Part shown: positions 1 to 64,000 of the stretch, piece by piece | How positions within the stretch are numbered: the first letter of the stretch is position 1 | How the letters are laid out: every line of letters begins with the position of its first letter | Source: Minisyncoccota bacterium | Lineage (GTDB): Bacteria; Patescibacteriota; Minisyncoccia; Phycocordibacterales; UBA1550 | Direction: 5' to 3' | Assembly: GCA_041660105.1 (NCBI GenBank) | Contig: JBAZWZ010000002.1 | Coordinates: 57,964-121,963, forward strand | DNA length: 64,000 nt | Position numbers and translations under genes: made by a program | The notes under the pieces: generated by a model | Told to the model about the DNA's origin: nothing | Seen by the model: the letters and a program-made list of their open reading frames with translations, nothing else | Database searches by the model: none

Positions 1-299
1 GTTCCGCTTCTGCATCAGAGATTCTCGCAGGCGCACTTCACGAACAAGGCATCGCAAAGCTCGTCGGAGAGAAGAGTTTTGGAAAAGGCTCAGTGCAGGA
101 AGTGATTGAGATTACTCCCGACACGGCTCTCAAGGTGACCATCGCAAAATGGCTCACCCCAAGTGGTCACTCCATTTCTCAAAACGGCTTGGAGCCTGAT
201 GTAAAAGTAGCCATCACCAAGAAAGATATTGAAAAGAAATTTGACTCGCAGATGGAGAAGGCGGCAGAGATATTACGAGACGCAAACTATAAACTTTAA
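1..299 (+). CDS. C-terminal processing protease, S41 family (3' part; 5' end outside window)
   Basis: Frame 3 translates from the window edge as ASASEILAGALHEQGIAKLVGEKSFGKGSVQEVIE...KWLTPSGHSI, the S41 peptidase catalytic-region signature. The ORF track shows only the Met-initiated tail (93..299). Confidence 0.8.
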   Translation, partial: SASASEILAGALHEQGIAKLVGEKSFGKGSVQEVIEITPDTALKVTIAKWLTPSGHSISQNGLEPDVKVAITKKDIEKKFDSQMEKAAEILRDANYKL

Positions 300-303
300 T
301 CCC

Positions 304-744
304 ATGAAAATTATTTTCCTCAGAGACATTCCACGCATTGGTAAAAAATACGAAACGAAAGAAGTAGCCGACGGGTACGGACGACACCTTATCTCACAGA
401 AGCTCGCCGAACCCGCAACAAAGGAGGTTCTCGCGCGTATCGAACACAAGATGGCAACCGATGCCACAATGAAGAAAGTACATACTGAACTCTTGATGAA
501 AAACCTTGATGCCATCTCCGGCTCGGGTATCACCATCCGTGGCAAAGCGAACGAGAAGGGAAGTCTCTTTGCAAGTATTCACAAAGAAGAAATCCTCGCC
601 GAGCTCAAGCGCGCAACTGGACTCGATATGAACCCCGACTATGTCATCCTCGTACGACCTATCAAAGAAGTCGGCACCTACGACATCCCCGTAATGATCG
701 AGAGTAATCGTGTGACATTCAAGGTGGTGGTGGAGGCAAACTAA
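304..744 (+). CDS. rplI: 50S ribosomal protein L9
   Basis: MKIIFLRDIPRIGKKYETKEVADGYGRHLI matches the L9 N-terminal domain, 147 aa. The ORF-track upstream extension 229..303 is probably not translated. Confidence 0.85.
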   Translation: MKIIFLRDIPRIGKKYETKEVADGYGRHLISQKLAEPATKEVLARIEHKMATDATMKKVHTELLMKNLDAISGSGITIRGKANEKGSLFASIHKEEILAELKRATGLDMNPDYVILVRPIKEVGTYDIPVMIESNRVTFKVVVEAN

Positions 745-756
745 AAGGTATATAAA

Positions 757-784
757 AATAACCTGCATATTGCAGGTTATTTGT
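757..784. terminator. hairpin AAATAACCTGCA-TAT-TGCAGGTTATTT between convergent rplI and a small minus-strand gene
   Basis: Perfect 12-bp inverted repeat with A/T-rich flanks directly after the rplI stop. Confidence 0.5.
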
Positions 785-974
785 TGTCTTCAATAATTTC
801 CCTCATCTGTTTCAGTTGCCCCTCCACTACAAGGACAACATCTCCAACAACAGAACGAGGGTCATGAATACCTTCTTGTACCTGTTTTTTGAGTTTAAGA
901 ATCTCACCCTCGATACGTCCTATCCTAATTTCCAAGCAACAAATAAGTGTCTCCCTATCGTCCATATTTGGCAT
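777..974 (-). CDS. small hypothetical coiled-coil protein (65 aa)
   Basis: Strong SD GGAGGT sits 6 nt before the ATG at 974 (MPNMDDRETL...). The ORF-track version starting at 1049 lacks an RBS. No recognisable family. Confidence 0.45.
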   Translation of the reverse strand: MPNMDDRETLICCLEIRIGRIEGEILKLKKQVQEGIHDPRSVVGDVVLVVEGQLKQMREIIEDNK

Positions 975-1122
975 GATTACCTCCATAAGTAACAATCTGA
1001 AAAAAACTTTACCAATTCTAAGCAAAGTAGTCAACCCCGAACTAGACAAAAATACCGCATCATCACTGTGCGGTATTTTTGTTTGAATGACTTTGAGACC
1101 TTTGACTTTCCGACCTTAGACT

Positions 1123-1395
1123 CTATTTTACGCTCGCTACCTTGCGACGAGTTTTTGTACCGTCGAAGTTTTGCTTGTTTTTCTCAGTAAATTCTACAAC
1201 TCCTTCTTTGAGAGAATAAAGTGTGTGATCCTTGCCGATAGCAACATTTGCTCCGGCGAGAATCTTGGTACCGCGCTGACGCACGATGATTGATCCAGCC
1301 TTCGCAACCTCACCAGCATAAAGCTTGGTACCGAGGTATTGTGGTCCTGAATCTGTTAGGTTTTTGGCGGATCCGCCGGCTTTTCGATGTGCCAT
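1123..1395 (-). CDS. rpmA: 50S ribosomal protein L27
   Basis: MAHRKAGGSAKN...GTKLYAGE is the L27 signature, 90 aa. Confidence 0.9.
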   Translation of the reverse strand: MAHRKAGGSAKNLTDSGPQYLGTKLYAGEVAKAGSIIVRQRGTKILAGANVAIGKDHTLYSLKEGVVEFTEKNKQNFDGTKTRRKVASVK

Positions 1396-1438
1396 GGTTT
1401 AAATTTGGTAAATGTATATAAAACGCCTATAATCTAAT

Positions 1439-1870
1439 GTGATGAGCAGTATACAGCGATTAGTAGAAAAAATCAAGGGCCTTGGGCGTTTTGAAGCCCC
1501 AAATCTGCGAACTATCCCTGATGACCTATTTTTAGGGCTAATTATTATCCTCGTGGCTTTTGGGTCTTTTGGACTCGGTCGACTCTCGAAAATCCAAGGT
1601 TCGAAAACCCCTGTCCGTTTTGAAAATGCGCTCCTTGCGCCAGCCGAATCCGTCACCGCAAAAACTTCAGTGACAAATCAGAGCGCATCAGTTATTGATG
1701 CAACATCAAACAGCACTGACCTCGTCGGGTCCAAAAACGGCACAAAATATTATTATCCTTGGTGCTCTGGTGTAAAAAATATTTTCCCCTCAAACCTCAT
1801 TCACTTCGCATCAAAGTCCGAGGCTGAAGCAAGAGGATATACACCATCTGCGACATGTAAAGGTCTCTAA
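1439..1870 (+). CDS. membrane-anchored protein with C-terminal Ada-like Cys motif
   Basis: N-terminal TM helix. The C-terminus YYYPWCSG...IHFASKSEAEARGYTPSATCKG resembles the Ada N-terminal Zn-binding motif (FYANASEALAAGFRPCKRC). A TATAAT box lies 8 nt upstream of the GTG/ATG, suggesting a leaderless transcript. Confidence 0.5.
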   Translation: MMSSIQRLVEKIKGLGRFEAPNLRTIPDDLFLGLIIILVAFGSFGLGRLSKIQGSKTPVRFENALLAPAESVTAKTSVTNQSASVIDATSNSTDLVGSKNGTKYYYPWCSGVKNIFPSNLIHFASKSEAEARGYTPSATCKGL

Positions 1871-1875
1871 AATAT

Positions 1876-2919
1876 TTGTGCTATACTAGTTTTCTTATGA
1901 CCAACATCGAATCCCTTCACACACATACCACGCTCTCTGACGGGAAACTTTCGCACAAAGAAATGTTTGACCTCGCAGAGTCGCTCGGTGTTTCAGTGAT
2001 TGCATTTACTGATCACGATGCAGTGCCACCACCTGAGATTGTTGCCGAGCTTGAGACACTTCGTGACCGTAAGACAAAGTGGATTATCGGCTCGGAGATT
2101 ACCGCAGGACTTCCAAAGGAACTCGAATCATCAGGAAGTGCATCAATGCATATCATTGGGCTCTTTCTTGACCCAACAAATGAGGCGCTCGTTGTACATT
2201 GCCGTCGCGCTCAAGAAGCACGCATCAAAAGGATGAATTATATTGTGAATAGTCTCAAGAATCTTGGGTTCAATATTTCTGCTGACGACTGTCTCGAAAT
2301 GTCAGGTGGGGAGTCAGTGGGTCGTCCCCACATCGTGCTTGCACTTCAGAAATATCCTGAGAATAATTTGGTGCTTGAGAAAATCCGTCTCGAGATGGCT
2401 GACGAGGCTAGACGCGACTCAGCAATTCAGGAAAAATATACTCATATGATGCAAGTAGGCGAGCGTGAATATCCGTACACACTTTTCCTTACGCCAACAG
2501 CCTTTCGCAATTGCTATATAGAGCCAGAATATATGCCCGACCTCGACGAAGCAGTGAAGCTCATCCGTGACGCGGGTGGTTTAGCATTTCTTGCTCACTA
2601 CTTCACCATCAAATCAAAAATATCGTTGGAATTTCTTGAGAAACTTATAGCGGAAAAAAGATTTGATGGACTCGAGGTTGTGTATGGGCTCCGTGAATAC
2701 GGGACCAATGAGGAAATAGAAATGACGAGACAGAGGGTGGCTGTGCATGAGATTGTAAAACGCCACGGCGCTCTCGCCGCTGGTGGATCCGACGCTCACA
2801 CTCAAGAAGACCTCGAGCGCTATGTGTCCAATGACTGGTTCTCCGGGGAGACGGCGGGTTTCGCTGCAAACATCCTCGCAACAGGTCGCGTGAACAAACA
2901 ATTCTCATCGCTCGAATAG
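1876..2919 (+). CDS. PHP-family metal-dependent phosphoesterase (TrpH/YciV, RNase AM-like)
   Basis: LHTHTTLSDG, GSEI and HIV motifs follow the YciV/TrpH pattern. An alternative start is at 1897 (MTNIESLHTHT). Confidence 0.8.
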   Translation: MCYTSFLMTNIESLHTHTTLSDGKLSHKEMFDLAESLGVSVIAFTDHDAVPPPEIVAELETLRDRKTKWIIGSEITAGLPKELESSGSASMHIIGLFLDPTNEALVVHCRRAQEARIKRMNYIVNSLKNLGFNISADDCLEMSGGESVGRPHIVLALQKYPENNLVLEKIRLEMADEARRDSAIQEKYTHMMQVGEREYPYTLFLTPTAFRNCYIEPEYMPDLDEAVKLIRDAGGLAFLAHYFTIKSKISLEFLEKLIAEKRFDGLEVVYGLREYGTNEEIEMTRQRVAVHEIVKRHGALAAGGSDAHTQEDLERYVSNDWFSGETAGFAANILATGRVNKQFSSLE

Positions 2920-2953
2920 TAATTATCACAAAACGATGGTTTTGGTAATTTCC

Positions 2954-3003
2954 CCCACTAGTGCCGTACTTTATACGATAGTATAAAGTACGGCACTAGT
3001 GGG
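2954..3003. promoter_or_regulatory. perfect 23-bp inverted repeat CCCACTAGTGCCGTACTTTATAC-gata-GTATAAAGTACGGCACTAGTGGG
   Basis: Seen directly in the sequence. It lies between the PHP gene stop (2919) and an extended -10 box (TGATATAAT, about 3036-3046) upstream of the exonuclease gene. It could be a terminator or an operator; there is no T-run after it. Confidence 0.5.
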
Positions 3004-3056
3004 TTAATGTGATGCGAATAAATATTAACAAAGGATTATGATATAATATACACATT

Positions 3057-3644
3057 ATGATTGTCGCAGACATTGAAGCATCGGGGCTCGACTACAACAA
3101 ACACTCACTGCTCAGCATTGGAGCGGTGGACTTTGAAAATCCTGAAAGACAGTTCTATGGAGAATGTCGTATGTGGGACGGTGCAAGCATTATGACTGAC
3201 GCCATTAACGTAAATGGTTTTACAAAAGAAAACTGCGTTGACCCAAGAAAACAATCTCTCGAAGAACTTATGAATAGTTTTTTGAAATGGATTGATGAGG
3301 GCGAGGATAAGACTCTTGCGGGGCAAAACCCATCATTCGATCGCGACTTCCTCAACAACTCATTTGCTCGTGCACACATTGGTTGGCATTTCTCATACCG
3401 CACCCTCGACCTCAACTCAATGGCATATATGGATATGATCAAGCGCGGACTTCCAGTCCAACACAAGAACAACCGCGCCGACTTGAGTCTCGATACCATC
3501 CTCAAATATCTCGGCCTTCCCGAGGAGCCGAAACCTCATCACGGTCTCATGGGTGCAAAGTTGGAAGCCGAAGCATTTTCACGAATCCTCTACGGCAAAA
3601 ATTTGTTACCTGAGTTTGCAGAGTACCCCATCATGCATTCTTAG
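3057..3644 (+). CDS. DEDD-family 3'-5' exonuclease (DnaQ/RNase T-like)
   Basis: ADIEASGL (exo I), HNPSFDRDFL (exo II) and C-terminal H...AL.DA (exo III) motifs. Confidence 0.8.
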   Translation: MIVADIEASGLDYNKHSLLSIGAVDFENPERQFYGECRMWDGASIMTDAINVNGFTKENCVDPRKQSLEELMNSFLKWIDEGEDKTLAGQNPSFDRDFLNNSFARAHIGWHFSYRTLDLNSMAYMDMIKRGLPVQHKNNRADLSLDTILKYLGLPEEPKPHHGLMGAKLEAEAFSRILYGKNLLPEFAEYPIMHS

Positions 3645-3724
3645 TTCTATTTGACGGCGATAGCCCACAATGCTAGGCTTCAAAGAGGTAAGAACATTTC
3701 AATAACTAACGAGGGAGGTGTGTG

Positions 3725-4335
3725 ATGAAGGAACCTAAACGGATGAAAGAGTTGTTCCCCGCAAAGAACCCCGCAAAAGTACGACTCTATGGGGAATTTA
3801 ATGATGAGCTCGAGGAGAGTTTTCACAAGCAACTGAAGGCTAGTTCTGCAAAAGAGGAGCCAGACGGTCTTATGCTTCTTATTGATTCTCAGGGGGGGAA
3901 GCACGAGTTCTTTGGAGTATCGTCAACACACTTCAGAGGCTAGATTTGCCATGCATGGCTGTCGCAGAAAATGAAGCGTATTCTTGCGCTGCACAACTTC
4001 TGCTCTGGTGCCAGTACCGAGTTGCTGTGCCATTCGCAAATTTTATTTTTCACAATGCGAGTTACCCAATAAAAGGGGTAGACATACTTAGTGACGATGT
4101 CTTGTCAGTTATTGTCGAGAATCATCGCGCCCAAGAAAGAGCACTGCTTAAACAGTTTACACAAGCAACTGGACAGCCTCTGCGTCTTGCACGTGCTGTA
4201 TATTCCTCGGAGACACCGATGATTGCCACTCGCGCACTCGAGCTTGGTATCGTTCATGAAATAACCGAAAAGAGTTTCGCTATTGATGAGGATGACTGCG
4301 GTCTCGTCCTTGTCCCTGAAACCCCCGCCAAGTAA
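3725..4335 (+). pseudogene. ClpP-like serine peptidase (S14 fold) interrupted by a -1 frameshift inside a G7 run (3892-3898)
   Basis: Frame 2 reads ...VRLYGEFNDELEESFHKQLKASSAKEEPDGLMLLIDSQGG and then hits a stop after 15 more codons. Frame 1 continues EARVLWSIVNTLQRLDLPCMAVAENEAYSCAAQLLL...FIFHNA, which aligns residue for residue with ClpP ...[42 protein letters not shown]...MIHQP. The Ser and His positions are conserved. A G8 run would restore the frame. SD GGAGG sits 7 nt before the ATG at 3725. Confidence 0.6.
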
Positions 4336-4356
4336 GGCGGGGGTTTTTCTTTTTTA
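4322..4356 (+). terminator. rho-independent terminator CCCCCGCC-aagtaa-GGCGGGGG plus T-run
   Basis: The hairpin overlaps the ClpP-like stop codon and is followed by TTTTTCTTTTTT. Confidence 0.6.
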
Positions 4357-4372
4357 TGGTAATATAAAAATA

Positions 4373-6268
4373 ATGTGTGGCATTGTTGCAATCATCACGA
4401 GTAGAAAACGAAATCTCGTCCCTGAGATTGTTTCGTCGCTCAAAAATCTTGAATACCGTGGCTACGACAGCTCGGGTATTGCCATTCTTGACCAAGGAAA
4501 GATCAAGCGTGTTCGCCGTGTTGGTGCGCCGAGTGATGTTTTTCCGCCTGATGAAATCACAAATGAACTCGCTGTCAGCGATTTAGGATTCTCTCTTGCT
4601 CTCGGACACAACCGCTGGGCGACACACGGGAAGCCCTCACTTGGAAACGCTCACCCGCATTTTGATTGTGCTGGTGAAATCGCTGTGGTTCACAATGGAA
4701 CTATCCTCAATCACGAAACCTTAAAACAAGAGCTCGTGAAGCTCGGACACACTTTTACTTCGACGACCGATACGGAGGTCGTCCCGCATATGATAGAGCA
4801 GAAAATGAAAGAGGGCTTATCTCTTAAAGATGCCTTTCTTGACACCGCAGCGCTTCTCGAGGGGAGCTTTGGACTTGCTGTCATCTCTACAAAAGAGCCA
4901 GGAAAACTTTTTATCGTTAAGCGCGGAAGTCCACTGCTCTTTGGCATTTTGAAAAACACCATCATCGCTGCGTCGAGCTCAAATGCAATTCTTTCATACA
5001 CCAACACATTCATTCCGCTTACCGATTGCGAATATGCTGAGTTTGCTATTGAGGGCGATGAGGTGACCTATCGCATCGGCACCACCTTCAACAAGAACCA
5101 GACCATCAACAAACCAGTGGAAACAATTACCGACCACTCACTCGCTGATATTTCAAAAGGTGGCTACGACTCATTTATGAAAAAAGAAATCCACGCACAG
5201 CCTTCTGTTTTTCGTACGACCATTCTCGGACGCTACGACGAGAAAACAGGAGACGCTGTCTTGGGTGGACTCATTGACCACGAAGACACGTTGAGGAGCG
5301 CGAAAGCAATCCTCACTGTTGCGTGTGGCACCGCACACAACGCATCCCTCGTTGGCGGAGCGCTCATCGAGACACTTGCGGGTATCCCCGTGAGAAGCGA
5401 AATTGCGTCGGAATTTCGCTATAAGAAAGTTCCTCTCGACCCAAAAGACACGATAATCCTTGCCACAAGTCAGTCAGGCGAAACAGCAGACACCCTCGAG
5501 TCAATCAAGGAGGCGAAGAGAAAAGGGTATAAAACATTTGGTATCGTAAACGTCGTCGGCAGCGCCATAGCCGAAGAAGTCGACGCGGGAGTATACGCGC
5601 GCGCTGGTGTCGAAGTGGGGGTCGCCTCCACAAAAGCTTTCACGGCGCAACTCGCAATATTTTATTTGCTCGCGATAAAATTTGCACGCGAGCGGGGGAT
5701 GACGGCCCAAGAAGGTCGCGCGCTCATCGCAGAGCTTGAGCAAATCCCTGAGCTTATGATGAAGACTCTTGCTGACACAGAAAAGAGAGTGATTGCCCTC
5801 ACAGAGCGCTACACGGCAAAAAATATTCGTGTGATTAATTTCCTCGGGCGTGGTATCAATGTGCACGTAGCCACCGAAGCAGCGCTCAAGTTTAAGGAAC
5901 TCACATACCTCGAAGCAGGAAGCTATCCGCTTGGCGAGCTCAAGCATGGGCCTATCGCTGTCATTGATGAAAATTCCGTCTCGGTGATCCTTATGCCGCA
6001 CGACGAACTCTTTGCGCAAAACAAAAATTCGCTTGAGCAAATCCTCTCCAAGAATGGCAATGTCATCGTCATCACTGACGAACTCGGCGCGCAAAATCTC
6101 AAAGAACAAAATGTCGACATCATCACCATCCCCACACTCAAGCATTCACTCATGTACCCACTTCTTGAGATTCTTCCCCTTCAACTTTTCGCCTATCACT
6201 ACGCAGTCGCTCTCGGAAACAATGTCGACAAACCCCGTAACCTTGCAAAATCAGTGACGGTGGAGTAA
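4373..6268 (+). CDS. glmS: glutamine--fructose-6-phosphate aminotransferase
   Basis: MCGIVAI... gives the N-terminal nucleophile Cys. SIS domains are present and the C-terminus reads DKPRNLAKSVTVE. Confidence 0.9.
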   Translation: MCGIVAIITSRKRNLVPEIVSSLKNLEYRGYDSSGIAILDQGKIKRVRRVGAPSDVFPPDEITNELAVSDLGFSLALGHNRWATHGKPSLGNAHPHFDCAGEIAVVHNGTILNHETLKQELVKLGHTFTSTTDTEVVPHMIEQKMKEGLSLKDAFLDTAALLEGSFGLAVISTKEPGKLFIVKRGSPLLFGILKNTIIAASSSNAILSYTNTFIPLTDCEYAEFAIEGDEVTYRIGTTFNKNQTINKPVETITDHSLADISKGGYDSFMKKEIHAQPSVFRTTILGRYDEKTGDAVLGGLIDHEDTLRSAKAILTVACGTAHNASLVGGALIETLAGIPVRSEIASEFRYKKVPLDPKDTIILATSQSGETADTLESIKEAKRKGYKTFGIVNVVGSAIAEEVDAGVYARAGVEVGVASTKAFTAQLAIFYLLAIKFARERGMTAQEGRALIAELEQIPELMMKTLADTEKRVIALTERYTAKNIRVINFLGRGINVHVATEAALKFKELTYLEAGSYPLGELKHGPIAVIDENSVSVILMPHDELFAQNKNSLEQILSKNGNVIVITDELGAQNLKEQNVDIITIPTLKHSLMYPLLEILPLQLFAYHYAVALGNNVDKPRNLAKSVTVE

Positions 6269-6316
6269 AACTAGGCACAATCTACTATTCTGCGCATGTG
6301 CTAAAATAGGGGAATT

Positions 6317-7147
6317 ATGGCGAAACAGCCCAAACTTAGTCCTAGGCAGATAATGTTCTTCCAGGCTCAAATTTGGGCCTTTTACGGGGTATCAGGCAGG
6401 AGGAATCTACCTTGGCGAAAGACAAAAAACCCTTACAAAATAATGGTTTCTGAAGTAATGCTTCAGCAGACGCAGGTCTCGCGCGTACTCGTAAAATATC
6501 CTGAATTTTTAAAGGCTTTTCCGACTGTTGAGACACTCGCAAAAGCACCTTTATCTCAAGTCCTCAAAGTCTGGCAGGGGATGGGGTACAACCGTCGCGC
6601 GCTCGCGCTCAAGCGTATGGCGGAAAAAATAGTTGCTGATTTCAATGGAAAAGTTCCACGAGCGCGACTCGACCTCGAATCACTTCCTGGAGTCGGCCCA
6701 TACACCGCAGGCGCCGTGCGTGCGTTTGCATTTAACGAGCCAGAAATATTTATTGAGACAAATATCCGTAGAATTTTCATTCATCATTTTTTCATAGACA
6801 AAGAGGGAATTAGCGATCGAGAAATTTATCCACTCGTCGAAACTACCCTCGACACAAACAATCCGCGCGAGTGGTACTGGGCACTTATGGACTACGGATC
6901 ACACTTACCAAAGATTGCGCGCAAAAATTCAAATACACAAAGCAAACACTATGTAAGGCAAAGCAAGTTTAAGGGTTCTCTCCGTGAGCTCCGCGGGAAA
7001 ATAATACGCGCGCTTGGAGACAAGCCGCAAACTCTTGTATCACTCAAGCGCGCATGCAACAATGACACAAGGATAAAAGAGGCACTGGACGCACTCACAA
7101 AAGATGGCCTCATCACCTATGAAAAAAGAAAATACCAACTTGCCTAA
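6317..7147 (+). CDS. HhH-GPD DNA glycosylase, MutY-like, lacking the Fe-S cluster loop
   Basis: LPWRKTKNPYKIMVSEVMLQQTQV and GVGPYTAGAV match the MutY catalytic domain. No Cys4 cluster and no NUDIX-like C-terminal domain follow. The MutY catalytic Asp position reads E (IETNI). Confidence 0.7.
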   Translation: MAKQPKLSPRQIMFFQAQIWAFYGVSGRRNLPWRKTKNPYKIMVSEVMLQQTQVSRVLVKYPEFLKAFPTVETLAKAPLSQVLKVWQGMGYNRRALALKRMAEKIVADFNGKVPRARLDLESLPGVGPYTAGAVRAFAFNEPEIFIETNIRRIFIHHFFIDKEGISDREIYPLVETTLDTNNPREWYWALMDYGSHLPKIARKNSNTQSKHYVRQSKFKGSLRELRGKIIRALGDKPQTLVSLKRACNNDTRIKEALDALTKDGLITYEKRKYQLA

Positions 7148-7751
7148 GATTTTGAGAACACTCAAAATACTTTACCCTAACCCCGCATGCGCCCTTCACT
7201 ACACGAAGCCGTGGGAGCTTCTCGTTGCGGTCATTCTTTCTGCACAGTGTACTGATAAAAAAGTGAATGAAGTTACAAAGGTATTATTCAAAAAATACAA
7301 AACGCTTGATGATTATGTCGCCGCAAAACCTGCAGAGTTTGAACAAGATATTCATGCGACAGGATTTTATCGCGCAAAGACAAAAAATATTCTTGCTGCG
7401 GCAAAAGTTTTGAAATATGATTTCGGTGGAAAAATCCCAAAGACAATGAGTGAGATGATCACTATCCCTGGCGTCGGCAGGAAAACTGCCAACGTGGTCT
7501 TGGGTGAGCTCTACGGCACCGCAGAAGGAATCGCAGTCGACACCCACGTTATTCGTTTGTCACAACTCTTTGGATTGACAAAGAACACCGACGCAACCAA
7601 AATAGAGCAGAACCTGATGCAGATTGTTCCCAAAAAAGATTGGGTGAGTTTTTCGCATATGCTCATCCTCTATGGACGCGAGCACTGCACCGCGCGTTGT
7701 AAACACACTGACTGCCCACTGAAAGATTTTGTAATACGTGCTAATATGTAA
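7119..7751 (+). CDS. nth: endonuclease III
   Basis: ELLVAVILSAQCTD, GVGRKTANVV, DTHV and the C-terminal C-x6-C-x2-C-x5-C (CTARCKHTDCPL) motifs. The start overlaps the preceding gene. Confidence 0.85.
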   Translation: MKKENTNLPKILRTLKILYPNPACALHYTKPWELLVAVILSAQCTDKKVNEVTKVLFKKYKTLDDYVAAKPAEFEQDIHATGFYRAKTKNILAAAKVLKYDFGGKIPKTMSEMITIPGVGRKTANVVLGELYGTAEGIAVDTHVIRLSQLFGLTKNTDATKIEQNLMQIVPKKDWVSFSHMLILYGREHCTARCKHTDCPLKDFVIRANM

Positions 7752-7758
7752 GGACTTT

Positions 7759-8958
7759 ATGGAAACCTCAGACCATTTACTTACAAACAAGGAGCTTCGA
7801 AGGGGATTTTTTGGCCTCTACTTTGGTCGCATGGCGATGTCTGTCGCAAACGGCCTTATTGGAATATTTCTTCCTATTTTTCTCTACAACCTTCTCGACG
7901 GAAATGTATCCCTCATAATGCTTTATTATGGGCTAACAGGACTCGCGTATGTTTTCCTTGTAGCATTTGGCGCACAGTTTCTCAACAAATTTGGATTTCG
8001 CAGATCTCTCGTTCTCGGAAGTTTTTTGGCAGCGGTGGTCAACGCAGCATATTTTTTTGTTACAAAAGAAAATGCCTTTCTGCTTTTGTCATGCTCGCTT
8101 GTTGCGCTCGTACTCTTTCGAATGTTCTTTTGGATTCCGTTCCATGTCGACTTTGCAATTTTTACCAACAAGGGAAAGAAGGGTGGGCAAGTGGGGCTTA
8201 TGCTTGGAACAATGACGCTCGTCGGCATCGCAGGGCCTATGATCGCAGGATACATCATTCAAAACTGGTCGATGCAAGTGCTCTTTTTTATCGGAGTCTT
8301 GGTTTATATATTAAGTATGATTCCGTTCAAGATGGTGCCACGCACCAATGAGCGTTTCAGCTGGACCTACAAAAAAGTATGGCAAGAACTTTTTGCAAAA
8401 AAGAATAGGGGAATCGTGTGGGCATCGGTAGCAGTAGGAGCTGAGGATATCATCGGCTTTACAATCTGGCCTATCTTTATTTTCGTACTACTCAAGGGCA
8501 ACTATTTTCAGGTTGGTGCACTCGAAAGTTTTATTGTTGGGATCACCGTGCTCTTGCAACTAATGTTCGGTCGCTACCTTGACCGCATAGAGAAGAAACA
8601 CAGAACACTCAGGATGAGTAGCGTCCTATATGCGTTCGGATGGATTATCAAAATTTTTGTTGCAACCGCAGCCCAAGTATTTGTCGTTGGACTCTACCAC
8701 AGGATAACCAAAGTGCTGACTGACACTTCATATGATGCTATCTTTTACGAGACAGCAGCGGACCAAGGGCACTACGTAGATGAGTATACCGTCCTGAGTG
8801 AAATGGCAATAAACATCGGGAGGGTAGTCGGGACTGGAGCAGTAGCAATCCTTTTGGTATTTTTGAGCCTCAAGTGGACATTCATCGTTGGGGCTGCAGC
8901 TTCGCTCGTATTTATTACGCTTTCTGCAACGCATCAGATGAACGAGAAGCGCGCTTAA
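7759..8958 (+). CDS. MFS-type transporter (multi-TM)
   Basis: About 12 predicted hydrophobic helices and a GRxxDR-like loop (GRYLDRIEKK). Confidence 0.6.
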   Translation: METSDHLLTNKELRRGFFGLYFGRMAMSVANGLIGIFLPIFLYNLLDGNVSLIMLYYGLTGLAYVFLVAFGAQFLNKFGFRRSLVLGSFLAAVVNAAYFFVTKENAFLLLSCSLVALVLFRMFFWIPFHVDFAIFTNKGKKGGQVGLMLGTMTLVGIAGPMIAGYIIQNWSMQVLFFIGVLVYILSMIPFKMVPRTNERFSWTYKKVWQELFAKKNRGIVWASVAVGAEDIIGFTIWPIFIFVLLKGNYFQVGALESFIVGITVLLQLMFGRYLDRIEKKHRTLRMSSVLYAFGWIIKIFVATAAQVFVVGLYHRITKVLTDTSYDAIFYETAADQGHYVDEYTVLSEMAINIGRVVGTGAVAILLVFLSLKWTFIVGAAASLVFITLSATHQMNEKRA

Positions 8959-9035
8959 ACCAACGCCTTGGTGGTGGGTATTGATACTGAAGGGGGAAAG
9001 GGCTCTATTCTATATGTATGCGGGATATACGTACG

Positions 9036-9120
9036 TCGCACAATATATCTTTTGCGACGTGCTCAGAAATCCTGTAAGGATTACTTGAGTACGTCGCAAA
9101 AGAGCCTCCATTGTGCGACC
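9036..9120. repeat. cluster of GTCGCA(A/C)AA / TT(T/G)TGCGAC inverted repeats forming at least two hairpins
   Basis: ACGTCGCACAA-tatatc-TTTTGCGACGT and GTCGCAAAAG-agcctccat-TGTGCGAC, plus a central AATCCtgtaAGGATT hairpin. This is the 3' intergenic region of convergent genes. Confidence 0.4.
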
Positions 9121-9121
9121 T

Positions 9122-9180
9122 CGAATCAGCTGATTCTGAATTAGCAAATTCACGTCTCGGACGAAATCTTGGACATAAAC
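9122..9180 (+). repeat. copy 1 of the palindromic element (CGAATCAGCTGATTC ... CTTGGACATAAAC)
   Basis: Contains the 14-bp perfect palindrome GAATCAGCTGATTC and the shared TTGGACATAAAC module. Confidence 0.6.
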
Positions 9181-9223
9181 ATAAAAATGTGCGCACAATC
9201 CAGGTTTGCGACAAAACTAAAAA

Positions 9224-9466
9224 TTATTTTCCGAGAATTTGTGCTGTGGTAGTTGCTGTTGATGTAGCCGTTGAACTCGCTGACTCGAGTAAATCAATTG
9301 CGCTACCCGTCAGAAATTTAAATAATGGTAAAATATAATTTATCCAAGCTTCACTCAAAATTGCTATAATCTGTTTTACTATCGGCATTTGAGCCACCGC
9401 ATGCAAATCTATATTAAAATATGCGAGCCCCGCAATGATAATAACTGCCAAAAACACGATCTGCAT
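9224..9466 (-). CDS. small membrane protein (about 80 aa)
   Basis: MQIVFLAVIIIAGLAYF... has a TM helix, and AGGAGGG lies just upstream of the ATG at 9466. The gene is flanked by copies 1 and 2 of the palindromic element. The alternative longer start (MKRK at about 9562) would translate through copy 2. Confidence 0.45.
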   Translation of the reverse strand: MQIVFLAVIIIAGLAYFNIDLHAVAQMPIVKQIIAILSEAWINYILPLFKFLTGSAIDLLESASSTATSTATTTAQILGK

Positions 9467-9518
9467 AAACCCTCCTGAGTTTTTCGAAGAAAAATTCTGG
9501 CGGGTAAATCCGCGGTTA

Positions 9519-9550
9519 CGAATCAGCTGATTCGTGTCTTGGACATAAAC
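9519..9550 (+). repeat. copy 2 of the palindromic element (CGAATCAGCTGATTCG-tg-TCTTGGACATAAAC)
   Basis: 16-bp perfect palindrome followed directly by the TTGGACATAAAC module. A TAGTAAT -10-like box sits 16 nt downstream. Confidence 0.6.
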
Positions 9551-9586
9551 TTTTCTTTTCATAGTAATTATATTGTACATTGTTTT

Positions 9587-10861
9587 TTACATATAATCCA
9601 TCGGATCCAGATACGCGTTGGTTGCCGCTACGGGCATTGTGTAGGTACGGCCACCGCAAGACTTACTTGGGAGATTCTTTACTTCAACCGCTGCTGCTGC
9701 AAAAACCGTCAGGTGCAAGTGCGGACCTGTCGAATAGCCGGTGTTGCCACTGTAGCCAATAAGGTCGCTTGTGTTAACGGTCTGCCCTTTTGATACTTTT
9801 ATAAGCGAAAAGTGCGCATAGAGGCTCGCAAGTCCGTTGTTGTGCTTGATGAGCACCCATTTACCATACGAAGCACCCGCGCACGTGAGGTCTGTGTCCC
9901 CTGTGCCGATTACCGTCCCTGAGAGCATCGCCTTCACAGGAGTTCCTACCGATGCTCGAAAGTCTGTACCATTGTGCGTCCCTGATGCATACAAACGCCC
10001 TGATGAGCTCGTCTTGCCAAACTGTTGTGTGATAGTAAGCGGATTAAGTGGCGCTGCAAAAACTTTTGTACCACGTGGCGGAATCGACGTTGGATCAAGA
10101 ATGAATTTCAATGTTGATTCATACTCACGAAGTTCTTTCTCGAGCGCGTCCTTGAGCGCGAGCTTGTCTTTCAAAATCTTTTGGTACTGCGTCTCTTGAT
10201 TTTTTGTTTGCGTAAGAAGCTTCGTTGTTTGCTTTTTGTTATCAAGCGTGATTTTCTTTTGATCACTGAGGTCGCTCTGGAGGGTCAACAACTTCCCTTT
10301 TACTGTTTGTTGTTTTTTGTTTTTGTTTTCCAGATCCGCCTTCAATGACTTGATGAGCTCTACGTTTTCATTTATCGATAAGCTGAATTCACCGAGAGAC
10401 TCGATATCATTCCAAAAATCAGAAAAACTTTTGTCAGACAGGGCAACTTGGACCAAGGATAGCTTATCTCCTTCGTTTATTACCCGCAATGCTTCTTTGA
10501 GCGCTGCTATACGCCCGCTTATTTCATCTTCCTTATAGGAAATTTCTGAGCTTAACTGTCGGATAGTTAAATTTGAAGTATCAACCTTCGCTTGAGTTAC
10601 TTTTATCTGCGCTTCGAGTGCTTTCTGTGTCGTTGCGAGTGCGGCAACAGCATTGCTCAGCGTTTTTTTCTTTGTTGCAAGAGTGGTGAGGTCTCCTTGA
10701 TACTGTTTTATTTCATCTTCAAGTTTTTGTATCGCAGTATTTTGGGCGGTGATTTTTTGTTGTAACTCGTCGACTGTTTGCGCACTCGTAAGTCCACCCG
10801 TCATAAATACAATAACGCCGAGCGACAATAATATTCCAAGTTGAAAAAAATATTTTCGCAT
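9587..10861 (-). CDS. M23-family peptidase with long N-terminal coiled coil (EnvC/LytM-like)
   Basis: N-terminal signal/TM, a Q/K/L-rich coiled coil, and C-terminal GTHNGTDF...YAHFS...GNTGYSTGPHLHL M23 motifs. Confidence 0.8.
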   Translation of the reverse strand: MRKYFFQLGILLSLGVIVFMTGGLTSAQTVDELQQKITAQNTAIQKLEDEIKQYQGDLTTLATKKKTLSNAVAALATTQKALEAQIKVTQAKVDTSNLTIRQLSSEISYKEDEISGRIAALKEALRVINEGDKLSLVQVALSDKSFSDFWNDIESLGEFSLSINENVELIKSLKADLENKNKKQQTVKGKLLTLQSDLSDQKKITLDNKKQTTKLLTQTKNQETQYQKILKDKLALKDALEKELREYESTLKFILDPTSIPPRGTKVFAAPLNPLTITQQFGKTSSSGRLYASGTHNGTDFRASVGTPVKAMLSGTVIGTGDTDLTCAGASYGKWVLIKHNNGLASLYAHFSLIKVSKGQTVNTSDLIGYSGNTGYSTGPHLHLTVFAAAAVEVKNLPSKSCGGRTYTMPVAATNAYLDPMDYM

Positions 10862-10885
10862 AAAATTACAACACGCAAACAAATA

Positions 10886-12229
10886 CTAAGCAATGAGTAG
10901 CTTCGTTGCTTTCTCAATGCGACTTATGGTGACTTCTTTCCCCAAAATACTTGCGAGAACGAAAGGATCGGGTGATTTGTCACGACCCGAAAGAGCGTAG
11001 CGCATCGGCCAGAGGACACTCCCCCTCCCTACTTCGGTCGCATAGTCCCAGATTGCTGTTTTAATCGTCTCTGGGGTAAAAAGATTGTCATCAATATCAC
11101 CAATCAACGAAAGAACTTTCCTAAGCTTGCCCTCAGCAACAAATTTATCTTTCTCATCTTTCCACAAGAGTGCATCTACAGAATATTCTGGATCGTCAAA
11201 AAAGTATCCATACTCCCCCGCATCTGCAAGTGCGCTCACTTCTCCAAACGTCGAGATATGGTCGAGAATAACAAGTACAATTTTTGCGAGAATATTTTTA
11301 TTATTTTCTGCCTTCGCTCGTAAGTCATCAGGAAAACGCCTGAGGATTTCTGCTTCAGCATTTTCTGTAGTGAGAACCTTCATGTAGTGCTTGTTGAGCC
11401 ACTTGAGTTTATCAATATTAAAAACAGCGCCACCTTTTTGTATTTTCTCAAGCATGAAAAGTTTAATCATCTCATCAAGTGAGATTATTTCCTGATCGTT
11501 ACCCGGGTTCCAACCCATAAGCGCAACAAAGTTGAGGATTGCCTCAGGTAAATATCCTTCCTCACGATACTCAGTCACTGCGAGAGCACCATGACGCTTT
11601 GAGAGCTTCGATTTGTCGGGGGCGAGTATCATTGGCAAATGCGCATACACAGGGCGCGGTGCACCAAGAGCTTCTTGAATAAGGATTTGACGTGGCGTAT
11701 TTGAAATGCCATCGTCTCCGCGAATGATGTGAGTTACCCCCATTTCGAAATCGTCGACAACCACCGCGAAGTGATAGAGTGGGGACTCGAGATCTTTTGC
11801 AATAACAAAATCACCAAGCTCGGTGGTATCAAAGGAAATATCTCCACGAGCCTCGTCACGAAACGTGACAACACCATTGGGATTCTTGAAGCGAATTACT
11901 TCTGTGCGGTCCCCCGGTTCCTTCGGTTCCTCTTTTGAAACATACGCTGTGCCGTCGGCAATAAGTTTAATGAGATGTTTTTTATATATTTCTCCACGTT
12001 CAGACTGACGATAAAATTCATCATTTGTAAGTCCAAGCCACGCAAGCCCATCGAGGATATTATCTTCAAATTCTCTCTTCGAGCGTTCCTTGTCAGTATC
12101 CTCAATACGCAAAATAAATTTACCACCATTTTGACGAGCAAAAAGCCACGAGTAAAGTGCAGTGCGCACGGACCCAATATGAAGCACCCCTGTTGGTGAT
12201 GGCGCAAATCTTGTTATAACGTTTGTCAT
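10886..12229 (-). CDS. gltX: glutamyl-tRNA synthetase
   Basis: RFAPSPTGVLHIGSVRTALYSWLFAR...LRIEDTD (HIGH region) and KLSKR (KMSKS). Confidence 0.9.
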   Translation of the reverse strand: MTNVITRFAPSPTGVLHIGSVRTALYSWLFARQNGGKFILRIEDTDKERSKREFEDNILDGLAWLGLTNDEFYRQSERGEIYKKHLIKLIADGTAYVSKEEPKEPGDRTEVIRFKNPNGVVTFRDEARGDISFDTTELGDFVIAKDLESPLYHFAVVVDDFEMGVTHIIRGDDGISNTPRQILIQEALGAPRPVYAHLPMILAPDKSKLSKRHGALAVTEYREEGYLPEAILNFVALMGWNPGNDQEIISLDEMIKLFMLEKIQKGGAVFNIDKLKWLNKHYMKVLTTENAEAEILRRFPDDLRAKAENNKNILAKIVLVILDHISTFGEVSALADAGEYGYFFDDPEYSVDALLWKDEKDKFVAEGKLRKVLSLIGDIDDNLFTPETIKTAIWDYATEVGRGSVLWPMRYALSGRDKSPDPFVLASILGKEVTISRIEKATKLLIA

Positions 12230-12233
12230 ATAT

Positions 12234-13361
12234 TTATTTCTGGTGACGGAGGAGTATTGCAACTATTTGTTCAGCTATTTTTTCTGCGGCGTCGGTGCGA
12301 GCAAATGCCTTTGCTGCCGCCTTCATCGTCGCACGCTCGTTTGCATCGTTCATCAGTAAATCAATCTCCGACATCAAAATATTTGGTCCAAGATTTGCTT
12401 CTTCAATAACTACTGCTCCTCCCGCGCGCGCGTACGCAAAAGCATTTTTGCGCTGATGGTCGCCGATATGATTTGCGATAGGAATGAGTATTGCTGGCAC
12501 ACCCCATGCAGCTATTTCAAAAATTGCCGATCCCGCGCGTGATACGACGACCGTCGCTGCTTCGGCGGCAAGCTTCATCGTCTCAGAACCAAGGTATCCG
12601 TAAATATGGTAACGTGATGCATTTGGGTTGCCACCGAGCATTCCGTTTACATTGGTGCGCACTTCTTCAAGATTGGTCTCACCCGACTGGTGAACAATCT
12701 GATATTTTTCTACGAGCCTTGGTGCGAGAGTTTCCATCTGACTGTTGATAGTGCGAGCACCTTGTGATCCGCCGAGGACGAGGAGTACGGGGATACTTGG
12801 ATCAAGTCCGAGCTCTTTGAAAGCATCTTTGCCTGACGGGACGAGAACCTCTTCGCGGATAGGATTGCCAGTGAGTGCGGTGCGTCCTGCGGGGAAAAAT
12901 GGCGCGGCTTCGGGGTACGAGATGGCAATCTTCTGCGCAAACTTCCCTGCCCATGCGTTCACGCGACCTGGGACGGTATCGGACTCGTGAATGATGACAG
13001 GAATACGGAAAACGCGCGCAGCGACGAGCACGGGGAAGCTAGCAAAACCACCCTTACTAAAAACCACATCAGGGTACAACGCAAAAATCTGAAAAATCGC
13101 TTTTACGACACCCCAAGCAGTAACAAATACATCAAAAAAATTCTGCACAGAGAAATACGCGCGCATCTTCCCCGCACTAACTTGCTTGAAAGTGATTTTG
13201 TTGTCGTACAAAAGACGCTCGTTGTACGGGTCGGTCGACATATAAAAAAGCTCTACCTTTGCGATTTTCTCGCGCTCAAGCATTTTATTTAGTTTTTCGG
13301 CGACGGCTATTAGTGGGTAAAAGTGTCCGCCTGTATATCCGCCTGTGAGAAGAATCCGCAT
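12234..13361 (-). CDS. murG: UDP-N-acetylglucosamine--N-acetylmuramyl-(pentapeptide)-pyrophosphoryl-undecaprenol N-acetylglucosamine transferase
   Basis: MRILLTGGYTGGHFYPLIAV and the C-terminal GGSQGA nucleotide-sugar motif. Confidence 0.85.
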   Translation of the reverse strand: MRILLTGGYTGGHFYPLIAVAEKLNKMLEREKIAKVELFYMSTDPYNERLLYDNKITFKQVSAGKMRAYFSVQNFFDVFVTAWGVVKAIFQIFALYPDVVFSKGGFASFPVLVAARVFRIPVIIHESDTVPGRVNAWAGKFAQKIAISYPEAAPFFPAGRTALTGNPIREEVLVPSGKDAFKELGLDPSIPVLLVLGGSQGARTINSQMETLAPRLVEKYQIVHQSGETNLEEVRTNVNGMLGGNPNASRYHIYGYLGSETMKLAAEAATVVVSRAGSAIFEIAAWGVPAILIPIANHIGDHQRKNAFAYARAGGAVVIEEANLGPNILMSEIDLLMNDANERATMKAAAKAFARTDAAEKIAEQIVAILLRHQK

Positions 13362-13362
13362 A

Positions 13363-14463
13363 TTATGATTTTGCTAATTTTGAAATGTTAAGTAGTATCC
13401 CGATCTCGAGGAACGCAAAGAGTAATGCGGTTCCGCCGTGGCTCACAAAAACAAGAGGAACTCCTGTCAGAGGTATAAGCCCAAGCATCGCCGCAATGTT
13501 CGCAAATGACTGCGATACTATCAGTATAACAATTCCGACGGCTAAAAGCGACTCAAACATATCGGGGGCTCGTCTTGCAATAAGAATGCCCCGAACGCTA
13601 AAAGCGAGAAACAAAAGTATGATAGTTACTCCACCAAGAAATCCGAACTCCTCCCCCGCCACCGCAAAGATAGAGTCTCCTGTAGGCTCTGGGAGAGAGC
13701 CAGATTTCTGAATACTTTGACCAAACCCTCGCCCCGTGACGCCACCCGAGCCGATAGCAAGCAATGACTTTTGAAGTTGATAACTTGCGCCTTGGGGGTC
13801 GCGTGATGAATCCATAAACGTAAGGACGCGCTCCATAACATAGGGCTTCACCATCGCGAGGACGCCCACGGCAAAGACTGCGATGATCACAACGTAAACA
13901 AAGTGGCGCAATTTTGCACCCGCGGTAATGAGCATTGCAAGAAGAGCAGCAAGGAGGACAGCCAGAGTCCCCGTGTCGGGCTCCTTGAGCAACACTATCG
14001 CAGGAACAGCAATGACGCCAAAGAGCAGTCCGAGGGAATATTTTACTTCGCTTAATTTATTTTTAAAAAGTGGCAGAAGTGCTGCAAAATAAATTACCGC
14101 ACCGAGTTTGAGAAGCTCGGATGGTTGAAACGACATCACACGTAAATCAATCCATCTGTCAGCGCCGTTGTAGCCAAATCCGATACCGGGCACGAAAACA
14201 AGGAGTGTCACAATGATAGAGCCGATAAAAATATAGAGTGCATTCTTTTGTAATAATTTTATGGGGAATTTGAATGTAATAAATGTAGCAATCAGAATAC
14301 CAAGTACCAGCCCAAGCGTTTGGTCAAAAAATAAATCTTGCAAAGAAAAACCTTTGCGGACAAGCGGACCAAGTGATGCTGATGAAAAAACAAAAAAACC
14401 AACAAAAACAATTGCGGTAGCGAGTGCGAGGAATACTTTATCAAGAGTAGGTACTTTTCTCAT
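13363..14463 (-). CDS. ftsW: SEDS-family cell division/elongation protein FtsW/RodA
   Basis: Polytopic membrane protein with PEPTGDSIFAVAGEEFGFLG and SHGGTALL motifs. Its start overlaps the mraY stop by 1 nt (TAATG). Confidence 0.8.
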   Translation of the reverse strand: MRKVPTLDKVFLALATAIVFVGFFVFSSASLGPLVRKGFSLQDLFFDQTLGLVLGILIATFITFKFPIKLLQKNALYIFIGSIIVTLLVFVPGIGFGYNGADRWIDLRVMSFQPSELLKLGAVIYFAALLPLFKNKLSEVKYSLGLLFGVIAVPAIVLLKEPDTGTLAVLLAALLAMLITAGAKLRHFVYVVIIAVFAVGVLAMVKPYVMERVLTFMDSSRDPQGASYQLQKSLLAIGSGGVTGRGFGQSIQKSGSLPEPTGDSIFAVAGEEFGFLGGVTIILLFLAFSVRGILIARRAPDMFESLLAVGIVILIVSQSFANIAAMLGLIPLTGVPLVFVSHGGTALLFAFLEIGILLNISKLAKS

Positions 14464-15521
14464 TATCCTATAAGCGCAATTATTGTACCGACGAGAGCAA
14501 ACACGACCGAGAGAACCCAGTAACGCATAACCACTTTGTAAGGAGGCCATCCGAGTGCTTGGAAATGGTTGTGAAGTGGCGCAACGAGAAATACTTTTTT
14601 ACCATTGCGTAATTTTTTTGAAAAAATCTGGATGATACTTGAAGCACTCGTAACAACGAGCAGTAGCGCAATAATGGGGAGCACGAGCACTGCCTTAGTG
14701 AGAAACGCGACGACAGTAAGTGATGTCGTGAGTGCCATGGTACCTGTCTCAGAATTAAAAAATCGCGCAGGAGGAATATTGAACCAGAGGAACGCAAGGA
14801 GTCCACCGACGACCACACTACAGAATGCCGCGAGGTCGATTTGTCCTTGCGCAAACGAGATGATTGCGTACGCACTGAAGATTGAAGCAAACACACCACC
14901 CGAGAGTCCATCGATGCCGTCAATGATACCCCCCGAATAAATTCCAATCATAAAAATGATAAAGAGCGGGATGAACCAAAGTCCAAGCGTTGCATCACCA
15001 ATGAACGGCACATGAACGCTACCCATACCAAGCTTCGCGTAGAACCACCACGCGCCGACGCTCGCGAGAGTAAACACAAAAACAAGTCGGGCGCGAAGAG
15101 AAAGTCCACCACCAATATACGTTCCAGACTCACGACAAACAAGATAGTCATCAATGAGACCAAAGAGTCCACCCGCAATAAGCGTGAGAAGTGGGAGCCA
15201 CGTCTGATTGCGCGAGAGGAATGAAAGTTTCGCAAAAGCACTATCAGGGAACAGTGTCGCGAGAACAGAAAAAAGGACGATAGTAAACAACACCGATCCC
15301 CACACCACTACCCCACCCATGCGAGGCGTTTTACGCTCCTCGTCGTTATGAAGCTTGCTTGAGATAGTCGCTTCCCTGCCGTCCATCGTGAGCTTTACGC
15401 TCGACTTCTTCCACATCTTGTGGCGATACAAAAACCCCGTCAAAATAGGTGTAAAAAGGACACCAACCGTGAAGGCGACCGTCGCTGGAAGGAAGATTTT
15501 TACTACATCAAGAATCATCAT
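14463..15521 (-). CDS. mraY: phospho-N-acetylmuramoyl-pentapeptide transferase
   Basis: Polytopic membrane protein with KTPRMGG and HNHFQALGW motifs. Confidence 0.85.
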   Translation of the reverse strand: MMILDVVKIFLPATVAFTVGVLFTPILTGFLYRHKMWKKSSVKLTMDGREATISSKLHNDEERKTPRMGGVVVWGSVLFTIVLFSVLATLFPDSAFAKLSFLSRNQTWLPLLTLIAGGLFGLIDDYLVCRESGTYIGGGLSLRARLVFVFTLASVGAWWFYAKLGMGSVHVPFIGDATLGLWFIPLFIIFMIGIYSGGIIDGIDGLSGGVFASIFSAYAIISFAQGQIDLAAFCSVVVGGLLAFLWFNIPPARFFNSETGTMALTTSLTVVAFLTKAVLVLPIIALLLVVTSASSIIQIFSKKLRNGKKVFLVAPLHNHFQALGWPPYKVVMRYWVLSVVFALVGTIIALIG

Positions 15522-15574
15522 ATTTTTCTATTATATAGAAATTATAGACAAACTCCAAACGTTTAATTTAACAA

Positions 15575-16591
15575 TTAATTCTGAGACAGAGCTACAAGAA
15601 TAGTAGCTGCGACGAGCTTTTGAACATCTTCGAAACGCTCTTTGTAGCCAGAGCCGAGGACTACGATGACAATAGCGTCCCCTATTCCTCTGTCAAAAAT
15701 TACTGCAAGATTACCTCCCGCTAGGTCAGTAAATCCAGTCTTTGATGCAATGAGGCCGGGAATTTTGCCGACTATTTCATTGGTGTTTGGAAGGTAGTGC
15801 GCAATCTTGTCCTGAGAAGAAATATTTACTTCCTTGCGTGCAGTCACCTCAACAGTATCAGGGTATTTACTCCAGAGCTCTGCGATGAGCTCGGCAACAT
15901 TTTTTGCAGAGCCGTACCCGCCCGCCGTCGAGACGATTTCGGGCAAGCCGTTTTGTGTCGTGCTTACATCAAGCCCTGATTCATTGAAAAACTCCATTTG
16001 GTCAAGTCCGAGCTCCACGGCTTTTGCATTCATCATTTGTATAAAATTTGCACGAGTGAGACTCATATCAGGATAATTCTCTGGATGCCCATTTGCTCCC
16101 ACAAAGGAAGCAACAGCGTGGGCTCCGTCGTTCGACGAAATAATAAGTGTCGCACGAAGAAGGTCTCCAAGTCGCCAGCGTTCACCAGGGCGAAGACCAG
16201 TGTCTCCCTCCGCGGCGAGGTCATCCTTGGTAAGTGTAAGCACAGCACTCGCTGACATACTTTCGCGCGCAACAAGCGCTGTCATTAATTTGGTTACCGA
16301 AGCAAGTGGCAACTTTTCGTTTTCATTCTTGGCAAATAGAACGGTGTTCGTCTTGAGGTCATATACATACGCACCACGTGCAACGAGAGCGACCGTATCA
16401 AAGGGATTAACAATTTTCTCAGATAAAGACGTAGTGTTTGATACCTTGCTTACTCTCTGAGTACCTACCGGTGTATAAAATGAAACAAACCATTGCATCA
16501 GAAGTGCAAAAGCCGCTGTACTTCCGAGAACTATGACAAGTGCAATTATTCTCTTTGGGGTAAAATGCTCTTTATAATTCCTCGGGTTCAT
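15575..16591 (-). CDS. D-alanyl-D-alanine carboxypeptidase (S11, PBP5/6-like)
   Basis: N-terminal TM. ASVTKLMTA (SxxK), SSND (SxN) and KTGFT (KTG) motifs. Confidence 0.75.
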   Translation of the reverse strand: MNPRNYKEHFTPKRIIALVIVLGSTAAFALLMQWFVSFYTPVGTQRVSKVSNTTSLSEKIVNPFDTVALVARGAYVYDLKTNTVLFAKNENEKLPLASVTKLMTALVARESMSASAVLTLTKDDLAAEGDTGLRPGERWRLGDLLRATLIISSNDGAHAVASFVGANGHPENYPDMSLTRANFIQMMNAKAVELGLDQMEFFNESGLDVSTTQNGLPEIVSTAGGYGSAKNVAELIAELWSKYPDTVEVTARKEVNISSQDKIAHYLPNTNEIVGKIPGLIASKTGFTDLAGGNLAVIFDRGIGDAIVIVVLGSGYKERFEDVQKLVAATILVALSQN

Positions 16592-17117
16592 TTTCTACGT
16601 TTGCTTGTTTAAATTCTTCTACAGACTTTGTCGTCTCTTCATACCCTGGCAAATCCTGAACCTTGGTTACGCCCATATACGAGAGGAGCTCAAATGTTGG
16701 CTGATACACTGTGCTTCGTCCACCCTGATCAACTTTTTCAATAAGCCCACGAATGAGGAGGTTGCGCAAAATGTAATTTGAATTTACACCACGCAAGTAG
16801 TTAATCTCACTTCGAGATATTGGGCCACGATAAAGTACGGTTGCAAGCGTTTCGAGCCCTGCTTTGCCAAGCTCTTTGCTGAGTTCTTCCTTGAGGAGCG
16901 CTTCAATCAATGGTCCCATTTCTGGTGTTGTGCTCAATGTGTACTCATTGCCATTTTGCATAAGGACAATCCCTCGCCCTGAAAGCTCGTCTTTGAGAGT
17001 TACGAGCCCTTGTGCAACTTCTTCCTCAGTGTTGCCAAGAGACTTCACAAGAAAAGCCACCGTGACTGGCTCACCTTTGTAAAAAAGTAATGCTTCAATT
17101 TTTCGAGAAATTTCCAT
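16572..17117 (-). CDS. scpB: segregation and condensation protein B
   Basis: N-terminal EALLFYKGEPV and tandem wHTH architecture, 181 aa, directly downstream of scpA. Confidence 0.8.
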   Translation of the reverse strand: MEISRKIEALLFYKGEPVTVAFLVKSLGNTEEEVAQGLVTLKDELSGRGIVLMQNGNEYTLSTTPEMGPLIEALLKEELSKELGKAGLETLATVLYRGPISRSEINYLRGVNSNYILRNLLIRGLIEKVDQGGRSTVYQPTFELLSYMGVTKVQDLPGYEETTKSVEEFKQANVENEPEEL

Positions 17118-17122
17118 AAGTT

Positions 17123-17875
17123 TTATTGTACCACATTCCCCGTTCCTCCATAATTGGGTGTCTCCAAGACGCTCGTCTCAATCTGGATGTCGTCACTGTT
17201 CTCCGCTTGAGTAACTGCTATCATCCCTTGCTTCACGAGCTCGAGCATCGCAAGGAAGCTCACAATGACATTTACCTTCTCCTCCTTCCCTACTCCTGCG
17301 AAATCACGGAAGCTCATCTTGAGACTGCCAGTGATACGTGTGGCAAGTCTGTCCATCATCTCCTCAAGTGAGACGACTTTCTTTATCACAACTTTTGGCA
17401 GAGTTACCTTCTTTGGAAAATGTGCGATGATTTCGCAAATAGCTGCAAAAATACTCTGCGTGGTGATCTCCTCACTCGGAGCGAAGACGACTTCCTTTTC
17501 GCGTGTCTGACCCTTAGGAAAGGAAACGTTTACTCCAAAGCGCTCTTTCACACGCACGGAGAGCTCGCGAATCTTCTGGTACTCGCGCAAGCGTCGCTCA
17601 AGTTCGTTAATGTCCTGAGTTTCTTCAGGGCTGAGGTCGAGCGCAGGAAGAAGTGATTTTGACTTGATGAGAATGAGTGTCGAAGCAACGATGAGGAAGT
17701 TTGAAACAAAATCAACGGGCATCTTTTCAAACTGTCGCAAGTGCGCAATGTAGTCATCCGCAACCTGTGCAAGCGAAATCTCATTGATAAAAAGTTTGCG
17801 CTTCTCAACAAGATCAAGCAAAAGCTCGAGTGGTCCTTCAAAGACTTCAGTTTTTACTTGATAGTCAGGGTTCAT
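17123..17875 (-). CDS. scpA: segregation and condensation protein A
   Basis: EGPLELLLDLVEKRKLFINEISLAQVADDY is the kleisin N-terminal signature. Confidence 0.8.
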   Translation of the reverse strand: MNPDYQVKTEVFEGPLELLLDLVEKRKLFINEISLAQVADDYIAHLRQFEKMPVDFVSNFLIVASTLILIKSKSLLPALDLSPEETQDINELERRLREYQKIRELSVRVKERFGVNVSFPKGQTREKEVVFAPSEEITTQSIFAAICEIIAHFPKKVTLPKVVIKKVVSLEEMMDRLATRITGSLKMSFRDFAGVGKEEKVNVIVSFLAMLELVKQGMIAVTQAENSDDIQIETSVLETPNYGGTGNVVQ

Positions 17876-17877
17876 GA

Positions 17878-19275
17878 TTACTTCTTCTTTGGAATCGTGA
17901 TGCCGAGTTCGAGGAGCTGTTCGGGGCTGATTTCTGAAGGTGACTCCATCATAGGGTCACGGCCTTCGCCAGTCTTTGCAAATGCGATCACTTCGCGAAT
18001 GTTTGGTTCGTTCTGGAGGAGCATCATCAAGCGATCAAAGCCGAAAGCAAGACCACCATGAGGAGGCGCACCTGCGGCGAGCGCCTTGAGCATGTGCCCA
18101 AAGTTCTTCTCAATGCCTTCCATCGAGTGTCCCATAATCTCAAATACTTTCTTGAGTGCCTCAGGGTTGTGATTGCGGATACCGCCGCCACCGATTTCAT
18201 AACCATTGAGTGCGATATCGTACTGAGCTGCCACGATGTCACCGATGTTTTTCTTCTCCATCAAATCCTGCATAAATTCTGGCTTTGGTGCAGAGAAAGG
18301 ATTGTGTGAGAACGTCCACGCACCTGTGTCAGTCTTCTCAAAAAATGGAAAATCAATAACCCAACAGAACGCAAGAAGATTTGGGTCCTCTTTATCCTCG
18401 CGGATATCTGGTTTGTCGTTGCCATATTTCTCCATAGCATCCTTGTAGGAAATACGTGGGAACGGTACTTGCTGAATGCGCTTCTCAGGGTAGAGCTTGG
18501 TCACCATATCAATCATAAGTGCCTCGTTGATTTGCATCACGTCTTCTTGAGTAACGAAACTCATTTCCATATCGATCTGCGTAAACTCTGGCTGACGATC
18601 ACCACGAGTGTCCTCATCGCGGAAACAACGTGCCACCTGCACATAGCGCTCAAAACCCGACGCCATAAGAAGCTGCTTGTACTGCTGAGGTGACTGTGGG
18701 AGCGCATAAAACTTGCCCTGATCGAGACGTGAAGGCACTACATAGTCGCGAGAACCCTCAGGTGTCGACTTGGTAAGCGAAGGAGTTTCAATCTCCATGA
18801 AGCCATGCTGTGCATAAAAATTACGAAGATGAAGGAGCACCTCATGACGCATACGGAAGTTACTCTGCATACGTGGACGACGAAGGTCGAGGTAGCGATA
18901 CTTGAGGCGAGTCTCCTCGCCAATCTCACGCCCATCAGAAGACACATCAAACACAGGAGTCTCAGCTTCGTTCAATACCTCAATACCGAGAACCTCGAGC
19001 TCAATGTCACCATTGGGAACCCCAGCCTTCACGTTGCGCTCGGGGCGCTTGTTGACCTGCGCTGACACAGCCACAACCCACTCTGGGCGCACACGCTGTG
19101 CCACCTCAAGTGCCTCAGTGTGCATAGGGAGCACAACTGCCTGCACCTTGCCGGTCACATCACGAAGATCGAGGAAGACCATCTTTCCTTGGTCGCGACG
19201 AACATCAATCCATCCCGAGATAGATACTTGCTGTCCTACGTTGTTCTGTAAATCCTTAATGTATGTTCGTTCCAT
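17878..19275 (-). CDS. aspS: aspartyl-tRNA synthetase (short form, 465 aa, no bacterial-type insertion domain)
   Basis: N-terminal OB fold. Class II motifs FERYVQVARCFRDEDTRGDRQPEFTQIDMEMSF and GGGGIRNHN...GLAFGFDRL. Confidence 0.85.
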   Translation of the reverse strand: MERTYIKDLQNNVGQQVSISGWIDVRRDQGKMVFLDLRDVTGKVQAVVLPMHTEALEVAQRVRPEWVVAVSAQVNKRPERNVKAGVPNGDIELEVLGIEVLNEAETPVFDVSSDGREIGEETRLKYRYLDLRRPRMQSNFRMRHEVLLHLRNFYAQHGFMEIETPSLTKSTPEGSRDYVVPSRLDQGKFYALPQSPQQYKQLLMASGFERYVQVARCFRDEDTRGDRQPEFTQIDMEMSFVTQEDVMQINEALMIDMVTKLYPEKRIQQVPFPRISYKDAMEKYGNDKPDIREDKEDPNLLAFCWVIDFPFFEKTDTGAWTFSHNPFSAPKPEFMQDLMEKKNIGDIVAAQYDIALNGYEIGGGGIRNHNPEALKKVFEIMGHSMEGIEKNFGHMLKALAAGAPPHGGLAFGFDRLMMLLQNEPNIREVIAFAKTGEGRDPMMESPSEISPEQLLELGITIPKKK

Positions 19276-19286
19276 GACCTTTGTAA

Positions 19287-19532
19287 TTAGTTGTAAAGTT
19301 TATTTTTAATTTCTTTGATTGCGTCCTCGTGTGTTTTCTCATCTGCGAGAAGATTGTAAAAATTGTACTGAGGATCATTGAGTAGGTTATCAAAGCGTTC
19401 GCCATTAGTAACAATCCACTCAAGTGCAGTATCCCCATCACCAACACCATCCATAACCTCAAGCTGTGCTTTCATTTTTATATCAAATTTCTTCTCGTCT
19501 GGGTTTTCAAATTGTAGTTCAGGAAATTTCAT
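19287..19532 (-). CDS. hypothetical small acidic protein (81 aa)
   Basis: Compact ORF placed tightly between trpS and aspS in the same orientation. No recognisable family. Confidence 0.4.
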   Translation of the reverse strand: MKFPELQFENPDEKKFDIKMKAQLEVMDGVGDGDTALEWIVTNGERFDNLLNDPQYNFYNLLADEKTHEDAIKEIKNKLYN

Positions 19533-19536
19533 AATA

Positions 19537-20610
19537 TTATTTAAGAGTTAAGCCAACTTTTGCACGCACTTCGCTCATCATCTTCTGTGCTTGGGCTCGT
19601 GCTACTTCCCCACCCTCGCGCAAAATCTTCAACACGGCCTCGGGGTCGCGTGCGATCTCCTCACGGCGAGCACGCATTGGTGAAATGAATTTGATAATTT
19701 TTTCTACAAGCAAATCTTTTGATTCCTTGTAGCCGATACCGCCCGCGACATAGCGCGCGCGGAGCGCGTCGAGTTCTTCACCAGGGAAAAGCTCGTGCAT
19801 AGCAAATACTTTGCAGGTCGCAGGATCCTTGGGCTCCTCGACACCTTTTGAGTCGGTCGGAATGCTCATCACTGCTTTTTTGATCTCATCGTCAGTACCA
19901 AAAAGCGGGATGGTGTTTCCATAACTCTTGCTCATCTTGCGGCCATCGGTGCCGACCACAGTCTGCACTTCTTCAAGGATAATAGGCTCAGGCATTTTGA
20001 ATGTCTCGCCAAATGCATTGTTGAACTTCTGCGCAGTGTCGCGCGCGATCTCGATGTGTTGCTTCTGATCAAGACCAACAGGAACAATATCGGTCCCATA
20101 CATCAGGATGTCTGATGCCATAAGAATCGGGTAATCAAAAAGGCCGACGTTTATTCCTTTAAAGACATGCTCCGTGTATTCTTCCATAGAGATACTTGTA
20201 CTACCCAACGTACCCTCGTCGTTAAACTTAATCTCTGAAGAATCTGAAGAAAATGATTTTGAATTTTTATTAATTGCATCCTTGAATGCGTGTGCACGCA
20301 TAAGATATGGCACCGTCGTAAGTGTATTAAAAATCCACGTGAGCTCTGTCACCTCGGGCACATCTGACTGGAGGAAGAGTGTCGTCTTCTTGGGGTCGAT
20401 ACCAATAGCGAGATAGTCGAGGGCAAGGTCGAGGGTGAGCTCACGGAGCTTGTCGCCATCTGAAACACTCGTGAGTGCATGATAGTTTGCCAAAAAGATG
20501 AACTGACGGTAATCATCCTGTCGGTCGACAAACTGGCGCATAGCACCAAAATAGTTGCCAATATGGACCGTTCCTGTGGGTTTTACACCAGAAAGTAGTG
20601 TTTTTTGCAT
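19537..20610 (-). CDS. trpS: tryptophanyl-tRNA synthetase
   Basis: SGVKPTGTVHIGNYFGA (HIGH) and GRKMSKSYGN (KMSKS). Confidence 0.9.
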   Translation of the reverse strand: MQKTLLSGVKPTGTVHIGNYFGAMRQFVDRQDDYRQFIFLANYHALTSVSDGDKLRELTLDLALDYLAIGIDPKKTTLFLQSDVPEVTELTWIFNTLTTVPYLMRAHAFKDAINKNSKSFSSDSSEIKFNDEGTLGSTSISMEEYTEHVFKGINVGLFDYPILMASDILMYGTDIVPVGLDQKQHIEIARDTAQKFNNAFGETFKMPEPIILEEVQTVVGTDGRKMSKSYGNTIPLFGTDDEIKKAVMSIPTDSKGVEEPKDPATCKVFAMHELFPGEELDALRARYVAGGIGYKESKDLLVEKIIKFISPMRARREEIARDPEAVLKILREGGEVARAQAQKMMSEVRAKVGLTLK

Positions 20611-20647
20611 TACTTCATATTAACAAAATATTGCGGTTTTTCAAAGG

Positions 20648-20688
20648 AATTCAGGGGCGCGGGCAAAGCCCGCGCCCTGAATTCCCAA
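20648..20688. terminator. perfect 18-bp hairpin GAATTCAGGGGCGCGGGC-aaa-GCCCGCGCCCCTGAATTC
   Basis: Sits between the histidine kinase stop (20694) and the trpS start (20610). No clean T-run, so it may act as a processing or termination structure. Confidence 0.5.
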
Positions 20689-20693
20689 ATATC

Positions 20694-22355
20694 CTACCCC
20701 TTCGCTTGAAGCTCCACAAAGAACGTCGAGCCTTGTCCTTCCCCTTTTGACTCTGCCCATATACGCCCTCCGTGCTTCTTGATGACCTCGCCTGCAACAT
20801 AGAGCCCCAGCCCCGTACCCTCGGTGTACACCTTGCTCACCCCCTCAGCACGACTAAACTTCTTAAAAATCTTATCTTTTGTCGTATCGCTCATCCCAAT
20901 CCCCGTGTCCGAGATACTAAATAATACTTTTTTATTATCTGGGCTTTTTGAGAGCAAGATCGATACTTCACCCTTTGGTGTGTACTTGACTGCATTATCG
21001 ATAAGGTTTGAAGCAACTTGGCGCAATTTGCCCTCATCACCCACTATGACGAATGAAATATCCTGAATGATACCCTCATCTATAATTACACTAAGCGCAA
21101 GGTGCGCGCGGTCTGCTGATTGTTTCATCTCCTCCGACAATTCAAGCACGAGCTTCTTCATATCAACATCAGCAAATTGATAGTTCATATCTCCACTTTC
21201 AATGCGCGCAACATCCATAAAGTCCGACACCATTAAAAGCAGACGCTCACTTGAATCAAAGATTTTTCCAATAGCATCTTTCACGTTCTCTGGTAATTCC
21301 CCAAGTGAGCCTTCCATAAGCATTGATGCGTAACCTTTGATGGTCGTAAGTGGGTCACGCAGATGGTGAGATGCAATGGACAAAAACTCAGACTTCTTTT
21401 TGTCGAGAACTTTTAGCTGCTCCGTAAGAAAATCTATTTCGAATAATAGGCGTGTAATCTTGTCCTTGGACTGGATCTCCCTTTTTATACTTCCATCCAA
21501 AAATGCACAAGAAAAAATGATGAGTACCGTGATTCCTGTTTTGACAATCAAATCAATTGTTGAGCTCGCAAAAAATATTTCAACAATCATCGTAATTATA
21601 ATGATCGATGTAAAGAACTCAGTAAGAATTATTTTAATATTCCAAAAATTATATTTTGCAAGAATGAAGGCGATGGCAAATATAAACAAAATGACAGCAA
21701 TATGCCCTCCCCAAAACAGGTCTGAACCCCAAATCAAAAAGGGCGAGAAAAGGGACATAGCAAGCGCCGTCAGACAAGTTAAAGCAAGGGATATAATTAA
21801 TCCCCGAATTGCTACCTTATAAATACCCGCGCTTGTGCGATATTTATTAACCAACAAAACACCACAGGCAACAAGAAACGCCACTATGTACAATGCGTAC
21901 AACCAAAAACCCTTCCCAAATACAATCACGTTTTTCTCTTCTCCTGTGTGCAGTTGGTGACCAACAATAAAATCAGGTGCTCCAACAAGAATTGTTAAAA
22001 TTAGCAAAAAAGGAACAAACAGAGCAAACAGATTCCAGACTGAATTCTTCTTTTTTTCTGTTGAAAATGTATAAAAGAACAAAAAAAGAAAAACGGGGAC
22101 CGTCGCAGCTGCTGAATAAAGCACCATTATCCCAACTTCGGCGTATGCCCCCCTAAATGCACCGTCGAAAAATGCATAGGAAAGTCCCCACAAAAAAACA
22201 ATTACCCCTAAAAAAAGAAATGCCAAACCACTTCGCCTTGTAATATCCTGCAAATAAACGATTCCGGTCATAACCAGTGCAAGTAGACTTCCTCCGACAA
22301 CAATCCAACCGATTGTCGAGATGTTATTAATAATGGAAATGACAATTGCAGACAT
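20694..22355 (-). CDS. sensor histidine kinase with N-terminal multi-TM (7TM-type) domain
   Basis: H-box ASHHLRDPLTTIKGYASML and G2 box GTGLGLYVAGEVIKKHGGRIWAESKGEGQGSTFFVEL. About 7 N-terminal TM helices. Confidence 0.8.
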   Translation of the reverse strand: MSAIVISIINNISTIGWIVVGGSLLALVMTGIVYLQDITRRSGLAFLFLGVIVFLWGLSYAFFDGAFRGAYAEVGIMVLYSAAATVPVFLFLFFYTFSTEKKKNSVWNLFALFVPFLLILTILVGAPDFIVGHQLHTGEEKNVIVFGKGFWLYALYIVAFLVACGVLLVNKYRTSAGIYKVAIRGLIISLALTCLTALAMSLFSPFLIWGSDLFWGGHIAVILFIFAIAFILAKYNFWNIKIILTEFFTSIIIITMIVEIFFASSTIDLIVKTGITVLIIFSCAFLDGSIKREIQSKDKITRLLFEIDFLTEQLKVLDKKKSEFLSIASHHLRDPLTTIKGYASMLMEGSLGELPENVKDAIGKIFDSSERLLLMVSDFMDVARIESGDMNYQFADVDMKKLVLELSEEMKQSADRAHLALSVIIDEGIIQDISFVIVGDEGKLRQVASNLIDNAVKYTPKGEVSILLSKSPDNKKVLFSISDTGIGMSDTTKDKIFKKFSRAEGVSKVYTEGTGLGLYVAGEVIKKHGGRIWAESKGEGQGSTFFVELQAKG

Positions 22356-22363
22356 ATAAATAA

Positions 22364-24019
22364 TTATACACTAATTTCCACTCCCCCTTGCGGTGCGGGT
22401 GGCAACTCAACAATGACCGTAGTCCCTTGCCCAACACCAGCAGACTTAATATGGATAGACCCTTGTTGTGCTTCGATTATTTCTTGCGCGATATACAACC
22501 CAAACCCGTGAGTGCGCTCTTGTTTTTCTGATACAGAGTTTGTACTTTCAGTCCCATCATCAATCATAGCTGTTTTTGAATTATAGGTATCAAAAATGTG
22601 CGATATTTGACTCTTAGTCATCCCTGGACCAGTATCAGAAACCGAAAGACGTACCCTGTTTGTAACTTGATCATATGCAATTACAACACTCACCAACCCA
22701 GGACCGACTGAGTATCTAATCGCATTATCCAGAATCTGTCGCACTGCCTGCTTCAATTTATACTCGTCAATCATAACAAAATATTCTCCCGTACTCTCAG
22801 GTGAGAACGACATAATTATTTTCGCTTCATCGGCATCTTTTTTCAGCTCCGCAAGCACCTCTTTAATAAATAATTTGAAGTTTACCTTTCTAAAATCAAT
22901 CGTTGTCCTCCCCTGCTCAATGCGCGAAACGGTCAAAAGGTCTTCTACAAGTGAGGCAACATTCACTGTTGATTCATATAGTTTTTCTATTGCCTTGCGG
23001 GCGGTCTCATTGATGGGTCCAAAGGTTCCTTCTAGTACCATTGATGCATACCCCTTAATAATGGTAAGTGGTGTGCGAAGCTGATGAGAAGCAATCGATA
23101 CGAATTCTGTCTTTTGAGTTTCCATCGCTCGAAGTTTTTCATTGGCTCGCGCCCTCTCCCACGCAAGCTCTTCAATCCTCTCACGGTCGCGGATTTCGCC
23201 ATAAATACCCCGTACAAGAAAGAAACTGAATGCAACAACAGAGAGAGCAACGGAGATATTGAGCACATAGTCAAGCTTTGTATGTGAGGTAAATATATTG
23301 ATAAACAAAAATAGGTTTAGCAAAAAAACCGCAAGCTCGACAAGAATGAGTTTGATGTCAAATAATTGATGCTTAATAATAGCGTAAGAAATGATTAGAG
23401 GATAGAGAAGCACTGTCATGTTCATAAACGGATATATATCAACCCCGTACACAGGAAAGAAGTTAAATCCTCCACCAGCAAAACTTACTGCCATTCCAAA
23501 AAAGAACAATTTGATCCTATCCTTAGTTAACCTATCGTTGGTCTCATTATACCCGCGCCACAAAAGAAAATGACTATACGCAGTCAGCCCAAAGAACATT
23601 ACTGTATAAAACGGATAAAGAAGACCAGGAGGAGAGTCAAAGTAAAACTCATTAAACACGAAGCGCATGTTGTCTATAAAAAGTCCCCCCGCAAAATCTG
23701 CAACTAGAAATATGCCAGAAATAATATAGAAAAATGTGAGAAGTTTTACATTCTTTTTCCCCAAAAACTCATACACGAAGTGCAAAAATAATACAGGTAT
23801 CATAATCGCACCAACATGAGCAAGCTTCCAAGAAAACGAGGCTTCTTCAGGAGTCAGTGCTCCCCCAACAAAATAAACGCCAAGCCCAAAAAGAAAGACT
23901 GCAAAACAAAAAACCGCCCAAAGATAATGTAGTTTATTTTTGCCAATGAGCAGCATCAGAGCTGTCATCAGTCCGCTCGTGATGGCAGTAAGAAGACCTG
24001 ATAAACTATAGATAGTCAT
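22364..24019 (-). CDS. sensor histidine kinase with N-terminal multi-TM (7TM-type) domain (paralog)
   Basis: ASHQLRTPLTIIKGYASM and GFGLYIAQEIIEAQQGSIHIKSAGVGQGTTVIVEL. Same architecture as the neighbouring kinase. Confidence 0.8.
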   Translation of the reverse strand: MTIYSLSGLLTAITSGLMTALMLLIGKNKLHYLWAVFCFAVFLFGLGVYFVGGALTPEEASFSWKLAHVGAIMIPVLFLHFVYEFLGKKNVKLLTFFYIISGIFLVADFAGGLFIDNMRFVFNEFYFDSPPGLLYPFYTVMFFGLTAYSHFLLWRGYNETNDRLTKDRIKLFFFGMAVSFAGGGFNFFPVYGVDIYPFMNMTVLLYPLIISYAIIKHQLFDIKLILVELAVFLLNLFLFINIFTSHTKLDYVLNISVALSVVAFSFFLVRGIYGEIRDRERIEELAWERARANEKLRAMETQKTEFVSIASHQLRTPLTIIKGYASMVLEGTFGPINETARKAIEKLYESTVNVASLVEDLLTVSRIEQGRTTIDFRKVNFKLFIKEVLAELKKDADEAKIIMSFSPESTGEYFVMIDEYKLKQAVRQILDNAIRYSVGPGLVSVVIAYDQVTNRVRLSVSDTGPGMTKSQISHIFDTYNSKTAMIDDGTESTNSVSEKQERTHGFGLYIAQEIIEAQQGSIHIKSAGVGQGTTVIVELPPAPQGGVEISV

Positions 24020-24056
24020 AGATACATTATAAATGAGTTATTCATTTTTTCATAAC

Positions 24057-24090
24057 AAAAAGCGAGCAGTACTAGAGTACTACTCGCTTT
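24057..24090 (-). terminator. rho-independent terminator (GCGAGCAGTACT-aga-GTACTACTCGC plus T-run on the minus strand)
   Basis: Hairpin followed by TTTTTGTT when read on the minus strand, after the SDR gene. Confidence 0.5.
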
Positions 24091-24108
24091 GCCCCAAAGT
24101 ACAAAGTT

Positions 24109-25248
24109 TTACTTCTTGCCGAAGTCCACAGACATCGCGTAGTCGAGCATCATGCGGAGCATCTTCTCGTCGACCCTGGGATGCTTGGGGTATTTATCCC
24201 CGAGCGCATTAACCAAGTTATCGCACTTAAAGATGGTGCCGTGCTTCACATACGGTTGGTAGATCCTGATGTTTTCCGTGACTCCCCCCTGAATCTTCGC
24301 CAAGAATGGCGTCAGTTTGGAATTGTCCGCAGGACCATACATGACCCCCGCAATACGCATATGCGCGAGAGAGACTTCGATGACCTCCTTGACCCGCATA
24401 GGGTTTTGATCGACAAGATGATACGTCCGATCAGAACTCGGCCGCGGAAGGAACTGGGACAAAACTGTAGCGACCCAGTCAACGCAAACCATGTTGAGAA
24501 CCGACGTTTCGGAACAATCGATGAAAAGCGGGATGTTCATCACGCCAGATTCGTCGAATGTCACACCCTTGCTCGCACAGTCACCCCGATCCGCATCCCA
24601 ACGTCGGCGCCAGCTCTTGATCATACGCCAGAACGGAATGAAGAAGCCGTAGTAGCTATGGAAGGTCAGGACCTCGCCATCAATAGAGCTACCAAGAACG
24701 ATGGGCAAACGAGAGATAGTAAACTTACCACCAGCCCATGCATGCACAAGTTTTTCGGCAGCAATCTTGGAGCGCTCGTAGGGATTGAAAAACTCCTGCC
24801 CCACGTCGAGATCAGTCTCGCGAAAGACTTCAGACGTCCCCGAGATGTACGCAGTGCTGATGTAGTGGAAGTCCGTGATGCCAAGGGCATCAGCGAGCTC
24901 CAGCATGTTTTTCGTACCAACATAGTTGGTCTTCCATACGCTGTCGGCGTCCTTCTCTTCGAAGCTGATTGCCGCAGCGGCATGCAAAATCTTGTCGACT
25001 TTGCCATCCCACTTCGCGACATCCTCGACGGAAAATCCGCCGAGAGGCAACGTGATGTCACCCTCGATTGCGATGTCCATCTCTTCGCGAACCACCGGCA
25101 AGATTTTCGCCAGACGTGCTTGCGCATCATCATCGCCAGAGGGGCGAATCAGATAGAGGATGCGGTAGTCGAGCTTTTGCAAAACCATCGCGAGCTCGGA
25201 AACAACTTGCCCCGTGACACCCGTGAGCAAAACGGTTTTCTTTTTCAT
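24109..25248 (-). CDS. extended SDR / NAD-binding-4 (thioester-reductase-like) oxidoreductase
   Basis: LLTGVTGQVVSEL Rossmann motif, YERSK (YxxxK) and a long C-terminal domain. The 366-aa ORF on the opposite strand is a shadow. Confidence 0.7.
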   Translation of the reverse strand: MKKKTVLLTGVTGQVVSELAMVLQKLDYRILYLIRPSGDDDAQARLAKILPVVREEMDIAIEGDITLPLGGFSVEDVAKWDGKVDKILHAAAAISFEEKDADSVWKTNYVGTKNMLELADALGITDFHYISTAYISGTSEVFRETDLDVGQEFFNPYERSKIAAEKLVHAWAGGKFTISRLPIVLGSSIDGEVLTFHSYYGFFIPFWRMIKSWRRRWDADRGDCASKGVTFDESGVMNIPLFIDCSETSVLNMVCVDWVATVLSQFLPRPSSDRTYHLVDQNPMRVKEVIEVSLAHMRIAGVMYGPADNSKLTPFLAKIQGGVTENIRIYQPYVKHGTIFKCDNLVNALGDKYPKHPRVDEKMLRMMLDYAMSVDFGKK

Positions 25249-25369
25249 CTTGAATCTCCTTCAAAAGACCTGCTGAAATAAAAAGAAGTTGATAACAATC
25301 AACTTCTTTTACTCAAACTCCAATTAAGAGTTAACCATATTTTTACTCAGATGTAAATTACCACCAATT

Positions 25370-26446
25370 CTAGATGCCTTCTTTTTTGAGTTCTTCGATG
25401 AGTTTTTCTGCGGTGCGGGAAAGTTTTGCAGGAGTTTTCACCTCAAGCTTGATGAAGAGATCACCACGCTTCTTGCTATCGTAGGGCACACCTTTTTCTT
25501 TTACGCGCAAGACTTCGCCTGACGAAACACCCTTGGGAATCTTGAGTTTAATCTCGCCATCGAGGGTTTCTACGGGATACTCCGCGCCAAGAATTGCATC
25601 AGTAAGTTTCACCTGAAGCGTCATCACAAGACTATAACCTTCTCTCTTGAAGACCTTGTGTGCTCCGACGTGAATACGTACATAAAGGTCGCCTGGCTTG
25701 CCGTTCTGAATGGCCTCGCCTGCTCCCGTAAGACGAACTTGCTCACCATTATTAATTCCAGCTGGTACACGGATGGTAATATTTTCTTCTTTGCGAAGCA
25801 CGCCTGCTCCTTTACAATTTGTACATTTTTCTTCAGGCACCTTACCACTGCCGTGACATGTCTCACACTCTCGCTCTTGTGCGAAGCTACCAAGTATTGT
25901 CCGCACTGTTTCTTGTGTACGCCCCTTACCTTTACATTGCGTACACTCTTTCGTTTTTGTATTTGGTTTTGCGCCGCTACCATTACACGTATCGCATTGG
26001 GATGTCTTTGTGATGCGAACTTTTTCTTCTACACCAAAGACTGCCTCAGAGAAAGAAATCTCGAGGTCCACCGCGATATCACGGCCACGACGCGCTTGTT
26101 GACGACGTCCACCTCCAAAAAAGTCACCGAAGATATCATTGAGATCAACACCCTCGAACCCTTGCTGACCTCCGAAACCACCCTGAAAACCGCTGAAGCC
26201 TGATGCGTCGAAACCGCCACCCTGCCCACCGAAGCCTTGATTTGGTCCTGCACTACCATAGGTGTCATACTGCTGACGCTTCTTCTCATCAGAGAGTGTC
26301 TGATATGCTTCGCTCGCCTCTTTGAATTTCTTCTCATCGCCACCCTTGTCGGGGTGATGCTGATGCGCGAGCTTACGGAACGCTTTTTTAATTTCGTCCT
26401 GAGATGCGCCTTTTTCAACGCCAAGAATTTTGTAGTAATCTTTCAT
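25370..26446 (-). CDS. dnaJ: chaperone DnaJ
   Basis: J domain ([10 protein letters not shown]...HPDK), a G/F-rich region and four CxxCxGxG repeats. Confidence 0.9.
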
Positions 26447-26456
26447 GAGCTTCCAA

Positions 26457-26548
26457 CATGTGACATTTAACAAGTGACATGTGACGAGCAACTTTTTCGC
26501 TATGCGAAAAAGTTGCTGTCAGTTGTCAGATGTCAGTGGTCAGTTGTT
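26457..26548. repeat. intergenic palindromic repeat element (TGACAT repeats + GCAACTTTTTCGC-tat-GCGAAAAAGTTGC hairpin + CTGTCAGTTGTCAGATGTCAGTGGTCAGTTGTT)
   Basis: Perfect 13-bp hairpin flanked by imperfect inverted ends (AACAAGTGACATGTGAC / GTCAGTGGTCAGTTGTT). It fills the dnaK-dnaJ spacer and related copies occur elsewhere in the window. Confidence 0.55.
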
Positions 26549-28442
26549 ATTTGTTCTCCCCCTCCTTGTACTCTGCGTCGTGCACGGTGCCTTCGCCTTC
26601 AGCTTTTGGAGCTTCACCTTCAGGAGCTTTTGCGCTCTCTGCCTGCTTCATCATTTCTTCACCAATCTTCGAGAGTTCATCTGAGAGCTCTTGTGAAGCC
26701 TTCTTCATCGCCTCAGTATCAGTACCTGTGCTTGCAGTCTTTGCAGCTGCAATCTTGCCCTCGACTGATGTCTTGAGGTCAGCAGAAATCTTGTCGCCGT
26801 TGTCACGAAGCCCCTTCTCTGCAGTGTAAACCATTTGCTCGAGATTGTTCTTAGTCTCTACGGCTGCGTGCTTGCGAGCATCCTCCTCAGCATTCATCTC
26901 AGCTTCTTTCTGCATACGAGCGATGTCGTCCTTTGAAAGTCCTGAGCTTGCTTCGATACGGATTGATTGCTCCTTGCCCGTGGTCTTCTCCTTGGCCTTC
27001 ACCTGGAGGATACCGTTGGCATCCACATCAAACGACACCTCAACCTGAGGAATCCCGCGTGGTGATGGTGGAATACCATCGAGAATGAAACGACCGAGTG
27101 ACTTGTTGTCGGCGGCCATTGGGCGCTCGCCCTGAACAACGTGAATCTCTACTGAGGTCTGGTTGTCTGCTGCAGTCGAGAATACTTGTGAACGTGATGC
27201 TGGGATCGTGGTGTTTTTCTCAATGAGCTTCGTCGCAACACTTCCAAATGTCTCGATACCAAGTGAAAGTGGAATAACATCGAGGAGCAAAACATCCTTC
27301 ACGTCCCCTTGGAGAATACCCGCCTGAATAGCAGCACCAATAGCAACCACTTCGTCTGGGTTGATTGAGCGGTTTGGCTCCTTACCAAAGAGCTCCTTCA
27401 CTGCGTTTACAATAGCTGGCATACGAGTCTGTCCACCAACCATAATGATTTCATTTATCTCCTCCTTCTTGAACGGAGAAGCAGCGAGAGCACGCTTGGT
27501 AATCTCAATAGACTTCTCAATGTACTCACGAGCGAGATCCTCGAGTGTAGCGCGAGAAATCTTCATGAGAAGGTGCTTTGGACCGTCTGAACCAGAAGTA
27601 ATAAATGGAATATTGATTTCAGCTTCTGTCGTGGTTGAGAGCTCGTGCTTTGCCTTCTCAGCAGCCTCCTTGAGACGCTGAAGTGCCATCACATCGGTTG
27701 AAACATCGATACCTGATTCCTTTTTAAATTCGCTCGCAATGTAGCCAATGATCTTCTGGTCGATATCCTCTCCACCCATGTGCACATCGCCGTCGGTCGA
27801 CTTCACTTCGATAACATCGCCACCCACCTCGAGTACTGACACGTCGAACGTACCACCACCAAAGTCGTACACCACAATCTTCTCATCCTTCTTTTTATTA
27901 AAACCGTATGCGAGTGCTGCAGCGGTAGGCTCGTTGATGATGCGCTTTACATCGAATCCTGCAATAGTTCCCGCATCCTTTGTTGCCTGACGCTGTGCGT
28001 CATTGAAATATGCAGGCACGGTGATCACCGCCTCAGTAATCTTCTCACCGAGCTTTGCCTCTGCATCTGCCTTGAGCTTTTGGAGTACCATCGCTGATAT
28101 CTCCTCTGGACGATACTGCTTGTCGCCCATCTTTACCTGCACGCCACCGGTAGGTGACTTCTCAAGAGTAAATGGCACGTTCTTTTTGTCACGCTGAACA
28201 CCCTCGTCTTCGTAGGTGTGTCCGATCATGCGCTTGATGCCGTAGAGTGTATTCTGAGGATTGGTTACGGCCTGACGCTTCGCGAGGAGTCCCACCAATC
28301 GTTCACCACTTTTTGAAACTGCGACAATCGATGGTGTCGTGCGTGCGCCTTCAATGTTTTCAATGATGCGGGGCTCGCCACCCTCAATGATAGCAACCGC
28401 GCTGTTTGTAGTACCCAAGTCAATACCTAAAATTTTTGCCAT
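26547..28442 (-). CDS. dnaK: chaperone DnaK (Hsp70)
   Basis: [25 protein letters not shown] and the full Hsp70 architecture, 631 aa. Confidence 0.95.
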
Positions 28443-28520
28443 AATATGTTTGTGTGATTACAATTAATGAGACTAATAAAATCCTTTCGACTTTCTCTTA
28501 CTATTTATTATACTAAATTC

Positions 28521-29147
28521 TTACTCCGTCGGATGCCCGAACGCCTTCACCTTTGCGGGACGGATCACCTTGTTGTGCAAACGATATCCTTTTTGGATTA
28601 CTTCCGCCACGGTGTCTGCTTCTTTCTCTGACGGCGTCGGGATCTCCTCTATTGCAACGTGTAGTCGCGGATCAAACGCTTCCCCCACCTTGCCTATCTC
28701 CGTGAGACCACGGGACTCGAGAATAGAATACATTTGAGCGTAAATATATTCAACCCCCTTACGCCAGTTGGCATCTACCTTCTCCCATGCTTCTTTGTTG
28801 CCAAAGGCCATCGCGAACGAATCGAGCACAGGGATGAGGTCATCTACGAGCCCTTCGGCGGCAAACTTGATCATCTCACCGCGTCTCGTCTCCTCTTCCT
28901 TGCGGGCGTTTGCGAAGTCTGCGCGCATCCTCTGCCACCCATCGAGATAATCCTTTTTCTCCTTCTCGCAGGTCTTGAGCTTTTCGCGAAGCTTCTTCAA
29001 AGATTGAGCAGGATTCTCCATTTCTTCGTCATCCTCATATTGGAGGTCATCACTATACACAGCGTTTTCTTTTGTGTCAAGTGCCTCATTTCCTGCCTCC
29101 AAATCCCCTATTTTCTTATCTTTTTCTTCGTTTTCGTTGTTTGTCAT
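28521..29147 (-). CDS. grpE: nucleotide exchange factor GrpE
   Basis: Acidic N-terminus, a coiled coil and a C-terminal ...GWQRMRADFANARKEEETRR GrpE core. Confidence 0.9.
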   Translation of the reverse strand: MTNNENEEKDKKIGDLEAGNEALDTKENAVYSDDLQYEDDEEMENPAQSLKKLREKLKTCEKEKKDYLDGWQRMRADFANARKEEETRRGEMIKFAAEGLVDDLIPVLDSFAMAFGNKEAWEKVDANWRKGVEYIYAQMYSILESRGLTEIGKVGEAFDPRLHVAIEEIPTPSEKEADTVAEVIQKGYRLHNKVIRPAKVKAFGHPTE

Positions 29148-29257
29148 ATTGGATTCTTATCTTATCACATCAGGCAAATTGGTGGAACTTGACATCTTTG
29201 GCTCGTTTGGTAATATATCTACATAACGACGAAAAAGGATCCGAAAGGTCTCGTGCC

Positions 29258-29812
29258 TTAGGAGCCTTTTTCTTTTCTACTGGTGCGGGCAATATATGTC
29301 TTTATATTTTCCAGATTATCGTAATATTCCGACCCAATTCTCTTATACAATGACGAAGCTCGTTTTTTGTCGGGAAACAATATCTTCTTAAACCTTTTTT
29401 CCTCAATGAGAAAATCAACTATGGCTTTATAATCGCCATCCCCAGACACTAAAATTACATCCTGGAAATCTTCTTTTCGATATAATCTTTTCATTATCGA
29501 AAAAATAATATCAGAATCAACATTTCCCTTTTTGCCACTTATCAATGCTTCGCTGTGTTGTCTAAACTTTAGAATAAAGCCAGAACTTTGAATATATTCA
29601 TAAATCTCTTGCGCCCTTTCTGTGTCTTGAATATATCCAAGGTGATAGAACGCCACTTTAACATTATATTTGTCGGCAAGATAAACCCGAAATCTCTTTA
29701 GGTCAATCTTCCACGGATCGACTTCCCTCTTCGCTGTCCCCATGTGCAAATTCTGCCCATCGATGAATGCATAATTTTTGAGTTCTTTGTTCATGGTTTC
29801 AATTCCTAACAT
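29258..29812 (-). CDS. NYN-domain (LabA-like PIN-fold) putative nuclease
   Basis: AFIDGQNL...VDSDI...VSGDGDY acidic residue pattern of NYN domains. Start uncertain (29812 or 29794). Confidence 0.7.
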   Translation of the reverse strand: MLGIETMNKELKNYAFIDGQNLHMGTAKREVDPWKIDLKRFRVYLADKYNVKVAFYHLGYIQDTERAQEIYEYIQSSGFILKFRQHSEALISGKKGNVDSDIIFSIMKRLYRKEDFQDVILVSGDGDYKAIVDFLIEEKRFKKILFPDKKRASSLYKRIGSEYYDNLENIKTYIARTSRKEKGS

Positions 29813-29825
29813 TATCCCACCATTA

Positions 29826-29910
29826 CACATTAAAAGAAAGAGTGGATTGCAATGCAATCCACTCTTTCTTAATTTTGTCTCTACCAATGGAGTTTGAAAA
29901 TCAAAGGTAC
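29826..29910. repeat. 85-bp hairpin repeat, copy 1 (AAGAAAGAGTGGATTGCA / TGCAATCCACTCTTTCTT stem + conserved 45-bp tail)
   Basis: Near-identical to 31064-31148, with compensatory loop changes that preserve the stem. It lies just 3' of the Fic gene. Confidence 0.6.
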
Positions 29911-29948
29911 CTGACCGCTTATTCTTGAGAGTCCGTGGCGAATATTGA

Positions 29949-31010
29949 TTAAATCCTTACATACCTCGTTCCCCTGCCACGGCCGATACGCTTTACTTTT
30001 CCAAGCTCGACGAGACGCTCGAGGGATTTTCTTACGGTCGCGGTAACCATACCAGTTGCACTCGCAATTTCCGCAGGGCTCGCCTCGTGGACTGACGCAA
30101 AGAATTGTAGAACCTCGCTTTGTTTTGGTGATAGGCCTTCCTCGTGTTCCCTTTCCACAAGCGCTAGCGCTCTCACTGCCTGTTCCTTTACGATAGACAA
30201 AAAGAAATTAAGCCAAGGCACGATTGAACTATTTTCCGTCTTAAATGTTTTCTGTGCTTCACGCAGAGCAAGATAGTATTCATCTTTACGTTTCTCGACG
30301 AGTTGCTCGTGCGAGACGTATTGCACAAATGTATAACCAGAGCGAAGGAGAAGCATATTGGTGAGCACACGTGAAAGGCGCCCATTACCATCTTCAAATG
30401 GGTGAATCTTCAAAAACTCTATAAGGAAATTTGCAATAATGAGGAGTGGATGAAAGCGCTTCTTCTCAAGAGCTTCATGTGTCCACAGGACGAGCTCGGT
30501 CATTTCTGCGGGTGTCTGCCATGCGGGGGTTGTTTCGAACACAATACGTACGACTTTGCCGTCTTCGCCGAGCACTCCAACTACATTTTCTTTCTTTTTG
30601 TATTCACCCCTGTGTAGGTCGTCTTTGGTTGAATATTTGAGAAGTTCTTTGTGAAGCGATTGAATAGTACTTTCACGAAGTGCCAGTGTTTGAAAACTAT
30701 CAAAAACATTTTGCAGTGTTTCGAGGTAGCCTTGTACTTCCTGGGAATCGCGGTCTGCGAATTTAGTAATTGAAAGCCCCTGCATTATCTTTTTCACTTC
30801 CTCGTCAGAAAGTTTTGATCCTTCGATACGAGTCGATGCACCTGCTGATGTCACGAGAACCGACTTTCGAAGATTGGTAATTGCCTGTGGCGTCATACGA
30901 ACACCAACACGGAAAACACCACGGGCCTCGTCTATCGCTGCCAAAAGAGCCACAATATGAGGCTCGGGGGTGTTTATTCGGTGGTCAAATTTTCGTGCGT
31001 TATCGTCCAT
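29949..31010 (-). CDS. Fic-family protein (putative AMPylase) with C-terminal wHTH
   Basis: Canonical HPFEDGNGRLSRVL Fic motif. An N-terminal STRIEG (S/T-x-x-x-E-G/N) inhibitory-helix motif suggests class II. Confidence 0.85.
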   Translation of the reverse strand: MDDNARKFDHRINTPEPHIVALLAAIDEARGVFRVGVRMTPQAITNLRKSVLVTSAGASTRIEGSKLSDEEVKKIMQGLSITKFADRDSQEVQGYLETLQNVFDSFQTLALRESTIQSLHKELLKYSTKDDLHRGEYKKKENVVGVLGEDGKVVRIVFETTPAWQTPAEMTELVLWTHEALEKKRFHPLLIIANFLIEFLKIHPFEDGNGRLSRVLTNMLLLRSGYTFVQYVSHEQLVEKRKDEYYLALREAQKTFKTENSSIVPWLNFFLSIVKEQAVRALALVEREHEEGLSPKQSEVLQFFASVHEASPAEIASATGMVTATVRKSLERLVELGKVKRIGRGRGTRYVRI

Positions 31011-31063
31011 ATTTAGTGATACTATCTAACATATGAGATTTTATCACATTTTATTAGATAAAG

Positions 31064-31148
31064 CAAAGAGTGGATTGTCGAAGACAATCCACTCTTTCTT
31101 AATTTTGTCTCTACCAATAGAGTTTGAAAATCAAAGGTACCTGACCGC
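31064..31148. repeat. 85-bp hairpin repeat, copy 2
   Basis: Direct repeat of 29826-29910, upstream of the Fic start. Confidence 0.6.
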
Positions 31149-31254
31149 AATATTCTAGGTATCTACTCATACGGACGATAGTACTGTATAAGTAGATACC
31201 TGGTGCACAAAGCTGGATTTCCTTCACTTTTTTCCGTAGTTCCCTAGTATATAC

Positions 31255-31300
31255 AAAATTTTAGAGATGTGGATTTCAAAAGGGTGCCCAATCCCCTTTC
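31255..31300 (+). repeat. 40-bp direct repeat, copy 1 (AAAATTTTAGAGATGTGGATTTCAAAAGGGTGCCC...)
   Basis: Repeated at 32095-32134 and includes an AAAGGG...CCCTTT hairpin. It lies 50 nt upstream of a 240-aa ORF. Confidence 0.55.
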
Positions 31301-31347
31301 TTCGAGTTCTGGTAACCGAGGAGCTTTAAGAGTACACTTCCTAATAT

Positions 31348-32070
31348 ATGGCAGGAAGAAAAGAAAAATCTGTTTCTGGTTCAGACCTAGCACATCCTCA
31401 TGATGTCGGTGTTACTGTGACATTTAATCAGATAGTCATTCATCCAACTTACGGCACAATACTGCTACCTGTTTATGATCACACAGACTTTTACTTTAAG
31501 TCTGCCGAATCTGCTCTGATCGAAGCCAAAAAATATCATGAAAAAATACTATCCAGCCCCGTTAATAAATCAAATTGTCGAGTCGTTTATTCAGAAAGTA
31601 CAGACTTGCCTGCATTTTTTATGTTTTCACAAAATGTCGTTATATATTCATATTTAGCTCTTGAGTACTTTGCTATAAGTTGTGCTCAATCAGTTAATAA
31701 GGTTAAGGAGTGGGAAAAGAGAAGACTAGACCAAAAATTAAAATATCTTATACAACAGGAACTTGGTATCCCTCATCTTTCTCCTGATCTTTGTAGTGCG
31801 TTTGGTGAACTTGAAAATAGAAGACACTCTTTGAACCATCCGACTATAAAGAACATAACTAATGGTCACCCTACAGAATGGGATTCTGCACATCTTGCCT
31901 GGTTAATGGTTGGGAACTATGAAAAAGTATATTTATCTGCTAAGAAAATTTATGAGGAAATTCGTAAACCTCTAATAGAATACAATAAGAAAAAACCTCA
32001 GGGTGAAGTTACTCTCACTGGAGTTAAAAGAGGTATTAAGTTTGAAAACCCAGCCAAGAAATCTTTATGA
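31348..32070 (+). CDS. hypothetical protein (240 aa), no recognisable domain
   Basis: Clean ORF on the strand opposite its neighbours, flanked on both sides by the 40-bp direct repeat. Confidence 0.6.
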   Translation: MAGRKEKSVSGSDLAHPHDVGVTVTFNQIVIHPTYGTILLPVYDHTDFYFKSAESALIEAKKYHEKILSSPVNKSNCRVVYSESTDLPAFFMFSQNVVIYSYLALEYFAISCAQSVNKVKEWEKRRLDQKLKYLIQQELGIPHLSPDLCSAFGELENRRHSLNHPTIKNITNGHPTEWDSAHLAWLMVGNYEKVYLSAKKIYEEIRKPLIEYNKKKPQGEVTLTGVKRGIKFENPAKKSL

Positions 32071-32094
32071 AACAATGGTGTTACCACTTCACGC

Positions 32095-32134
32095 AAAATT
32101 TTAGAGATGTAAATTTCAAAAGGGTACCCCCTTT
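32095..32134 (+). repeat. 40-bp direct repeat, copy 2 (AAAATTTTAGAGATGTAAATTTCAAAAGGGTACCCCCTTT)
   Basis: Lies between the convergent 240-aa ORF and the protease gene. Contains the AAAGGGTACCCCCTTT hairpin. Confidence 0.55.
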
Positions 32135-32141
32135 ATCAAAC

Positions 32142-33518
32142 CTATTCACAAAAATATGACCCACCAGAAGTCTCAAGCTCCTTTTCTTTTGAGACTGTTA
32201 TTACTATTAAATCTTTCGCTAATTTAGTGTATTTTTCCTCTTCCTCCTGTAACGATTTTAAATAGATATCTGAAGCACTGGACTCCAAACCCTCCACGAA
32301 TTTAAGTGTACTTTCTGCTTCTTTTATTCTATAACCAATTGCTTCCTTTCGTAATTTTACGACATCACTCATGACACCAGCAATAGATGAGGGTATATTA
32401 TTTGGTATGAGACTAGGCAGACTATCAAATGTTTTGCTTGCTATCTTAAAATTAGTAAGTGCATTTTCTAGGTCAGTATGTGCACCATCAATATCAATGT
32501 CTCCTATCTTCTTATACACGAAAAGTCCATTTATTATTCCTTTATTCATGCTGTCTGAACCCCTGCTCAAGGTTGAAATAAAAGACAGATAATTTTGTTT
32601 TTGATTCTCGGTATAAGTACAACTGCTCGAATACGCCGTCGTCGAACCTGGGAGGATCGTATTTTTGCCTTGTTTCAAATACGGGAGCCATGTTTTTACG
32701 ATATCAACCGGAATAGCAAATTTGATTGTTTCTCCCAAAATGACACCCTCAATCTGTTTGCTACTATAAATTGCAGTATTAATACCTACCACCTGACCAT
32801 AACGGTTTATTAAAGGTCCACCACTATTCCCTGGGTGAATTTCAGCAGAAGTTTCAAGGTAATTTTCAATTCGTCGTGAAATCGTCCCTTCCTTGAAACT
32901 CACATCTCCTTCAAGTCCAAATGGAAATCCGAAAGTAAAAACATTTTCTCCTTGAGGAAGCGACTCTTCATCAGAATTTCCAAATTTAATTATCGACAAA
33001 CCATTTTTATTTACTTTCAATAGAGCCAGATCATGAAGTTCATCCCTGCCAACAACAGTTGCTAAGGCGTAATCACTATTACTAAAAGTAACATCAGCTC
33101 TGTTGACCCCACTAATAACATGGGCGTTCGTTAAAATATATCCATTGGGCTCTATTACAAAACCACTACCACTTCCTTCAGATGTTTTTATGTAAACTAC
33201 CGCAGGCTTTACCTTTTTAATTAAATCCGTATTACCCAAAACACCAGTTGACGTTGTAGTAACTTCTTTTTTTACGGAAGGAGCATTCGTATTAGATGAA
33301 TGTTGCCCCTTTTTAAGTTCATCAACTTCTTGGCGTAGTTTTTCAATTTCCGAAAGTTGGGGGGTTGTGCTCGCTTGCTTGTCGCTCTTGGAAGGATTTT
33401 CTGCTTGGTGGATTTGATATTGTACTACTCCAAAATATCCGCCACCCCCTAAAACCAAAACGCTCGCAACAGCCACGAGAAGTATTGGTATTGGGATAAA
33501 TCCTCCTTGATTTTTCAT
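32142..33518 (-). CDS. membrane-anchored trypsin-like (S1) serine protease with uncharacterised C-terminal domain
   Basis: N-terminal TM. GSGFVI...TNAHVI (His), DLALLK (Asp) and GNSGGPL (Ser) motifs. No obvious PDZ, and about 190 aa of unknown C-terminal sequence. Confidence 0.75.
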   Translation of the reverse strand: MKNQGGFIPIPILLVAVASVLVLGGGGYFGVVQYQIHQAENPSKSDKQASTTPQLSEIEKLRQEVDELKKGQHSSNTNAPSVKKEVTTTSTGVLGNTDLIKKVKPAVVYIKTSEGSGSGFVIEPNGYILTNAHVISGVNRADVTFSNSDYALATVVGRDELHDLALLKVNKNGLSIIKFGNSDEESLPQGENVFTFGFPFGLEGDVSFKEGTISRRIENYLETSAEIHPGNSGGPLINRYGQVVGINTAIYSSKQIEGVILGETIKFAIPVDIVKTWLPYLKQGKNTILPGSTTAYSSSCTYTENQKQNYLSFISTLSRGSDSMNKGIINGLFVYKKIGDIDIDGAHTDLENALTNFKIASKTFDSLPSLIPNNIPSSIAGVMSDVVKLRKEAIGYRIKEAESTLKFVEGLESSASDIYLKSLQEEEEKYTKLAKDLIVITVSKEKELETSGGSYFCE

Positions 33519-33540
33519 TTAAATTATTATCCCACAAATA

Positions 33541-33600
33541 CACATTAAAAGAAAGAATTGGACTGACTGCTGAAGACAGTCCGTCCAGTTCCTTCTTTTA
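33541..33600. repeat. hairpin element related to the 85-bp repeat (CACATTAAAAGAAAGA... nested stems)
   Basis: Shares the CACATTAAAAGAAAGA lead and a long imperfect stem. It lies upstream of the protease gene start. Confidence 0.4.
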
Positions 33601-33709
33601 TCATTATCCAATTGTGTATAGAAATTATAGGCACTTGTACACCTCCTTAATTTACTTTTGTAGTAATATACTATGGTAAATTACTACAAAAAAGAATAGA
33701 CTTTAGATT

Positions 33710-34540
33710 ATGGACCCAAATACCTATAAATTTCTCTACGACTGGCAGCAATTAATCGGTGCGTTTCTTGGACCATTTCTTGCAATTATTTTTTCTTCAT
33801 TAAGTTTTTATATTACGTGGTTAATTGGGAAATGGAGAAGATACAGAGAAACATTTCGAAAAATTGAGGTTCACACTACATACGCAATGAATAGCACGGT
33901 CTCAATGCAGGATAAACTTACAAGCTTTGTTAATCAAGCAAAAAAACTAGTAGCTGACATCAGGGGGATAACTAATCCAAATGAATTTGCTCTTCATACC
34001 ATTAATTTCCCCGCATTGGGTGAAATCCACCTTTTTTCAGAGGCGCCAGATATTGGAGTTAGAAGTTACTTTTTACACAACAAGCTTCTCTGGGCGCACT
34101 CAAGCACAAAAGATCTTAATTCAATACTGGGAACATTTTCAGACGGTTGGTCTCATATAATTAATTTAAATAATCGCCTCATCGACCTTACAAAAGACAC
34201 ACCAAATCCAACATTTCAAAGAGGACAATATGCAGAAAATATAGAAATTTTTTGTAAAGAAATTGAGAGGTTTTCTAATGATGACTTATCAAAAAACTTG
34301 ATAACACTTTCTCAAATAAAAATATACAACGAGATGCTGAGGCAGTCATATTTTGTCGGTAGCTATAATTTATGGAAGAATGAAGGCCTGAGTTTCAAGT
34401 ATTTTCGTACTTACTCAGAACATAAAGCATTTTCAAGAAACCTCGAAAGTATTGAAAGGATTGAGGGAATCATCCAAGACGAAACTACTAAACTTTTATC
34501 GGAAATTGAAGAAAGGCACAAAAAAATCAACAATATATAA
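33710..34540 (+). CDS. hypothetical membrane-anchored protein (276 aa)
   Basis: N-terminal TM helix (LIGAFLGPFLAIIFSSLSFYITWLIG) and a soluble remainder with no recognisable family. Confidence 0.5.
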   Translation: MDPNTYKFLYDWQQLIGAFLGPFLAIIFSSLSFYITWLIGKWRRYRETFRKIEVHTTYAMNSTVSMQDKLTSFVNQAKKLVADIRGITNPNEFALHTINFPALGEIHLFSEAPDIGVRSYFLHNKLLWAHSSTKDLNSILGTFSDGWSHIINLNNRLIDLTKDTPNPTFQRGQYAENIEIFCKEIERFSNDDLSKNLITLSQIKIYNEMLRQSYFVGSYNLWKNEGLSFKYFRTYSEHKAFSRNLESIERIEGIIQDETTKLLSEIEERHKKINNI

Positions 34541-34650
34541 AACATAGAACTGCAACCAGCAACCCTGCATTTTTTTAAATCTCCAAAAAACGTTCAAATA
34601 TTGAGATGCTTACGCTCTAAGGTTTATCTCGAGATGAATACGAGGCACGG

Positions 34651-34706
34651 AAAAAGCGCCCGCGGAAGGTGTACAAGTAGTACTCCGACCAAGGGCGCTT
34701 TTTTCG
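34651..34706. terminator. bidirectional terminator AAAAGCGCCC...GGGCGCTTTTTT
   Basis: GC stem flanked by an A-run and a T-run, between convergent rpsI and the hypothetical plus-strand gene. Confidence 0.6.
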
Positions 34707-34727
34707 TAACGAAGTAGTCGCTCGAGA

Positions 34728-35195
34728 TTAACGCTTAGACCATTGTGGGGCCTTTCTAGCCTTCTTAAGCCCAAACTTCCTTCTCTCCTTCATTCTAGGA
34801 TCACGCTTGAGGAAGCCGAGCTTCTTGAGACGCTTGCGAGTCTCTTCGTCGTACTTCACGATTGCGCGTGAGAGTCCGTGGCGAAGTGCCTCTGCTTGTG
34901 AGTGGATACCACCTCCTACTACCTTTACGGTAACGATGAACTTGCCGGCTACCTTCGACTTCTCGAGAGCTTCTGCAACAATGTGCTGGAGCTCTGCTGT
35001 GGGGAAGTACTCAGTAACGGTCTTGTCGTTGATGGTTACACCCTCCTTGGTGCCCTCGGTAATACGTACACGAGCTGATGAAGTCTTACGACGACCAACT
35101 GCCTCGATGTAACGAGCGGCTGTCTTCACTACCTTTGGAGCCTTTACAGCTACACTTTCTTCTCCTACTGCTTTTGTTGTATCTTTGGTCGTCAT
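34728..35195 (-). CDS. rpsI: 30S ribosomal protein S9
   Basis: ...GGGIHSQAEALRHGLSRAIV...KKARKAPQWSKR C-terminus. Confidence 0.9.
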   Translation of the reverse strand: MTTKDTTKAVGEESVAVKAPKVVKTAARYIEAVGRRKTSSARVRITEGTKEGVTINDKTVTEYFPTAELQHIVAEALEKSKVAGKFIVTVKVVGGGIHSQAEALRHGLSRAIVKYDEETRKRLKKLGFLKRDPRMKERRKFGLKKARKAPQWSKR

Positions 35196-35196
35196 A

Positions 35197-35544
35197 TTAT
35201 TCTGTAACTTTTAAATTCTTCATACGAGCCTTGTGAAGCTTGTTGCGAGGGATCATACGTGAAATTGCGCGAACGAAAACATCGCCGTAGCCCTTCTTCT
35301 CAATGGTGTACGCAACGGTACGCTCCTTGAGTCCTCCTGGAAAACCAGAGAACAACTTGTGGTGAACAGTCTTCATCTTTGAAGGAGCGATTGATGCCTT
35401 TGAGGCGTTTTCAATCTCAACCTCAACATCCGCAACCAAGTTGTTTTGGAATGCTGGTGAAGTCTTGCCCATAAGAATCATTGCAGCCTCTGTGGCTACA
35501 CGTCCTACGGATTTTCCTTTTGCGTCAATTTTGTGTGATGTCAT
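35197..35544 (-). CDS. rplM: 50S ribosomal protein L13
   Basis: MTSHKIDAKGKSVGRVATEAAMILMGK matches the L13 N-terminus. The longer ORF-track start would overlap rplQ. Confidence 0.85.
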   Translation of the reverse strand: MTSHKIDAKGKSVGRVATEAAMILMGKTSPAFQNNLVADVEVEIENASKASIAPSKMKTVHHKLFSGFPGGLKERTVAYTIEKKGYGDVFVRAISRMIPRNKLHKARMKNLKVTE

Positions 35545-35554
35545 ATTAGTAAAA

Positions 35555-35914
35555 TTAAACAAACTCAATTACAGCCATCTTTGATGCGTCTCCCTGACGA
35601 CGAGGAAGCTTCACGATGCGGGTGTAACCACCTGCACGCTCCTTGTAGCGAGGCGCTATCTCGTCAATGAGTTTCTTTGCACCCTCCTCTCCTGACACAC
35701 CACCAAGGCGTGCAATAATGAGACGGCGTGATGCAAGATCAGCTGCTCTTCCACGAGTCACAAGCTTCTCAACAAATGGGCGAATCTCCTTGGCGCGAGC
35801 CTCGGTAGTCTCCATATGCTCAGTCTTGATGAGCGAAAGTGCGAGCGAACGAAGGAGCGCGATGCGTCCTGCGTGGTCTCGTCCAAATTTTCGAATCGAC
35901 TTGTGATGTTTCAT
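35555..35914 (-). CDS. rplQ: 50S ribosomal protein L17
   Basis: MKHHKSIRKFGRDHAGRIALLRSLA is the L17 signature. Confidence 0.9.
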   Translation of the reverse strand: MKHHKSIRKFGRDHAGRIALLRSLALSLIKTEHMETTEARAKEIRPFVEKLVTRGRAADLASRRLIIARLGGVSGEEGAKKLIDEIAPRYKERAGGYTRIVKLPRRQGDASKMAVIEFV

Positions 35915-35941
35915 AGTAGTAAAAGTAACCTAATAAATTAA

Positions 35942-36910
35942 TTATGCCTTGAGGGTGATGTCGTGTGCTCCGAGAGCGCGCTTGATCTCCTGAATACCCT
36001 TGTCGCCCAAACCATCGATCTCCAAGAGGTCTTCCTCGGTCTTGCGAGCGAGTCCACCAATGGTACGGATGTTTGCGTTTGAGAGAGCGTTGTTGGTACG
36101 TGTCGAGAGGTCGAGGTTTTCTACGCGAGTCTTCAAGAAGTCGTTGTCTGCAGCGTCCTTCTTTGCAGGCTTCTCTTCGCCAGTAATCTCAGCTTCTTCT
36201 GCCTCAACTTCTGCCTTCTCTACAAAGCCAATAACTGCCTTGAGCTGGTTGATCATAATCTCAATCGATGCCTCGAGAGCGCGACGTGGAGAAATGGTAC
36301 CGTCAGTCTCAATAGTGAGGCGGAGACGGTTGTAGTCAGTACGATCACCAACGCGCATATTGTCTACTTCGTAGTTAACACGGCGAATAGGGGTGAAGAT
36401 CGCATCGAGCGCAATGGTGCCGATATCTACCTTCTCCTTCTGGTGAATCTCCTTTGATACGTAACCAAAGCCCTTTGCAACTACAATCTCAATGTTGAGC
36501 GTTGCGCTCTTGTCGGTCAATGTCGCGATGTGCAACTCTTTGTTCAAAACCTCAACTTGGCCAGACACGGTGATGTCACCTGCGGTAACATCCTTTACTC
36601 CCTTCACAGAGAGCGTCACGGTCTGTGACTCCATAGTTGATAGCTTGAAACGAGCCTTCTTCAAATTGAGAAGAATCGTGATGACATCTTCCTTCACACC
36701 GGGAATCGTTGAAAACTCGTGTGATGCACCTTCAATCTTCACCGTCGTGATGGCTGCGCCAAAAAGCGATGAAAGAATAATACGGCGAAGTGAGTTGCCG
36801 AGTGTGTGGCCGTACCCAGGGTAAAGACTTTCAATTTCGTAACTTCCCTTAAAACCGTCCTCTGAGAGAACTTTTGGCTTTGATGGCAATGTGATGTTGT
36901 AGTCGAGCAT
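35942..36910 (-). CDS. rpoA: DNA-directed RNA polymerase subunit alpha
   Basis: NTD plus CTD (LDLSTRTNNALSNANIRTIGGLARKTEEDLLEIDGLGDKGIQEIK), 322 aa. Confidence 0.9.
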   Translation of the reverse strand: MLDYNITLPSKPKVLSEDGFKGSYEIESLYPGYGHTLGNSLRRIILSSLFGAAITTVKIEGASHEFSTIPGVKEDVITILLNLKKARFKLSTMESQTVTLSVKGVKDVTAGDITVSGQVEVLNKELHIATLTDKSATLNIEIVVAKGFGYVSKEIHQKEKVDIGTIALDAIFTPIRRVNYEVDNMRVGDRTDYNRLRLTIETDGTISPRRALEASIEIMINQLKAVIGFVEKAEVEAEEAEITGEEKPAKKDAADNDFLKTRVENLDLSTRTNNALSNANIRTIGGLARKTEEDLLEIDGLGDKGIQEIKRALGAHDITLKA

Positions 36911-36976
36911 TGTGTTGTGGGTTAGATTAGGAGGAAACTTAGTTTAAAATTTGATAAATCAAACGGGATTCAGTGA

Positions 36977-37588
36977 TTAACGGCTGTAGAACTCAATAAC
37001 CGAAGTGAGATTGAATGACAACTCAGCTTGACCTGCCTTTGGCTTACCTTGGAAGGTTGCCGTGAGCTTGTCCGCGTCCACCTTGAACCAAGATGGTGCA
37101 GTGAGTGTCTTCATCTTCTCGCTCAATCCTTCAAAAAGTTTCGTGTTCATACTTCCTGGGCGAATAGCAATGACGTCGCCTACTTTCATACGGCGAGATG
37201 CGATGTTGCTACGGCGACCATTTACCATAATGTGTCCGTGGGATACAATCTGGCGTGAAAGCGCACGTGATGTTACAAAACCTGCACGAAATACTGCATT
37301 ATCCAAACGTGATTCGAGAGCTTCAAAAAGGAACTCTGCGGGATTGACTCCACGCTTTGCTGAAGCCTCTTTTACATAATTCGAAAACTGCGTTTCGCTC
37401 ACGCCGTACGTGTGACGAACCTTCTGCTTCTCACGAAGCTGACGGCCGTAGTCGGTTACGGTTGAACGGTGTTTCTTTTCAGAAATCAACTTTCCCGGTG
37501 GGTACGGACGCTTCTTAAAAGCGCACTTCTCACGTCCGCAAATGCTCTCTCCGAGACGACGACAAATTTTACATGTAACTCTGCTCAT
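36977..37588 (-). CDS. rpsD: 30S ribosomal protein S4
   Basis: N-terminal Zn-ribbon-like CKICRRLGESICGREKC and an S4 domain. Confidence 0.9.
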   Translation of the reverse strand: MSRVTCKICRRLGESICGREKCAFKKRPYPPGKLISEKKHRSTVTDYGRQLREKQKVRHTYGVSETQFSNYVKEASAKRGVNPAEFLFEALESRLDNAVFRAGFVTSRALSRQIVSHGHIMVNGRRSNIASRRMKVGDVIAIRPGSMNTKLFEGLSEKMKTLTAPSWFKVDADKLTATFQGKPKAGQAELSFNLTSVIEFYSR

Positions 37589-37611
37589 ATGTTAATAATT
37601 AATTGGATGGT

Positions 37612-38046
37612 TTAAATTCTTCGTGGCTTCTTTGGCTTTGGTCCGTTGTGAGGAACCGGTGTGACGTCGCGGATTGATGAGATGTCAATACCCTTTGAGT
37701 TGACCGCGCGGATAGAGCTCTCACGTCCTGCTCCAACGCCCTTTACGACAACGTCAACTGACTTCATACCGATCATTGCTGCCTTTTCTCCAACGAGCTC
37801 ACCTACCTTTGCGGCTGCAAATGGAGTCCCCTTCTTTGCGCCCTTGAAACCAAGAGAACCAGATGATGACCATACGAGTGCGTTGCCTGCCTTGTCCGCG
37901 AGGAGCACCTTGGTGTTGTTGTATGTTGACTGAACATAGAGAACGCCTTCAACGTGCTTCTTCTTTGCGGTACGAGCAAGAGCGCGAGATACCAATCCCT
38001 GATCAACACTCTGTCCTTCTTTTTTAATAATTCGTTTTTTGCCCAT
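37612..38046 (-). CDS. rpsK: 30S ribosomal protein S11
   Basis: Internal KKHVEGVLYVQSTYNNT... motif and C-terminal ...DVTPVPHNGPKPKKPRRI. Confidence 0.9.
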   Translation of the reverse strand: MGKKRIIKKEGQSVDQGLVSRALARTAKKKHVEGVLYVQSTYNNTKVLLADKAGNALVWSSSGSLGFKGAKKGTPFAAAKVGELVGEKAAMIGMKSVDVVVKGVGAGRESSIRAVNSKGIDISSIRDVTPVPHNGPKPKKPRRI

Positions 38047-38080
38047 AATAGTAGTCTTGTTGGTGATTGATTATTGCGCT

Positions 38081-38461
38081 TTACTTCTTGTCTGCCTTAC
38101 GTCTTCCTGAACCCATCGTTGTGCGCTTGTTGCCGCGTACGGTGCGAGAGTTGGTCTTTGTGCGCTGTCCACGAACGGGAAGCTTCTTTGCATGACGTGA
38201 ACCGCGGTATGATTTGATTTCTTTCAAACGCTTTACGTTGGTTGAAATCTCACGCTTGAGGTCTCCTTCGAGAGTGAGGCCTTCGACAACTTTACGAATC
38301 TTTGCCTCATCATCTGGGGTCAAATCCTTCGCGCGCTTGCCGTGATCAAGTCCTACAGCGTCGAGAAGCTCCTTCGCGCGGGGACGGCCGATGCCGTATA
38401 CCGCTGTGAGGCTGATCTCTAATCTCTTATCGTCTGGTATTGTAACTCCTAGGATTCGCAT
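38081..38461 (-). CDS. rpsM: 30S ribosomal protein S13
   Basis: MRILGVTIPDDKRLEISLTAVYGIG is the S13 signature. Confidence 0.9.
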   Translation of the reverse strand: MRILGVTIPDDKRLEISLTAVYGIGRPRAKELLDAVGLDHGKRAKDLTPDDEAKIRKVVEGLTLEGDLKREISTNVKRLKEIKSYRGSRHAKKLPVRGQRTKTNSRTVRGNKRTTMGSGRRKADKK

Positions 38462-38491
38462 AATTTAATATCTTAAAATGTTTTAGCTCTA

Positions 38492-38605
38492 TTAGCCCTG
38501 GCGCTGCTTGTGGCGAGGGTTCTCGCAGATAACACGAATACGGTCACCTCGTTTGACCGTCTTGCATTTCACGCAGATTTTTTTTACTGATGCTCGTACT
38601 TTCAT
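38492..38605 (-). CDS. rpmJ: 50S ribosomal protein L36 (37 aa; below the ORF-track length cutoff)
   Basis: Minus-strand translation gives [37 protein letters not shown], with the Cys/His zinc ribbon. It sits in the canonical position between infA and rpsM. Confidence 0.85.
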
Positions 38606-38719
38606 ATAATCATAAACTGGTTTACAGCGGATTGGTTTATACGGGTTTAACTGAACAAACCCCAAACTAGCTGATTCAAAAACAGTGAGAGTATTCTATC
38701 TCATTTCGAAATAAAATGC

Positions 38720-38925
38720 AAGGGCTTTGCCTCGCAAAGCCCACAACTGACAGCTAACACCGCTTACGCGGACATCTGACCGCTGATTTTCGCTTCGCGA
38801 AAATCAGCGGTAATGGTCAATTATCACACGTTTTTTGTCAAATGTTCCCCAAAATCCCCCGTGCCACTATCTAATAATCTATCCCCTGTCAGTTGTTATA
38901 TGTCAGTGGTCAGTTGTTCCCCTCT
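38720..38925. repeat. composite intergenic palindromic element (two hairpins plus inverted ACAACTGACAG ends, GTCAAATGTTCCCC module)
   Basis: Hairpins GGGCTTTGC-ctc-GCAAAGCCC and CCGCTGATTTTCGC-ttc-GCGAAAATCAGCGG. ACAACTGACAG at 38743 is inverted relative to CTGTCAGTTGTTATATGTCAGTGGTCAGTTGTT at 38886-38918. Related to the element at 26457-26548. Confidence 0.55.
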
Positions 38926-39139
38926 ATAAACGCTTGATGATACGACCTTTTCCGCCGTATGGGTCAAGCTTTACCATCACTTTGTCCCCGATGAGGACCT
39001 TGATGCGGTGGAGCCTCATCTTGCCCGCTAAGTAACAAATGATGTTTTTCTCCCCAGGAAACTCTACGCGGAACATAGCGCTCGGAAGCGCCTCTGTTAC
39101 TACTCCTTGTGTAAGTTCTTCTTTTTCGTTTTCTGCCAT
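38924..39139 (-). CDS. infA: translation initiation factor IF-1
   Basis: MAENEKEELTQGVVTEALPSAMFRVEF...GKMRLHRIKVLIGDKVMVKLDPY is the S1-like IF-1 signature. Confidence 0.9.
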   Translation of the reverse strand: MAENEKEELTQGVVTEALPSAMFRVEFPGEKNIICYLAGKMRLHRIKVLIGDKVMVKLDPYGGKGRIIKRL

Positions 39140-39292
39140 TTGTGAATGTTTATAATAACAAAATTATGGTGTGCCGTCAATTTCTCCGGCAAGTGCGTAG
39201 ATAACCAGTTGCAATAGACATAAATTACAACACATTATTTACGAAACAATCGTGACTGTCCCCATTTCCCACATTTCCCATTTCCTCATTTC

Positions 39293-39721
39293 CTACGACT
39301 TCTTCCGTAGTGTAATGTATTTTGAAATAATGAGAATAAGAGAAACAACAAGAAATATAATAGAGAGAAACATAGAAGTTGGCTCAGCAATTTGCATGCC
39401 CATAAAACCACCAATACTATCCTTTTCCATAAAAATAATTAAGGAAATAATGACAAATTGAAGCGGTACCCATCGATAAGCAAATTTACGCCAAGACTGA
39501 AAAATTTCATCACGCGAAAATAATAAGATAAATACAACAAAAGTTAAAGGAACAGAGAACCAGATGATAGATTTATATATTGCTATGTATGTATGCTGAG
39601 GTAATCCTAGTAACGGCCACACGTCATAATAGTGTTGAAGAAAATACGCAATCAATATCCCCGCAATTCCAATAATTGCCATGTTTTTCTTTGTCACCCA
39701 CTTATTAATATTTTCTGTCAT
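39293..39721 (-). CDS. small 4-TM membrane protein (paralog A)
   Basis: Shares (E/D)EIFQSW(R/L)..A..WVPLQ and overall topology with the adjacent gene. Confidence 0.55.
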   Translation of the reverse strand: MTENINKWVTKKNMAIIGIAGILIAYFLQHYYDVWPLLGLPQHTYIAIYKSIIWFSVPLTFVVFILLFSRDEIFQSWRKFAYRWVPLQFVIISLIIFMEKDSIGGFMGMQIAEPTSMFLSIIFLVVSLILIISKYITLRKKS

Positions 39722-39726
39722 CTTAT

Positions 39727-40131
39727 TTATTGCATTTTATTTCGTAAGGTAGAATACTTTACAAAAATGAATACGAGGGACACGAAGAAGAATACACAAG
39801 AAAAAAATATGGACATTGACTCGACTGTGGGTGCATTAAAAAATCCACCGCCTACTGTGCCACGCTCTCTAATTGCCATAGAAACAACCACAAGAATTTG
39901 CAAAGGAACCCACAAAATAGCCAAACGAAGCCAAGATTTAAAAATCTCACCACGAAGAGGAGAGAGGACAATCATAATTACAACTAGCGCAACGGAAACA
40001 TGGAATAATGGTTCTGCTATAATTTTGTACACACTCCTCGAAAGTAGCGCATGTCTATATAGTGACTCTATACCAAACGCCAGTCCAACACCAATCAAAC
40101 TTCCAATAAAAAGGTTTTTTTTGTCGCCCAA
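39727..40131 (-). CDS. small 4-TM membrane protein (paralog B)
   Basis: Tandem paralog of 39293..39721, directly downstream of the giant surface protein gene. Confidence 0.55.
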   Translation of the reverse strand: MGDKKNLFIGSLIGVGLAFGIESLYRHALLSRSVYKIIAEPLFHVSVALVVIMIVLSPLRGEIFKSWLRLAILWVPLQILVVVSMAIRERGTVGGGFFNAPTVESMSIFFSCVFFFVSLVFIFVKYSTLRNKMQ

Positions 40132-40200
40132 TTCAATACTTTTTCCATAATTTTAGATAATTAATTTTTAATAACACACTTAACAAACTTCCCGCTGGCA

Positions 40201-43200
40201 TTACTCCTCAAATCTCACCCCCACAACATCCATCTGGGTAATACCATTCACGGTTGTAGTGATGGTAATATTTTCCTGAGTCGTCGCTAAGCTTTGGGGG
40301 AAGAAAAGCGAGAACTTCGTCTGCTTGCGGTCATTGTCATTGTCATGTTCTTCCTCCTGGACAACATTGAGCATAGTGAAATTACCCACAATGTTCGACG
40401 CGAATGGCACATCTTTCTTGATCCCTGTTACCTTCACTGTCATCTCAAGTGGTTGTCCTTTTTTGAGTTTCAGTGTGTCGTCTGATTTGAGCAGAAGTGT
40501 CGTACTGTGGTTGGTATCCTTATATTTGTACTGTAGCTGAGCTGTTTGCTGTTTGTCATAGATATTTACAATGCTCATCTCTGACGTTGTCTTGTTGGCA
40601 CTTGTATTGGTTATCCCAAGAGTGATTGGGGAACCCGCAAAATCCAACTCTTTTTCTAAGTCACGTCTTCGTTCTTCGTCTCCTTCGTGGTCTCTCTTCT
40701 TTTTAATAGAGTCTCGTTCCTTAGTGTTTCCTTTTGTAGTAGCGAGAGTAAGTGTGTAAGTCTTGAGCTCTTTGGTGCTCTGTGCAAACGATACCGTGAT
40801 TACTCCGTCTGTTGTAGTGACCGTTGCGGGGACAGTAGTTCCTATACTGTCTTTCACAGGTGAAGTTCCTATGCGGTAATACGTGTTTGATAGTATGAGG
40901 TTTACATCCCCCTTCCCTGCAACTGAGAACGGCAAATCAAATGATTCTTTTTCCCAAAGAGAATACTCGCTTGGAATGATGAGATTTACAAAGACAGTAG
41001 CGTCAAATGGCTTCACGTCGTCTTGATTTGGGACACCGTCACCATCGGGATCTGCGGCTGGAGAAGAGTAAATTGTTATGGCGATGCTTGAGGTTGCAAT
41101 ATTGCCTGCCATATCGTGTGCAGTTATTAATATGTTCGTAACTCCTGGCGCGAATATCTGCGTGAGAGGTACGTCTGTGGTAAATGTTGGGCTTGCATCA
41201 ATACTATCATTGACTGTCACGGGGACAGTAAGGAGTGTGCCTCCCGCAGTAAGTTGTTCCGCCGAGGTATCCGAAGCGAATATAGTTGGTGCGACGGTGT
41301 CGATATTGAAGGTGAGCGTTTTTATAGCCTCACTATTGCCACTGTTGTCTACTGAGTAGTATTGAAGCGTGGTACTGCCTTCTGTTGCGATAACAAGTGG
41401 AGTGCTTGTGCTGTATGTATTCCATGTAGTTCCGTTATCGAGAGAGTACTTTGTGTCTGCAACTCCTGATGACACCTCACCAAGAGGGGCGCCATCATCT
41501 GCGGTAAGAGCAACAGTAACTGCAGAAGTATAGTAGTCATTTGAGCCAAGAGTACCTGATGGCATCACAATAGTTACTGGTGCGGTGAGGTCGTTGCTTT
41601 CTTGTACGGACACATCGGTCCCCACGGTGTCGATAAGATATGTTTTTTCCTCTGTTGGAGCAATGGTTTGATTTTCCAAAATTGGAGACGTGAAGATTCC
41701 CACCGTTGGGTCAATGGTACGTGCGTAGAGTGAATATGAGTCGGTGGTCGTCGCCATGGTGCTTGCGAGCCCTGGGTTCTGCTTCAAGAACTCATCATTG
41801 TCATGCGCAGAGACATAGTACTTCACTTGAGTCCCTTCGGGGACGTAAACCCATTCTGGGATACCTTGGTTATCTCCCGAGACAATAGAGCCAGGGATTT
41901 GATTCTCGTACTCCCCTGTTACATAGTTCATGCCAATGTGTTTGCCGTCGGGGGTAATGGCGTGGAGATCGAGGTCAGGAAGGGTGTAGTCGAGAGGAGA
42001 AGATAACATAAATCCATTATTTCTATAACATGGTTCGAGGTTCTCGCAAGTTCTAAACATAGCACAACCAGCGTCGTAAGAGGTGACAACTGTAGACAAT
42101 GCAGAGAGGTAGTAAAGATAATTACCCCAAGTAATGACAGAGGCAGACCACAGAACCCAAATAGAAACTTTAACTATCTTTACTTTTCGCCATTGAATAT
42201 TAATTACACTCTTTTTTTTGTAGACAAATACTAATATTATGCTTAATACCAAAAACAAGAGCGGGGCAGGCATTTTTTTAACGGCGCAAATTCTTGTATC
42301 TAACCCTCCACCAGAAAGAAGTTCGTCTATTGGAATTGAATTCCTTGGGATAGTCCCCGGCCTGACTGGAGTCATAAACATATCACCCTTAATATACTGT
42401 AGGAAATCGTTCAAAGGGCTTAGGACTGATCCATTATAATTTTGATTAAATGATTCTTTTGGAATCTTGGTGATTGAAGTAGCAATCTCGTATTTTCCGT
42501 TAACTGTTTGGTCTCCTGAGGTAGAGAATTCTACAAACTTATCCAGGTCTTTGTAAGTTTCCCCAGACACAGAGAGCACACCGTCATCTACACTTATAGT
42601 GCTTGTAGAGTTTGTAGGACTGGAAGGAATTGTGATGGTTTGTTTTTTCCCCAAGAGAAAACCGCTCGCCCCAACACGATATAGCACCAATGATTTTTCT
42701 TCTGGAAGCGATGAATCCCATATTTTCAAATTTCTATTACGTGCCTCGAGAATATAATAATCATCGGTTGATGAATTAGTATTTTCTTCAAGGTTGTAGC
42801 GGAAAATAGTGTCACCCAACTCGCTCGTTTCCAGTGAATTAATCTGATATGTTCCGTATGCGGATTTTGGATGAATATCTTCGCTGAGCAAACCGAGAAA
42901 TTCTTGGGTAAAGGAGGTCATAAATGGAGGATCTGAGACATTGTTGTCGGCGACATTCCAGTCACCGTCCGCCATCAAATCCCACCTTCCTACATTGCCC
43001 ATTAGATAGAGATCGGGAGTTGGGGTGTTCTCTGGAGTTATTGTGGTTCCAACAGTGTGCCCCACCTCGTGCATCCACACACCAACTGGCTCGCGCTCTG
43101 AGATAATAATCTTTAGAGGTGGTTGCCAAAACAATATCGTACGCCCCCATGCACCAGTGGAAAGTTTACTTTTAGGAATTGTTGCATTCATTTGATCCGA

Positions 43201-44898
43201 CTCACCCGCATGAACAACTGCCGCAACATCAAACGCTCTTAAATCTATCGCGGATATAGTAATTGCATCCTCAACAAACTCATCCTCCTTATCATTCGCC
43301 CCATAATACGCCTCAGTCTTATCCGTCTTGTACCACAGCCCACCGTTATCAAATATCGTAAACGTAAAACTCAACGAACCGTGCGATACTTCTTTGTAGT
43401 AATCATTGATGCAGTAGGCGAGGTCGGTGTAGTATTCTTCGCCATAACCATTGGCGTAAGTCTTTTCAGGAATGAGCTTGCATGGCTGAGCGGTTGTTGA
43501 CGCTGTTGTGTGGGAAACATCTACTGGCTCCGCGAGAATGATAGCGACGTTAATGTTTTTTGCTGTGCTTGTCGGTGCGAGCCAACCATCTTGTTTTGTC
43601 CATGGCAGATTATCTTGTCCACCAGGGAAAACGTAGGCGGAATCACAGATGTTGTCATTATTTGCATCCCTACAGCCTTCACTTGCTGTATCAAAGTTGC
43701 TCCAGTAGTTGCCACCTATTGGAGGAGCAAGGTTGAATATATCGGTATTTGTGTAGCGAGTATCAATATAAACCTGCGTTGGGTTATTGAGAAAGTTATT
43801 ATTGTATATTTTGTTAATAATAGGCAGACTCCACGGGAAGTTGGATATCCCGCTTACAGCGTTTTTTGAAAAAGTGTTACCAGACAAGGTATTGCCGCTG
43901 GAAACAAAAAAATCGATTCCATTCTTATAGTTATTTAATGCGTTATTCCCGGAAAGGGTGTTGTTATTGGAACCAAAAAGGAAGATTCCGAAAGAATTAT
44001 TTTGAGCAGTGTTGCCAGTCAGAGTGTTGTTATTGGCACCACGGAGAAGGATTCCGCGGCTAGAATTAAATACAGTATTCCTGGTTAGGGTGTTGTTGGG
44101 GCCTACAAGTTCGATTCCATTCGTATTATTCGATATCGTATTGTTGACCAGAGTGTTATAGCTAGAATTGTAGACAAATATTCCATCCGTAAAGTTACTA
44201 ATATTCAAATTCCTGATTGTCACACGCCCTCTCCCGTTAAGATAGACACCGTTCCCCGTGTTATATCCTGTCAGCGTATGGTGGTTACCATCGAGAGTTA
44301 CATTATTACTGTCTATCTGGATGGTTTCGGTGAGGTCTGTGTTCATCGTGCAAACCCTTGTAGTATAATTCCAGCTACCAATCTGAGTACAGTCTCCGCC
44401 CGTTGCGTTGTCGCTAATGAATTTCGTTGAGTGGCGAGGTTGAATAAATACTATATGTGTCTTCGATAAATCTTGTGAGTATGAGTAGCCACCACTTGCA
44501 TCAGTAACAAACTGGTCTAAATTGTGATAGCTGTCTTCATACTTATAGTACGTTGTCGATGTGGCAAAACCAGAGAGGGTGACTTGAGTTGATGTCGCCG
44601 TAGATGAGGCCGATGACTCAACTGTTAATGTTACCATTTCTGGTACGGAGTCCATTTTTAATTTAATCTGCTCTGAACTGTCGAGGGTGACATTGAGATA
44701 TTGACTGTCTGTGATAGTGAAGTGTGTATCATCCCCCTCAGTTGTGCCTGGCATAACAAATGGCTGGGGTATATCAAATACAGGAGGTGGAACTGATTGC
44801 GCGTATGCAAAAGAATTAAATCCAAACAATAAAGCAAGCGCAAACACCGCGCGCACAATAAGACGGATGATAATCTTTTGCATAAAATTGACGGTCAA
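40201..44898 (-). CDS. giant (1565 aa) secreted/surface protein with parallel beta-helix repeats and an HEXXH zinc-metallopeptidase-like (M6/InhA-like) region
   Basis: N-terminal signal peptide. Repeated NNTLTGN/NNTLSGN beta-helix units. VWMHEVGHTVG...VGRWDLMADGDW. A hydrophobic segment (LLFLVLSIILVFVY) mid-protein and Ser/Thr-rich linkers. Confidence 0.75.
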   Translation of the reverse strand: MTVNFMQKIIIRLIVRAVFALALLFGFNSFAYAQSVPPPVFDIPQPFVMPGTTEGDDTHFTITDSQYLNVTLDSSEQIKLKMDSVPEMVTLTVESSASSTATSTQVTLSGFATSTTYYKYEDSYHNLDQFVTDASGGYSYSQDLSKTHIVFIQPRHSTKFISDNATGGDCTQIGSWNYTTRVCTMNTDLTETIQIDSNNVTLDGNHHTLTGYNTGNGVYLNGRGRVTIRNLNISNFTDGIFVYNSSYNTLVNNTISNNTNGIELVGPNNTLTRNTVFNSSRGILLRGANNNTLTGNTAQNNSFGIFLFGSNNNTLSGNNALNNYKNGIDFFVSSGNTLSGNTFSKNAVSGISNFPWSLPIINKIYNNNFLNNPTQVYIDTRYTNTDIFNLAPPIGGNYWSNFDTASEGCRDANNDNICDSAYVFPGGQDNLPWTKQDGWLAPTSTAKNINVAIILAEPVDVSHTTASTTAQPCKLIPEKTYANGYGEEYYTDLAYCINDYYKEVSHGSLSFTFTIFDNGGLWYKTDKTEAYYGANDKEDEFVEDAITISAIDLRAFDVAAVVHAGESDQMNATIPKSKLSTGAWGRTILFWQPPLKIIISEREPVGVWMHEVGHTVGTTITPENTPTPDLYLMGNVGRWDLMADGDWNVADNNVSDPPFMTSFTQEFLGLLSEDIHPKSAYGTYQINSLETSELGDTIFRYNLEENTNSSTDDYYILEARNRNLKIWDSSLPEEKSLVLYRVGASGFLLGKKQTITIPSSPTNSTSTISVDDGVLSVSGETYKDLDKFVEFSTSGDQTVNGKYEIATSITKIPKESFNQNYNGSVLSPLNDFLQYIKGDMFMTPVRPGTIPRNSIPIDELLSGGGLDTRICAVKKMPAPLLFLVLSIILVFVYKKKSVINIQWRKVKIVKVSIWVLWSASVITWGNYLYYLSALSTVVTSYDAGCAMFRTCENLEPCYRNNGFMLSSPLDYTLPDLDLHAITPDGKHIGMNYVTGEYENQIPGSIVSGDNQGIPEWVYVPEGTQVKYYVSAHDNDEFLKQNPGLASTMATTTDSYSLYARTIDPTVGIFTSPILENQTIAPTEEKTYLIDTVGTDVSVQESNDLTAPVTIVMPSGTLGSNDYYTSAVTVALTADDGAPLGEVSSGVADTKYSLDNGTTWNTYSTSTPLVIATEGSTTLQYYSVDNSGNSEAIKTLTFNIDTVAPTIFASDTSAEQLTAGGTLLTVPVTVNDSIDASPTFTTDVPLTQIFAPGVTNILITAHDMAGNIATSSIAITIYSSPAADPDGDGVPNQDDVKPFDATVFVNLIIPSEYSLWEKESFDLPFSVAGKGDVNLILSNTYYRIGTSPVKDSIGTTVPATVTTTDGVITVSFAQSTKELKTYTLTLATTKGNTKERDSIKKKRDHEGDEERRRDLEKELDFAGSPITLGITNTSANKTTSEMSIVNIYDKQQTAQLQYKYKDTNHSTTLLLKSDDTLKLKKGQPLEMTVKVTGIKKDVPFASNIVGNFTMLNVVQEEEHDNDNDRKQTKFSLFFPQSLATTQENITITTTVNGITQMDVVGVRFEE

Positions 44899-44922
44899 CT
44901 TTTACTATTAATAATGCTAAAA

Positions 44923-45035
44923 GTATACCCCCACACCTACTTTTTACCTAGTAGGTTATACACAGTTAATATTATTGATACTATCTATGAAATTGTGTCG
45001 ATGATCAATGTGGAAAAGTAGGTGTGGGGGTATAC
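44923..45035. promoter_or_regulatory. 22-bp perfect inverted repeat GTATACCCCCACACCTACTTTT ... AAAAGTAGGTGTGGGGGTATAC enclosing about 68 bp (with an internal ACCTAGTAGGT palindrome)
   Basis: Located 25-135 nt upstream of the giant gene ATG. The arms contain TATACT. Confidence 0.5.
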
Positions 45036-45047
45036 CACGGAGGCGCG

Positions 45048-45119
45048 CAAAAACGTCAGAGGGCGGGATTGCCGAAGGCAGTCCCGCACTTTGACGTTTT
45101 CTGTCAGATGTCAGTTGTG
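45048..45119 (-). terminator. terminator hairpin (CGTCAAAGTGCGGGACTGCC-ttcg-GCAATCCCGCCCTCTGACG + TTTTT) fused to a partial ACAACTGACATCTGACAG repeat module
   Basis: Read on the minus strand directly after the stop of the 45132..46481 gene. Confidence 0.5.
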
Positions 45120-45131
45120 CGCACCGATACA

Positions 45132-46481
45132 CTACTTCGTCAAAATCTTCACCGTTATTTTTGTGGGGTCGGTGGGGAAAACTGTTTTCCAGACGGGGCG
45201 GATGGTGAGGTTGGCTTTGTGGATGTTGCTCTGGTCGGCAATCATAGCGCTAAAATCATTTTTGTTTTTGCCTACGAGTGATGCGATGATTTTCGCTGAA
45301 TCAATTTTGCCTACAAAAGATGCCGGTCCTGCGATGTGGAATTGTAATTTCGAAATATCTGAGAGCACTACGTTGTCGACGGGGTCAATAAATGTAAACG
45401 TAAGCGTCGACATATCGGGGATACCATATGGTGTCGCCGTCGTGTCATCGGTGAATGCGGTAGCGGTGAGAACTTTGATCAACGAATCCGTATCAAAGAA
45501 AAATACTGATGCGGTCGCACGTACCGTCACATTGGCAGCATTATCAGCCGAGTAATCCTGCGGAACTTCTTCAAACTTCACAATCACGCTTCCCGGGAAA
45601 AAAGTAACGTTCTCTGGAATTTGCGCGCGCGCCTTTTCTGTCGCCTCTTTCTTGAGGTCTTGCTTGAGCTCTTCCATAGCTTGCGCAATCGCTTCGTCAG
45701 AAGGAACTTTCACCGTACCTGCAAACCCGCCCGCGAGCACCGAGTCTGGCTTCGAGCGCGCATAAAACCTTGTGTATCTTGGGTCACCTTTGAATCCTGG
45801 AATTGTGAAATCAACGGGCTTATCAATATTGTACTTCTCGCCTGCTGCGTCTGCGTAGATTGTTGCCTCGATTGACCCTGGAACTGTCTTGCCACTTACT
45901 ACTTTATAGCCCGGGACAACTACTGATTTGTCTATATGAAATATTTTATGATCAGGTGTCTCGAGGCGTGTGTTTATGACGAGCTTCTGAGTAGCGGTGC
46001 TGTAATTGTTGTAAATGATAACCTTGCCCGTTGCTTTGTTTTGAATATTCTTTTCGACCGTTACGGGTGCTTCCTTGGTCTTCTCATCAGTGAGACTTAC
46101 AAATTGAAACACGAGAGAATCATCATGAGCAGCAAGTTCCTTTACTGCAGTGAAGTCAGCGTCGAGGGTTGCCTCCCTGGTCGTGGGAGAAATCTCGATA
46201 ATTGCCGTTGCAAAATAGTTTGCAACAACGAAACCACAAGCGAGAAGCGCCACAAACACGAGAGCCCAGAGGATACCACGTACCCCTGAGCCACTTGACT
46301 CCACTGGTTTCCTCACCTTAGCGCTACGAGACTTTTCAAAAAATGGATTGTTCTCAATGCGGTCACCTGCTCTCTCGGGGGAAATGCTGGGGCGCGACTC
46401 AGGTACAACAACAGGACGACGAACAACCTCGTTGTGAGGGACGAGCACGTCATTCATTTGTTTTTTCTTGATGTCATCCAT
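45132..46481 (-). CDS. hypothetical membrane-anchored protein (449 aa, single TM)
   Basis: Basic N-terminal region and one TM (ILWALVFVALLACGFVV). No recognisable domain. Confidence 0.5.
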   Translation of the reverse strand: MDDIKKKQMNDVLVPHNEVVRRPVVVPESRPSISPERAGDRIENNPFFEKSRSAKVRKPVESSGSGVRGILWALVFVALLACGFVVANYFATAIIEISPTTREATLDADFTAVKELAAHDDSLVFQFVSLTDEKTKEAPVTVEKNIQNKATGKVIIYNNYSTATQKLVINTRLETPDHKIFHIDKSVVVPGYKVVSGKTVPGSIEATIYADAAGEKYNIDKPVDFTIPGFKGDPRYTRFYARSKPDSVLAGGFAGTVKVPSDEAIAQAMEELKQDLKKEATEKARAQIPENVTFFPGSVIVKFEEVPQDYSADNAANVTVRATASVFFFDTDSLIKVLTATAFTDDTTATPYGIPDMSTLTFTFIDPVDNVVLSDISKLQFHIAGPASFVGKIDSAKIIASLVGKNKNDFSAMIADQSNIHKANLTIRPVWKTVFPTDPTKITVKILTK

Positions 46482-46483
46482 AA

Positions 46484-47671
46484 TTATTTTTCAAATTGCT
46501 CTGTCATCTTTTGCGCAAAGAGCACTTCTGTCACGATGAATGGGTCACGCGTAATCCCAGGATCAGACACAACAAATTTTGAAACGATGAGCTGATCTAA
46601 ATATTGTACATCAAATCCCCCATTTACTAAAAGTTCTGATTTTGCACTTCTAATAGTGCTAGAAAAAAGTGGCTCAATATCACTATCAATAGTAAAGTAT
46701 ATTTTGTTGGGGGTCGTCCCGCCTGCGGAAAGTGCCGCGACGGTCTTCTCGAAACGAATGAGCCATTCTTTCTTTGCCCATTCTATTATCTCGGAAATCG
46801 GAGCTCTCCGCGCATCATCGAGCTCGTTGCGGAGGAACATCGCAAATAGTGACGCCGCTTCTTCGTGGACAGTGCGCATACGCATCGATATCTCGCGGAT
46901 GATAAAGTTGCGCCCATAAGGGAACGAGAGTGTACCCGTGAGTATGTCATTCTCAATACGCGATATGTCGGTCGACTCGCCCGTAATATCGAGAAAGAGG
47001 AAATTCTTATCAACAGGAAACATATCACGCACCACACTGAATGCTGCCACAGGGAACGCACCAAAGTGGATCGGAGCAATGTGAAAATATTTGTGAATCT
47101 TCCTCTCGATCCCCTGAATGACTTTGTTTGATGAAATGCAAACCGTAGTCGACATCTCCATTCGCGTGGTGCGTTGTTTGTAGGGATTTTTTATCTCGTA
47201 CCCATTGAGCTTCATCTGAATTATTTTCTTTTCAATAACCCTGACGTCGCGTGGGGGAAGCGTCTGTTTAAGCTCCTCTTTGAGGAGGGTGACATCTTCG
47301 TCAATAAATTCTTCAAGTGTGTGCTCGTTGACTTCAAATTCTTGAAGACGAGAAATCTGCATATTGCGGGTTTTCAAAATGAACCACGGGGACGAGAGTG
47401 TGCAAAATACATTTGAAAGTTTCCCCCTTACAAGACCTTTTGATTGAATATTCTTTAGTGCTGTATCAAGACTTCTGTTCATCGCAAAAAGAAAACGAGA
47501 AGAAGAAAGCACTTCCTGAAATGAAATGTCTTCACGGACGCTCGCAAGCACTTGGGGGACAGAGCCTTTGCCCATCTTTACCAAAGCTGCACCAACGCTC
47601 GATGACCCCACATCGATGAGGAGCGTGAGCGCCTGCTCTTGTTTCTTGTTAGCTAAAAAAGGAATTGCCAT
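46484..47671 (-). CDS. actin-like ATPase, FtsA/PilM family
   Basis: LLIDVGSSSVGAALV (phosphate 1) and LFLDITGESTDIS (phosphate 2-like), 395 aa. Confidence 0.6.
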   Translation of the reverse strand: MAIPFLANKKQEQALTLLIDVGSSSVGAALVKMGKGSVPQVLASVREDISFQEVLSSSRFLFAMNRSLDTALKNIQSKGLVRGKLSNVFCTLSSPWFILKTRNMQISRLQEFEVNEHTLEEFIDEDVTLLKEELKQTLPPRDVRVIEKKIIQMKLNGYEIKNPYKQRTTRMEMSTTVCISSNKVIQGIERKIHKYFHIAPIHFGAFPVAAFSVVRDMFPVDKNFLFLDITGESTDISRIENDILTGTLSFPYGRNFIIREISMRMRTVHEEAASLFAMFLRNELDDARRAPISEIIEWAKKEWLIRFEKTVAALSAGGTTPNKIYFTIDSDIEPLFSSTIRSAKSELLVNGGFDVQYLDQLIVSKFVVSDPGITRDPFIVTEVLFAQKMTEQFEK

Positions 47672-47704
47672 TTGTTACATTGTACCACGTCGCGATACTT
47701 TGTT

Positions 47705-48430
47705 TCAATTGGATTTTATTAACAAATGTGCCAAATACTCTTTGTTGCCTGCCCCACCTAGAACTGGCGACGGAATCACCGCCTTGCATACAAGCCCAAG
47801 CTCCTCACTTTTCTTTACTACAGTCTCGACTGCATCACTGCGAAGCTTTTCATCGGTCACTACGCCATTCTTGCCAAGCTTACCTTTCCCAACTTCAAAC
47901 TGCGGTTTAATGAGTATCACAGCGCTTCCCTTTTCTTTTAACATAGACTTCACACGAGGAAGAATCTTAGTAACAGAAATAAACGAAACATCAACAACGG
48001 CGAGGTCCACGGGCAGAGGTAGCTCAACAGTGCGAACATCAGTCTCTTCCATCGATATCACGCGCGGGTCATTGCGAAGCTCTGGCACGAGCTGATCACG
48101 ACCAACATCAATCGCAAAAACTTTTTCAGCGCCACGCTGAAGCACACAGTCGGTAAATCCTCCCGTCGATGCACCAATATCGGCGACCGCAAGACCCTTC
48201 ACATCAATATCAAAAACCTCAAGTGCCTTCTCGAGCTTGAGACCACCGCGACCAACAAACGGAAGTTGCTCAGTGACTTCAATAGTCGTCACATCATCGA
48301 CAGGCAAGCTAGGCTTCTCTACAATAACACCACCAACAACGACTTTTTTTGTATGCACAAGCTCCGCCGCTTGAGTGCGACTGCGTGCGAGACCTTTTTC
48401 TACGAGGGCTATGTCGATGCGCTTTTTCAT
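47705..48430 (-). CDS. tlyA: TlyA-family rRNA 2'-O-methyltransferase (S4 domain + FtsJ-like MTase)
   Basis: MKKRIDIALVEKGLARSRTQAAELV (S4 domain) and ADIGASTGGFTD (SAM motif I). Confidence 0.8.
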   Translation of the reverse strand: MKKRIDIALVEKGLARSRTQAAELVHTKKVVVGGVIVEKPSLPVDDVTTIEVTEQLPFVGRGGLKLEKALEVFDIDVKGLAVADIGASTGGFTDCVLQRGAEKVFAIDVGRDQLVPELRNDPRVISMEETDVRTVELPLPVDLAVVDVSFISVTKILPRVKSMLKEKGSAVILIKPQFEVGKGKLGKNGVVTDEKLRSDAVETVVKKSEELGLVCKAVIPSPVLGGAGNKEYLAHLLIKSN

Positions 48431-48470
48431 GTTTACCTTTTTATCATATTTACTGCGTGTTGTCATTGAA

Positions 48471-48539
48471 CTCGAAAATTAAAACAAAGGACCGCCCTTT
48501 TTGAATTCTCAAGGGCGGTCCTTTGTTTTAATTTTCGAG
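48471..48539. terminator. 27-bp perfect inverted repeat CTCGAAAATTAAAACAAAGGACCGCCC ... GGGCGGTCCTTTGTTTTAATTTTCGAG
   Basis: Fills the rpsP-tlyA spacer. The 14-nt loop is TTTTTGAATTCTCA. Confidence 0.6.
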
Positions 48540-48545
48540 TGTCGC

Positions 48546-48968
48546 TTACGCTACAACTTCTGGTGTTGCCTCTGTTGCTACTTCAGCTACGGGAGCCTCT
48601 GCTACTACTTCTGCGGGGGCTTCTGCGGGAGTCTCGGCTGCTGCTGCGGCTGGTGCGGCTGCCTTTGGAGCCTCTGCGGGAACTTCCTTAACGATAGGAG
48701 TCTTCTTGCCGAGAACGTTCACCTTCTTTCCTGAAACCGCTTTGAGGTCTACGAGGAGGTTGTGAACTGTTCCTGACGCCTTTGCGCCTACTGACATCCA
48801 GTGCTTTGCGCGCTCTACGTTGATAACGGGCTTTCCCATACGCGCGTTATATGAACCGAGAACTTCAAGGAAGTTTCCAGTCTTTGGCTTTAACTTTGAA
48901 TCTGTAACGATGACGCGGAATGATGGGTCATTCTTGCGGCCAACGCGTTGTAGTCGAATTGATAACAT
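48546..48968 (-). CDS. rpsP: 30S ribosomal protein S16 with Ala/Pro/Glu-rich C-terminal extension
   Basis: MLSIRLQRVGRKNDPSFRVIV is the S16 signature. The C-terminal tail is AEAPKAAAPAAAAAETPAEAPAEVV. Confidence 0.85.
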   Translation of the reverse strand: MLSIRLQRVGRKNDPSFRVIVTDSKLKPKTGNFLEVLGSYNARMGKPVINVERAKHWMSVGAKASGTVHNLLVDLKAVSGKKVNVLGKKTPIVKEVPAEAPKAAAPAAAAAETPAEAPAEVVAEAPVAEVATEATPEVVA

Positions 48969-48990
48969 AGGCAACATCCTATCAAAAAGG

Positions 48991-49030
48991 CCCCAAACAG
49001 TCAAGCGATTGACTGTTTGGGGGAGTAGTG
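48991..49030 (-). terminator. rho-independent terminator CCCCAAACAGTCAA-gcg-TTGACTGTTTGGGG
   Basis: Perfect 14-bp stem followed on the minus strand by CTTTTTGAT. A second hairpin, AAAGGGCTCA-aaat-GAGCCCTTT at 49062-49084, follows directly after the 49095 gene stop. Confidence 0.55.
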
Positions 49031-49094
49031 GCTAACCACATACACTAAACTAATAAAGAAAAGGGCTCAAAATGAGCCCTTTAAGTGCAGAAAA

Positions 49095-49517
49095 CTATTT
49101 GACGGGTGTCCAAAGACTGCCATTCACCACCTTGGCCTTGAGCTTTTTGGGGGCGAGATATTGATCGTCCAAAATCTCGAATTTCTCGAAACCGTTGCGG
49201 GGCTCCATCACTACCTCTGTTTCGTAGTTTGGGCTTCCGTCGAGAAATAATAGGCGACGTCCTCTTGTTTTGACAATATCGCCAATCCTGTATGAGACAT
49301 CTTTGTCGAGATCCTTCTCCTCTGCAATTGTGCCGAGACCGAGACAGCGTCCACGGTAGGAAACGAGAAAAAGGATGACTACAAAGAAAACAGTTGCAAA
49401 AAATATAAACAGCCCCGAAAATTCTGGATCCTTGAAAGCAACAAAAAGGCATCCAGCAAATATTGCTGAAAAGATACCGATGATTATTTTCTGTGTTCTG
49501 TTTTCGTTCTTACTCAT
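49095..49517 (-). CDS. hypothetical membrane protein (2 TM, about 140 aa)
   Basis: MSKNENRTQKIIIGIFSAIFAGCLFVAF... has two hydrophobic helices and a soluble C-terminal domain. Confidence 0.5.
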   Translation of the reverse strand: MSKNENRTQKIIIGIFSAIFAGCLFVAFKDPEFSGLFIFFATVFFVVILFLVSYRGRCLGLGTIAEEKDLDKDVSYRIGDIVKTRGRRLLFLDGSPNYETEVVMEPRNGFEKFEILDDQYLAPKKLKAKVVNGSLWTPVK

Positions 49518-49633
49518 CACACACCTCACTTTTTGTAGTTGAAAGAATTACTTCTAAATTCAAACTACCACTTCCCTGCTATTTGTCAACAAAAAAAGGG
49601 CCCGAAATGGACCCTTTTGAACTAGAATGGTTG

Positions 49634-49870
49634 CTACTCTTGCGCTTCGTCCTGCTGGTTTTTCGCAAGGAGAGCGCTGAGCTTTTGTGCTGAGCGTCGT
49701 GCTTGTTGGCCGATACGGACGAGTTTGGGGATTTCAGAAATTGAAACTATCGCTCGAACTGGTTCCTTCACGCCAATTACGTTGGTATACTGAGGCAAAT
49801 TCGTAAACTCAACCAGTGCGCTTCCGTCTGGTTTCGTTGAAAGTACTTTCATTTCTTCCTCCTTAATCAT
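49634..49870 (-). CDS. small hypothetical protein, possibly KH-like RNA-binding (78 aa)
   Basis: ...VIGVKEPVRAIVSISEIPKLVRIGQQARRSAQKLSALL weakly resembles the YlqC/KH fold. Low certainty. Confidence 0.35.
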   Translation of the reverse strand: MIKEEEMKVLSTKPDGSALVEFTNLPQYTNVIGVKEPVRAIVSISEIPKLVRIGQQARRSAQKLSALLAKNQQDEAQE

Positions 49871-49988
49871 TTATGATGTACCAGATTTCATCGTACCATA
49901 AATTTACTAAATAACAATTACTTAGAAGTATGCGTGGTCAGTTGTCCCAAAATGTCATCTGTCAAATGTTCCCCAACTGTGCTATCTT

Positions 49989-52019
49989 ATGAGCAATATG
50001 AACGACAAAAATACTAAAGACTCCAACTTTGCTGAAGGCGTTATTACTACCACGGCGAAAGGTTTTGGCTTTGTTTCTGTGGGCGAAGATAGCCCGCGCG
50101 AAAACGATATCAAAATCGAGGCAGGTTTCCTTAATACCGCACTACCCCGCGACAGAGTGAAAGTACGTTTGAACGCTAAAGTCGGAGACATGCAGCAAAC
50201 GGGAGAGGTTACAGAGATTCTCGCGCGCAATAAGATAACCTTCGTGGGCCTCATCGACGAAGAAGGTGGGTCAACATTCCTCATTCCTCAGGATACACGC
50301 ATCTATGTGGACTTCTTTATTCCCAATCCTACCCAAAGCAAAGCGGGTGACAAAAATGAAGAGAAACTTCGTGGCAAAAAAGTACTCGTGCGACTCATGG
50401 ACTGGACTGACCCAAAGAAAAACCCAACCGCAGAGATTATTGAGGTACTCGGTCAGGCTGGCGATAACGAAACAGAGATCCGCGCTATCGTCCTCGACAA
50501 GGGGCTTCAGATGGAGCTTCCTGAAGAAATTCATCGTGAAGCAGACGAGCTCAAGAAAACTGCGCCTGCATTTATCGCAGAGGAAGCAAAGAAACGTCGC
50601 GACTTCAGAAATGTAACGACATTCACTATCGACCCTGCGGATGCGAAGGACTTTGACGATGCTATCTCTATCCAGACACTCGCAAACGGCGACATTGAAA
50701 TCGGTGTGCATATTGCAGACGTGTCGGCGTACGTGAAGCCTCATATGGCTATCGACGAGGAGGCGCGCAACCGTGCTACATCTATCTACCTTGTGGACCG
50801 TGTGATCCCAATGTTCCCTGAGGTTCTCTCCAACGACCTCTGCTCGCTCAATGAGAAGGAAGACAAGCTCGTGTTCTCAGCTGTGTTTACGTTTGCGCCA
50901 GAAGCGTTTAGTGACCCAAAGACGAAAGTGATTGTGAAAGACAAATGGTTTGGTCGTGCAATCATCAATTCTGCAAAGCGCTTTACCTACGAGAATGCGC
51001 AAGAAATCCTCGACAAGGGCGAAGGTCTTTTCTATAACGAGCTCAATATGCTCAATGTGATGGCAAAAAAGCTCGCTATCCAAGACAAAGCAGAAGGCGC
51101 TATTTCTTTTGAACACGAGGAGGTACGTTTCGAACTCGACGAAAACAAAAAGCCTATTCGCGTATACACAAAGACATTTCAAGACACCAATAAGCTTGTG
51201 GAAATGTATATGCTCCTCGCCAATAAAAAGGTGGCAGAGTTCGTGTCTTCGAAGCTCGGTGACAATAATGGCAAGCTCGCACACCCCGACCATGTGAATG
51301 ATCTCTTTATTTATCGTATCCACGATGAACCAAAACCAGAACGCATCCTCGAGCTCTCGAAGTTCGTCGCTGGTCTCGGGTATAAACTTCCCGTAAAGGA
51401 GGGTCGTGTATCCTCAACAGATATCAATAAATTCCTCGAATCAATCAAGGGTAAGCCGGAGGAAACAATGCTCAACACCGCCACGGTGCGCACGATGGCA
51501 AAAGCAATCTACTCGACCAATAATATCGGCCATTTTGGTCTCGCATACGAGCACTACGCACACTTCACCTCCCCTATTCGTCGATATCCTGACGTGATGG
51601 TACACCGCATCCTCGCGCACTTCCTCGCTGATGAGAGGGTTACCAAAGATGAGATGGAAGAATACCGTAAGCTCGCATCGCACTCATCTGAAATGGAAAA
51701 GCTTGCTGCCGATGCAGAGCGCGCATCTATCAAGTTTAAGCAAGCGGAGTATATGAATGAACGCGTTGGCAAAGAATTTATGGGGACTATCTCTGGTGTT
51801 GCTGAATGGGGTGTCTTCGTAGAGGAAGACGAGACAAAGTGTGAAGGTCTCATCCGTATCTCAGACCTCGGCAATGACTATTACATCTTTGAGCGCGACA
51901 AGTATCGCATCGTTGGAAAGACGAAACACGAAAAGTTTCAGCTTGGAGAGAAAATAAAATTCCGCGTGAAAGCGGTTGACCTCGAGAAGAAGTCGATTGA
52001 TTACGAGCTCGTGAAGTAA
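49989..52019 (+). CDS. rnr: ribonuclease R (RNB family 3'-5' exoribonuclease)
   Basis: N-terminal OB/cold-shock domains, RNB motifs (DPADAKDFDDAISI, VYLVDRVIPM) and a C-terminal S1 domain. Confidence 0.9.
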   Translation: MSNMNDKNTKDSNFAEGVITTTAKGFGFVSVGEDSPRENDIKIEAGFLNTALPRDRVKVRLNAKVGDMQQTGEVTEILARNKITFVGLIDEEGGSTFLIPQDTRIYVDFFIPNPTQSKAGDKNEEKLRGKKVLVRLMDWTDPKKNPTAEIIEVLGQAGDNETEIRAIVLDKGLQMELPEEIHREADELKKTAPAFIAEEAKKRRDFRNVTTFTIDPADAKDFDDAISIQTLANGDIEIGVHIADVSAYVKPHMAIDEEARNRATSIYLVDRVIPMFPEVLSNDLCSLNEKEDKLVFSAVFTFAPEAFSDPKTKVIVKDKWFGRAIINSAKRFTYENAQEILDKGEGLFYNELNMLNVMAKKLAIQDKAEGAISFEHEEVRFELDENKKPIRVYTKTFQDTNKLVEMYMLLANKKVAEFVSSKLGDNNGKLAHPDHVNDLFIYRIHDEPKPERILELSKFVAGLGYKLPVKEGRVSSTDINKFLESIKGKPEETMLNTATVRTMAKAIYSTNNIGHFGLAYEHYAHFTSPIRRYPDVMVHRILAHFLADERVTKDEMEEYRKLASHSSEMEKLAADAERASIKFKQAEYMNERVGKEFMGTISGVAEWGVFVEEDETKCEGLIRISDLGNDYYIFERDKYRIVGKTKHEKFQLGEKIKFRVKAVDLEKKSIDYELVK

Positions 52020-52026
52020 TAAAAGG

Positions 52027-52059
52027 AAGCCCGTGGCGCATCGCGCCACGGGCTTTTGT
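52027..52059. terminator. bidirectional terminator AAGCCCGTGGCGC-atc-GCGCCACGGGCTT + TTTTG
   Basis: Perfect 13-bp stem between convergent rnr and gmk. Confidence 0.6.
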
Positions 52060-52060
52060 A

Positions 52061-52642
52061 TTACTCACGAAGGGCTGAGGGCCCGACACGGTATACGATT
52101 TTGTCACAGATTTTCTGGACAACATCCTTCGGGTCATCATTGTCGCTATTTCTGATACGATATTTGATAAAGGGACTAAGGATGTTGAGCAATTCATCAT
52201 CGAGCTTCGCGATGCGTTCCTGCTTCTTTTCTTCGCTTATATCACGCTCATTGATGCGACGGATGAGGTCTTCTTTTGGTGCTGTGACGAAGAACGTTTG
52301 GGCTTCGGGGTAAATACGAGCGATTGATTCAACCCCCTGAATGTCCACGACGAGCAAGACGAGCGCCCCCGTCGCCAACATAGAATCAAGATCATCCCGC
52401 AATGTCCCATACAAATGCCCGTAGACTTCTGCGCTCTCAACAAATTCACCACGACGAACAGATTCGATAAACTCCACACGACTGAAGAAATAGTAATCTA
52501 CCCCATTTACTTCACCCGGACGAGGGTCACGCGTCGTGCCACTAATTACCTTTTTTGTGTTTAAACGTTTTTCGATTGCTGTTGAAAGTTTAGTTTTCCC
52601 AGCTCCCGAAGGTCCTGCAAGCACCACAATGCGTCCACTCAT
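52061..52642 (-). CDS. gmk: guanylate kinase
   Basis: GRIVVLAGPSGAGKTKL P-loop and TTRDPRPGEVNGVDYYF. Confidence 0.85.
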   Translation of the reverse strand: MSGRIVVLAGPSGAGKTKLSTAIEKRLNTKKVISGTTRDPRPGEVNGVDYYFFSRVEFIESVRRGEFVESAEVYGHLYGTLRDDLDSMLATGALVLLVVDIQGVESIARIYPEAQTFFVTAPKEDLIRRINERDISEEKKQERIAKLDDELLNILSPFIKYRIRNSDNDDPKDVVQKICDKIVYRVGPSALRE

Positions 52643-52752
52643 GTCTGTTCCCCTTCCTTGGAATAGTTTGTTTGGGTGTTCCATAAATCAGAGTACAGAA
52701 AATTTACCAACAAGTCAAAAGCCCGTTGCGCATAACGCAACGAGCTTGTTCT

Positions 52753-53349
52753 CTACGTCAGATTCCCGACGATTTCCTCCCACGAATAGACGCGGGTGAC
52801 ATTCTTGGGAAGCTCAGCGGTTTGATTCCAAGGCGCATCGAGAAGTAACACAGGTGTTCCCGTAGCAGCAATATCAAATGCGTAATCCAAGTGATCGTCA
52901 ATAAATACTTCTATTCCAAGATCAAGACAAAGCTCCGCCTTCCTTCTCTTGGTAGGAATACCTTTATATACACTCCCATTTGGAAAATGAAAACTATCAA
53001 GTAAAAACGGAATATGTTTTTGTGCAAGAAGTAACGTGATAGGACTAAATTCTTTTCTTCGTGCAGTAATAATATGCAGTTCTTTGTCTTTGCCTTTCAA
53101 CATCCTGAGAGAGTCAACTGCTGCATTAATTAATTTGGTGGATGTGTGCTCATCGGAACTAAAGAAATTGTCGATTCGCTTGTTCGCCTCATCAAGTGAA
53201 CAACCCCAAATTTTTTCAATAGAATAAGTAAAAATATCCTTTCTTTCATACGCGGTCCCATACACACGATTATGCCACAGCGCCATCGCTTCGTTTGTCG
53301 AAACAATTACATCATCAAAATCAATGCCAATTACTTTTGCGTTTTTCAT
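52753..53349 (-). CDS. HAD-superfamily hydrolase, 5'(3')-deoxyribonucleotidase-like
   Basis: IGIDFDDVI (DxDx[T/V] motif I) and FIDDH (motif IV). Confidence 0.7.
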   Translation of the reverse strand: MKNAKVIGIDFDDVIVSTNEAMALWHNRVYGTAYERKDIFTYSIEKIWGCSLDEANKRIDNFFSSDEHTSTKLINAAVDSLRMLKGKDKELHIITARRKEFSPITLLLAQKHIPFLLDSFHFPNGSVYKGIPTKRRKAELCLDLGIEVFIDDHLDYAFDIAATGTPVLLLDAPWNQTAELPKNVTRVYSWEEIVGNLT

Positions 53350-53750
53350 TTAAAATCTGATTTATGGGACACAATTGCTTTTGCAATATACGCGCGAAGT
53401 TTTGGCGCGCCCGAAAAATCAGTTGTCTTCTTTGGGGTATGTTCAAAAATATTAAAACCTTTCTCATCATATCGCGGTACGAGCTGCCAATGAACATGTT
53501 TCGCTTCGTCCATATACACGAGATAAACCTTTTTAACTTTAAGCATTTTGAGGAGTGCATCGCGCGTCACATCCACGACGTGCATCAGATGCTCATACTG
53601 CTTACACGTGAGATCACGCAAGTCAGGCACTTCATTCTTCCAAACAACGATAGTGTGCCCCACGGTAACAGGAAAAAGTGCGAGACAAACATAAAGATAT
53701 TTATCTTCGTACACAATCGATTCTTTTGGAGGAGTTGGGAGTTTTGACAT
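53346..53750 (-). CDS. HIT-family (histidine triad) hydrolase
   Basis: HVHWQLVPR is a histidine-triad variant. 134 aa. Overlaps the downstream gene by 4 nt. Confidence 0.75.
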   Translation of the reverse strand: MSKLPTPPKESIVYEDKYLYVCLALFPVTVGHTIVVWKNEVPDLRDLTCKQYEHLMHVVDVTRDALLKMLKVKKVYLVYMDEAKHVHWQLVPRYDEKGFNIFEHTPKKTTDFSGAPKLRAYIAKAIVSHKSDFK

Positions 53751-53819
53751 ATTTACTTTACTATCTCTACTATTCCATTAATTTAACGAGTTCCTAAACA
53801 TTATTGCTTTATCAATACC

Positions 53820-54071
53820 TTATTTATACATATCCTTTCTGTGCCCAACCTTTAGAATTTTAGCCGTGTCTTTTTCAACATCAAACGCAACTCTATAATC
53901 TCCAATACGAAAACGGTATTCTCCAAATTCAAAATCTGTAAGATGTTCCGCAAAATGAAGTGGCGTCGATGCCGACATATAAAACTCAAGTTTCTCCATT
54001 ATCAACAATTGAACCTTGCGAGGAAGCTTAGAAAATTCTTTGATCGAGTTGCCCTTGAAATCGTACTTCAT
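53820..54071 (-). CDS. type II toxin, RelE/ParE family
   Basis: YRFRIGDYRVAFDVEKDTAKILKVGHRKDMYK matches the RelE/ParE consensus (YRIRVGDYRIIY...I.IGHRKD.Y). Confidence 0.85.
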   Translation of the reverse strand: MKYDFKGNSIKEFSKLPRKVQLLIMEKLEFYMSASTPLHFAEHLTDFEFGEYRFRIGDYRVAFDVEKDTAKILKVGHRKDMYK

Positions 54072-54073
54072 AA

Positions 54074-54298
54074 TTAGGCAAGTCCAAGTTTCTTGTACAA
54101 ATCCTTTGATGAAACTTCTTTTTTAGAAATGCGTGCACGTGCAATATCTTGCTTATATTTTTTTGAGGTAGACATTTGATAGTATTCTTCAAGCTGACTT
54201 ACCCTTTCACGAATGGTCTCCCATACCGAAACAGGCAAGACCACAACAGGGTTCTTGCCGAGCTTGAAAATTTGCGCTTTTTTCATCAATGTATTCAT
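54074..54298 (-). CDS. cognate type II antitoxin (74 aa)
   Basis: Immediately upstream of the toxin with a 2-nt spacer. The small basic/acidic protein has a canonical antitoxin-toxin arrangement. Confidence 0.6.
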   Translation of the reverse strand: MNTLMKKAQIFKLGKNPVVVLPVSVWETIRERVSQLEEYYQMSTSKKYKQDIARARISKKEVSSKDLYKKLGLA

Positions 54299-54333
54299 AT
54301 TTTTATGATACTCTTTTTTACAAAAATCACAAA

Positions 54334-56577
54334 CTATTTCGCCACTTCCACAGCTTCTTCAAACTTGATTGAGAGGAGCTTTGAGATTGCGTCTGAGCCC
54401 ATCGTCACACCGTAAATGATACCCGCGCGCGACATCGTTTCGCGGTTGTGCGTGATCACAATAAGCTGTGAATACTTTGAGAGTGTTGCGACCATATCGC
54501 CATACTTCTTTGAGTTGGCCTCATCGAGTGCTGCATCTGTCTCATCGAGTACGAGAAATGGTGGTGGGTTCACCTGTGACACTGCGAAGATGAGTGCAAT
54601 AGAGGTGAGTGCACGCTCTCCACCAGAAAGCATCTGAAGTCCTCGAATCTTCTTGTGTGGAAGTGAGATTGCAACCTCAATCCCCTCCTCGCCTTCTTCT
54701 TCCTCAATCTCATCAGGGTTCTCAACGATGTCGGTATCCAAGCGCTTTCTCTTCTTCTCAATAGCAACCTCGAGTGAGGCAGTCCCACCACCAAACATAA
54801 GCGCAAAGAATTCACCGAACTGCTTGTTGATCTTCTTGATACCCTCTTTGAATTGCACCCCAAGGGTCTCCTCGAGCTCACGACAGAGTGCGTGGAGCGA
54901 CTCAGCGCCCTTGGTAAGGTCTTCGAGCTCGCGTGCGAGGAAATTATCGCGCTCAACGGCCTCTTCATACTCACGCATAATCTCCTCTCCCGAACCGCCA
55001 CCCATCATATCCTCGAGACGAATCTTGGTACGCTCAATCTTCTTGCGACGAGCCTCTTGCTCAGCACGAGACTCTGTAAGTGCCATCTCAATATCAATAG
55101 GAGTATTTACATAGTCGAGCACAGAGCGTCCCACGAGGATACCTCCCTCACGAAGTTCTTCACGGAAGGAAACTTCATCGCGGGCAAAGTTCTCAATGTG
55201 CTCACGTACCATACCGAGGCGAAGGGTAAGCTCTTGCTTCTTGGCACGGAACTCAAACGATGCACGCTCTGCTTCTGTCGTCTCTGTGCGCTTGTTCTCC
55301 AGTACTGCTTCAAGCTCATGAACCCTCCTCTCAAAACCACGAATCATTTCTTCGAGGTTGTGTTGTGAATCAAGAAGTGTCTTGTGCTCATTACGCAAAT
55401 CATCGAGTGCCTTAATAACGGCATCATTGTTTACGGGCACACCCTCAGAACCACGAATGTGTTCGAGAAACTTCCCCACTTTCTGGCGGGTAGCACTTAC
55501 TACACCTTTAATATACAAATAGTCCTCGCTTGATTCTGCGTGTCCAAGCTCGTCGTAGAGATTTTGTGCGAGATTCTCAGCCTCTTCTGCGCTCACAACC
55601 TTTTCGTGTTTCTCAAGTGGCGTATTCAAACGGCGCTCCTCGTACTCGATCATTCCCTCGAGGCGACCTATCTTGCGACCGAGGTCATCACGCTCACGAC
55701 GAACAGCGCCCATCTCAGAGCGGACCTTCACGAGCTCGGCAACCTCAGCGCTGTCCTTGGTCTGAACACCGCGCAGACTGTCCGCATGCGCAAGCGCCTC
55801 ATTGGCCACATGGAGTTCTTTCTCAAGTACTTCTTTCTCCTTGTGGAGCTTCTCACGTGTGTGTTTGATGTACGTCTCCTCACGAATCAAATAATCACCA
55901 TAAAGCATCGCGAGCTCATCACGGAGAGTACGTGCCTGCTCCACTTTCTCAACTTGTTTCTTCAAGAATTTAATGTGTGGAGCAATCTCACGACGAAGCG
56001 ACTCTGTCTGACGCATATTCTCCTCTGTCTTCGCGAGTTTCTTCTCGCTCTCTGCAATCTTCCACTGATAAATCTTGAGACCAAGCGCGTCCTCAATCAT
56101 CACACGGCGCTCCTTGGGTGATGTGTTCAAAATACGATCTGCCTCGCCCTGAGAAATGATGTGGTGCCCTGACGCACCAATGTGCACGGACGCAAGGAGC
56201 TCGATAACGTCCTTGAGGCGCACTGAAGATCCATTGATAAAATACTCACTCGATGCATCGCGGTGAATCTCGCGAGAAATAGCAACCTCGTCGTAATCGA
56301 TAGGAAATGTACGGTCTTTGTTATCAAAAGAAATAGTGACACGTGCGCGGTTCTGACGCTCGGCCGACTTGGAGCCGTTGAAGATGAGATCCTCGGTGCG
56401 CTTACCACGCATCGACTTGAGCGACTGCTCTCCGAGTACGAAACGAAGCGCCTCGGCGACGTTGGACTTGCCGGAGCCGTTGGGACCCACGATAGCGGAA
56501 ATAGACGCCCCAAACTCAAGGGTGCTCTTCTTTGCGAAGGATTTAAAACCTGAAATCTCGAGACTTTTTACACGCAT
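54334..56577 (-). CDS. smc: SMC-family chromosome partition ATPase (short, 747 aa)
   Basis: N-terminal Walker A IVGPNGSGKSNV, a long coiled coil, and C-terminal LSGGERALTSIALIFA...FLVLDETDAALD signature/Walker B. scpA and scpB are present elsewhere in the window. Confidence 0.8.
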   Translation of the reverse strand: MRVKSLEISGFKSFAKKSTLEFGASISAIVGPNGSGKSNVAEALRFVLGEQSLKSMRGKRTEDLIFNGSKSAERQNRARVTISFDNKDRTFPIDYDEVAISREIHRDASSEYFINGSSVRLKDVIELLASVHIGASGHHIISQGEADRILNTSPKERRVMIEDALGLKIYQWKIAESEKKLAKTEENMRQTESLRREIAPHIKFLKKQVEKVEQARTLRDELAMLYGDYLIREETYIKHTREKLHKEKEVLEKELHVANEALAHADSLRGVQTKDSAEVAELVKVRSEMGAVRRERDDLGRKIGRLEGMIEYEERRLNTPLEKHEKVVSAEEAENLAQNLYDELGHAESSEDYLYIKGVVSATRQKVGKFLEHIRGSEGVPVNNDAVIKALDDLRNEHKTLLDSQHNLEEMIRGFERRVHELEAVLENKRTETTEAERASFEFRAKKQELTLRLGMVREHIENFARDEVSFREELREGGILVGRSVLDYVNTPIDIEMALTESRAEQEARRKKIERTKIRLEDMMGGGSGEEIMREYEEAVERDNFLARELEDLTKGAESLHALCRELEETLGVQFKEGIKKINKQFGEFFALMFGGGTASLEVAIEKKRKRLDTDIVENPDEIEEEEGEEGIEVAISLPHKKIRGLQMLSGGERALTSIALIFAVSQVNPPPFLVLDETDAALDEANSKKYGDMVATLSKYSQLIVITHNRETMSRAGIIYGVTMGSDAISKLLSIKFEEAVEVAK

Positions 56578-56625
56578 TATGCGTATATATTACCATATTG
56601 CGTTTTATGTTGCGACAAATAAAAA

Positions 56626-56660
56626 ACCAGGTGGCATCACGAGATGCGCACCTGGTATAT
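56626..56660 (-). terminator. rho-independent terminator ACCAGGTG...CACCTGGT + TTTTTTATTT (minus strand)
   Basis: Lies after the 49-aa ORF stop. Confidence 0.55.
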
Positions 56661-56679
56661 ATTAGAACCTTGATAGTGT

Positions 56680-56829
56680 TTAGTTGTACATGCGAATCAT
56701 CTCTATGCGTTCTTTGCGCTCCTCGAGTGTTTCGCCCCAATGACACAAGCGGTCCATAACAAACCAAAAAAGAACGGTACAAAAAAGTGAAATCAAACCT
56801 ACAGCAAGCAACGATTGTAAATTACACAT
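56680..56829 (-). CDS. small membrane protein (49 aa; below the ORF-track cutoff)
   Basis: MCNLQSLLAVGLISLFCTVLFWFVMDRL... with CCCAAGGAGGGAAAAATG leader/RBS identical to that of the 95-aa gene at 57256. Confidence 0.5.
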   Translation of the reverse strand: MCNLQSLLAVGLISLFCTVLFWFVMDRLCHWGETLEERKERIEMIRMYN

Positions 56830-56968
56830 TTTTCCCTCCTTGGGAAGTTGACTAATGCTGACAAACCCTACAAATACTATACACTAATATACTATTCTGT
56901 CAACCCCAATCAAGTTGCAACGAAAAAACAGGCGAGATTATCGCCTGTTTTGAATTTATATATTTACA

Positions 56969-57256
56969 TCACGTAGTGTAAACCTTTTTTAGGGTAAATA
57001 TCCCCAAAAAGAACAGTGCGGCACCCGTAAGCCCTGTGATTAGATTTACTACAAGTGACGCAGACACGAAAGTTGCAAAAATCACGCAACCACATGCTGT
57101 AAATACCATCCCAAGAACCATGCGGGCAAGAAACCCCAACATAGGATATCCGTGCTCAAACGGACTATCACCACAGAGGAAGAAATATATTCCTCCAAAA
57201 AGAAGTACTGCGTAAACAAAAGCCCAAGCAATGAAACTCTCAATTTTTCGTAGCAT
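56969..57256 (-). CDS. small membrane protein (95 aa, 3 TM)
   Basis: Same CCCAAGGAGGGAAAAATG translation-initiation context as the 49-aa ORF, and hydrophobic helices. Confidence 0.5.
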   Translation of the reverse strand: MLRKIESFIAWAFVYAVLLFGGIYFFLCGDSPFEHGYPMLGFLARMVLGMVFTACGCVIFATFVSASLVVNLITGLTGAALFFLGIFTLKKVYTT

Positions 57257-57388
57257 TTTTCCCTCCTTGGGAGTTATTAAGATCTGAACGAAGATTAGAA
57301 TAATATTAGAAATATGTCAACAGCAAGAGCGCGAGGCCTTTGGCCTCGCGCTCCGTGTTTCTATTTGCTAATGACTATTGGCTATCAA

Positions 57389-58090
57389 CTATTTCTGCCA
57401 CCCCTTCTTCTTGAGCCCATCCGCGGCGGCATTTTGCTCTGCGTCTTGCTTTGACTTACCCATCCCTGTCCCCACAAGCTCTTTCTCGAGATACACACCC
57501 ACGGTGAAATCCTTATCATGGTCGGGACCCTCTTCCTTAAGCACTTCGTACGATGGTGTGATGCCAACATGCTCTTGTGCCTCTTCTTGAAAAAAACTCT
57601 TTGGGTCACGCCAGAGTTCTTTGTTTACAATTTCATCTGTCTTGCCAAGGAGATGTGTCTTCAAAAATGTATCCGCTGCATCGTATCCCAAGTCGAGATA
57701 AATAGCTCCCACGAGCGCCTCAAATGCGTTCGCGATAATTATTTGTCTCGCCTTTGTGCCCCTGTCCTTCGCCTCGCCTTTTGACATCAGAAGATACTCC
57801 TCCATACCGAGATCAATGCCGAGATTGCCAAGTGTCACTGCGTTTACGAGCGCAGCGCGATAGCTTGTGAGGTCTCCTTCGTTTGACTTTGGATATTTCT
57901 TGTACAAGTAATCAGTTACCGCGAGCTCAACAACGGCGTCACCAAGGAACTCGAGGCGCTCATTGTGATCGAGTCCACGCTCGCGTGTCTCGTTGATATA
58001 CGAGCGATGCGTAAAAGCCTCACGGAGAACCGCCTTGTCGCGAAAGATAACGCCTATGCGTTCTTCGAATGGTAAAAATTTTTCTTTCAT
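57389..58090 (-). CDS. rnc: ribonuclease III
   Basis: ERLEFLGDAV catalytic signature and a C-terminal dsRBD. Confidence 0.85.
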   Translation of the reverse strand: MKEKFLPFEERIGVIFRDKAVLREAFTHRSYINETRERGLDHNERLEFLGDAVVELAVTDYLYKKYPKSNEGDLTSYRAALVNAVTLGNLGIDLGMEEYLLMSKGEAKDRGTKARQIIIANAFEALVGAIYLDLGYDAADTFLKTHLLGKTDEIVNKELWRDPKSFFQEEAQEHVGITPSYEVLKEEGPDHDKDFTVGVYLEKELVGTGMGKSKQDAEQNAAADGLKKKGWQK

Positions 58091-58164
58091 AAAAATTAAG
58101 CTGGTATATCCTGGATTGCTTCGCTGCGCTCGCAAAGACAATCACCGTGATTGTTAGTTAAAGG

Positions 58165-59070
58165 TTATTTCTTGAGTAATATATTTACTGCCTTCGTAAT
58201 CACCGGCAACATATCATCATACATATTGAGGTCAATGATTTCTGCGAGCTTGAACCACTTTGCATCATCGAGTCCACCTTTCTTAAGAAGCTGAATATCC
58301 TGATACGGTGCCTCAGCAAGGAAATAACTCACATGCTTTCGCATCTTACCCTTCTCTGGGTGTGATGCAACGTATTCATTTTCACCGAGAAGCTCACCAA
58401 TAGTTACGGGCAAACCAACTTCTTCCATAACGATACGTGGAAGTGCCTGCTCGTCAGTCTCACCTTCTACATAGTGCCCTTTCGAGAGCGTCCAGTGACC
58501 AAATATGTCATGCACAAGTCCGAGATAGACATCCTGACCATCACGCGCGTAAATCACCGCACCGCCAAGCTTGTCGAGAGGAAGAGTCTTTGGGTCCACC
58601 GGAGCGTGAGGAACTTTCTTCTTGCTCGTCTCATCTTTACCAGGCTCACCAAGCTCCTTATACACCGCGCCGAGTACGCCGTTGATAAACTTACCACTTG
58701 TCTCACCGCCGTATGTCTTCGCAAGCTCGATAGCTTCATTGATAGCCACCTTCGCCGGCACTTGAGTACGGTCTTCGAAAAGTAATTCGTAAAGTCCGAT
58801 GCGGAGGATATTGCGGTCTACAAGTGCAATCTTGGCAATAGGCCAATCTGGGGCAGCCTTTACAATAATGTCGTCAAGCGTAGTCTTCTTGTTGAGGATA
58901 CCCAAAAGAAGCTTTCGCATAAACGAGATGTCATTCACCCCAGGGGCAAACTCCTCTGCGTTGCGTACGAGAGCCTGCTCAATCTCAAGATCGGTAAGTG
59001 CTCCACCGCGGAAATCCCACTCGTAGAGAACCTGCATAACGATACTTCTTGAAAGGTGTCTGTTTGCCAT
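58165..59070 (-). CDS. NusB-like N-terminal domain fused to a C-terminal NUDIX hydrolase domain
   Basis: N-terminal about 145 aa (RSIVMQVLYEWDF...FINGVLGAVYKEL) is NusB-like. The C-terminus carries the Nudix box GHWTLSKGHYVEGETDEQALPRIVMEEVGL. Confidence 0.75.
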   Translation of the reverse strand: MANRHLSRSIVMQVLYEWDFRGGALTDLEIEQALVRNAEEFAPGVNDISFMRKLLLGILNKKTTLDDIIVKAAPDWPIAKIALVDRNILRIGLYELLFEDRTQVPAKVAINEAIELAKTYGGETSGKFINGVLGAVYKELGEPGKDETSKKKVPHAPVDPKTLPLDKLGGAVIYARDGQDVYLGLVHDIFGHWTLSKGHYVEGETDEQALPRIVMEEVGLPVTIGELLGENEYVASHPEKGKMRKHVSYFLAEAPYQDIQLLKKGGLDDAKWFKLAEIIDLNMYDDMLPVITKAVNILLKK

Positions 59071-59156
59071 ATGATTAAATGTACTTATCCTTATAGTATA
59101 CGCATAAGGAGCAAAAAAGAAAAGCGGTTAGGCTTTACCTTACCGCTTTTGCTTGA

Positions 59157-59375
59157 TTATTTCTTCTTTGCTGCGACACGCTTCTCTGTCTTCGCAATAG
59201 TTTTTACCAATTTGAGGACTGCCTTACCACGATACGTACCGCAAGCGGCACAAACCTGATGGCGAAGGTGAAGAGCCTCGCACTTCACGCACTTTGAAAG
59301 GCGTGCGCCGTCAAGAGCGTGATGTGAACGGCGATTTGCCGTGTGTGCACGTGTGTGTCTCATTCGTACTACCAT
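59157..59375 (-). CDS. rpmF: 50S ribosomal protein L32
   Basis: MVVRMRHTRAHTANRRSHHAL...CxxC...CxxCG is the L32 zinc ribbon. Confidence 0.85.
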   Translation of the reverse strand: MVVRMRHTRAHTANRRSHHALDGARLSKCVKCEALHLRHQVCAACGTYRGKAVLKLVKTIAKTEKRVAAKKK

Positions 59376-59449
59376 AGTAGAGATACTCTAGCAAATCCCC
59401 CAGAAAAAATCAAGGGGCTGGTATTTCTACCAGCCCCTTTTGGGTTTTT

Positions 59450-59767
59450 CTACAGAATTCTTCGAAGCATACGGGTGTTATAAAGCTGGAAACGCCTGCC
59501 TTCAACACTGAGAACACCTTCCCTGATTGCCACTGCTATCACCTCATCCTCAATAAAACCAAGCCTGACTGCGGGGGCTCCACCATCTTCTGAGGGATGA
59601 TAGAACAGTGTGACACTGAAACCCTTGTCCTCCTTAAGGAAATGGAGGGTCTGATTCTTGTCCTCCACATCGACGAGGGCCTCCTTGATGCCATACCCCG
59701 GGTGCGCGGTTGCTGGAGCAGTGTTTGCCCTGGACACAGAGCGAAAACGTTCACTTTTATTCAACAT
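59450..59767 (-). CDS. hypothetical protein (105 aa) upstream of rpmF
   Basis: Position is analogous to the DUF177/YceD genes that often precede rpmF, but the sequence is not clearly recognisable. Confidence 0.35.
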   Translation of the reverse strand: MLNKSERFRSVSRANTAPATAHPGYGIKEALVDVEDKNQTLHFLKEDKGFSVTLFYHPSEDGGAPAVRLGFIEDEVIAVAIREGVLSVEGRRFQLYNTRMLRRIL

Positions 59768-59821
59768 TTACTTCCTTTCTATTGTGTACGTACTAAAACA
59801 AGTATACCACACAAACACGCT

Positions 59822-59953
59822 TTACACAAGACCCTTCAGAAAACTTTTGCGGTGATGCTTGGTGATGCCATTCTTTTTTATTGCTTCGTAGTGTGCGCGG
59901 GTACCGTAGCCTTTGTGTTTTTCAAAACCGTACGCAGGAAACTTTTTTGCAAA
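59822..59953 (-). pseudogene. duplicated 3'-terminal fragment of rnhB (about 42 codons plus stop)
   Basis: The nucleotide sequence is about 85% identical to 60942-61071. It translates to ...[43 protein letters not shown] against rnhB ...[44 protein letters not shown]. Confidence 0.65.
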
Positions 59954-60308
59954 TATGGAAAAGAAAAAGCGCCGTACCAAAAGGTCGTGCGCTCTTGTAT
60001 TTGATGCAGTTACTTGGGAATGTACGTAATTGTTACGTACATCGTGGCGTCGCTCGAAATTGAAGTGGCCACGGAAATGCATTCCTTAACATTCTCTGAA
60101 AGAAACTTTTCCACACCTTTCTCCATTTCATCAAATCTTCCCACAGTATGGCGTGGTTGAGTGAGACAGAACGAAAGCACTTTGCACTTAGGCATCACAT
60201 ACTCCTTAGTTGTGTATGTTCACGGCGACGTGCCAGTGACTCATATGAATTAACAGTAGCATTTTAGTATAATTTTGTCAAGTGCTACAAGACTTTTGCT
60301 ACAGAACT

Positions 60309-60929
60309 TTAAAAATTGCGCCCACAATTTTTTCTTGCTATCAAAACCTCAGCATTATTCACCATAGGAGTCCCGTCCGTACGATTTCGCAATGCACGGG
60401 AGTCCATCTTGTCATAGGCAATAATCTCCCAGTCATTATATATTTCTTTTAGTTCATTTGGTTTGGGATAAAAATTTTTTGTTGATGGATTCTCATTATA
60501 AAAATCTCCCTCTGCCGTAAGAACCGATACGACGTTGAAACCACCAGCCCTTGTTTTTTCTTTCATCTGTTCTATGACTTTTCTTGCAGCAAAATCAGTG
60601 ATGTGCTGAAAAACATAAGAAACTACAATAACATCATAACTCTGGATAACACCAATTTCGACTATGTCTGCAATATGTGAACGAACAACCAAGTTTCTCT
60701 TTTTAGCCTCTTTTTTAAACTTCTCAACTCCAACCCTAGAAAGATCAATGAGTGTAACTTGAAATCCAGCGTCTGCAAGAAAAAGTGCATTTCTCCCTTC
60801 TCCTCCACCTATGTCCAATACTTCGCCACTCTTAATTAACTCTGTAATTTTTTTTACAGCTTGCTGTGGTTTCCCTCCCCTAAAATCAATATTTGGGGTC
60901 GCATAAATTTCATCATATTTATTACTCAT
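60309..60929 (-). CDS. SAM-dependent methyltransferase, TehB-like
   Basis: VLDIGGGEGRNALFLADAGFQVTLIDLS (motif I) and overall similarity to tellurite methyltransferase TehB. It lies between the two rnhB 3' copies. Confidence 0.75.
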   Translation of the reverse strand: MSNKYDEIYATPNIDFRGGKPQQAVKKITELIKSGEVLDIGGGEGRNALFLADAGFQVTLIDLSRVGVEKFKKEAKKRNLVVRSHIADIVEIGVIQSYDVIVVSYVFQHITDFAARKVIEQMKEKTRAGGFNVVSVLTAEGDFYNENPSTKNFYPKPNELKEIYNDWEIIAYDKMDSRALRNRTDGTPMVNNAEVLIARKNCGRNF

Positions 60930-60933
60930 CTGT

Positions 60934-61542
60934 TTATTCTACCACACCCTTCAAAAAACTTTTCCTGTGATGCTTGGTTATGCCGTTCTTTTTGATAGCT
61001 TCGTAGTGCGCTCGGGTGCCGTAACCTTTGTGCTTTTCAAAACCGTGCTCAGGGAACTTTTTTGCAAGAAGTGTCATACGAGCATCGCGCGCGACTTTTG
61101 CCACTATTGAAGCAAGGGCAATAGCAAGCTCCTTTTCGTCGCCCTTTATAATAGTTTCTTGATTCTTGTAATGCTCTGGTGCATAGAGCGAACCATCAAG
61201 AAGAACTTTTGCCTCATCGACATTGTGCTCGATTGCTTCGAGTGAAGCAATCATCGCCGTGCGAATAGCAGACGAAAGTCCCCTTTTATCAATCACGCTC
61301 GGCGCAACAAAAGAAACTGCGCACGAGAGATATCCGAGAGACTCAGCTTCTTTGATTTTGAGTAACCATTCTTCCCTCTTTTTGGGGGTGAGTTTTTTTG
61401 AGTCTTTTATAATAGGAAAAAGTTTTTCAACCTTCTTTTTGTGTTCAGCATAAATACACACAGCGCCGACAGCGACCGGCCCAGCAAGAGGTCCACGACC
61501 AACCTCATCGACACCAATTATGTATTTATACTTCTTCTTCAT
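60934..61542 (-). CDS. rnhB: ribonuclease HII
   Basis: IIGVDEVGRGPLAGPVAVGAV catalytic DEDD motif region, 202 aa. Confidence 0.9.
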   Translation of the reverse strand: MKKKYKYIIGVDEVGRGPLAGPVAVGAVCIYAEHKKKVEKLFPIIKDSKKLTPKKREEWLLKIKEAESLGYLSCAVSFVAPSVIDKRGLSSAIRTAMIASLEAIEHNVDEAKVLLDGSLYAPEHYKNQETIIKGDEKELAIALASIVAKVARDARMTLLAKKFPEHGFEKHKGYGTRAHYEAIKKNGITKHHRKSFLKGVVE

Positions 61543-61577
61543 ATTTCATAACTCTATAGTATCTAACAGTAAAAAAC

Positions 61578-61611
61578 AAAGCCCCTTGCGCTTTACAGCA
61601 CAAGGGGCTTT
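61578..61611 (-). terminator. terminator AAGCCCCTTG...CAAGGGGCTT with flanking A/T runs
   Basis: Lies between the stop of the 61621 gene and the rnhB start. Confidence 0.55.
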
Positions 61612-61620
61612 TCGTTGATG

Positions 61621-62106
61621 TTACCTTCGGCGCATTTTCTCCATTTCGGAAAGTTGTTTGTCGATTTGTTTATCAACTTTATTCATATCGACATCACGCA
61701 CAGGAATTACGCTGAGACATCGGATAAGGCCATTGTTGTGGACCCCAACGTCCTTCTTCATAATCTCCGCGATTTTCATAGAACGATATCGGGAGAAATG
61801 CCAAGTTGCTAAACAAAGACAGATCAAAACAGCAAAAGAAAATTTTGGAAATCCTAAAGTTGCAAGGACAAGACTTGCAATCATTGCCATTATCGCAATC
61901 ACCGCTTGGCAAATATGCGCATTTCGCATATCCCTCATCATGCTTCTCCGAAATGGCTCTTGCTCGTGAAGTTCTTTAACGTTTTTGGGCAATCGCTGGG
62001 CTATCAACGATTTTGCGCTATTCTGCTTAAATCCTTCAAACAGCAAATATAGACAGATTGTAACCAGCAAAATTGTCCCCAAAACCAAATGTAGGTTGGT
62101 CATCAT
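61621..62106 (-). CDS. hypothetical membrane protein (161 aa)
   Basis: Three hydrophobic helices. It is divergent from dnaE, and the shared upstream region carries copy 3 of the palindromic element. Confidence 0.5.
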   Translation of the reverse strand: MMTNLHLVLGTILLVTICLYLLFEGFKQNSAKSLIAQRLPKNVKELHEQEPFRRSMMRDMRNAHICQAVIAIMAMIASLVLATLGFPKFSFAVLICLCLATWHFSRYRSMKIAEIMKKDVGVHNNGLIRCLSVIPVRDVDMNKVDKQIDKQLSEMEKMRRR

Positions 62107-62184
62107 TTTCTCCTTTGTAATGAACTATATTTCATTCTATCTAAAAAGAACAATACTTCATTTTGGTGATTATGTCAAAAATTT

Positions 62185-62240
62185 CGAATCAGCTGACGGG
62201 TCACCAGAGCCGTGTCATGGGCACGTGTCTTGGACATAAA
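62185..62240 (+). promoter_or_regulatory. copy 3 of the palindromic element (CGAATCAGCTGAC ... CACGTGTCTTGGACATAAAC) in the dnaE promoter region
   Basis: TTGGACA is followed after 17 nt by TATACT at 62254-62259, and the dnaE ATG is 8 nt further on. The half-palindrome CGAATCAGCTGA is retained. Confidence 0.55.
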
Positions 62241-62267
62241 CCTTCATCAGCGATATACTGTCACTGT

Positions 62268-64000
62268 TATGACCATCGAGAAACAGCAATTTGTGCATCT
62301 TCACACACACTCTCACTACTCTCTCCTTGATGGACTCTCAAAAATTGATGAGATGATTGCACTCGCAAAAGAGCGTGGTATGAAAGCCATCGGTCTCACC
62401 GATCACGGCAACATGTACGGTGCGATTGAGTTCTATAAGAAGTGTAAAGCAGCAGGCATCAAACCAATCCTCGGCGTAGAAGCATACGTGACTGCAGGCT
62501 CACGACTCGATAAGCGCCCAGGTATCGACAACGAACGCTTCCACCTCACCCTTCTCGCAAAGAACGCACAAGGTTACAAAAACTTGATGCGCCTCGTGAC
62601 CATCTCAAACCTCGAAGGCTACTACTACAAGCCACGCATGGACAAAGAAGTGCTCCGCAAATACAGTGAAGGGGTTATTTGTTTGTCAGGATGCTTCGGA
62701 GGAGAGTTTTCTCGTGCTATTCGTCGAGGTGACCTCGAAGGGGCGGAAGCTATCGCACGTGAACATCAAGACATCTTTGGGAAAGAAAATTATTTTCTTG
62801 AAATCATGCATCACCCTGGTGTTGAAAATATTGAAGAGGTGCGCAAAGAAATCATCCGCCTCAGCAAGAAGCTCGACATCCCCCTCGTCGCCACACAGGA
62901 CTCGCACTATCTCCATGTCGAAGACCAAGATGCGCACGAAACACTTCTCGCCATCCAAACCAACGGCGACCTCAACGATGAAAATCGTTTCTCAATGAAG
63001 ACAGATCTCTTCAGCTTCATCGACGAAGAGACAGCGCTCAAAAACTTTGCATCAACTCCTGAAGCAGTGTGGAACACGGGCAAAATCGCTGATATGTGTG
63101 ATATCGAGCTCACACTAGGAAAATTTATTTTTCCAAATTTCACCATCCCTGAAGATACGACTTACGACTCTGAGCTTCGCCGACTTTGTTTTGAAGGACT
63201 TCCCCGTCGCAAACTCGAGGGAGACGAAAAGGTAATTGAGCGACTTGAGTACGAACTCTCGGTGATCAAGATGAAGGGGTACGCGGTGTACTTCCTCGTT
63301 GTGGAAGATCTCATTCGTTTCGCGAAGGAGAATAAAATCCTTGCGAACATTCGAGGGTCCGTCGCAGGCTCGATGACTACGTATCTCCTCGGGATTACGG
63401 CGGTAAACCCACTTGAATACAAGATTCCTTTTGAGCGCTTCTTGAACCCTGAGCGTCCCTCTGCTCCCGATATTGATATGGACTTTGCCGACAACCGTCG
63501 CGACGAAGTTATTGAATATTCACGCAAAAAATACGGAGACGATCACGTGGCGCAAATCGGTACATTTGGGACAATGATGGCGCGCGGTGCCGTGCGTGAC
63601 GTTGCGCGCGCGCTCGGTCACCCGTATGCTATCGGCGACAGGATTTCTCGTCTCATTCCCGAAGGCTCACAGGGTTTCCCGATGACGATCGACACTGCAC
63701 TCGAAATGGTCGACGAGCTCGCTGAACTTTACAAAAAAGACGCTGACACAAAACAGATAATTGACCTCGCAAAAAAACTCGAAGGTTGTGTGCGTCACAT
63801 TTCTGTCCATGCTGCGGGAGTCGTCATCTCCCCACTCCCCCTTTATGAATACGCGCCACTACAGTTTGACCCCAAGGGTGGAAAAATAATCACACAGTAC
63901 GATATGTACTCTGTCGGCGAAGACGGCGTCGGGCTCACCAAGTTCGACTTCCTTGGTATCCGCAATCTTTCAATATTGAGTAACGCAGTTGAGCTCGTGG
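62268..64000 (+). CDS. dnaE: DNA polymerase III alpha subunit (5' part; continues beyond window)
   Basis: MTIEKQQFVHLHTHSHYSLLDGLSKIDEMIALAKERGMKAIGLTDHGNMYG is the DnaE PHP-domain N-terminus. The ORF runs open to the window end, so the track omits it. Confidence 0.9.

Follow-up and report, generated by a model that had tools for sequence, protein, structure and literature searches.

The locus described here lies on the plus strand of a 64,000-nt stretch of DNA, which we call the window; it forms part of a 129-kb contig in the MAG of an uncultured groundwater bacterium (Candidatus Paceibacterota). Two consecutive reading frames, both named 'hypothetical protein' at NCBI, are parts of a single ClpP-like gene that is interrupted at a run of seven G residues (Table 1). 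The N-terminal part of the ClpP-like sequence, residues 1–58 of ORF1, reads MKEPKRMKELFPAKNPAKVRLYGEFNDELEESFHKQLKASSAKEEPDGLMLLIDSQGG and ends in ...LMLLIDSQGG. Beyond the run ORF1 continues out of frame, and the DNA of this tail encodes the conserved helix EARVLWSIVNTLQRLD when translated in the −1 frame. That frame stays open between the G run and the TAA codon and reads EARVLWSIVNTLQRLDLPCMAVAENEAYSCAAQLL...FIFHN...; it is annotated separately as MFA5997089.1 (WC791_01215) with a start at TTG 3946 or ATG 3955. A preliminary description made from the DNA letters had proposed that a −1 shift at G7 divides a ClpP-like gene, and the position, the frames and both ORFs agree with that proposal. 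Retranslation also bore out its statement that one extra G in the run gives a single 203-aa ORF; an extra A before the run (CAA for CAG) does so equally. The tryptic peptide across the junction would be EEPDGLMLLIDSQGGEAR in the full-length product and ...DSQGGK in the truncated one. In the closest relative (contig L012, see below) the stretch matching the Shine-Dalgarno-like sequence of the window is GAGAGGTG. A promoter scan found no sigma-70 consensus promoter. At the 3′ end, a stem-plus-T element similar in kind to the terminator of the window also follows the orthologs in contigs L002, L003 and L009.

Table 1. Features of the split ClpP-like gene; positions are those of the window
Feature	Positions	Strand	Details
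Shine-Dalgarno-like sequence GAGGGAGG	3711–3718	+	read from sequence; 6 nt 5′ of the ATG
ORF1, 72 aa, MFA5997088.1 / WC791_01210	3725–3943	+	ATG 3725, TAG 3941–3943
G7 homopolymer (GGGGGGG), site of the frame break	3892–3898	+	in-frame form CAG GGG GGG GAA (G8) or CAA GGG GGG GAA
Downstream ClpP frame, residues 59–203	3898–4335	+	TAA 4333–4335
Out-of-frame tail of ORF1, 14 residues KHEFFGVSSTHFRG, then stop	3899–3943	+	
Weak hairpin	3906–3941	+	begins 7 nt past the G run; −14.3 kcal/mol
Catalytic Ser87 codon, TCT	3982–3984	+	family-invariant
Catalytic His110 codon, CAC	4051–4053	+	family-invariant
Glu163 codon, GAG	4210–4212	+	aligned with the catalytic Asp of ClpP
Intrinsic terminator	4318–4357	+	12-bp stem with 8 G–C pairs and a T tract; overlaps the stop codon

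The joined protein is recognised by the Pfam profile PF00574 (CLP_protease) with 48.1 bits at a cutoff of 20.2, covering positions 17–181 of 182, and its separate halves both score below that cutoff (15.5 bits for ORF1 and 19.3 bits for the downstream half). Alignment of the joined translation to an S14 peptidase profile had been suggested beforehand, and the score above the cutoff gives a positive answer. In the AlphaFold2 model of the joined sequence pLDDT is 82.9 (92–94 across the junction) and pTM 0.77. All 50 matches listed by Foldseek against the PDB are ClpP, with TM 0.7–0.79 and rmsd of about 2.5 Å. According to the model, the joined protein would thus adopt a complete ClpP fold. The ClpP chains in the PDB are colinear with it across the junction and identify Ser87 as the nucleophile and His110 as the base, as expected from the earlier placement of the two residues downstream of the break; Glu163 falls at the catalytic Asp. 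Because of the joined profile score, the colinearity with PDB chains and the intact homologs that align without a gap at the junction, the ClpP match of the joined protein is far beyond chance.

Both Ser87 and His110 are invariant in the 12 sequences of the family alignment. At the position of the triad acid, Asp is found in nine of the 11 other aligned sequences, Asn in P0003 (from L003), and P0029 is not readable unambiguously; Glu occupies it in the window protein and its Hainich relative, where a Ser-His-Glu triad may still be functional. The N-terminal axial loop of ClpP, which gates the pore and contacts ClpX/ClpA, has no counterpart in the joined protein: alignments with PDB chains begin at ClpP residue ~30 and query residue 19, and the 18 residues that precede are unrelated. 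The preliminary characterisation of the protein as a short atypical ClpP is therefore correct regarding the missing axial loop and has to be amended regarding the triad acid, since the position is occupied by Glu163 and, in the family, usually by Asp.

The scores of the joined protein are far under the NCBIfam cutoffs for ClpP equivalogs (17.8 vs 308.6 for TIGR00493 and 31 vs 249 for PRK00277). Given these scores and the lack of the axial loop, the family is a divergent S14 clade and not a group of canonical clpP orthologs. It is similar to ClpP (MEROPS S14, PF00574) in the near full-length profile match, the fold, the DSxGG motif, Ser87 and His110. It is different from ClpP in that the axial loop is absent and the family-specific N-terminal motif LFPAKNPA stands where the loop would be; in addition, the window protein has Glu for the catalytic Asp and its gene is frameshifted. 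No second ClpP-like gene and no ClpX or ClpA was found within the 64-kb window.

There are about eleven intact single-ORF homologs (P0002–P0005, P0010, P0157–P0161 and P0162), which are 190–205 aa long, 43–58% identical to the joined protein and align with no gap across the junction. Searching 1.84 billion cluster representatives with a profile gave only six proteins set apart by a steep drop, below which generic ClpP-like proteins follow at ~1e-16, and a word-indexed search of 5.8 billion clusters added a few further members. All members with a named source organism come from Paceibacteria or Yonathbacteria MAGs. Around the junction the family consensus is LLIDS-x-GG-(E/D/S)-x-x-x-L, and the invariant residues include Y22, G23, S55, G57, G58, S87, C96, R99 and H110. 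The codons of the motif are CAA GGG GGC GAA in L003, ACC GGA GGA AGC in L004 and ATA GGT GGA GAA in L009, with no long G run in any of these intact relatives. Since about eleven homologs are intact, gap-free at the junction and devoid of a long G run, the ancestral state was one ORF. What these searches define is a tiny ClpP-like clade of about a dozen sequences among 1.8–5.8 billion clustered proteins. The conserved LFPAKNPA N-terminus in place of the axial loop points to a peptidase that would act independently of chaperones, in bacteria whose proteostasis machinery is minimal. For the L003 ortholog (5965–6582) identity to the protein of the window is just 49.5%, compared to 91% for the flanking exonuclease and 95% for GlmS; either this gene has evolved faster in that lineage or the allele has been replaced.

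Phage head-maturation proteases (NCBIfam NF045542; PHROG 2976 and 53) likewise combine a short N-terminus with a ClpP core, and the joined protein covers NF045542 from end to end (positions 2–165 of 165, E = 7e-06). They differ from it in that their scores are weaker than those for cellular ClpP and in that the gene block of the window contains no phage genes. A prophage head protease was rejected on the grounds that the PHROG and NCBIfam phage scores are below the ClpP scores and that the synteny is chromosomal. The chromosomal block consists of L27, a PHP phosphoesterase, an RNase T-like exonuclease, the ClpP-like gene and glmS. It is also present in a Paceibacterota MAG (L003) and a Logan contig (L009), and in a looser form in a Yonathbacteria MAG (L004). 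Relatives carry a gene for a secreted DUF5666-like protein of ~290 aa between the ClpP-like gene and glmS (L003 6620–7492, L009 3224–4093, L002 869–1018). In the window only 37 nt (4336–4372) separate the stop codon of the ClpP-like gene from the glmS start, with no DUF5666-like gene between them, and tblastn found no copy of it anywhere in the 64 kb. This looks like a clean deletion at the frameshift locus in the lineage of the window.

The same G7 is found in three other short-read contigs (L001, L007 and L008), so that the run length is supported by the assembled consensus sequence of four contigs from at least two datasets. A 3,019-nt Logan contig of SRR18595301 and a MEGAHIT-style k141 contig of ENA ERZ27249449 are both 100% identical to the window and have G7. 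The 1,145-nt contig of IMG 3300014208 also has G7 and differs by one SNP, CGT to GGT (R to G), in ORF2. IMG 3300014208 is sample GW1, taken from a landfill groundwater well in Southern Ontario, and was sequenced by Illumina HiSeq 2x150 (PMC9723747).

In the window the G7 is the only G/C run of at least 7 nt; there are five G/C runs of 6 nt, and A/T runs of at least 7 nt number 29. GGG is the rarest Gly codon (18.5% in 54 window genes), and the pair GGG-GGG occurs in 0 of the 100 other Gly-Gly pairs in the 54 window ORFs of at least 120 aa. By this codon usage the G tract is unusual for the genome, and it is a natural slippage hot spot. Scarcity of G/C homopolymers and absence of GGG-GGG pairs are consistent with selection against G tracts. 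The in-frame ancestor of the window lineage had either G8 or CAA followed by G7. Slippage in the G run as the origin of the lesion is something we infer, since loss of an A from an ancestral CAA gives the identical sequence.

Information about the age of the lesion comes from relatives. The closest one, L012, is a 606-nt contig from Hainich groundwater with ~80% nucleotide identity and 1x coverage. Over aligned ClpP-like codons the amino acid identity between L012 and the window is 65% upstream of the run and 91% downstream of it. In the downstream frame, the 66 codons compared give a dN/dS of 0.038 from 25 synonymous and 6 nonsynonymous substitutions (dS about 1.05), and omega upstream of the run is 0.13. 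In comparison with a second Hainich contig, L002, dN/dS over the last 75 codons is 0.055. The 145 codons downstream of the shift contain no second stop and no indel, and the family alignment shows that the window protein has retained all family-invariant residues. In other words, the ORF is disrupted with respect to intact homologs, and the signs of neutral decay are absent (omega 0.038–0.055 downstream, no extra lesions). These comparisons show that the downstream frame has been under purifying selection for nearly all of the divergence between the window and L012, and the break is recent. The frameshift is either very young or somehow bypassed. Since there are no further lesions and the downstream omega is low, any pseudogene state must be very young.

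The tract of L012 itself reads TCG CCA GGGGGGGG AAG, i.e. G8 where G7 would be in frame. L012 and the window are thus out of frame in opposite directions, the former being one base too long and the latter one base too short. At face value the opposite phases hint at a hypermutable or phase-variable tract. We discount this signal heavily because L012 has 1x coverage and a same-project contig, L013, contains a cluster of errors, and further because the four contigs of the window species all carry G7 and no in-frame allele of the window/Hainich sub-lineage was found among about 15 billion proteins. In L013 (ENA Hainich H52, 2x coverage, positions 210–400) an in-frame TGA replaces the codon for the invariant Gly of PDG, and E-to-D and S-to-A changes lie within the same 12 codons; apart from these it is identical to P0162, an intact protein found in other samples. 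Its changes are most likely a cluster of read errors and serve as a warning on low-coverage comparator contigs. On the same grounds (error cluster, 2x coverage, intact P0162) a recoding of UGA as Gly in L013 was dismissed, and the idea of repeated independent pseudogenisation in the Hainich relatives is weakened. L002 (ENA Hainich H43, 1x coverage, positions 359–832) encodes a 157-aa protein in which a membrane-anchored DUF3048-like N-terminus is followed by the last ~75 ClpP-like residues. This fusion is probably an assembly chimera of a 1x contig, joined at a shared stretch coding for VIIENH; a real rearrangement is possible.

With somewhat better than even confidence, we interpret the split gene as a very young loss-of-function allele, i.e. 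a pseudogene, that is fixed in the sampled groundwater population of this Candidatus Paceibacterota species. One base has been lost in or just before the G tract (CAG GGG GGG GAA to CAG GGG GGG AA), which splits the single-ORF gene of an accessory 203-aa serine peptidase of the ClpP family that was functional until recently. Translation from ATG 3725 would end at TAG 3943, giving a 72-aa fragment. Function would be lost because the fragment does not contain the helix of residues 59–74 and the entire catalytic half. Concerning the position of the lesion in a homopolymer, replication slippage makes indels of this kind and could also revert them. A protein made in two pieces, by reinitiation at TTG 3946 located 2 nt past the ORF1 stop codon, was rejected: residues 59–74, a confidently modelled core helix in the AlphaFold2 structure, would be in neither piece. 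It is important to note that continued expression would leave the same trace of strong purifying selection in the downstream frame, and that the opposite wrong phase of L012, read at 1x coverage, hints at a switching tract; both points count against a young loss. A minority G8 subpopulation may also exist beneath the consensus sequences. The ClpP-like gene looks dispensable, given that the family is tiny and patchy, the adjoining DUF5666-like gene has also been lost and an intact allele of the sub-lineage is missing among about 15 billion proteins.

It is very improbable that the genome truly has G8 and an intact gene that was misassembled or misread. Homopolymers are classic sites of indel miscalls and all the evidence for G7 is at the consensus level, but an assembly error was rejected because the run recurs in four contigs that different assemblers built from short reads of at least two datasets, one of them Illumina HiSeq 2x150 data with a distinguishing SNP. 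Furthermore, the rest of the 64 kb consists of dense long ORFs and, as far as a greedy ORF map can tell, has no other obvious split gene; a dedicated scan for homopolymer-linked split genes was too noisy for use. We also consider it improbable that a full-length protein is made by recoding, either through a −1 ribosomal slip on G_GGG_GGG or through RNA polymerase slippage that adds a G. The site is a formal X_XXY_YYZ heptamer in the zero frame, the slipped product ...SQGGEARV... corresponds to the family consensus, a hairpin starts 7 nt past the site, where a stimulatory structure would be sought at 5–9 nt, and the downstream frame is conserved. In motif and hairpin the site is comparable to −1 sites of the dnaX/IS3 type. 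Unlike these, it has no upstream SD stimulator, its structure is not significant (z = −0.89 against shuffles, with 35 of 200 reaching an equal or lower folding energy), the orthologs do not share the site, and its motif belongs to a weak class: in E. coli the lowest −1 frameshifting reported is that of G_GG.G_GG.U (0.018% without a stimulator), and the list of efficient motifs contains no G_GG.G_GG.N heptamer (PMC4066793). A conserved programmed frameshift was rejected given that the orthologs (about eleven) are intact without the run, the hairpin is not significant and Rfam has no match at the frameshift site. L012, moreover, would need the opposite shift. With respect to the transcriptional variant, there is a precedent in reduced endosymbiont genomes, where frameshifts in poly(A)/poly(T) tracts are conserved, the genes show no decay, and transcriptional slippage rescues them (PMC3017870). 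The affected Blochmannia and Buchnera genes are like the window gene in having a single homopolymer indel in an otherwise undegraded gene of a reduced genome, but their tracts are poly(A)/poly(T) of about 9–11 nt and not G7 (PMC3017870). Transcriptome-wide, 100% of homopolymer insertions were in A/T runs, and G/C runs were judged not to be slippage-prone in E. coli or Buchnera, which disfavours rescue by transcriptional slippage (PMC5574713).

Another way to reconcile a broken frame with an undecayed gene is phase variation, in which replication slippage would switch the tract between G7 and G8, most cells in the sampled populations would be OFF, and the gene would stay intact through selection in those that are ON. 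We regard this, the main rival to a young loss of function, as rather unlikely for the locus. It would account for a homopolymer in the 5′ third of the ORF, for the low omega downstream (0.04–0.055) in a gene free of secondary lesions, and for the out-of-frame length in L012. The tract is also common to the window and this ~80% identical relative in spite of the rarity of GGG and of GGG-GGG pairs; however, at dS of about 1–1.5 the chance retention of both GGG codons has a probability of roughly 0.15 (a rough estimate), so that significance of the conservation is undemonstrable. That no in-frame allele of the sub-lineage is known fits populations that are mostly OFF, and the same fact weighs on the other side, as an ON allele has been found nowhere in the databases. 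No length polymorphism is seen within the species (G7 in 4 of 4 contigs), and the L012 length comes from a 1x contig of a project whose low-coverage contigs carry errors. Phase-variable contingency genes with poly-G or poly-C tracts occur in Neisseria, Haemophilus and Campylobacter. The window gene resembles them in having an early G homopolymer of out-of-frame length and a relative with the other wrong length; it differs in the absence of within-species variation and of an ON allele, in the short tract and in the gene class. Seven G's are short for a classical contingency tract, and a cytoplasmic-type protease, being neither a surface nor a restriction-modification gene, is an atypical contingency gene; both features count against phase variation. 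It is doubtful that this is a true contingency locus at which a CPR bacterium switches a stand-alone ClpP-like peptidase without an axial loop by slippage in a conserved GGG-GGG-G tract, and at which two diverged lineages have been caught in opposite OFF phases with the protein still under strong purifying selection. To our knowledge, no phase-variable gene has been described in Candidatus Paceibacterota or the CPR radiation, and heterogeneity of the tract length, if true, would offer an uncommon opportunity to study phase variation or unstable homopolymers in the CPR. Regarding the options offered in the preliminary description, a sequencing error and a programmed slippery site are both unlikely, a phase-variable site is possible, and a fresh pseudogene fits best.

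Read as a young loss of function, the lesion is a single indel event of a well-known kind and otherwise a routine snapshot of gene loss in a reduced genome. For annotation, WC791_01210 and WC791_01215 should be flagged as one frameshifted ClpP-family gene.

Some further observations were made elsewhere in the window. Despite its many ribosomal-protein and other housekeeping genes, the entire 64-kb window gave no tRNA gene with ARAGORN and no Rfam family at the gathering threshold. A segment that reads GAATCAGCTGATTC...TCTTGGACATAAAC occurs twice, at 9122–9180 and 9514–9550. One copy is at the 5′ end of a minus-strand ORF (9224–9580) and the other is in the apparently non-coding region 8960–9220; Rfam and ARAGORN gave nothing at this repeated segment. 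Close to it, 37 nt of the window (9025–9061) are 97% identical to positions 10669–10705 of the Yonathbacteria MAG L004, compared to only 65–72% identity in nearby coding sequence.

Follow-up and report, generated by a model that had tools for sequence, protein, structure and literature searches.

A cluster of inverted repeats that fills the whole gap between two convergent genes in a 64,000-nt stretch of DNA (the window, meaning throughout the entire stretch analysed) is best read in two layers: a chromosomal dif site and, adjoining it, the footprint of an Xer-exploiting hairpin element in a groundwater-type Patescibacteria/CPR host. We give this combined reading a probability of about 0.55. 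Its first layer, 28 bp at 9033-9060, is very probably the chromosomal dif, on which Xer-type tyrosine recombinases act when they resolve dimeric chromosomes at the terminus, because the site is conserved nearly base for base while its flanks are not, is intergenic, is single-copy in every stretch examined, lies at a terminus position and forms prophage boundaries. The second layer comprises the repeats at 9061-9212, which constitute one dif-associated hairpin unit.

Repeat cluster and its genomic setting

The last plus-strand gene before the site encodes an MFS transporter (7738-8958, plus strand) and the first minus-strand gene after it a small membrane protein (9224-9466, minus strand), the start of which, as judged from the sequence, is probably at 9466, after GGAGG. 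The latter gene is preceded by M23 peptidase, gltX and murG genes, a synteny repeated in relatives, the closest of which, among those found, share 75-80% identity in the M23 protein. Strain variants were sought by exact look-up of the window M23 protein and of the small protein in its two versions, and no record was returned. A tRNA and tmRNA search found none.

The earlier note had described six copies of the heptamer GTCGCAA/TTGCGAC in alternating orientation within about 180 bp. Clustering and alternation hold, but the literal heptamer is present only three times, and the alternating array is made up of five exact GTCGCA/TGCGAC hexamers, at 9035 (+), 9053 (-), 9093 (+), 9114 (-) and 9207 (-), and one degenerate copy, GTGCGCACAA, at 9189-9198, with which the orientations run + - + - + - within 180 bp. 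The 9-mer GTCGCAMAA has four copies in the cluster, which are all its copies in the 64-kb window. When the 36 hexamer matches of the window were placed randomly, at least five fell within 180 nt in approximately 1e-4 of trials.

The hairpins claimed at the same place were also recovered, with complementary segments across 9033-9119 showing 86-100% pairing: 9033-9046 with 9047-9060 (14 nt, 86%), 9048-9065 with 9086-9103 (18 nt, 94%) and 9035-9044 with 9110-9119 (10 of 10). It should be added that the first of them, 9033-9060, is itself the 28-bp terminus site, which is deeply conserved, a point that the earlier note does not make. Structure prediction on both strands showed that the DNA of 9025-9220 folds far below the energy of shuffled sequences (z = -7.3 and -7.7), and the neighbouring palindrome GAATCAGCTGATTC was confirmed at 9123-9136, with a second copy at 9520-9533.

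As had been noted, coding potential is not evident: the overlapping open reading frames of the region are all short and unconserved, and those of 58-75 aa were rejected as genes or as a pseudogene. One short frame shares 'VYVQD..NQLIR' with the annotated N-terminus of a neighbouring frame; the shared stretch corresponds to untranslated leader, given the conserved start after GGAGG at 9466, and is therefore a DNA repeat and not a protein family. An intrinsic terminator was rejected as well, since a scan found none inside 9000-9220; moreover, terminator polarity is reversed, with TTTT before and AAAA after the hairpin on both strands.

The probable dif site

On the minus strand, site 1 (9033-9060) reads ACGTCGCAAAA GATATA TTGTGCGACGT and has an 11-6-11 layout, with an invariant 'XerD-type' arm at 9033-9043, a central hexamer at 9044-9049 and a variable 'XerC-type' arm at 9050-9060, the labels denoting the Xer protein that each arm would presumably bind. 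More than 30 loci from related Paceibacteria genomes contain a match to it that differs at 0-6 positions and has unconserved flanks. Across 31 species-level genomes the arm AAAGATATATTGTGCGAC is nearly invariant and the other arm variable. Per-position conservation gives the same picture, with a nearly invariant TTGTGCGAC arm, 40-90% in the left arm and 30-50% in the flanks; within the arms, conservation is highest at the inner positions. The dif consensus in the clade is ATGTCGCAAAAGATATATTGTGCGACAT. The core is present once per locus examined and once in the 64-kb window, and a relaxed 28-mer search (up to 9 mismatches) in 11 loci lacking the core found nothing.

In Proteobacteria, dif has an XerD arm that is better conserved than the XerC arm, is non-coding and lies at the skew peak (PMC2731167). 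Direct similarity to the E. coli dif was dropped as support, being weak: 16 of 28 positions are identical, a level that 58 of the 28-mers of the window also reach. In the paper collection searched, no account of a dif site from CPR bacteria came to light.

The core was intergenic in all loci, and gene orientation converged on it in nearly all of them, the window included. Mean GC skew was +0.057 to the left and -0.087 to the right of the site, with the left value exceeding the right one in 24 of 25 loci (Wilcoxon p = 2e-7); the flip was not visible in this window, nor in locus L002. A tblastn search with XerD revealed no tyrosine recombinase or Xer gene in the 64-kb window, and XerD-like frames were present in the related loci L017, L018, L028 and L041.

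The same context decides against transcription-factor operators, e.g. of the NrdR-box type, and against replication iterons, the least probable of the explanations considered here. The half-sites are palindromic and repeated, as such a reading would have it, and the core CACAATATAT resembles part of an NrdR box. However, in most loci the site lies between convergent 3' ends and there is therefore no promoter to control, the skew switch is typical of a terminus and not of an origin, and no nrd or rep genes were found among the neighbours. The NrdR-box or operator reading was thus rejected on context, namely convergent 3' ends at a terminus. The iteron-like protein-binding array proposed earlier survives in one respect, that its repeats are predicted binding arms of an Xer-type recombinase.

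Prophages flanked by the site

Integrase-less filamentous (inovirus) prophages were found to be flanked by direct copies of the dif core. At loci L062 and L066, a 5.4-kb element lies in each case between two direct copies of the site and encodes a Zot-like ATPase and a rolling-circle replication (RCR) Rep protein; neither a tyrosine recombinase nor a recognisable integrase was detected in these two elements, and the variable arm of the second site copy is degenerate. The site at both loci is hence used for attachment by integrase-less mobile elements (IMEX). Furthermore, the 19-nt core was found in 26 IMG/VR contigs, 17 of which encode a Zot-like ATPase and several a rolling-circle Rep.

In its general design the site agrees with known dif/Xer systems (XerC/XerD-dif, XerS-difSL, XerH-difH and archaeal XerA-dif): it has 28 bp with 11-bp inverted arms and a 6-bp centre, one arm is far better conserved than the other, it is non-coding, it lies at the switch of gene orientation and GC skew, and it serves as the attachment site of integrase-less filamentous phages. 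It differs from them in that its sequence is lineage-specific to the clade of the window, in its tight synteny with the murG-gltX-M23 peptidase cluster across a class-level clade, and in its near-identical arms, which are one base apart and could therefore fit a single recombinase.

Architecture of the hairpin unit in the window

Beyond dif, the cluster contains two further dif-like sites, one inverted (site 2) and one direct (site 3), and the three sites are linked by two hairpins. Read along the minus strand, the cluster opens with the C arm, 5-bp centre and D arm of site 3. Loop A comes next, then the D' arm, 9-bp centre and C' arm of the inverted site 2, then hairpin B, and dif closes the series with its C arm, GATATA and D arm.

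Hairpin B (9059-9092) is a 34-nt self-complementary spacer that prolongs the stem in which the C-type arm of dif is paired with C', its inverted counterpart in site 2; at the apex of the spacer, 9069-9082, is the AATCC-TGTA-AGGATT stem that the first inspection had singled out. Site 2 (9093-9119) reads GTCGCAAAA GAGCCTCCA TTGTGCGAC on the plus strand, with C' at 9093-9101 and D' at 9111-9119. Site 3 (9189-9212, minus strand) has the same orientation as dif and reads GTCGCAAAC CTGGA TTGTGCGCAC on the minus strand, with the C arm at 9204-9212, the centre at 9199-9203 and the D arm at 9189-9198. The unit in the window spans 154 nt.

Loop A (9120-9188) is 69 nt long, as against some 8-13 nt between the flanking arms in relatives. 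It carries GAATCAGCTGATTC at 9123-9136, a degenerate copy of it at 9138-9151 and CTTGGACATAAAC at 9168-9180. Sequence comparison marks the extra DNA as a lineage-specific insert: its motifs were absent from the 86 related loci searched and recur once in the window, at 9519-9551 (CGAATCAGCTGATTCG and CTTGGACATAAAC), in the leader of the small membrane-protein gene, this second copy being kin to the insert and not to dif. The copy in the window is an old one that has partly decayed and carries 69 nt of inserted DNA as its loop A. The suggestion of the earlier note that the repeats are the decayed end of a mobile element thus comes near to the preferred reading, according to which a very small hairpin element that exploits Xer left them behind at dif.

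As single-stranded DNA, the presumed form of such an element, site 2 could pair either with site 3 or with dif, and modelled pairing with either partner rebuilds a duplex in which two Xer-binding arms would surround a bulged centre. In the minimum-energy fold of the window, site 2 pairs with dif.

Distribution and covariation in relatives

A unit of 90-107 nt adjoins dif in about 20 other genomes or contigs, namely L002, L005, L006, L087 and 16 metagenome contigs. The metagenome loci were picked by a pattern requiring the inverted arm, and their number is therefore uninformative on frequency. Where the flank was covered, the unit lies downstream of gltX and M23, and identity of the M23 protein to that of the window is 35-77%. 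An element of the site 2 type, with a 9-11-bp centre, was found in L002 (partly), L006, L087 and the L071-L086 loci, and a C-5 nt-D site upstream of hairpin A in L072, L074, L076, L078, L080, L081, L085, L086, L006 and L087. Centre lengths are consistent across loci: site 3 has 5 bp and site 2 has 9-11 bp. The triplet ATC, complement of the GAT of dif, adjoins C' in 16 of 18 loci, the rest of the centre being unrelated; in the window this triplet is CTC, one mismatch away. In the 847 kb scanned, inverted C'/C pairs adjoin a dif core in 22 of their 24 occurrences.

Hairpin B is unrelated in sequence between loci (33% identity), and its fold has z-scores of -3 to -7.5 in 15 of 18. In the hairpin B spacers of 17 loci, 92% of cells are paired, as compared with 36-51% in slid controls, and compensatory cells number 59 versus 19 +/- 3.4 in shuffles, none of 500 shuffles reaching 59. 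Hairpin A folds with z of -3.8 or lower in 8 of 12 loci, and the consensus fold pairs site 3 with site 2 (C-C' and D-D'), with seven pairs changed on both sides. The covariation analysis of relatives, which had been named earlier as a way of checking the structure, therefore showed strongly covarying hairpin stems. Perfect DNA palindromes can, though, stay perfect by template-switch 'quasipalindrome correction', with no need for selection, and covariation is therefore no proof of function.

Strong predicted structure and covarying stems are also what a structured small RNA would show, as the earlier note had proposed, e.g. one with two hairpins from the 3' UTR of the operon of M23 and the small gene, and the region does lie downstream of this minus-strand operon. 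Such an RNA is nevertheless very improbable. The Rfam scan of the whole window at gathering thresholds gave no match, and a permissive scan of 8900-9320 gave only microRNA-hairpin matches, which score 15-20 bits where the family thresholds are 70-86 bits; both strands fold equally, G.U pairs account for 7 of the 32 non-Watson-Crick cells in the covarying stems, which is no enrichment, and the region has no promoter or terminator signal. Moreover, the only deeply conserved sequence across the clade is the 28-bp recombinase-type site, and the tandem arrays and prophage junctions at that site point to DNA.

Tandem units are present in L074, L080, L085 and L086; L082 is a possible further case, with no more than one additional arm seen upstream. 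The dif-distal unit is more degenerate than the proximal one in L074 and L080; both units are identical in L085. Presence and absence of the unit are interspersed among close relatives, and a neighbour-joining (NJ) tree of M23 proteins did not distinguish repeated gain from a single gain with later losses; the 'UNIT' call at L034 in this tree is a probable false positive of the heuristic.

These data bear on whether the host keeps the DNA for its own use, with sites 2 and 3 and the hairpins acting as accessory or architectural Xer DNA that controls recombination at dif in the manner of cer/psi or of a cruciform, or aids fork fusion or termination. That the arms of the unit share sequence with those of dif, that layout and centre lengths are kept across lineages with 35-77% M23 identity, and that the stems covary and the units always abut dif would all agree with host use. 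We nonetheless consider it unlikely, since most relatives, close ones included (L003, L004, L088, L091, L092, L095), have a bare dif and evidently cope with it, since the tandem units have decayed distal copies, and since, in sites 2 and 3, the D-type arms have diverged from the invariant arm of dif (TTTTACGAC, TTATACGAC, TTGTACAAC) without loss of pairing, which is odd for protein-binding sites.

Proposed origin of the unit

By analogy with known integrative elements, we propose, at slightly less than even odds, that the unit is the footprint of a hairpin DNA of approximately 90-107 nt that recombined with dif by strand exchange on the C-arm side. A hairpin or 'dumbbell' DNA of this size, with one folded dif-like site, would meet dif; one pair of strands would be exchanged where the variable (XerC-type) arm meets the centre, and the intermediate would be fixed by replication. 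The product would consist of the chromosomal C arm, the inserted centre', D, loop A, D', centre'', C', hairpin B and C, and then the chromosomal centre and D arm, with a working dif re-formed on the D side. Repeated events would yield tandem arrays in which the oldest unit is furthest from dif.

It is conceivable, albeit doubtful, that the units are in themselves miniature gene-less mobile DNA, single-stranded 'dumbbells' that are hardly more than one folded dif-like site. They would then enter the dif of Patescibacteria by means of the host Xer, in the style of CTX phage, and accumulate like cassettes without genes. No free or circular form of the unit was seen, two scans of viral contigs for a phage or plasmid with such a hairpin attP gave 0 matches, and a search for prophage genes adjoining the units found none. 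We know of no means by which an element of 90-107 nt could replicate or pass between cells.

The arrangement could also be a neutral by-product, without function or mobility, if template switching at the terminus had duplicated the quasi-palindromic dif in inverted orientation and mutation had since kept the palindromes. In favour of this, the structure is that of strand-symmetric DNA, with Watson-Crick pairs only and without G.U excess; circular-chromosome termini are known sites of inverted-repeat formation (PMC5345009), and the identical units of L085 fit local duplication. This we regard as somewhat less probable even than host use, as site 2 is no simple inverted copy of dif. Its centre has 9-11 bp and is composite, with one end matching dif (ATC versus GAT) and the other pairing with the 5-bp centre of site 3, and the composite recurs with different sequences (TGGA/TCCA, GCCA/TGGC, GCGA/TCGC, GCCG/CGGC and CAGA/TCTG). 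Furthermore, in L086, L080 and L074 the hairpin B sequences of the tandem units are unrelated to each other.

Similarity of the unit to known systems

The closest parallel to the proposed hairpin insertion is the CTX phage. Its attP1 and attP2 sites, with centres of 12 bp and 5-7 bp, are inverted relative to each other, and integration needs homology beside the XerC arm (PMC4246890); XerC makes the first exchange, replication resolves it, and a new dif forms at one side of each array element (PMC9226527). Like the attP(+) hairpin, the unit has a pair of inverted dif-like sites whose centres differ in length (here 5 and 9-11 bp, in CTX 5-7 and 12), a modelled hairpin fold that would rebuild both arms around a bulged centre, and homology to dif that is limited to the bases beside the XerC-type arm (ATC versus GAT). 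Insertion on the side of the variable arm and re-formation of dif opposite would be common to the unit and to IMEX of the CTX type in Vibrio cholerae, and tandem arrays occur in both. The units differ in having no phage body, with 8-13 nt (69 nt in the window, no open reading frames) in the place of the genome; an element genome with replication and morphogenesis genes was not found in them. Their apex, hairpin B, has 25-45 nt as against some 90 in CTX, no free form of them is known, and the host is a CPR bacterium.

A second parallel is the integron attC site, with its order R''-L''-variable terminal structure-L'-R'. Both have conserved inverted boxes, an unpaired central spacer and a terminal hairpin that varies in sequence and is kept in structure, and in both, arrays of units stand beside one fixed double-stranded site and would depend on a recombinase of the tyrosine family, putative in the present case. 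In contrast to integrons, the unit has no IntI-type integrase, attI, cassette promoter or cassette frames, its boxes are dif arms and not RYYYAAC/GTTRRRY, and its fixed partner is dif at the terminus; in the place of intI, attI and cassette genes the neighbours are the MFS transporter, the small membrane protein and the M23 peptidase.

Finally, successive Xer-type sites alternate (C-D, D-C, C-D) as they do in the pdif/dif modules of Acinetobacter. The pdif modules are kilobase-sized, gene-bearing and mostly plasmid-borne, whereas the 'modules' of the window type have 8-70 nt and 25-45 nt and are non-coding and chromosomal.

Significance

The site provides a sequence-defined dif for a large uncultured clade of CPR/Patescibacteria, the Paceibacteria with Yonath-, Nomura- and Kaiserbacteria-like metagenome-assembled genomes (MAGs). 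It marks the replication terminus in fragmentary MAGs, aids checks of assembly and circularisation, and predicts the positions of Xer-exploiting prophages. To our knowledge, few phages are known for these organisms, and filamentous (inovirus-type) prophages at dif are now exposed in the clade.

The hairpin units, in turn, may be minimal Xer substrates. Should they prove to be accessory sites of the host, they would point to an unusual way of regulating Xer recombination in organisms with reduced genomes. If they insert, they would show how little DNA suffices to parasitise dimer resolution, would link CTX-phage attP, integron attC and pdif modules by one simple design, and would hint at a way of building site-specific integration tools for organisms that at present have almost no genetics; and if the gene-less mobile reading were true, they would be the smallest site-specific integrative elements known.

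Repeat cluster and its genomic setting

The repeat cluster occupies a 265-bp intergenic gap with convergent genes on both sides: an MFS transporter gene (7738-8958, plus strand) on the left and, on the right, a gene for a small membrane protein that runs on the minus strand to 9224 and is preceded there by the murG, gltX and M23 peptidase genes. Exact GTCGCA/TGCGAC hexamers were located by sequence search at 9035, 9053, 9093, 9114 and 9207 (strands +, -, +, - and -, respectively) and a degenerate copy was read at 9189-9198, so that the repeats reported earlier are real; the hairpins claimed with them were also found. The chance of five hexamer hits within 180 nt is about 1e-4, and the 9-mer GTCGCAMAA, which the 64-kb window contains four times, is confined to 85 bp of the cluster.

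Judging by the site order on the minus strand, the repeats are arms of three alternating dif-like sites, dif being the Xer recombination site at the replication terminus, with a variable XerC-type (C) and an almost invariant XerD-type (D) arm. The suggestion of a protein-binding array holds only in so far as the six repeats are such arms.

A probable chromosomal dif site

In blastn comparison with 43 related loci, nearly all of the intergenic region was unconserved except 9025-9058, which matched at 92-100% even where M23 protein identity was only 36-40%. The M23 peptidase relatives belong to Patescibacteria/CPR (Paceibacteria MAGs of Yonath-, Nomura- and Kaiserbacteria type), which assigns the window to this group; its own M23 protein (P0001) comes from a Candidatus Paceibacterota MAG. 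The 28-bp core (site 1, 9033-9060, minus strand) reads ACGTCGCAAAA GATATA TTGTGCGACGT, with the clade consensus ATGTCGCAAAAGATATATTGTGCGACAT; across loci AAAGATATATTGTGCGAC was almost invariant, the left arm variable and the flanks unrelated. In each locus the 28-bp core lies between genes and coincides with a switch of gene strand, the genes on the left lying almost all on one strand and those on the right on the other. Mean GC skew was +0.057 on the left vs -0.087 on the right, with the left value exceeding the right one in 24 of 25 loci (Wilcoxon p = 2e-7). Published hallmarks of dif (PMC2731167) are a central hexamer flanked by two inverted arms of 11 bp, better conservation of the XerD than of the XerC arm, non-coding location and position at the skew peak, all of which are shown by the element of the window clade. 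Because of this architecture, conservation, location and skew, together with the dif-bounded prophages described below, we consider 9033-9060 to be the chromosomal dif site with a probability of about 0.9.

It should be added that no Xer gene was detected within the 64-kb window, and neither the window nor L002, its closest relative, shows a visible change of skew sign at dif. The left 9 kb of the window has slightly negative skew where positive would be expected; gene orientation does switch at the site. Identity to E. coli dif (16/28) is not significant on its own, and single-copy status was assessed within the examined sequence stretches only. Four related genomes without the conserved 28-mer in the examined stretch carry an XerD-like tyrosine recombinase gene instead (L017:8216-9118, L041:7784-8698, L018:11342-12244 and L028:9207-9899), 0.5-4 kb downstream of the M23 peptidase gene and roughly in the place of dif elsewhere; by analogy with XerS and XerH systems, these four genomes may use a different, recombinase-linked dif.

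Prophages bounded by direct copies of the site provide independent support for the dif assignment. The exact 19-nt core was found in 26 IMG/VR contigs, a Zot-like assembly ATPase being encoded by 17 of them and a rolling-circle Rep of G2P type by several. Two contigs, L062 and L066, contain a Zot/Rep element of about 5.4 kb (L062:2200-7631; L066:2067-7517) between two direct copies of the 28-bp site, the second with a degenerate variable arm; a murG-like gene precedes the element and convergent genes follow it. Neither element was found to encode a recombinase, and integrase-less filamentous prophages with dif-like repeat borders are a signature of host-Xer exploitation (PMC9226527, PMC12715192). 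These inovirus-type prophages, which also encode a DUF2726 nuclease-like protein, are likely phages of Patescibacteria-like hosts. Further prophage contigs were L045-L061 and L068-L070. Among the prophage contigs as a whole, many are 4-6 kb long, and the sample identifiers of some resemble those of human-microbiome projects.

Two adjacent genes for HhH-GPD (endonuclease III-like) glycosylases (6317-7147 and 7104-7751) lie 1.3-2.7 kb from dif, and one such gene (75% identity) is also located beside dif in L085. Endo III reportedly helps CTX phage to integrate at dif (PMC3442271); the proximity may be coincidental.

Structure of the dif-associated hairpin unit

Reading the minus strand towards dif, site 3 (9212-9189; GTCGCAAAC CTGGA TTGTGCGCAC) is followed by the 69-nt loop A (9188-9120), the inverted site 2 (9119-9093; GTCGCACAA TGGAGGCTC TTTTGCGAC) and the 34-nt hairpin B (9092-9059), then dif. 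When metagenomes were scanned for an inverted arm lying 25-45 nt upstream of dif, 16 contigs were obtained, most sharing gltX-M23 synteny (M23 identities 35-77%). All but three or four have the same layout, site 3 and hairpin A (sites 3 and 2 paired around loop A) being unrecognisable in L073 and L079 and largely also in L071 and L083; it was found as well in L005, L006, L087 and partly in L002. The shared order is C arm, 5-nt centre, D arm, 8-13-nt loop, inverted D arm (D'), 9-11-nt centre ending in ATC, inverted C arm (C'), a 25-45-nt self-complementary spacer and dif.

Hairpin B spacers are unrelated between loci (first 8 nt only 33% identical) and nevertheless 15 of the 18 have folding z values between -3 and -7.5. 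In a gap-free alignment of the arms and the outer 9 bp of the spacer, 92% of cells pair, vs 76% after shuffling and 36-51% in slid controls; 59 cells are compensatory vs 19 +/- 3.4 expected, a value reached in 0 of 500 shuffles, and all nine variable pairs change on both sides. G.U accounts for only 7 of the 32 non-Watson-Crick cells, about the chance share, which speaks for a palindrome in DNA and against an RNA helix. Since both strands of the window cluster also fold equally strongly as DNA (z = -7.3 and -7.7), the proposal of a structured small RNA is not supported; scans of the 64-kb window detected no tRNA, tmRNA or Rfam family. In the consensus structure of the segment from site 3 through loop A to site 2, C pairs with C' and D with D', seven pairs having changed on both sides, and the four bases beside the D arm in each centre covary (TGGA/TCCA, GCCA/TGGC, GCGA/TCGC, GCCG/CGGC and CAGA/TCTG). 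The C' arms of L005 and L006 each agree with the unusual C arm of dif in the same genome.

The window's own copy looks old, because pairing between the centres of sites 3 and 2 is lost (CTGGA vs TGGAG), CTC stands in place of ATC, hairpin B has three mismatches and loop A carries a 69-nt insert, the loop being 10 nt in L087, the nearest syntenic relative. Due to this insert the unit measures 154 nt from C arm to C arm, as compared with 90-107 nt elsewhere. Two insert motifs, GAATCAGCTGATTC (a perfect 14-bp palindrome) and CTTGGACATAAAC, occur twice each, at 9123-9181 and 9519-9551, the second copies lying in the leader of the neighbouring small gene, and are absent from all 86 related loci examined; local duplication may explain them, or they may form an operator. 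The mechanical ORF of that gene (118 aa, 9224-9580, minus strand) probably starts at 9466 (MQIVFLAV...), directly after GGAGG; this start and the N-terminus are conserved in L002, and the upstream 38 codons are not. An apparently shared peptide, 'VYVQD..NQLIR', was rejected as a protein feature, being a DNA repeat in a leader.

Origin and distribution of the units

The CTX-phage attachment region has the same design as the hairpin unit: in the single-stranded phage genome two inverted dif-like sites, whose centres differ in length (12 bp and 5-7 bp), form a hairpin in which both Xer-binding arms are rebuilt, bases beside the XerC arm set integration specificity, and after XerC-first single-strand exchange replication resolves the product, regenerating dif on one side (PMC4246890, PMC9226527). 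By a similar route, a circular single strand made up of nothing more than centre', D, loop A, D', centre'', C', hairpin B and C would form a dumbbell with one folded dif-like site; strand exchange with dif at the border of C arm and centre would give exactly the observed order, and the conserved ATC beside C' would base-pair with dif's incoming GAT.

That ATC, the regenerated dif on the invariant-arm side, arrays with the farthest unit most decayed and the patchy distribution fit such an insertion. Among about 31 species-representative genomes with the 28-bp site, the unit was present only in L002, L005 and L006, plus the window. At 70-80% M23 identity it occurs in L076, L087 and L002, and dif is bare in L003, L004, L088 (where a scaffold gap, filled with N, lies some 75 nt upstream of dif), L091, L092/L093 and L095, both states being interspersed on the M23 tree. 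Of 24 inverted C'/C pairs in 847 kb, 22 lie near dif. Tandem units were found in L074, L080, L085 and L086, and an extra upstream arm in L082; the two units of L085 are identical, those of the other three have unrelated hairpin B sequences, and in L074 and L080 the unit farther from dif is more degenerate. The contig of L085 starts inside its array (L085:1-161), which suggests that assemblies tend to break at tandem units, and copy number in MAGs may therefore be underestimated.

Against insertion, the unit has no cargo, neither a free form nor a carrier phage was found, viral-contig scans giving no hits and searches beside the units no prophage genes, and we know of no replication or spread route for DNA so small. 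Template-switch correction can, moreover, keep palindromes perfect without selection, and a neutral palindromic duplication is considered improbable. An accessory role of the extra sites for the host is also improbable, if slightly less so. On balance, we give CTX-style insertion at dif close to an even chance, and the idea of a decayed mobile element stands in part, the extra sites fitting an insertion footprint and the window copy looking old.

As far as the searched literature shows, the hairpin units are an undescribed variant of Xer-site-based modules, and the dif assignment adds a well-known kind of site to an under-studied phylum.

What the first reader, a model, noticed from the sequence alone, without database searches (positions are those of the whole stretch)
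9122..9550. Three-copy element with a perfect CGAATCAGCTGATTCG palindrome and a TTGGACATAAAC promoter-like module
Copies lie at 9122-9180, 9519-9550 and 62185-62240. The first two flank a small membrane-protein gene as direct repeats. The third sits in the divergent promoter region between a membrane-protein gene and dnaE, where TTGGACA-17 nt-TATACT lies immediately before the dnaE ATG. The palindrome has the CGAA...TTCG architecture of LexA-type SOS boxes (Cheo box CGAACATATGTTCG) but a different core. That fits an operator for a dimeric repressor controlling dnaE and small membrane proteins, or alternatively the ends of a small mobile element.
Basis: seen in the sequence. Interest (0 to 1): 0.7.

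Follow-up and report, generated by a model that had tools for sequence, protein, structure and literature searches.

The report
Tiny mobile hairpin repeat in Patescibacteria
The three copies belong to a 32-base, two-hairpin repeat that sits at different places in related groundwater Patescibacteria genomes, so it behaves like a miniature mobile element, not a LexA-type operator controlling dnaE.

Summary
Three same-strand copies share a 12-nt left block (CGAATCAGCTGA) and a 14-nt right block (TCTTGGACATAAAC), far beyond chance.

The operator/promoter reading does not hold.
- The same 32-nt unit, CGAATCAGCTGATTCG-TGTCTTGGACA-TAAAC, occurs about 28 times (non-redundant) in roughly 10 Yonathbacteria-like Patescibacteria MAGs and groundwater metagenomes. 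Most copies are base-for-base identical. They sit next to unrelated genes, in either orientation.
- Variant copies and a paralogous family keep two short hairpins through compensatory changes (6 of 10 pairs; 99% paired). That fits a folded single strand, not a dimeric repressor site.
- All three window sites are empty at the orthologous position in relatives. One copy found in a close relative is missing from the window.
- Copy 1 is a clean 59-61-nt insertion with at most 2 nt of target duplication. Copy 2 lies in a 45-nt in-frame insert in the 5' end of a conserved small membrane-protein gene.
- Only 3 of 28 copies have a -10 box correctly spaced from TGGACA, which is the chance level. The dnaE case is probably an incidental hybrid promoter.
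- No lexA, Cheo box or transposase is in the window.

Best reading: a non-autonomous interspersed hairpin element, REP/PATE/RPE-like, with no known mobilising enzyme.

The parts
9519..9550 (+). Copy 2, type A: the 32-nt master unit. Hairpin H1 is 9519-9534 (CGAATC AGCT GATTCG). Hairpin H2 is 9535-9545 (TGTC TTG GACA). The tail TAAAC is 9546-9550.
   Evidence: It is identical to 18 non-redundant copies in other genomes. The covariance model scores it 51.8 bits. It is absent from the orthologous M23-small gene junction in L043 and L044, where the intergenic gap is 22 nt.
9122..9180 (+). Copy 1, type C composite. The left end of the alpha unit is 9122-9136. A nested 27-nt beta unit (TGAATTAGCAAATTCA-CGTCTCGGACG) is 9137-9163. 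A 5-nt linker is 9164-9168. The right end, TTGGACATAAAC, is 9169-9180.
   Evidence: The same architecture is seen in L018, L019, L022 and L015. The beta unit scores 50.1 bits. The alignment with L043 shows a clean 59-61-nt insertion between conserved flanks.
62185..62241 (+). Copy 3, type B composite. The left end, CGAATCAGCTGA, is 62185-62196. The gamma insert, CGGGTCACCAGAGCCG-TGTCATGGGCA-CG, is 62197-62225. The right part, TGTCTTGGACATAAAC, is 62226-62241.
   Evidence: The same insert is seen in L002, L011, L016 and L022. The element is absent upstream of dnaE in L039-L042.
62231..62259 (+). Hybrid sigma-70-like promoter for dnaE. The -35 box TGGACA comes from the element. A 17-nt spacer follows, then a resident -10 box TATACT. 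The dnaE ATG is at 62269, so the mRNA is leaderless or nearly so.
   Evidence: The promoter scan gives 10 of 12 matches. Relatives have their own -10 box 7 nt before the dnaE ATG and no element.
62150..62178 (-). Divergent promoter-like site, TTGACA-17-TATTGT, for the 161-aa membrane-protein gene (61621-62106). It abuts the left end of copy 3.
9224..9562 (-). Small membrane-protein gene. The ancestral leaderless start is the ATG at 9562. An internal ATG at 9466 has its own Shine-Dalgarno sequence. The reverse complement of copy 2 plus 13 nt forms a 45-nt in-frame insert after codon 4.
   Evidence: The protein alignment with the L043 and L044 orthologues shows a 20-22-aa N-terminal insertion that includes the element-encoded VYVQDTNQLIR.
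9033..9121 (.). Array of GTCGCA...TGCGAC palindromes that together form a long imperfect hairpin, directly abutting copy 1. A related module lies at 9190-9213. These are conserved host sequence into which copy 1 inserted. They are not part of the element.
   Evidence: The 26-mer ACGTCGCAAAAGATATATTGTGCGAC is identical in the window, L043 and L044.

Best explanation
Each copy is an instance of a clade-specific, non-autonomous interspersed repeat, called 'E' here.

Anatomy (shown):
- The minimal form is 32 nt: a 6-bp/4-nt-loop hairpin, a 4-bp/3-nt-loop hairpin and a TAAAC tail.
- Longer forms (types B and C, 57-59 nt) keep the same 12-nt left end and 12-16-nt right end. They carry one extra 27-nt two-hairpin unit inside.

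Behaviour (shown): copies are gained and lost at different intergenic sites, 5' leaders and even gene 5' ends in related Yonathbacteria-like Patescibacteria.

Mechanism (inferred):
- The sequence stays near-identical because the ends and hairpins are what the copying machinery recognises.
- The likely route is copy/paste through a folded single strand by a trans-acting enzyme, in the manner of REP/RAYT or IS200/IS605-derived PATEs. There are no terminal inverted repeats and little or no target duplication.
- Effects on neighbouring genes are side effects. At dnaE the element's TGGACA replaces the -35 box of a leaderless promoter. At the small membrane-protein gene it sits in the 5' leader or N-terminal tail.
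For: Distribution:
- There are 15 hits in about 8 Patescibacteria species-representative MAGs and 19 in groundwater metagenomes. None are in viral contigs, plasmids or phages.
- 18 non-redundant copies are identical over 32 nt, with a tail of 1-6-mismatch variants and decayed remnants.

Shared ends with variable interior.

Hairpins are under constraint:
- 99.3% of cells are paired and 6 of 10 pairs show double changes. 0 of 500 shuffles reach this, and slid controls collapse.

Presence/absence at orthologous sites:
- Copy 1 is a clean insertion compared with L043, with at most 2 nt duplicated.
- Copy 2 is absent in L043 and L044.
- Copy 3 is absent in L039-L042.
- An rnc-adjacent copy in H41-bin067_1, whose proteins are 80-84% identical to the window's, is absent from window 56.6-57.4 kb.
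- A DEAD-box helicase (81% identical between genomes) has E in its 5' UTR in L010 and after its stop codon in L024.
- The covariance model finds no copy in any of the seven relatives' loci.

Context:
- In co-directional gaps the orientation is 7 with the genes and 7 against. There are also 4-9 divergent and 2 convergent settings.
- No gene family recurs next to E.
Against: - No mobilising enzyme was found. There is no transposase or Y1 domain among the 70 window ORFs.
- There is no IS200-TnpA or RAYT homologue in 378 kb of window plus loci.
- Copy number is low, at 2-3 exact copies per MAG. Classical REPs number tens to hundreds.
- Identity of the master sequence across species whose proteins are only 65-85% identical could also mean host-level selection for a function.
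- Some loci have short flanking direct repeats that share a consensus (ACTTTNNNACTT). Their meaning is unclear: target preference, or part of a longer element.
- No within-population filled/empty polymorphism was examined, so current activity is not shown.
Confidence: 0.65

Rival explanations
1. E is a host cis-regulatory DNA site: an operator for a dimeric repressor (LexA-like or other helix-turn-helix protein) that controls dnaE and small membrane-protein genes.
For: - Copy 2 has a 16-bp perfect palindrome.
- 17 of 18 early-examined copies lie in gaps that contain a promoter.
- Copy 3 lies between two divergent promoter-like sites.
- The sequence is extremely well conserved.
Against: - Covariation, including G.U pairs, keeps base pairing rather than half-site identity.
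- The paralogous units have non-palindromic centres (AGCA, AGTA, ACCA).
- Type B copies lack the right half of the palindrome.
- Target genes are unrelated and sites are not conserved at orthologous positions.
- There is no LexA and no Cheo box in the window.
- Copies also lie after stop codons and inside a 5' UTR or coding region.
Confidence: 0.08
2. E is a structured RNA. It would be a small cis-acting UTR element acting in stability, processing or translation, or an independently transcribed sRNA, and would work on the CGAAU...UAAAC strand.
For: - Two hairpins show compensatory changes.
- G.U wobble favours the top strand: 4 against 1 in the unit alignment, plus the U.G pair in type B.
- In about 10 loci E ends 9-37 nt before a start codon on the same strand. 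In L010 it lies inside a long conserved 5' UTR.
Against: - In co-directional gaps the orientation is 7 with and 7 against the genes. In several loci neither strand of E should be transcribed as part of an mRNA.
- Folding is weak: -8.4 kcal/mol with z = -1.8 for type A, and z about 0 for type B.
- There is no Rfam match.
- The 12- and 14-nt end blocks are conserved as sequence even where they cannot pair.
Confidence: 0.15
3. E is a portable promoter, a 'mobile promoter' whose selected role is to supply a TTGGACA -35 box to downstream genes.
For: - TGGACA-17-TATACT sits before dnaE.
- TGGACA-16-TATAAT sits before a glycoside hydrolase gene in L008.
- Many genes here appear leaderless, with the -10 box 6-9 nt before the ATG.
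Against: - Only 3 of 28 copies have a -10-like hexamer at 16-18 nt, against a shuffle expectation of 2.8.
- Half the copies point at gene 3' ends.
- In L036 and L010 the promoter is clearly elsewhere.
Confidence: 0.07

Closest known systems
REP/BIME elements and REPINs mobilised by RAYT (Y1 HUH) transposases
   Same: - Both are short (about 30 nt) extragenic imperfect palindromes.
- Both show a dominant master sequence with a tail of variants.
- Both cluster into mosaic composites with other short modules.
- Both lack terminal inverted repeats.
- Both are conserved between related species at non-conserved positions.
   Different: - E has no 5' GTAG.
- E occurs as tandem or nested direct units, not inverted doublets.
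- Copy number is very low.
- E is often in promoter-containing gaps, and once inside a gene's 5' end.
- No RAYT gene was found in the available sequence.
PATEs (palindrome-associated transposable elements) derived from IS200/IS605
   Same: - Both have a subterminal hairpin near each end and conserved non-complementary termini.
- Both lack terminal inverted repeats.
- The one alignable E insertion shows essentially no target-site duplication.
- Strand asymmetry is present in E (G.U pairs on one strand).
   Different: - E is 32-59 nt; PATEs are typically 100-300 nt.
- No fixed 4-5-nt target is evident 5' of E (ACTT in about 12 of 28 copies only).
- No TnpA or TnpB was found.
Rickettsia palindromic elements (RPEs)
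   Same: - Both are selfish palindromic repeats in reduced genomes of host-dependent bacteria.
- Both can sit in frame inside protein-coding genes. Copy 2 adds 15 codons to a small membrane protein's N-terminus.
   Different: - RPEs are 100-150 bp and unrelated in sequence.
- Only one in-frame case is seen here, and the gene may instead use an internal start.
LexA SOS boxes of the Cheo type (CGAAC-N4-GTTCG)
   Same: Both have CGAA...TTCG outer bases and dyad symmetry.
   Different: - E's palindrome is 16 bp with a different core.
- It covaries as a hairpin stem.
- It is not linked to lexA, recA or uvr genes.
- It is not conserved upstream of dnaE.
Mobile promoters, and IS or Correia-type elements with outward-facing -35 boxes
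   Same: At dnaE the element's TGGACA pairs with a resident -10 box at 17 nt to give a hybrid promoter.
   Different: This spacing is no more frequent than chance across copies. Promoter donation looks incidental.

Membership tests
LexA operator (Cheo-type SOS box) | 14-bp CGAAC-N4-GTTCG dyad with half-sites conserved as sequence | tested here: not met
   E has CGAAT-N6-ATTCG. Variants change both arms in a compensatory way or to G.U. No Cheo-like box is in the window with up to 1 mismatch.
LexA operator (Cheo-type SOS box) | Sites upstream of a conserved DNA-damage regulon (lexA, recA, uvr, imuA/B-dnaE2) across species | tested here: not met
   Neighbours are unrelated: dnaE, DEAD-box helicase, ABC ATPase, a glycoside hydrolase, pilM-like, asnB, rpsL, tRNAs. 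dnaE in 4 relatives has no E.
LexA operator (Cheo-type SOS box) | A lexA gene in the genome | tested here: inconclusive
   None of the 70 window ORFs is LexA-like. The window is only 64 kb of the genome.
REP/REPIN-RAYT | Short extragenic imperfect palindrome repeated in the genome, with one dominant master sequence | tested here: met
   18 identical 32-mers plus variants. Hairpins are supported by covariation.
REP/REPIN-RAYT | Conserved GTAG at the 5' foot of the hairpin; inverted doublets (REPINs) | tested here: not met
   There is no GTAG. Multi-unit copies are direct or nested, never inverted pairs.
REP/REPIN-RAYT | Tens to hundreds of copies per genome | tested here: inconclusive
   There are 3 copies in 64 kb here and 2-3 exact-pattern hits per MAG. 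Whole genomes could not be scanned with the model.
REP/REPIN-RAYT | A RAYT (Y1 HUH) gene in the same genome, often flanked by REPs | tested here: inconclusive
   No Y1_Tnp domain is in the window. phmmer with IS200 TnpA and YafM against 378 kb gave no hit. The rest of the genomes was not available.
MITE (DDE-transposase-dependent) | Terminal inverted repeats | tested here: not met
   The left end CGAATCAGCTGA and the right end TCTTGGACATAAAC are not complementary.
MITE (DDE-transposase-dependent) | Target-site duplication of fixed length | tested here: not met
   The filled site (window) and empty site (L043) differ by the element plus at most 2 nt. Flanking direct repeats in L010, L028 and L008 share a consensus between loci and are absent from the window copies.
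IS200/IS605-derived PATE | Subterminal hairpins, no TIR, no TSD | tested here: met
IS200/IS605-derived PATE | Insertion 3' of a fixed tetra- or pentanucleotide; cognate TnpA present | tested here: inconclusive
   The 5' flank is ACTT in about 12 of 28 copies and otherwise T-rich but variable. No TnpA was found in the available sequence.
CRISPR or TIGR-type guide arrays | Regular repeat-spacer arrays next to cas or tas (Nop-domain) genes | tested here: not met
   Copies are solitary, or two at most (L021, spaced 33 nt). No Cas or Nop domain is in the window. TIGR array features were taken from PMC12045711.
Any Rfam RNA family | Covariance-model match at or near the gathering score | tested here: not met
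   There were 0 hits at gathering score in the window. Permissive scans gave only chance-level hits with E > 0.1.

The most novel reading that the evidence does not exclude
E represents an undescribed class of ultra-short (27-32 nt) two-hairpin mobile elements in Candidate Phyla Radiation bacteria.
- They are defined by conserved 12- and 14-nt non-complementary ends, with no TIR and no TSD.
- They can nest in one another and insert into promoters, 5' UTRs and, in frame, into gene starts.
- They would be copied by an enzyme not yet recognised, either an HUH-type protein outside known RAYT/TnpA families or a different single-strand mechanism.
- If so, streamlined CPR genomes carry an active repeat system that reshapes promoters such as that of dnaE.
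Probability: 0.3. Interest if true: 0.65.

Novelty: new variant of a known kind. Interest (0 to 1): 0.42.

Why it matters
Patescibacteria/CPR genomes are small and usually described as repeat-poor. Their non-coding DNA is almost unexplored. I found no paper holding either block of this sequence in a Patescibacteria context.

- A clade-wide, near-invariant 32-nt hairpin element that moves between sites would be a handle on genome plasticity in these uncultivated episymbionts. It rewires a dnaE promoter and sits inside a gene's 5' end.
- It would also be a practical marker for tracking populations.
- It could serve as bait for finding the enzyme that copies it.
- For annotation, it warns against reading this conserved palindrome as an SOS or regulatory box.

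Tried and rejected
- SOS/LexA box: rejected. See the membership test. The Patescibacteria SOS paper (Sanchez-Osuna et al. 2017, PMID 28618189) is not held in the library and could not be read.
- General promoter module: rejected by the spacing test, 3 of 28 against 2.8 expected.
- Mobile cassette carrying the small membrane gene between copies 1 and 2: rejected. The gene is at the same place after the M23 peptidase gene in L043 and L044, without E.
- CRISPR-like mini-array: L021 has two units 33 nt apart, but there are no further repeats and no cas genes.
- TIGR-Tas arrays: no Nop-domain protein and no array.
- DnaA-box or oriC association: two loci have DnaA-box-like 9-mers nearby, but the window shows no enrichment.
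- tRNA-linked or tRNA-derived: there are no tRNAs in the window, and only some loci have tRNAs nearby.
- Mini-ORF on the bottom strand (ATG TCC AAG ACA CGA ATC AGC TGA): the frame is not kept in types B and C, and there is no Shine-Dalgarno sequence. Treated as coincidence.
- Phage or plasmid origin: no hits.
- Linked gene: no gene family recurs within 4 kb of E apart from ubiquitous ABC ATPases.
- Locating the window's own contig by exact protein look-up failed twice.

Full report

Yes. The window holds three same-strand copies at 9122-9180, 9519-9550 and 62185-62241.
- The 16-mer CGAATCAGCTGATTCG with up to 3 mismatches occurs 3 times against 0.29 expected. No shuffle out of 100 reaches 3.
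- The 14-mer TCTTGGACATAAAC is exact in all three copies.
- Aligning the three loci shows that only two blocks are shared: a left block, CGAATCAGCTGA, and a right block, TCTTGGACATAAAC. They are 5, 33 and 31 nt apart.
- The perfect palindrome exists only in copy 2.
- A covariance model of the unit, run over the whole window with filters off, finds these three sites and nothing else above noise.
- Rfam and tRNA scans are empty.

**2. Anatomy**

The minimal unit (type A, copy 2) is 32 nt:
- H1: CGAATC-AGCT-GATTCG
- H2: TGTC-TTG-GACA
- tail: TAAAC

Copy 1 (type C) is the same unit with a 27-nt paralogous two-hairpin unit inserted after position 15. That 'beta' unit reads TGAATTAGCAAATTCA-CGTCTCGGACG.

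Copy 3 (type B) carries a different insert, 'gamma': CGGGTCACCAGAGCCG-TGTCATGGGCA-CG, placed after position 12.

Beta units also occur on their own in other genomes. All three types share the 12-nt left end and the 12-16-nt right end, while the interior varies. That is the pattern expected if the ends are what is required in cis.

An alignment of 14 distinct units was scored against the two-hairpin structure:
- 99.3% of cells are paired.
- 6 of 10 pairs have changes on both sides, for example C-G to U-A at three positions.
- 0 of 500 shuffles reach this, and slid controls collapse.
- G.U pairs favour the CGAAT...AAAC strand, 4 against 1, plus the U.G pair in type B.

The units were collected with a loose pattern that did not require pairing at the covarying positions. 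Thermodynamically the hairpins are weak: -8.4 kcal/mol with z = -1.8 for type A.

**3. Distribution**

- A pattern scan of one genome per bacterial species found 15 copies in about 8 Patescibacteria MAGs. They are labelled Candidatus Yonathbacteria, Minisyncoccia, 'Patescibacteria group', and one labelled Saccharibacteria. Two obvious chance hits were also returned.
- A metagenome scan found 19 more copies, mostly from Hainich, Crystal Geyser and Rifle-type groundwater.
- Viral contigs, plasmids and phages have none.
- After removing duplicates there are about 28 loci.
- 18 units are identical over all 32 nt. The rest differ by 1-6 bases, and decayed remnants exist, for example at L030 4196-4225.
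- Flanks are unrelated between loci, apart from short tandem motifs (ACTTTNN, GTTGTTA) that often surround the element in other genomes but not in the window.
- In one lineage E is embedded in a longer mosaic of other palindromic modules.

**4. Context**

| Setting relative to E's orientation | Non-redundant loci |
|---|---|
| Co-directional gap, E with the genes | 7 |
| Co-directional gap, E against the genes | 7 |
| Divergent gap | 4-9 |
| Convergent gap | 2 |

- Adjacent genes are unrelated: dnaE, DEAD-box helicase, ABC ATPases, a glycoside hydrolase, pilM-like, asnB, rpsL, gyrA, pyk, tRNAs and assorted membrane proteins.
- No family recurs within 4 kb of E except ubiquitous ABC ATPases.
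- The strand carrying CGAAT...AAAC has negative local GC skew in 21 of 28 copies. This is a possible orientation bias that I cannot explain.

**5. Orthologous-site tests: the decisive evidence**

(a) dnaE.
- Four relatives with DnaE 68-74% identical have rnhB, or another gene, directly divergent from dnaE. Their gaps are 15-142 nt, each has its own -10 box about 7 nt before the ATG, and none has E.
- The window additionally has a 161-aa membrane-protein gene and E between rnhB and dnaE.

(b) rnc.
- Window 48.5-59 kb is syntenic with contigs of MAG H41-bin067_1, with proteins 80-84% identical.
- That genome has E 4 nt after the rnc stop codon. The window has a terminator hairpin and two small genes there, and no E.

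(c) Copy 1.
- The region after the small membrane-protein gene aligns with L043, whose M23 peptidase is 77% identical, through conserved GTCGCA...TGCGAC modules.
- The window differs by a clean insertion of the 59-nt element plus at most 2 nt.

(d) Copy 2.
- In L043 and L044 the small gene follows the M23 gene after 22 nt. It starts at a leaderless ATG (MKNN.../MKKR...).
- In the window the same ATG (9562) is followed after four codons by the reverse complement of E plus 13 nt. This is a 45-nt in-frame insert. An internal ATG with a strong Shine-Dalgarno sequence, which the relatives lack, lies at 9466.

(e) DEAD-box helicase.
- This gene is 81% identical between L010 and L024. It has E inside its long conserved 5' UTR in L010 and just after its stop codon in L024.

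So positions are not conserved, while the sequence is.

**6. What it is not**

Not a LexA-type operator:
- The covariation is hairpin-type.
- Unit centres are non-palindromic in the paralogues.
- Type B lacks the right half of the palindrome.
- No LexA, other obvious regulator or transposase lies next to any copy. Pfam scans of all 70 window ORFs show housekeeping genes, two histidine kinases, a Fic-wHTH protein, a NYN-domain protein and ParE.
- No Cheo-type box is in the window.

Not a general promoter:
- TGGACA-17-TATACT before dnaE is a good match at 10 of 12.
- Only 3 of 28 copies have a -10-like hexamer at 16-18 nt, against 2.8 expected.
- In L036 and L010 the promoter is clearly elsewhere.

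Not CRISPR or TIGR.

**7. Most likely mechanism**

Shown:
- E is a repeated, structured, end-defined sequence.
- It is inserted at some sites and missing at the orthologous sites of relatives, without terminal inverted repeats and with no appreciable target duplication.

Inferred:
- It is copied in trans through a folded single strand, as with REP/RAYT or IS200/IS605-derived PATEs.
- The requirement for end and hairpin recognition would keep a master sequence dominant.

Not shown:
- The enzyme is unidentified. No Y1/HUH homologue was found in 378 kb of available sequence, using query sequences recalled from memory. Whole genomes could not be searched.

At dnaE the insertion lies 12 nt upstream of the -10 box, and E's own TGGACA sits where a -35 box should be. 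The promoter therefore probably survived as a hybrid. At the small membrane-protein gene, E is in the mRNA's 5' end in antisense orientation. It may have shifted translation to the internal start.

The rivals (operator, structured RNA, mobile promoter) are scored in their own sections.

**8. Comparison with known systems and novelty**

E works most like REP/PATE-type hairpin repeats, with an RPE-like ability to sit in frame in a gene. It fails the defining tests for:
- REPs: no GTAG, no inverted doublets, no RAYT seen.
- MITEs: no TIR, no TSD.

I therefore class it as a new variant of a known kind. No paper containing either sequence block in this context was found.

**9. Verdict**

- The SOS-operator interpretation is not supported.
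- The 'mobile element' alternative is supported in modified form: each copy is itself an inserted element.
- Interest is moderate. This is a neat, previously undescribed repeat family in CPR bacteria with an unknown mobilisation route, but it is of a familiar general kind.

Noticed in passing
window 9033-9121 and 9190-9213; L043 about 5700-5960; L044 about 5600-5640: An array of GTCGCA-N10-16-TGCGAC palindromes lies downstream of the small membrane-protein gene. The 26-mer ACGTCGCAAAAGATATATTGTGCGAC is identical at the orthologous place in three genomes whose M23 peptidases are only 72-77% identical. This is a conserved positional element (operator, terminator or ncRNA) with no Rfam match.
   Followed up: partly
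window 26516-26548, 38886-38918, 45102-45125, 38752-38770 (-): Tandem heptamer arrays, (C)TGTCAGT repeated 3-4 times, sit next to terminator-like hairpins in gaps between same-strand genes, for example dnaK/dnaJ. Related arrays (ACTTTNN, GTTGTTA, TGTAAGT) occur in other genomes and often flank the E element there.
   Followed up: partly
window 59597-62106: This region is rearranged compared with relatives, in which L32, rnhB and dnaE are adjacent. Positions 59826-59952 are an 87% copy of the 3' end of rnhB (60941-61067). A TehB-like methyltransferase gene (60309-60929) and a 161-aa membrane-protein gene (61621-62106) are inserted.
   Followed up: partly
window 29800-33560: This looks like a variable island. 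A 64-nt repeat (29855-29918 and 31085-31148, 98% identical) brackets a gene for a Fic protein with a winged-helix domain. Further repeat pairs lie at 31254/32094 and 29811/33526. A NYN-domain gene is adjacent, and GC falls to 0.36 at 32-34 kb.
   Followed up: no
window 62254-62271, 9560-9578; L039-L044 gene starts: Many genes in this clade appear leaderless, with a TAnnnT -10 box 4-9 nt before the ATG and no Shine-Dalgarno sequence. Others, such as the small genes at 56.7-57.3 kb, have a TTGACA-17-TAnnnT promoter plus an AAGGAGGG Shine-Dalgarno sequence.
   Followed up: partly
window 53820-54298: A ParE-like toxin gene (53820-54071) with a small upstream ORF (54074-54298), probably its antitoxin, lies next to smc.
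   Followed up: no
L043 1219-1503: A free-standing GIY-YIG endonuclease gene sits between ftsW and murG in a relative. It is absent from the window's otherwise syntenic mraY-ftsW-murG-gltX-M23 block.
   Followed up: no
dnaE homologues: Nearly all close DnaE homologues in the database are 580-1000 aa and labelled 'partial'. In L039 and L041 a separate OB-fold (tRNA_anti-codon) ORF follows dnaE. This suggests that DnaE is split, or regularly broken at contig ends, in this clade.
   Followed up: no
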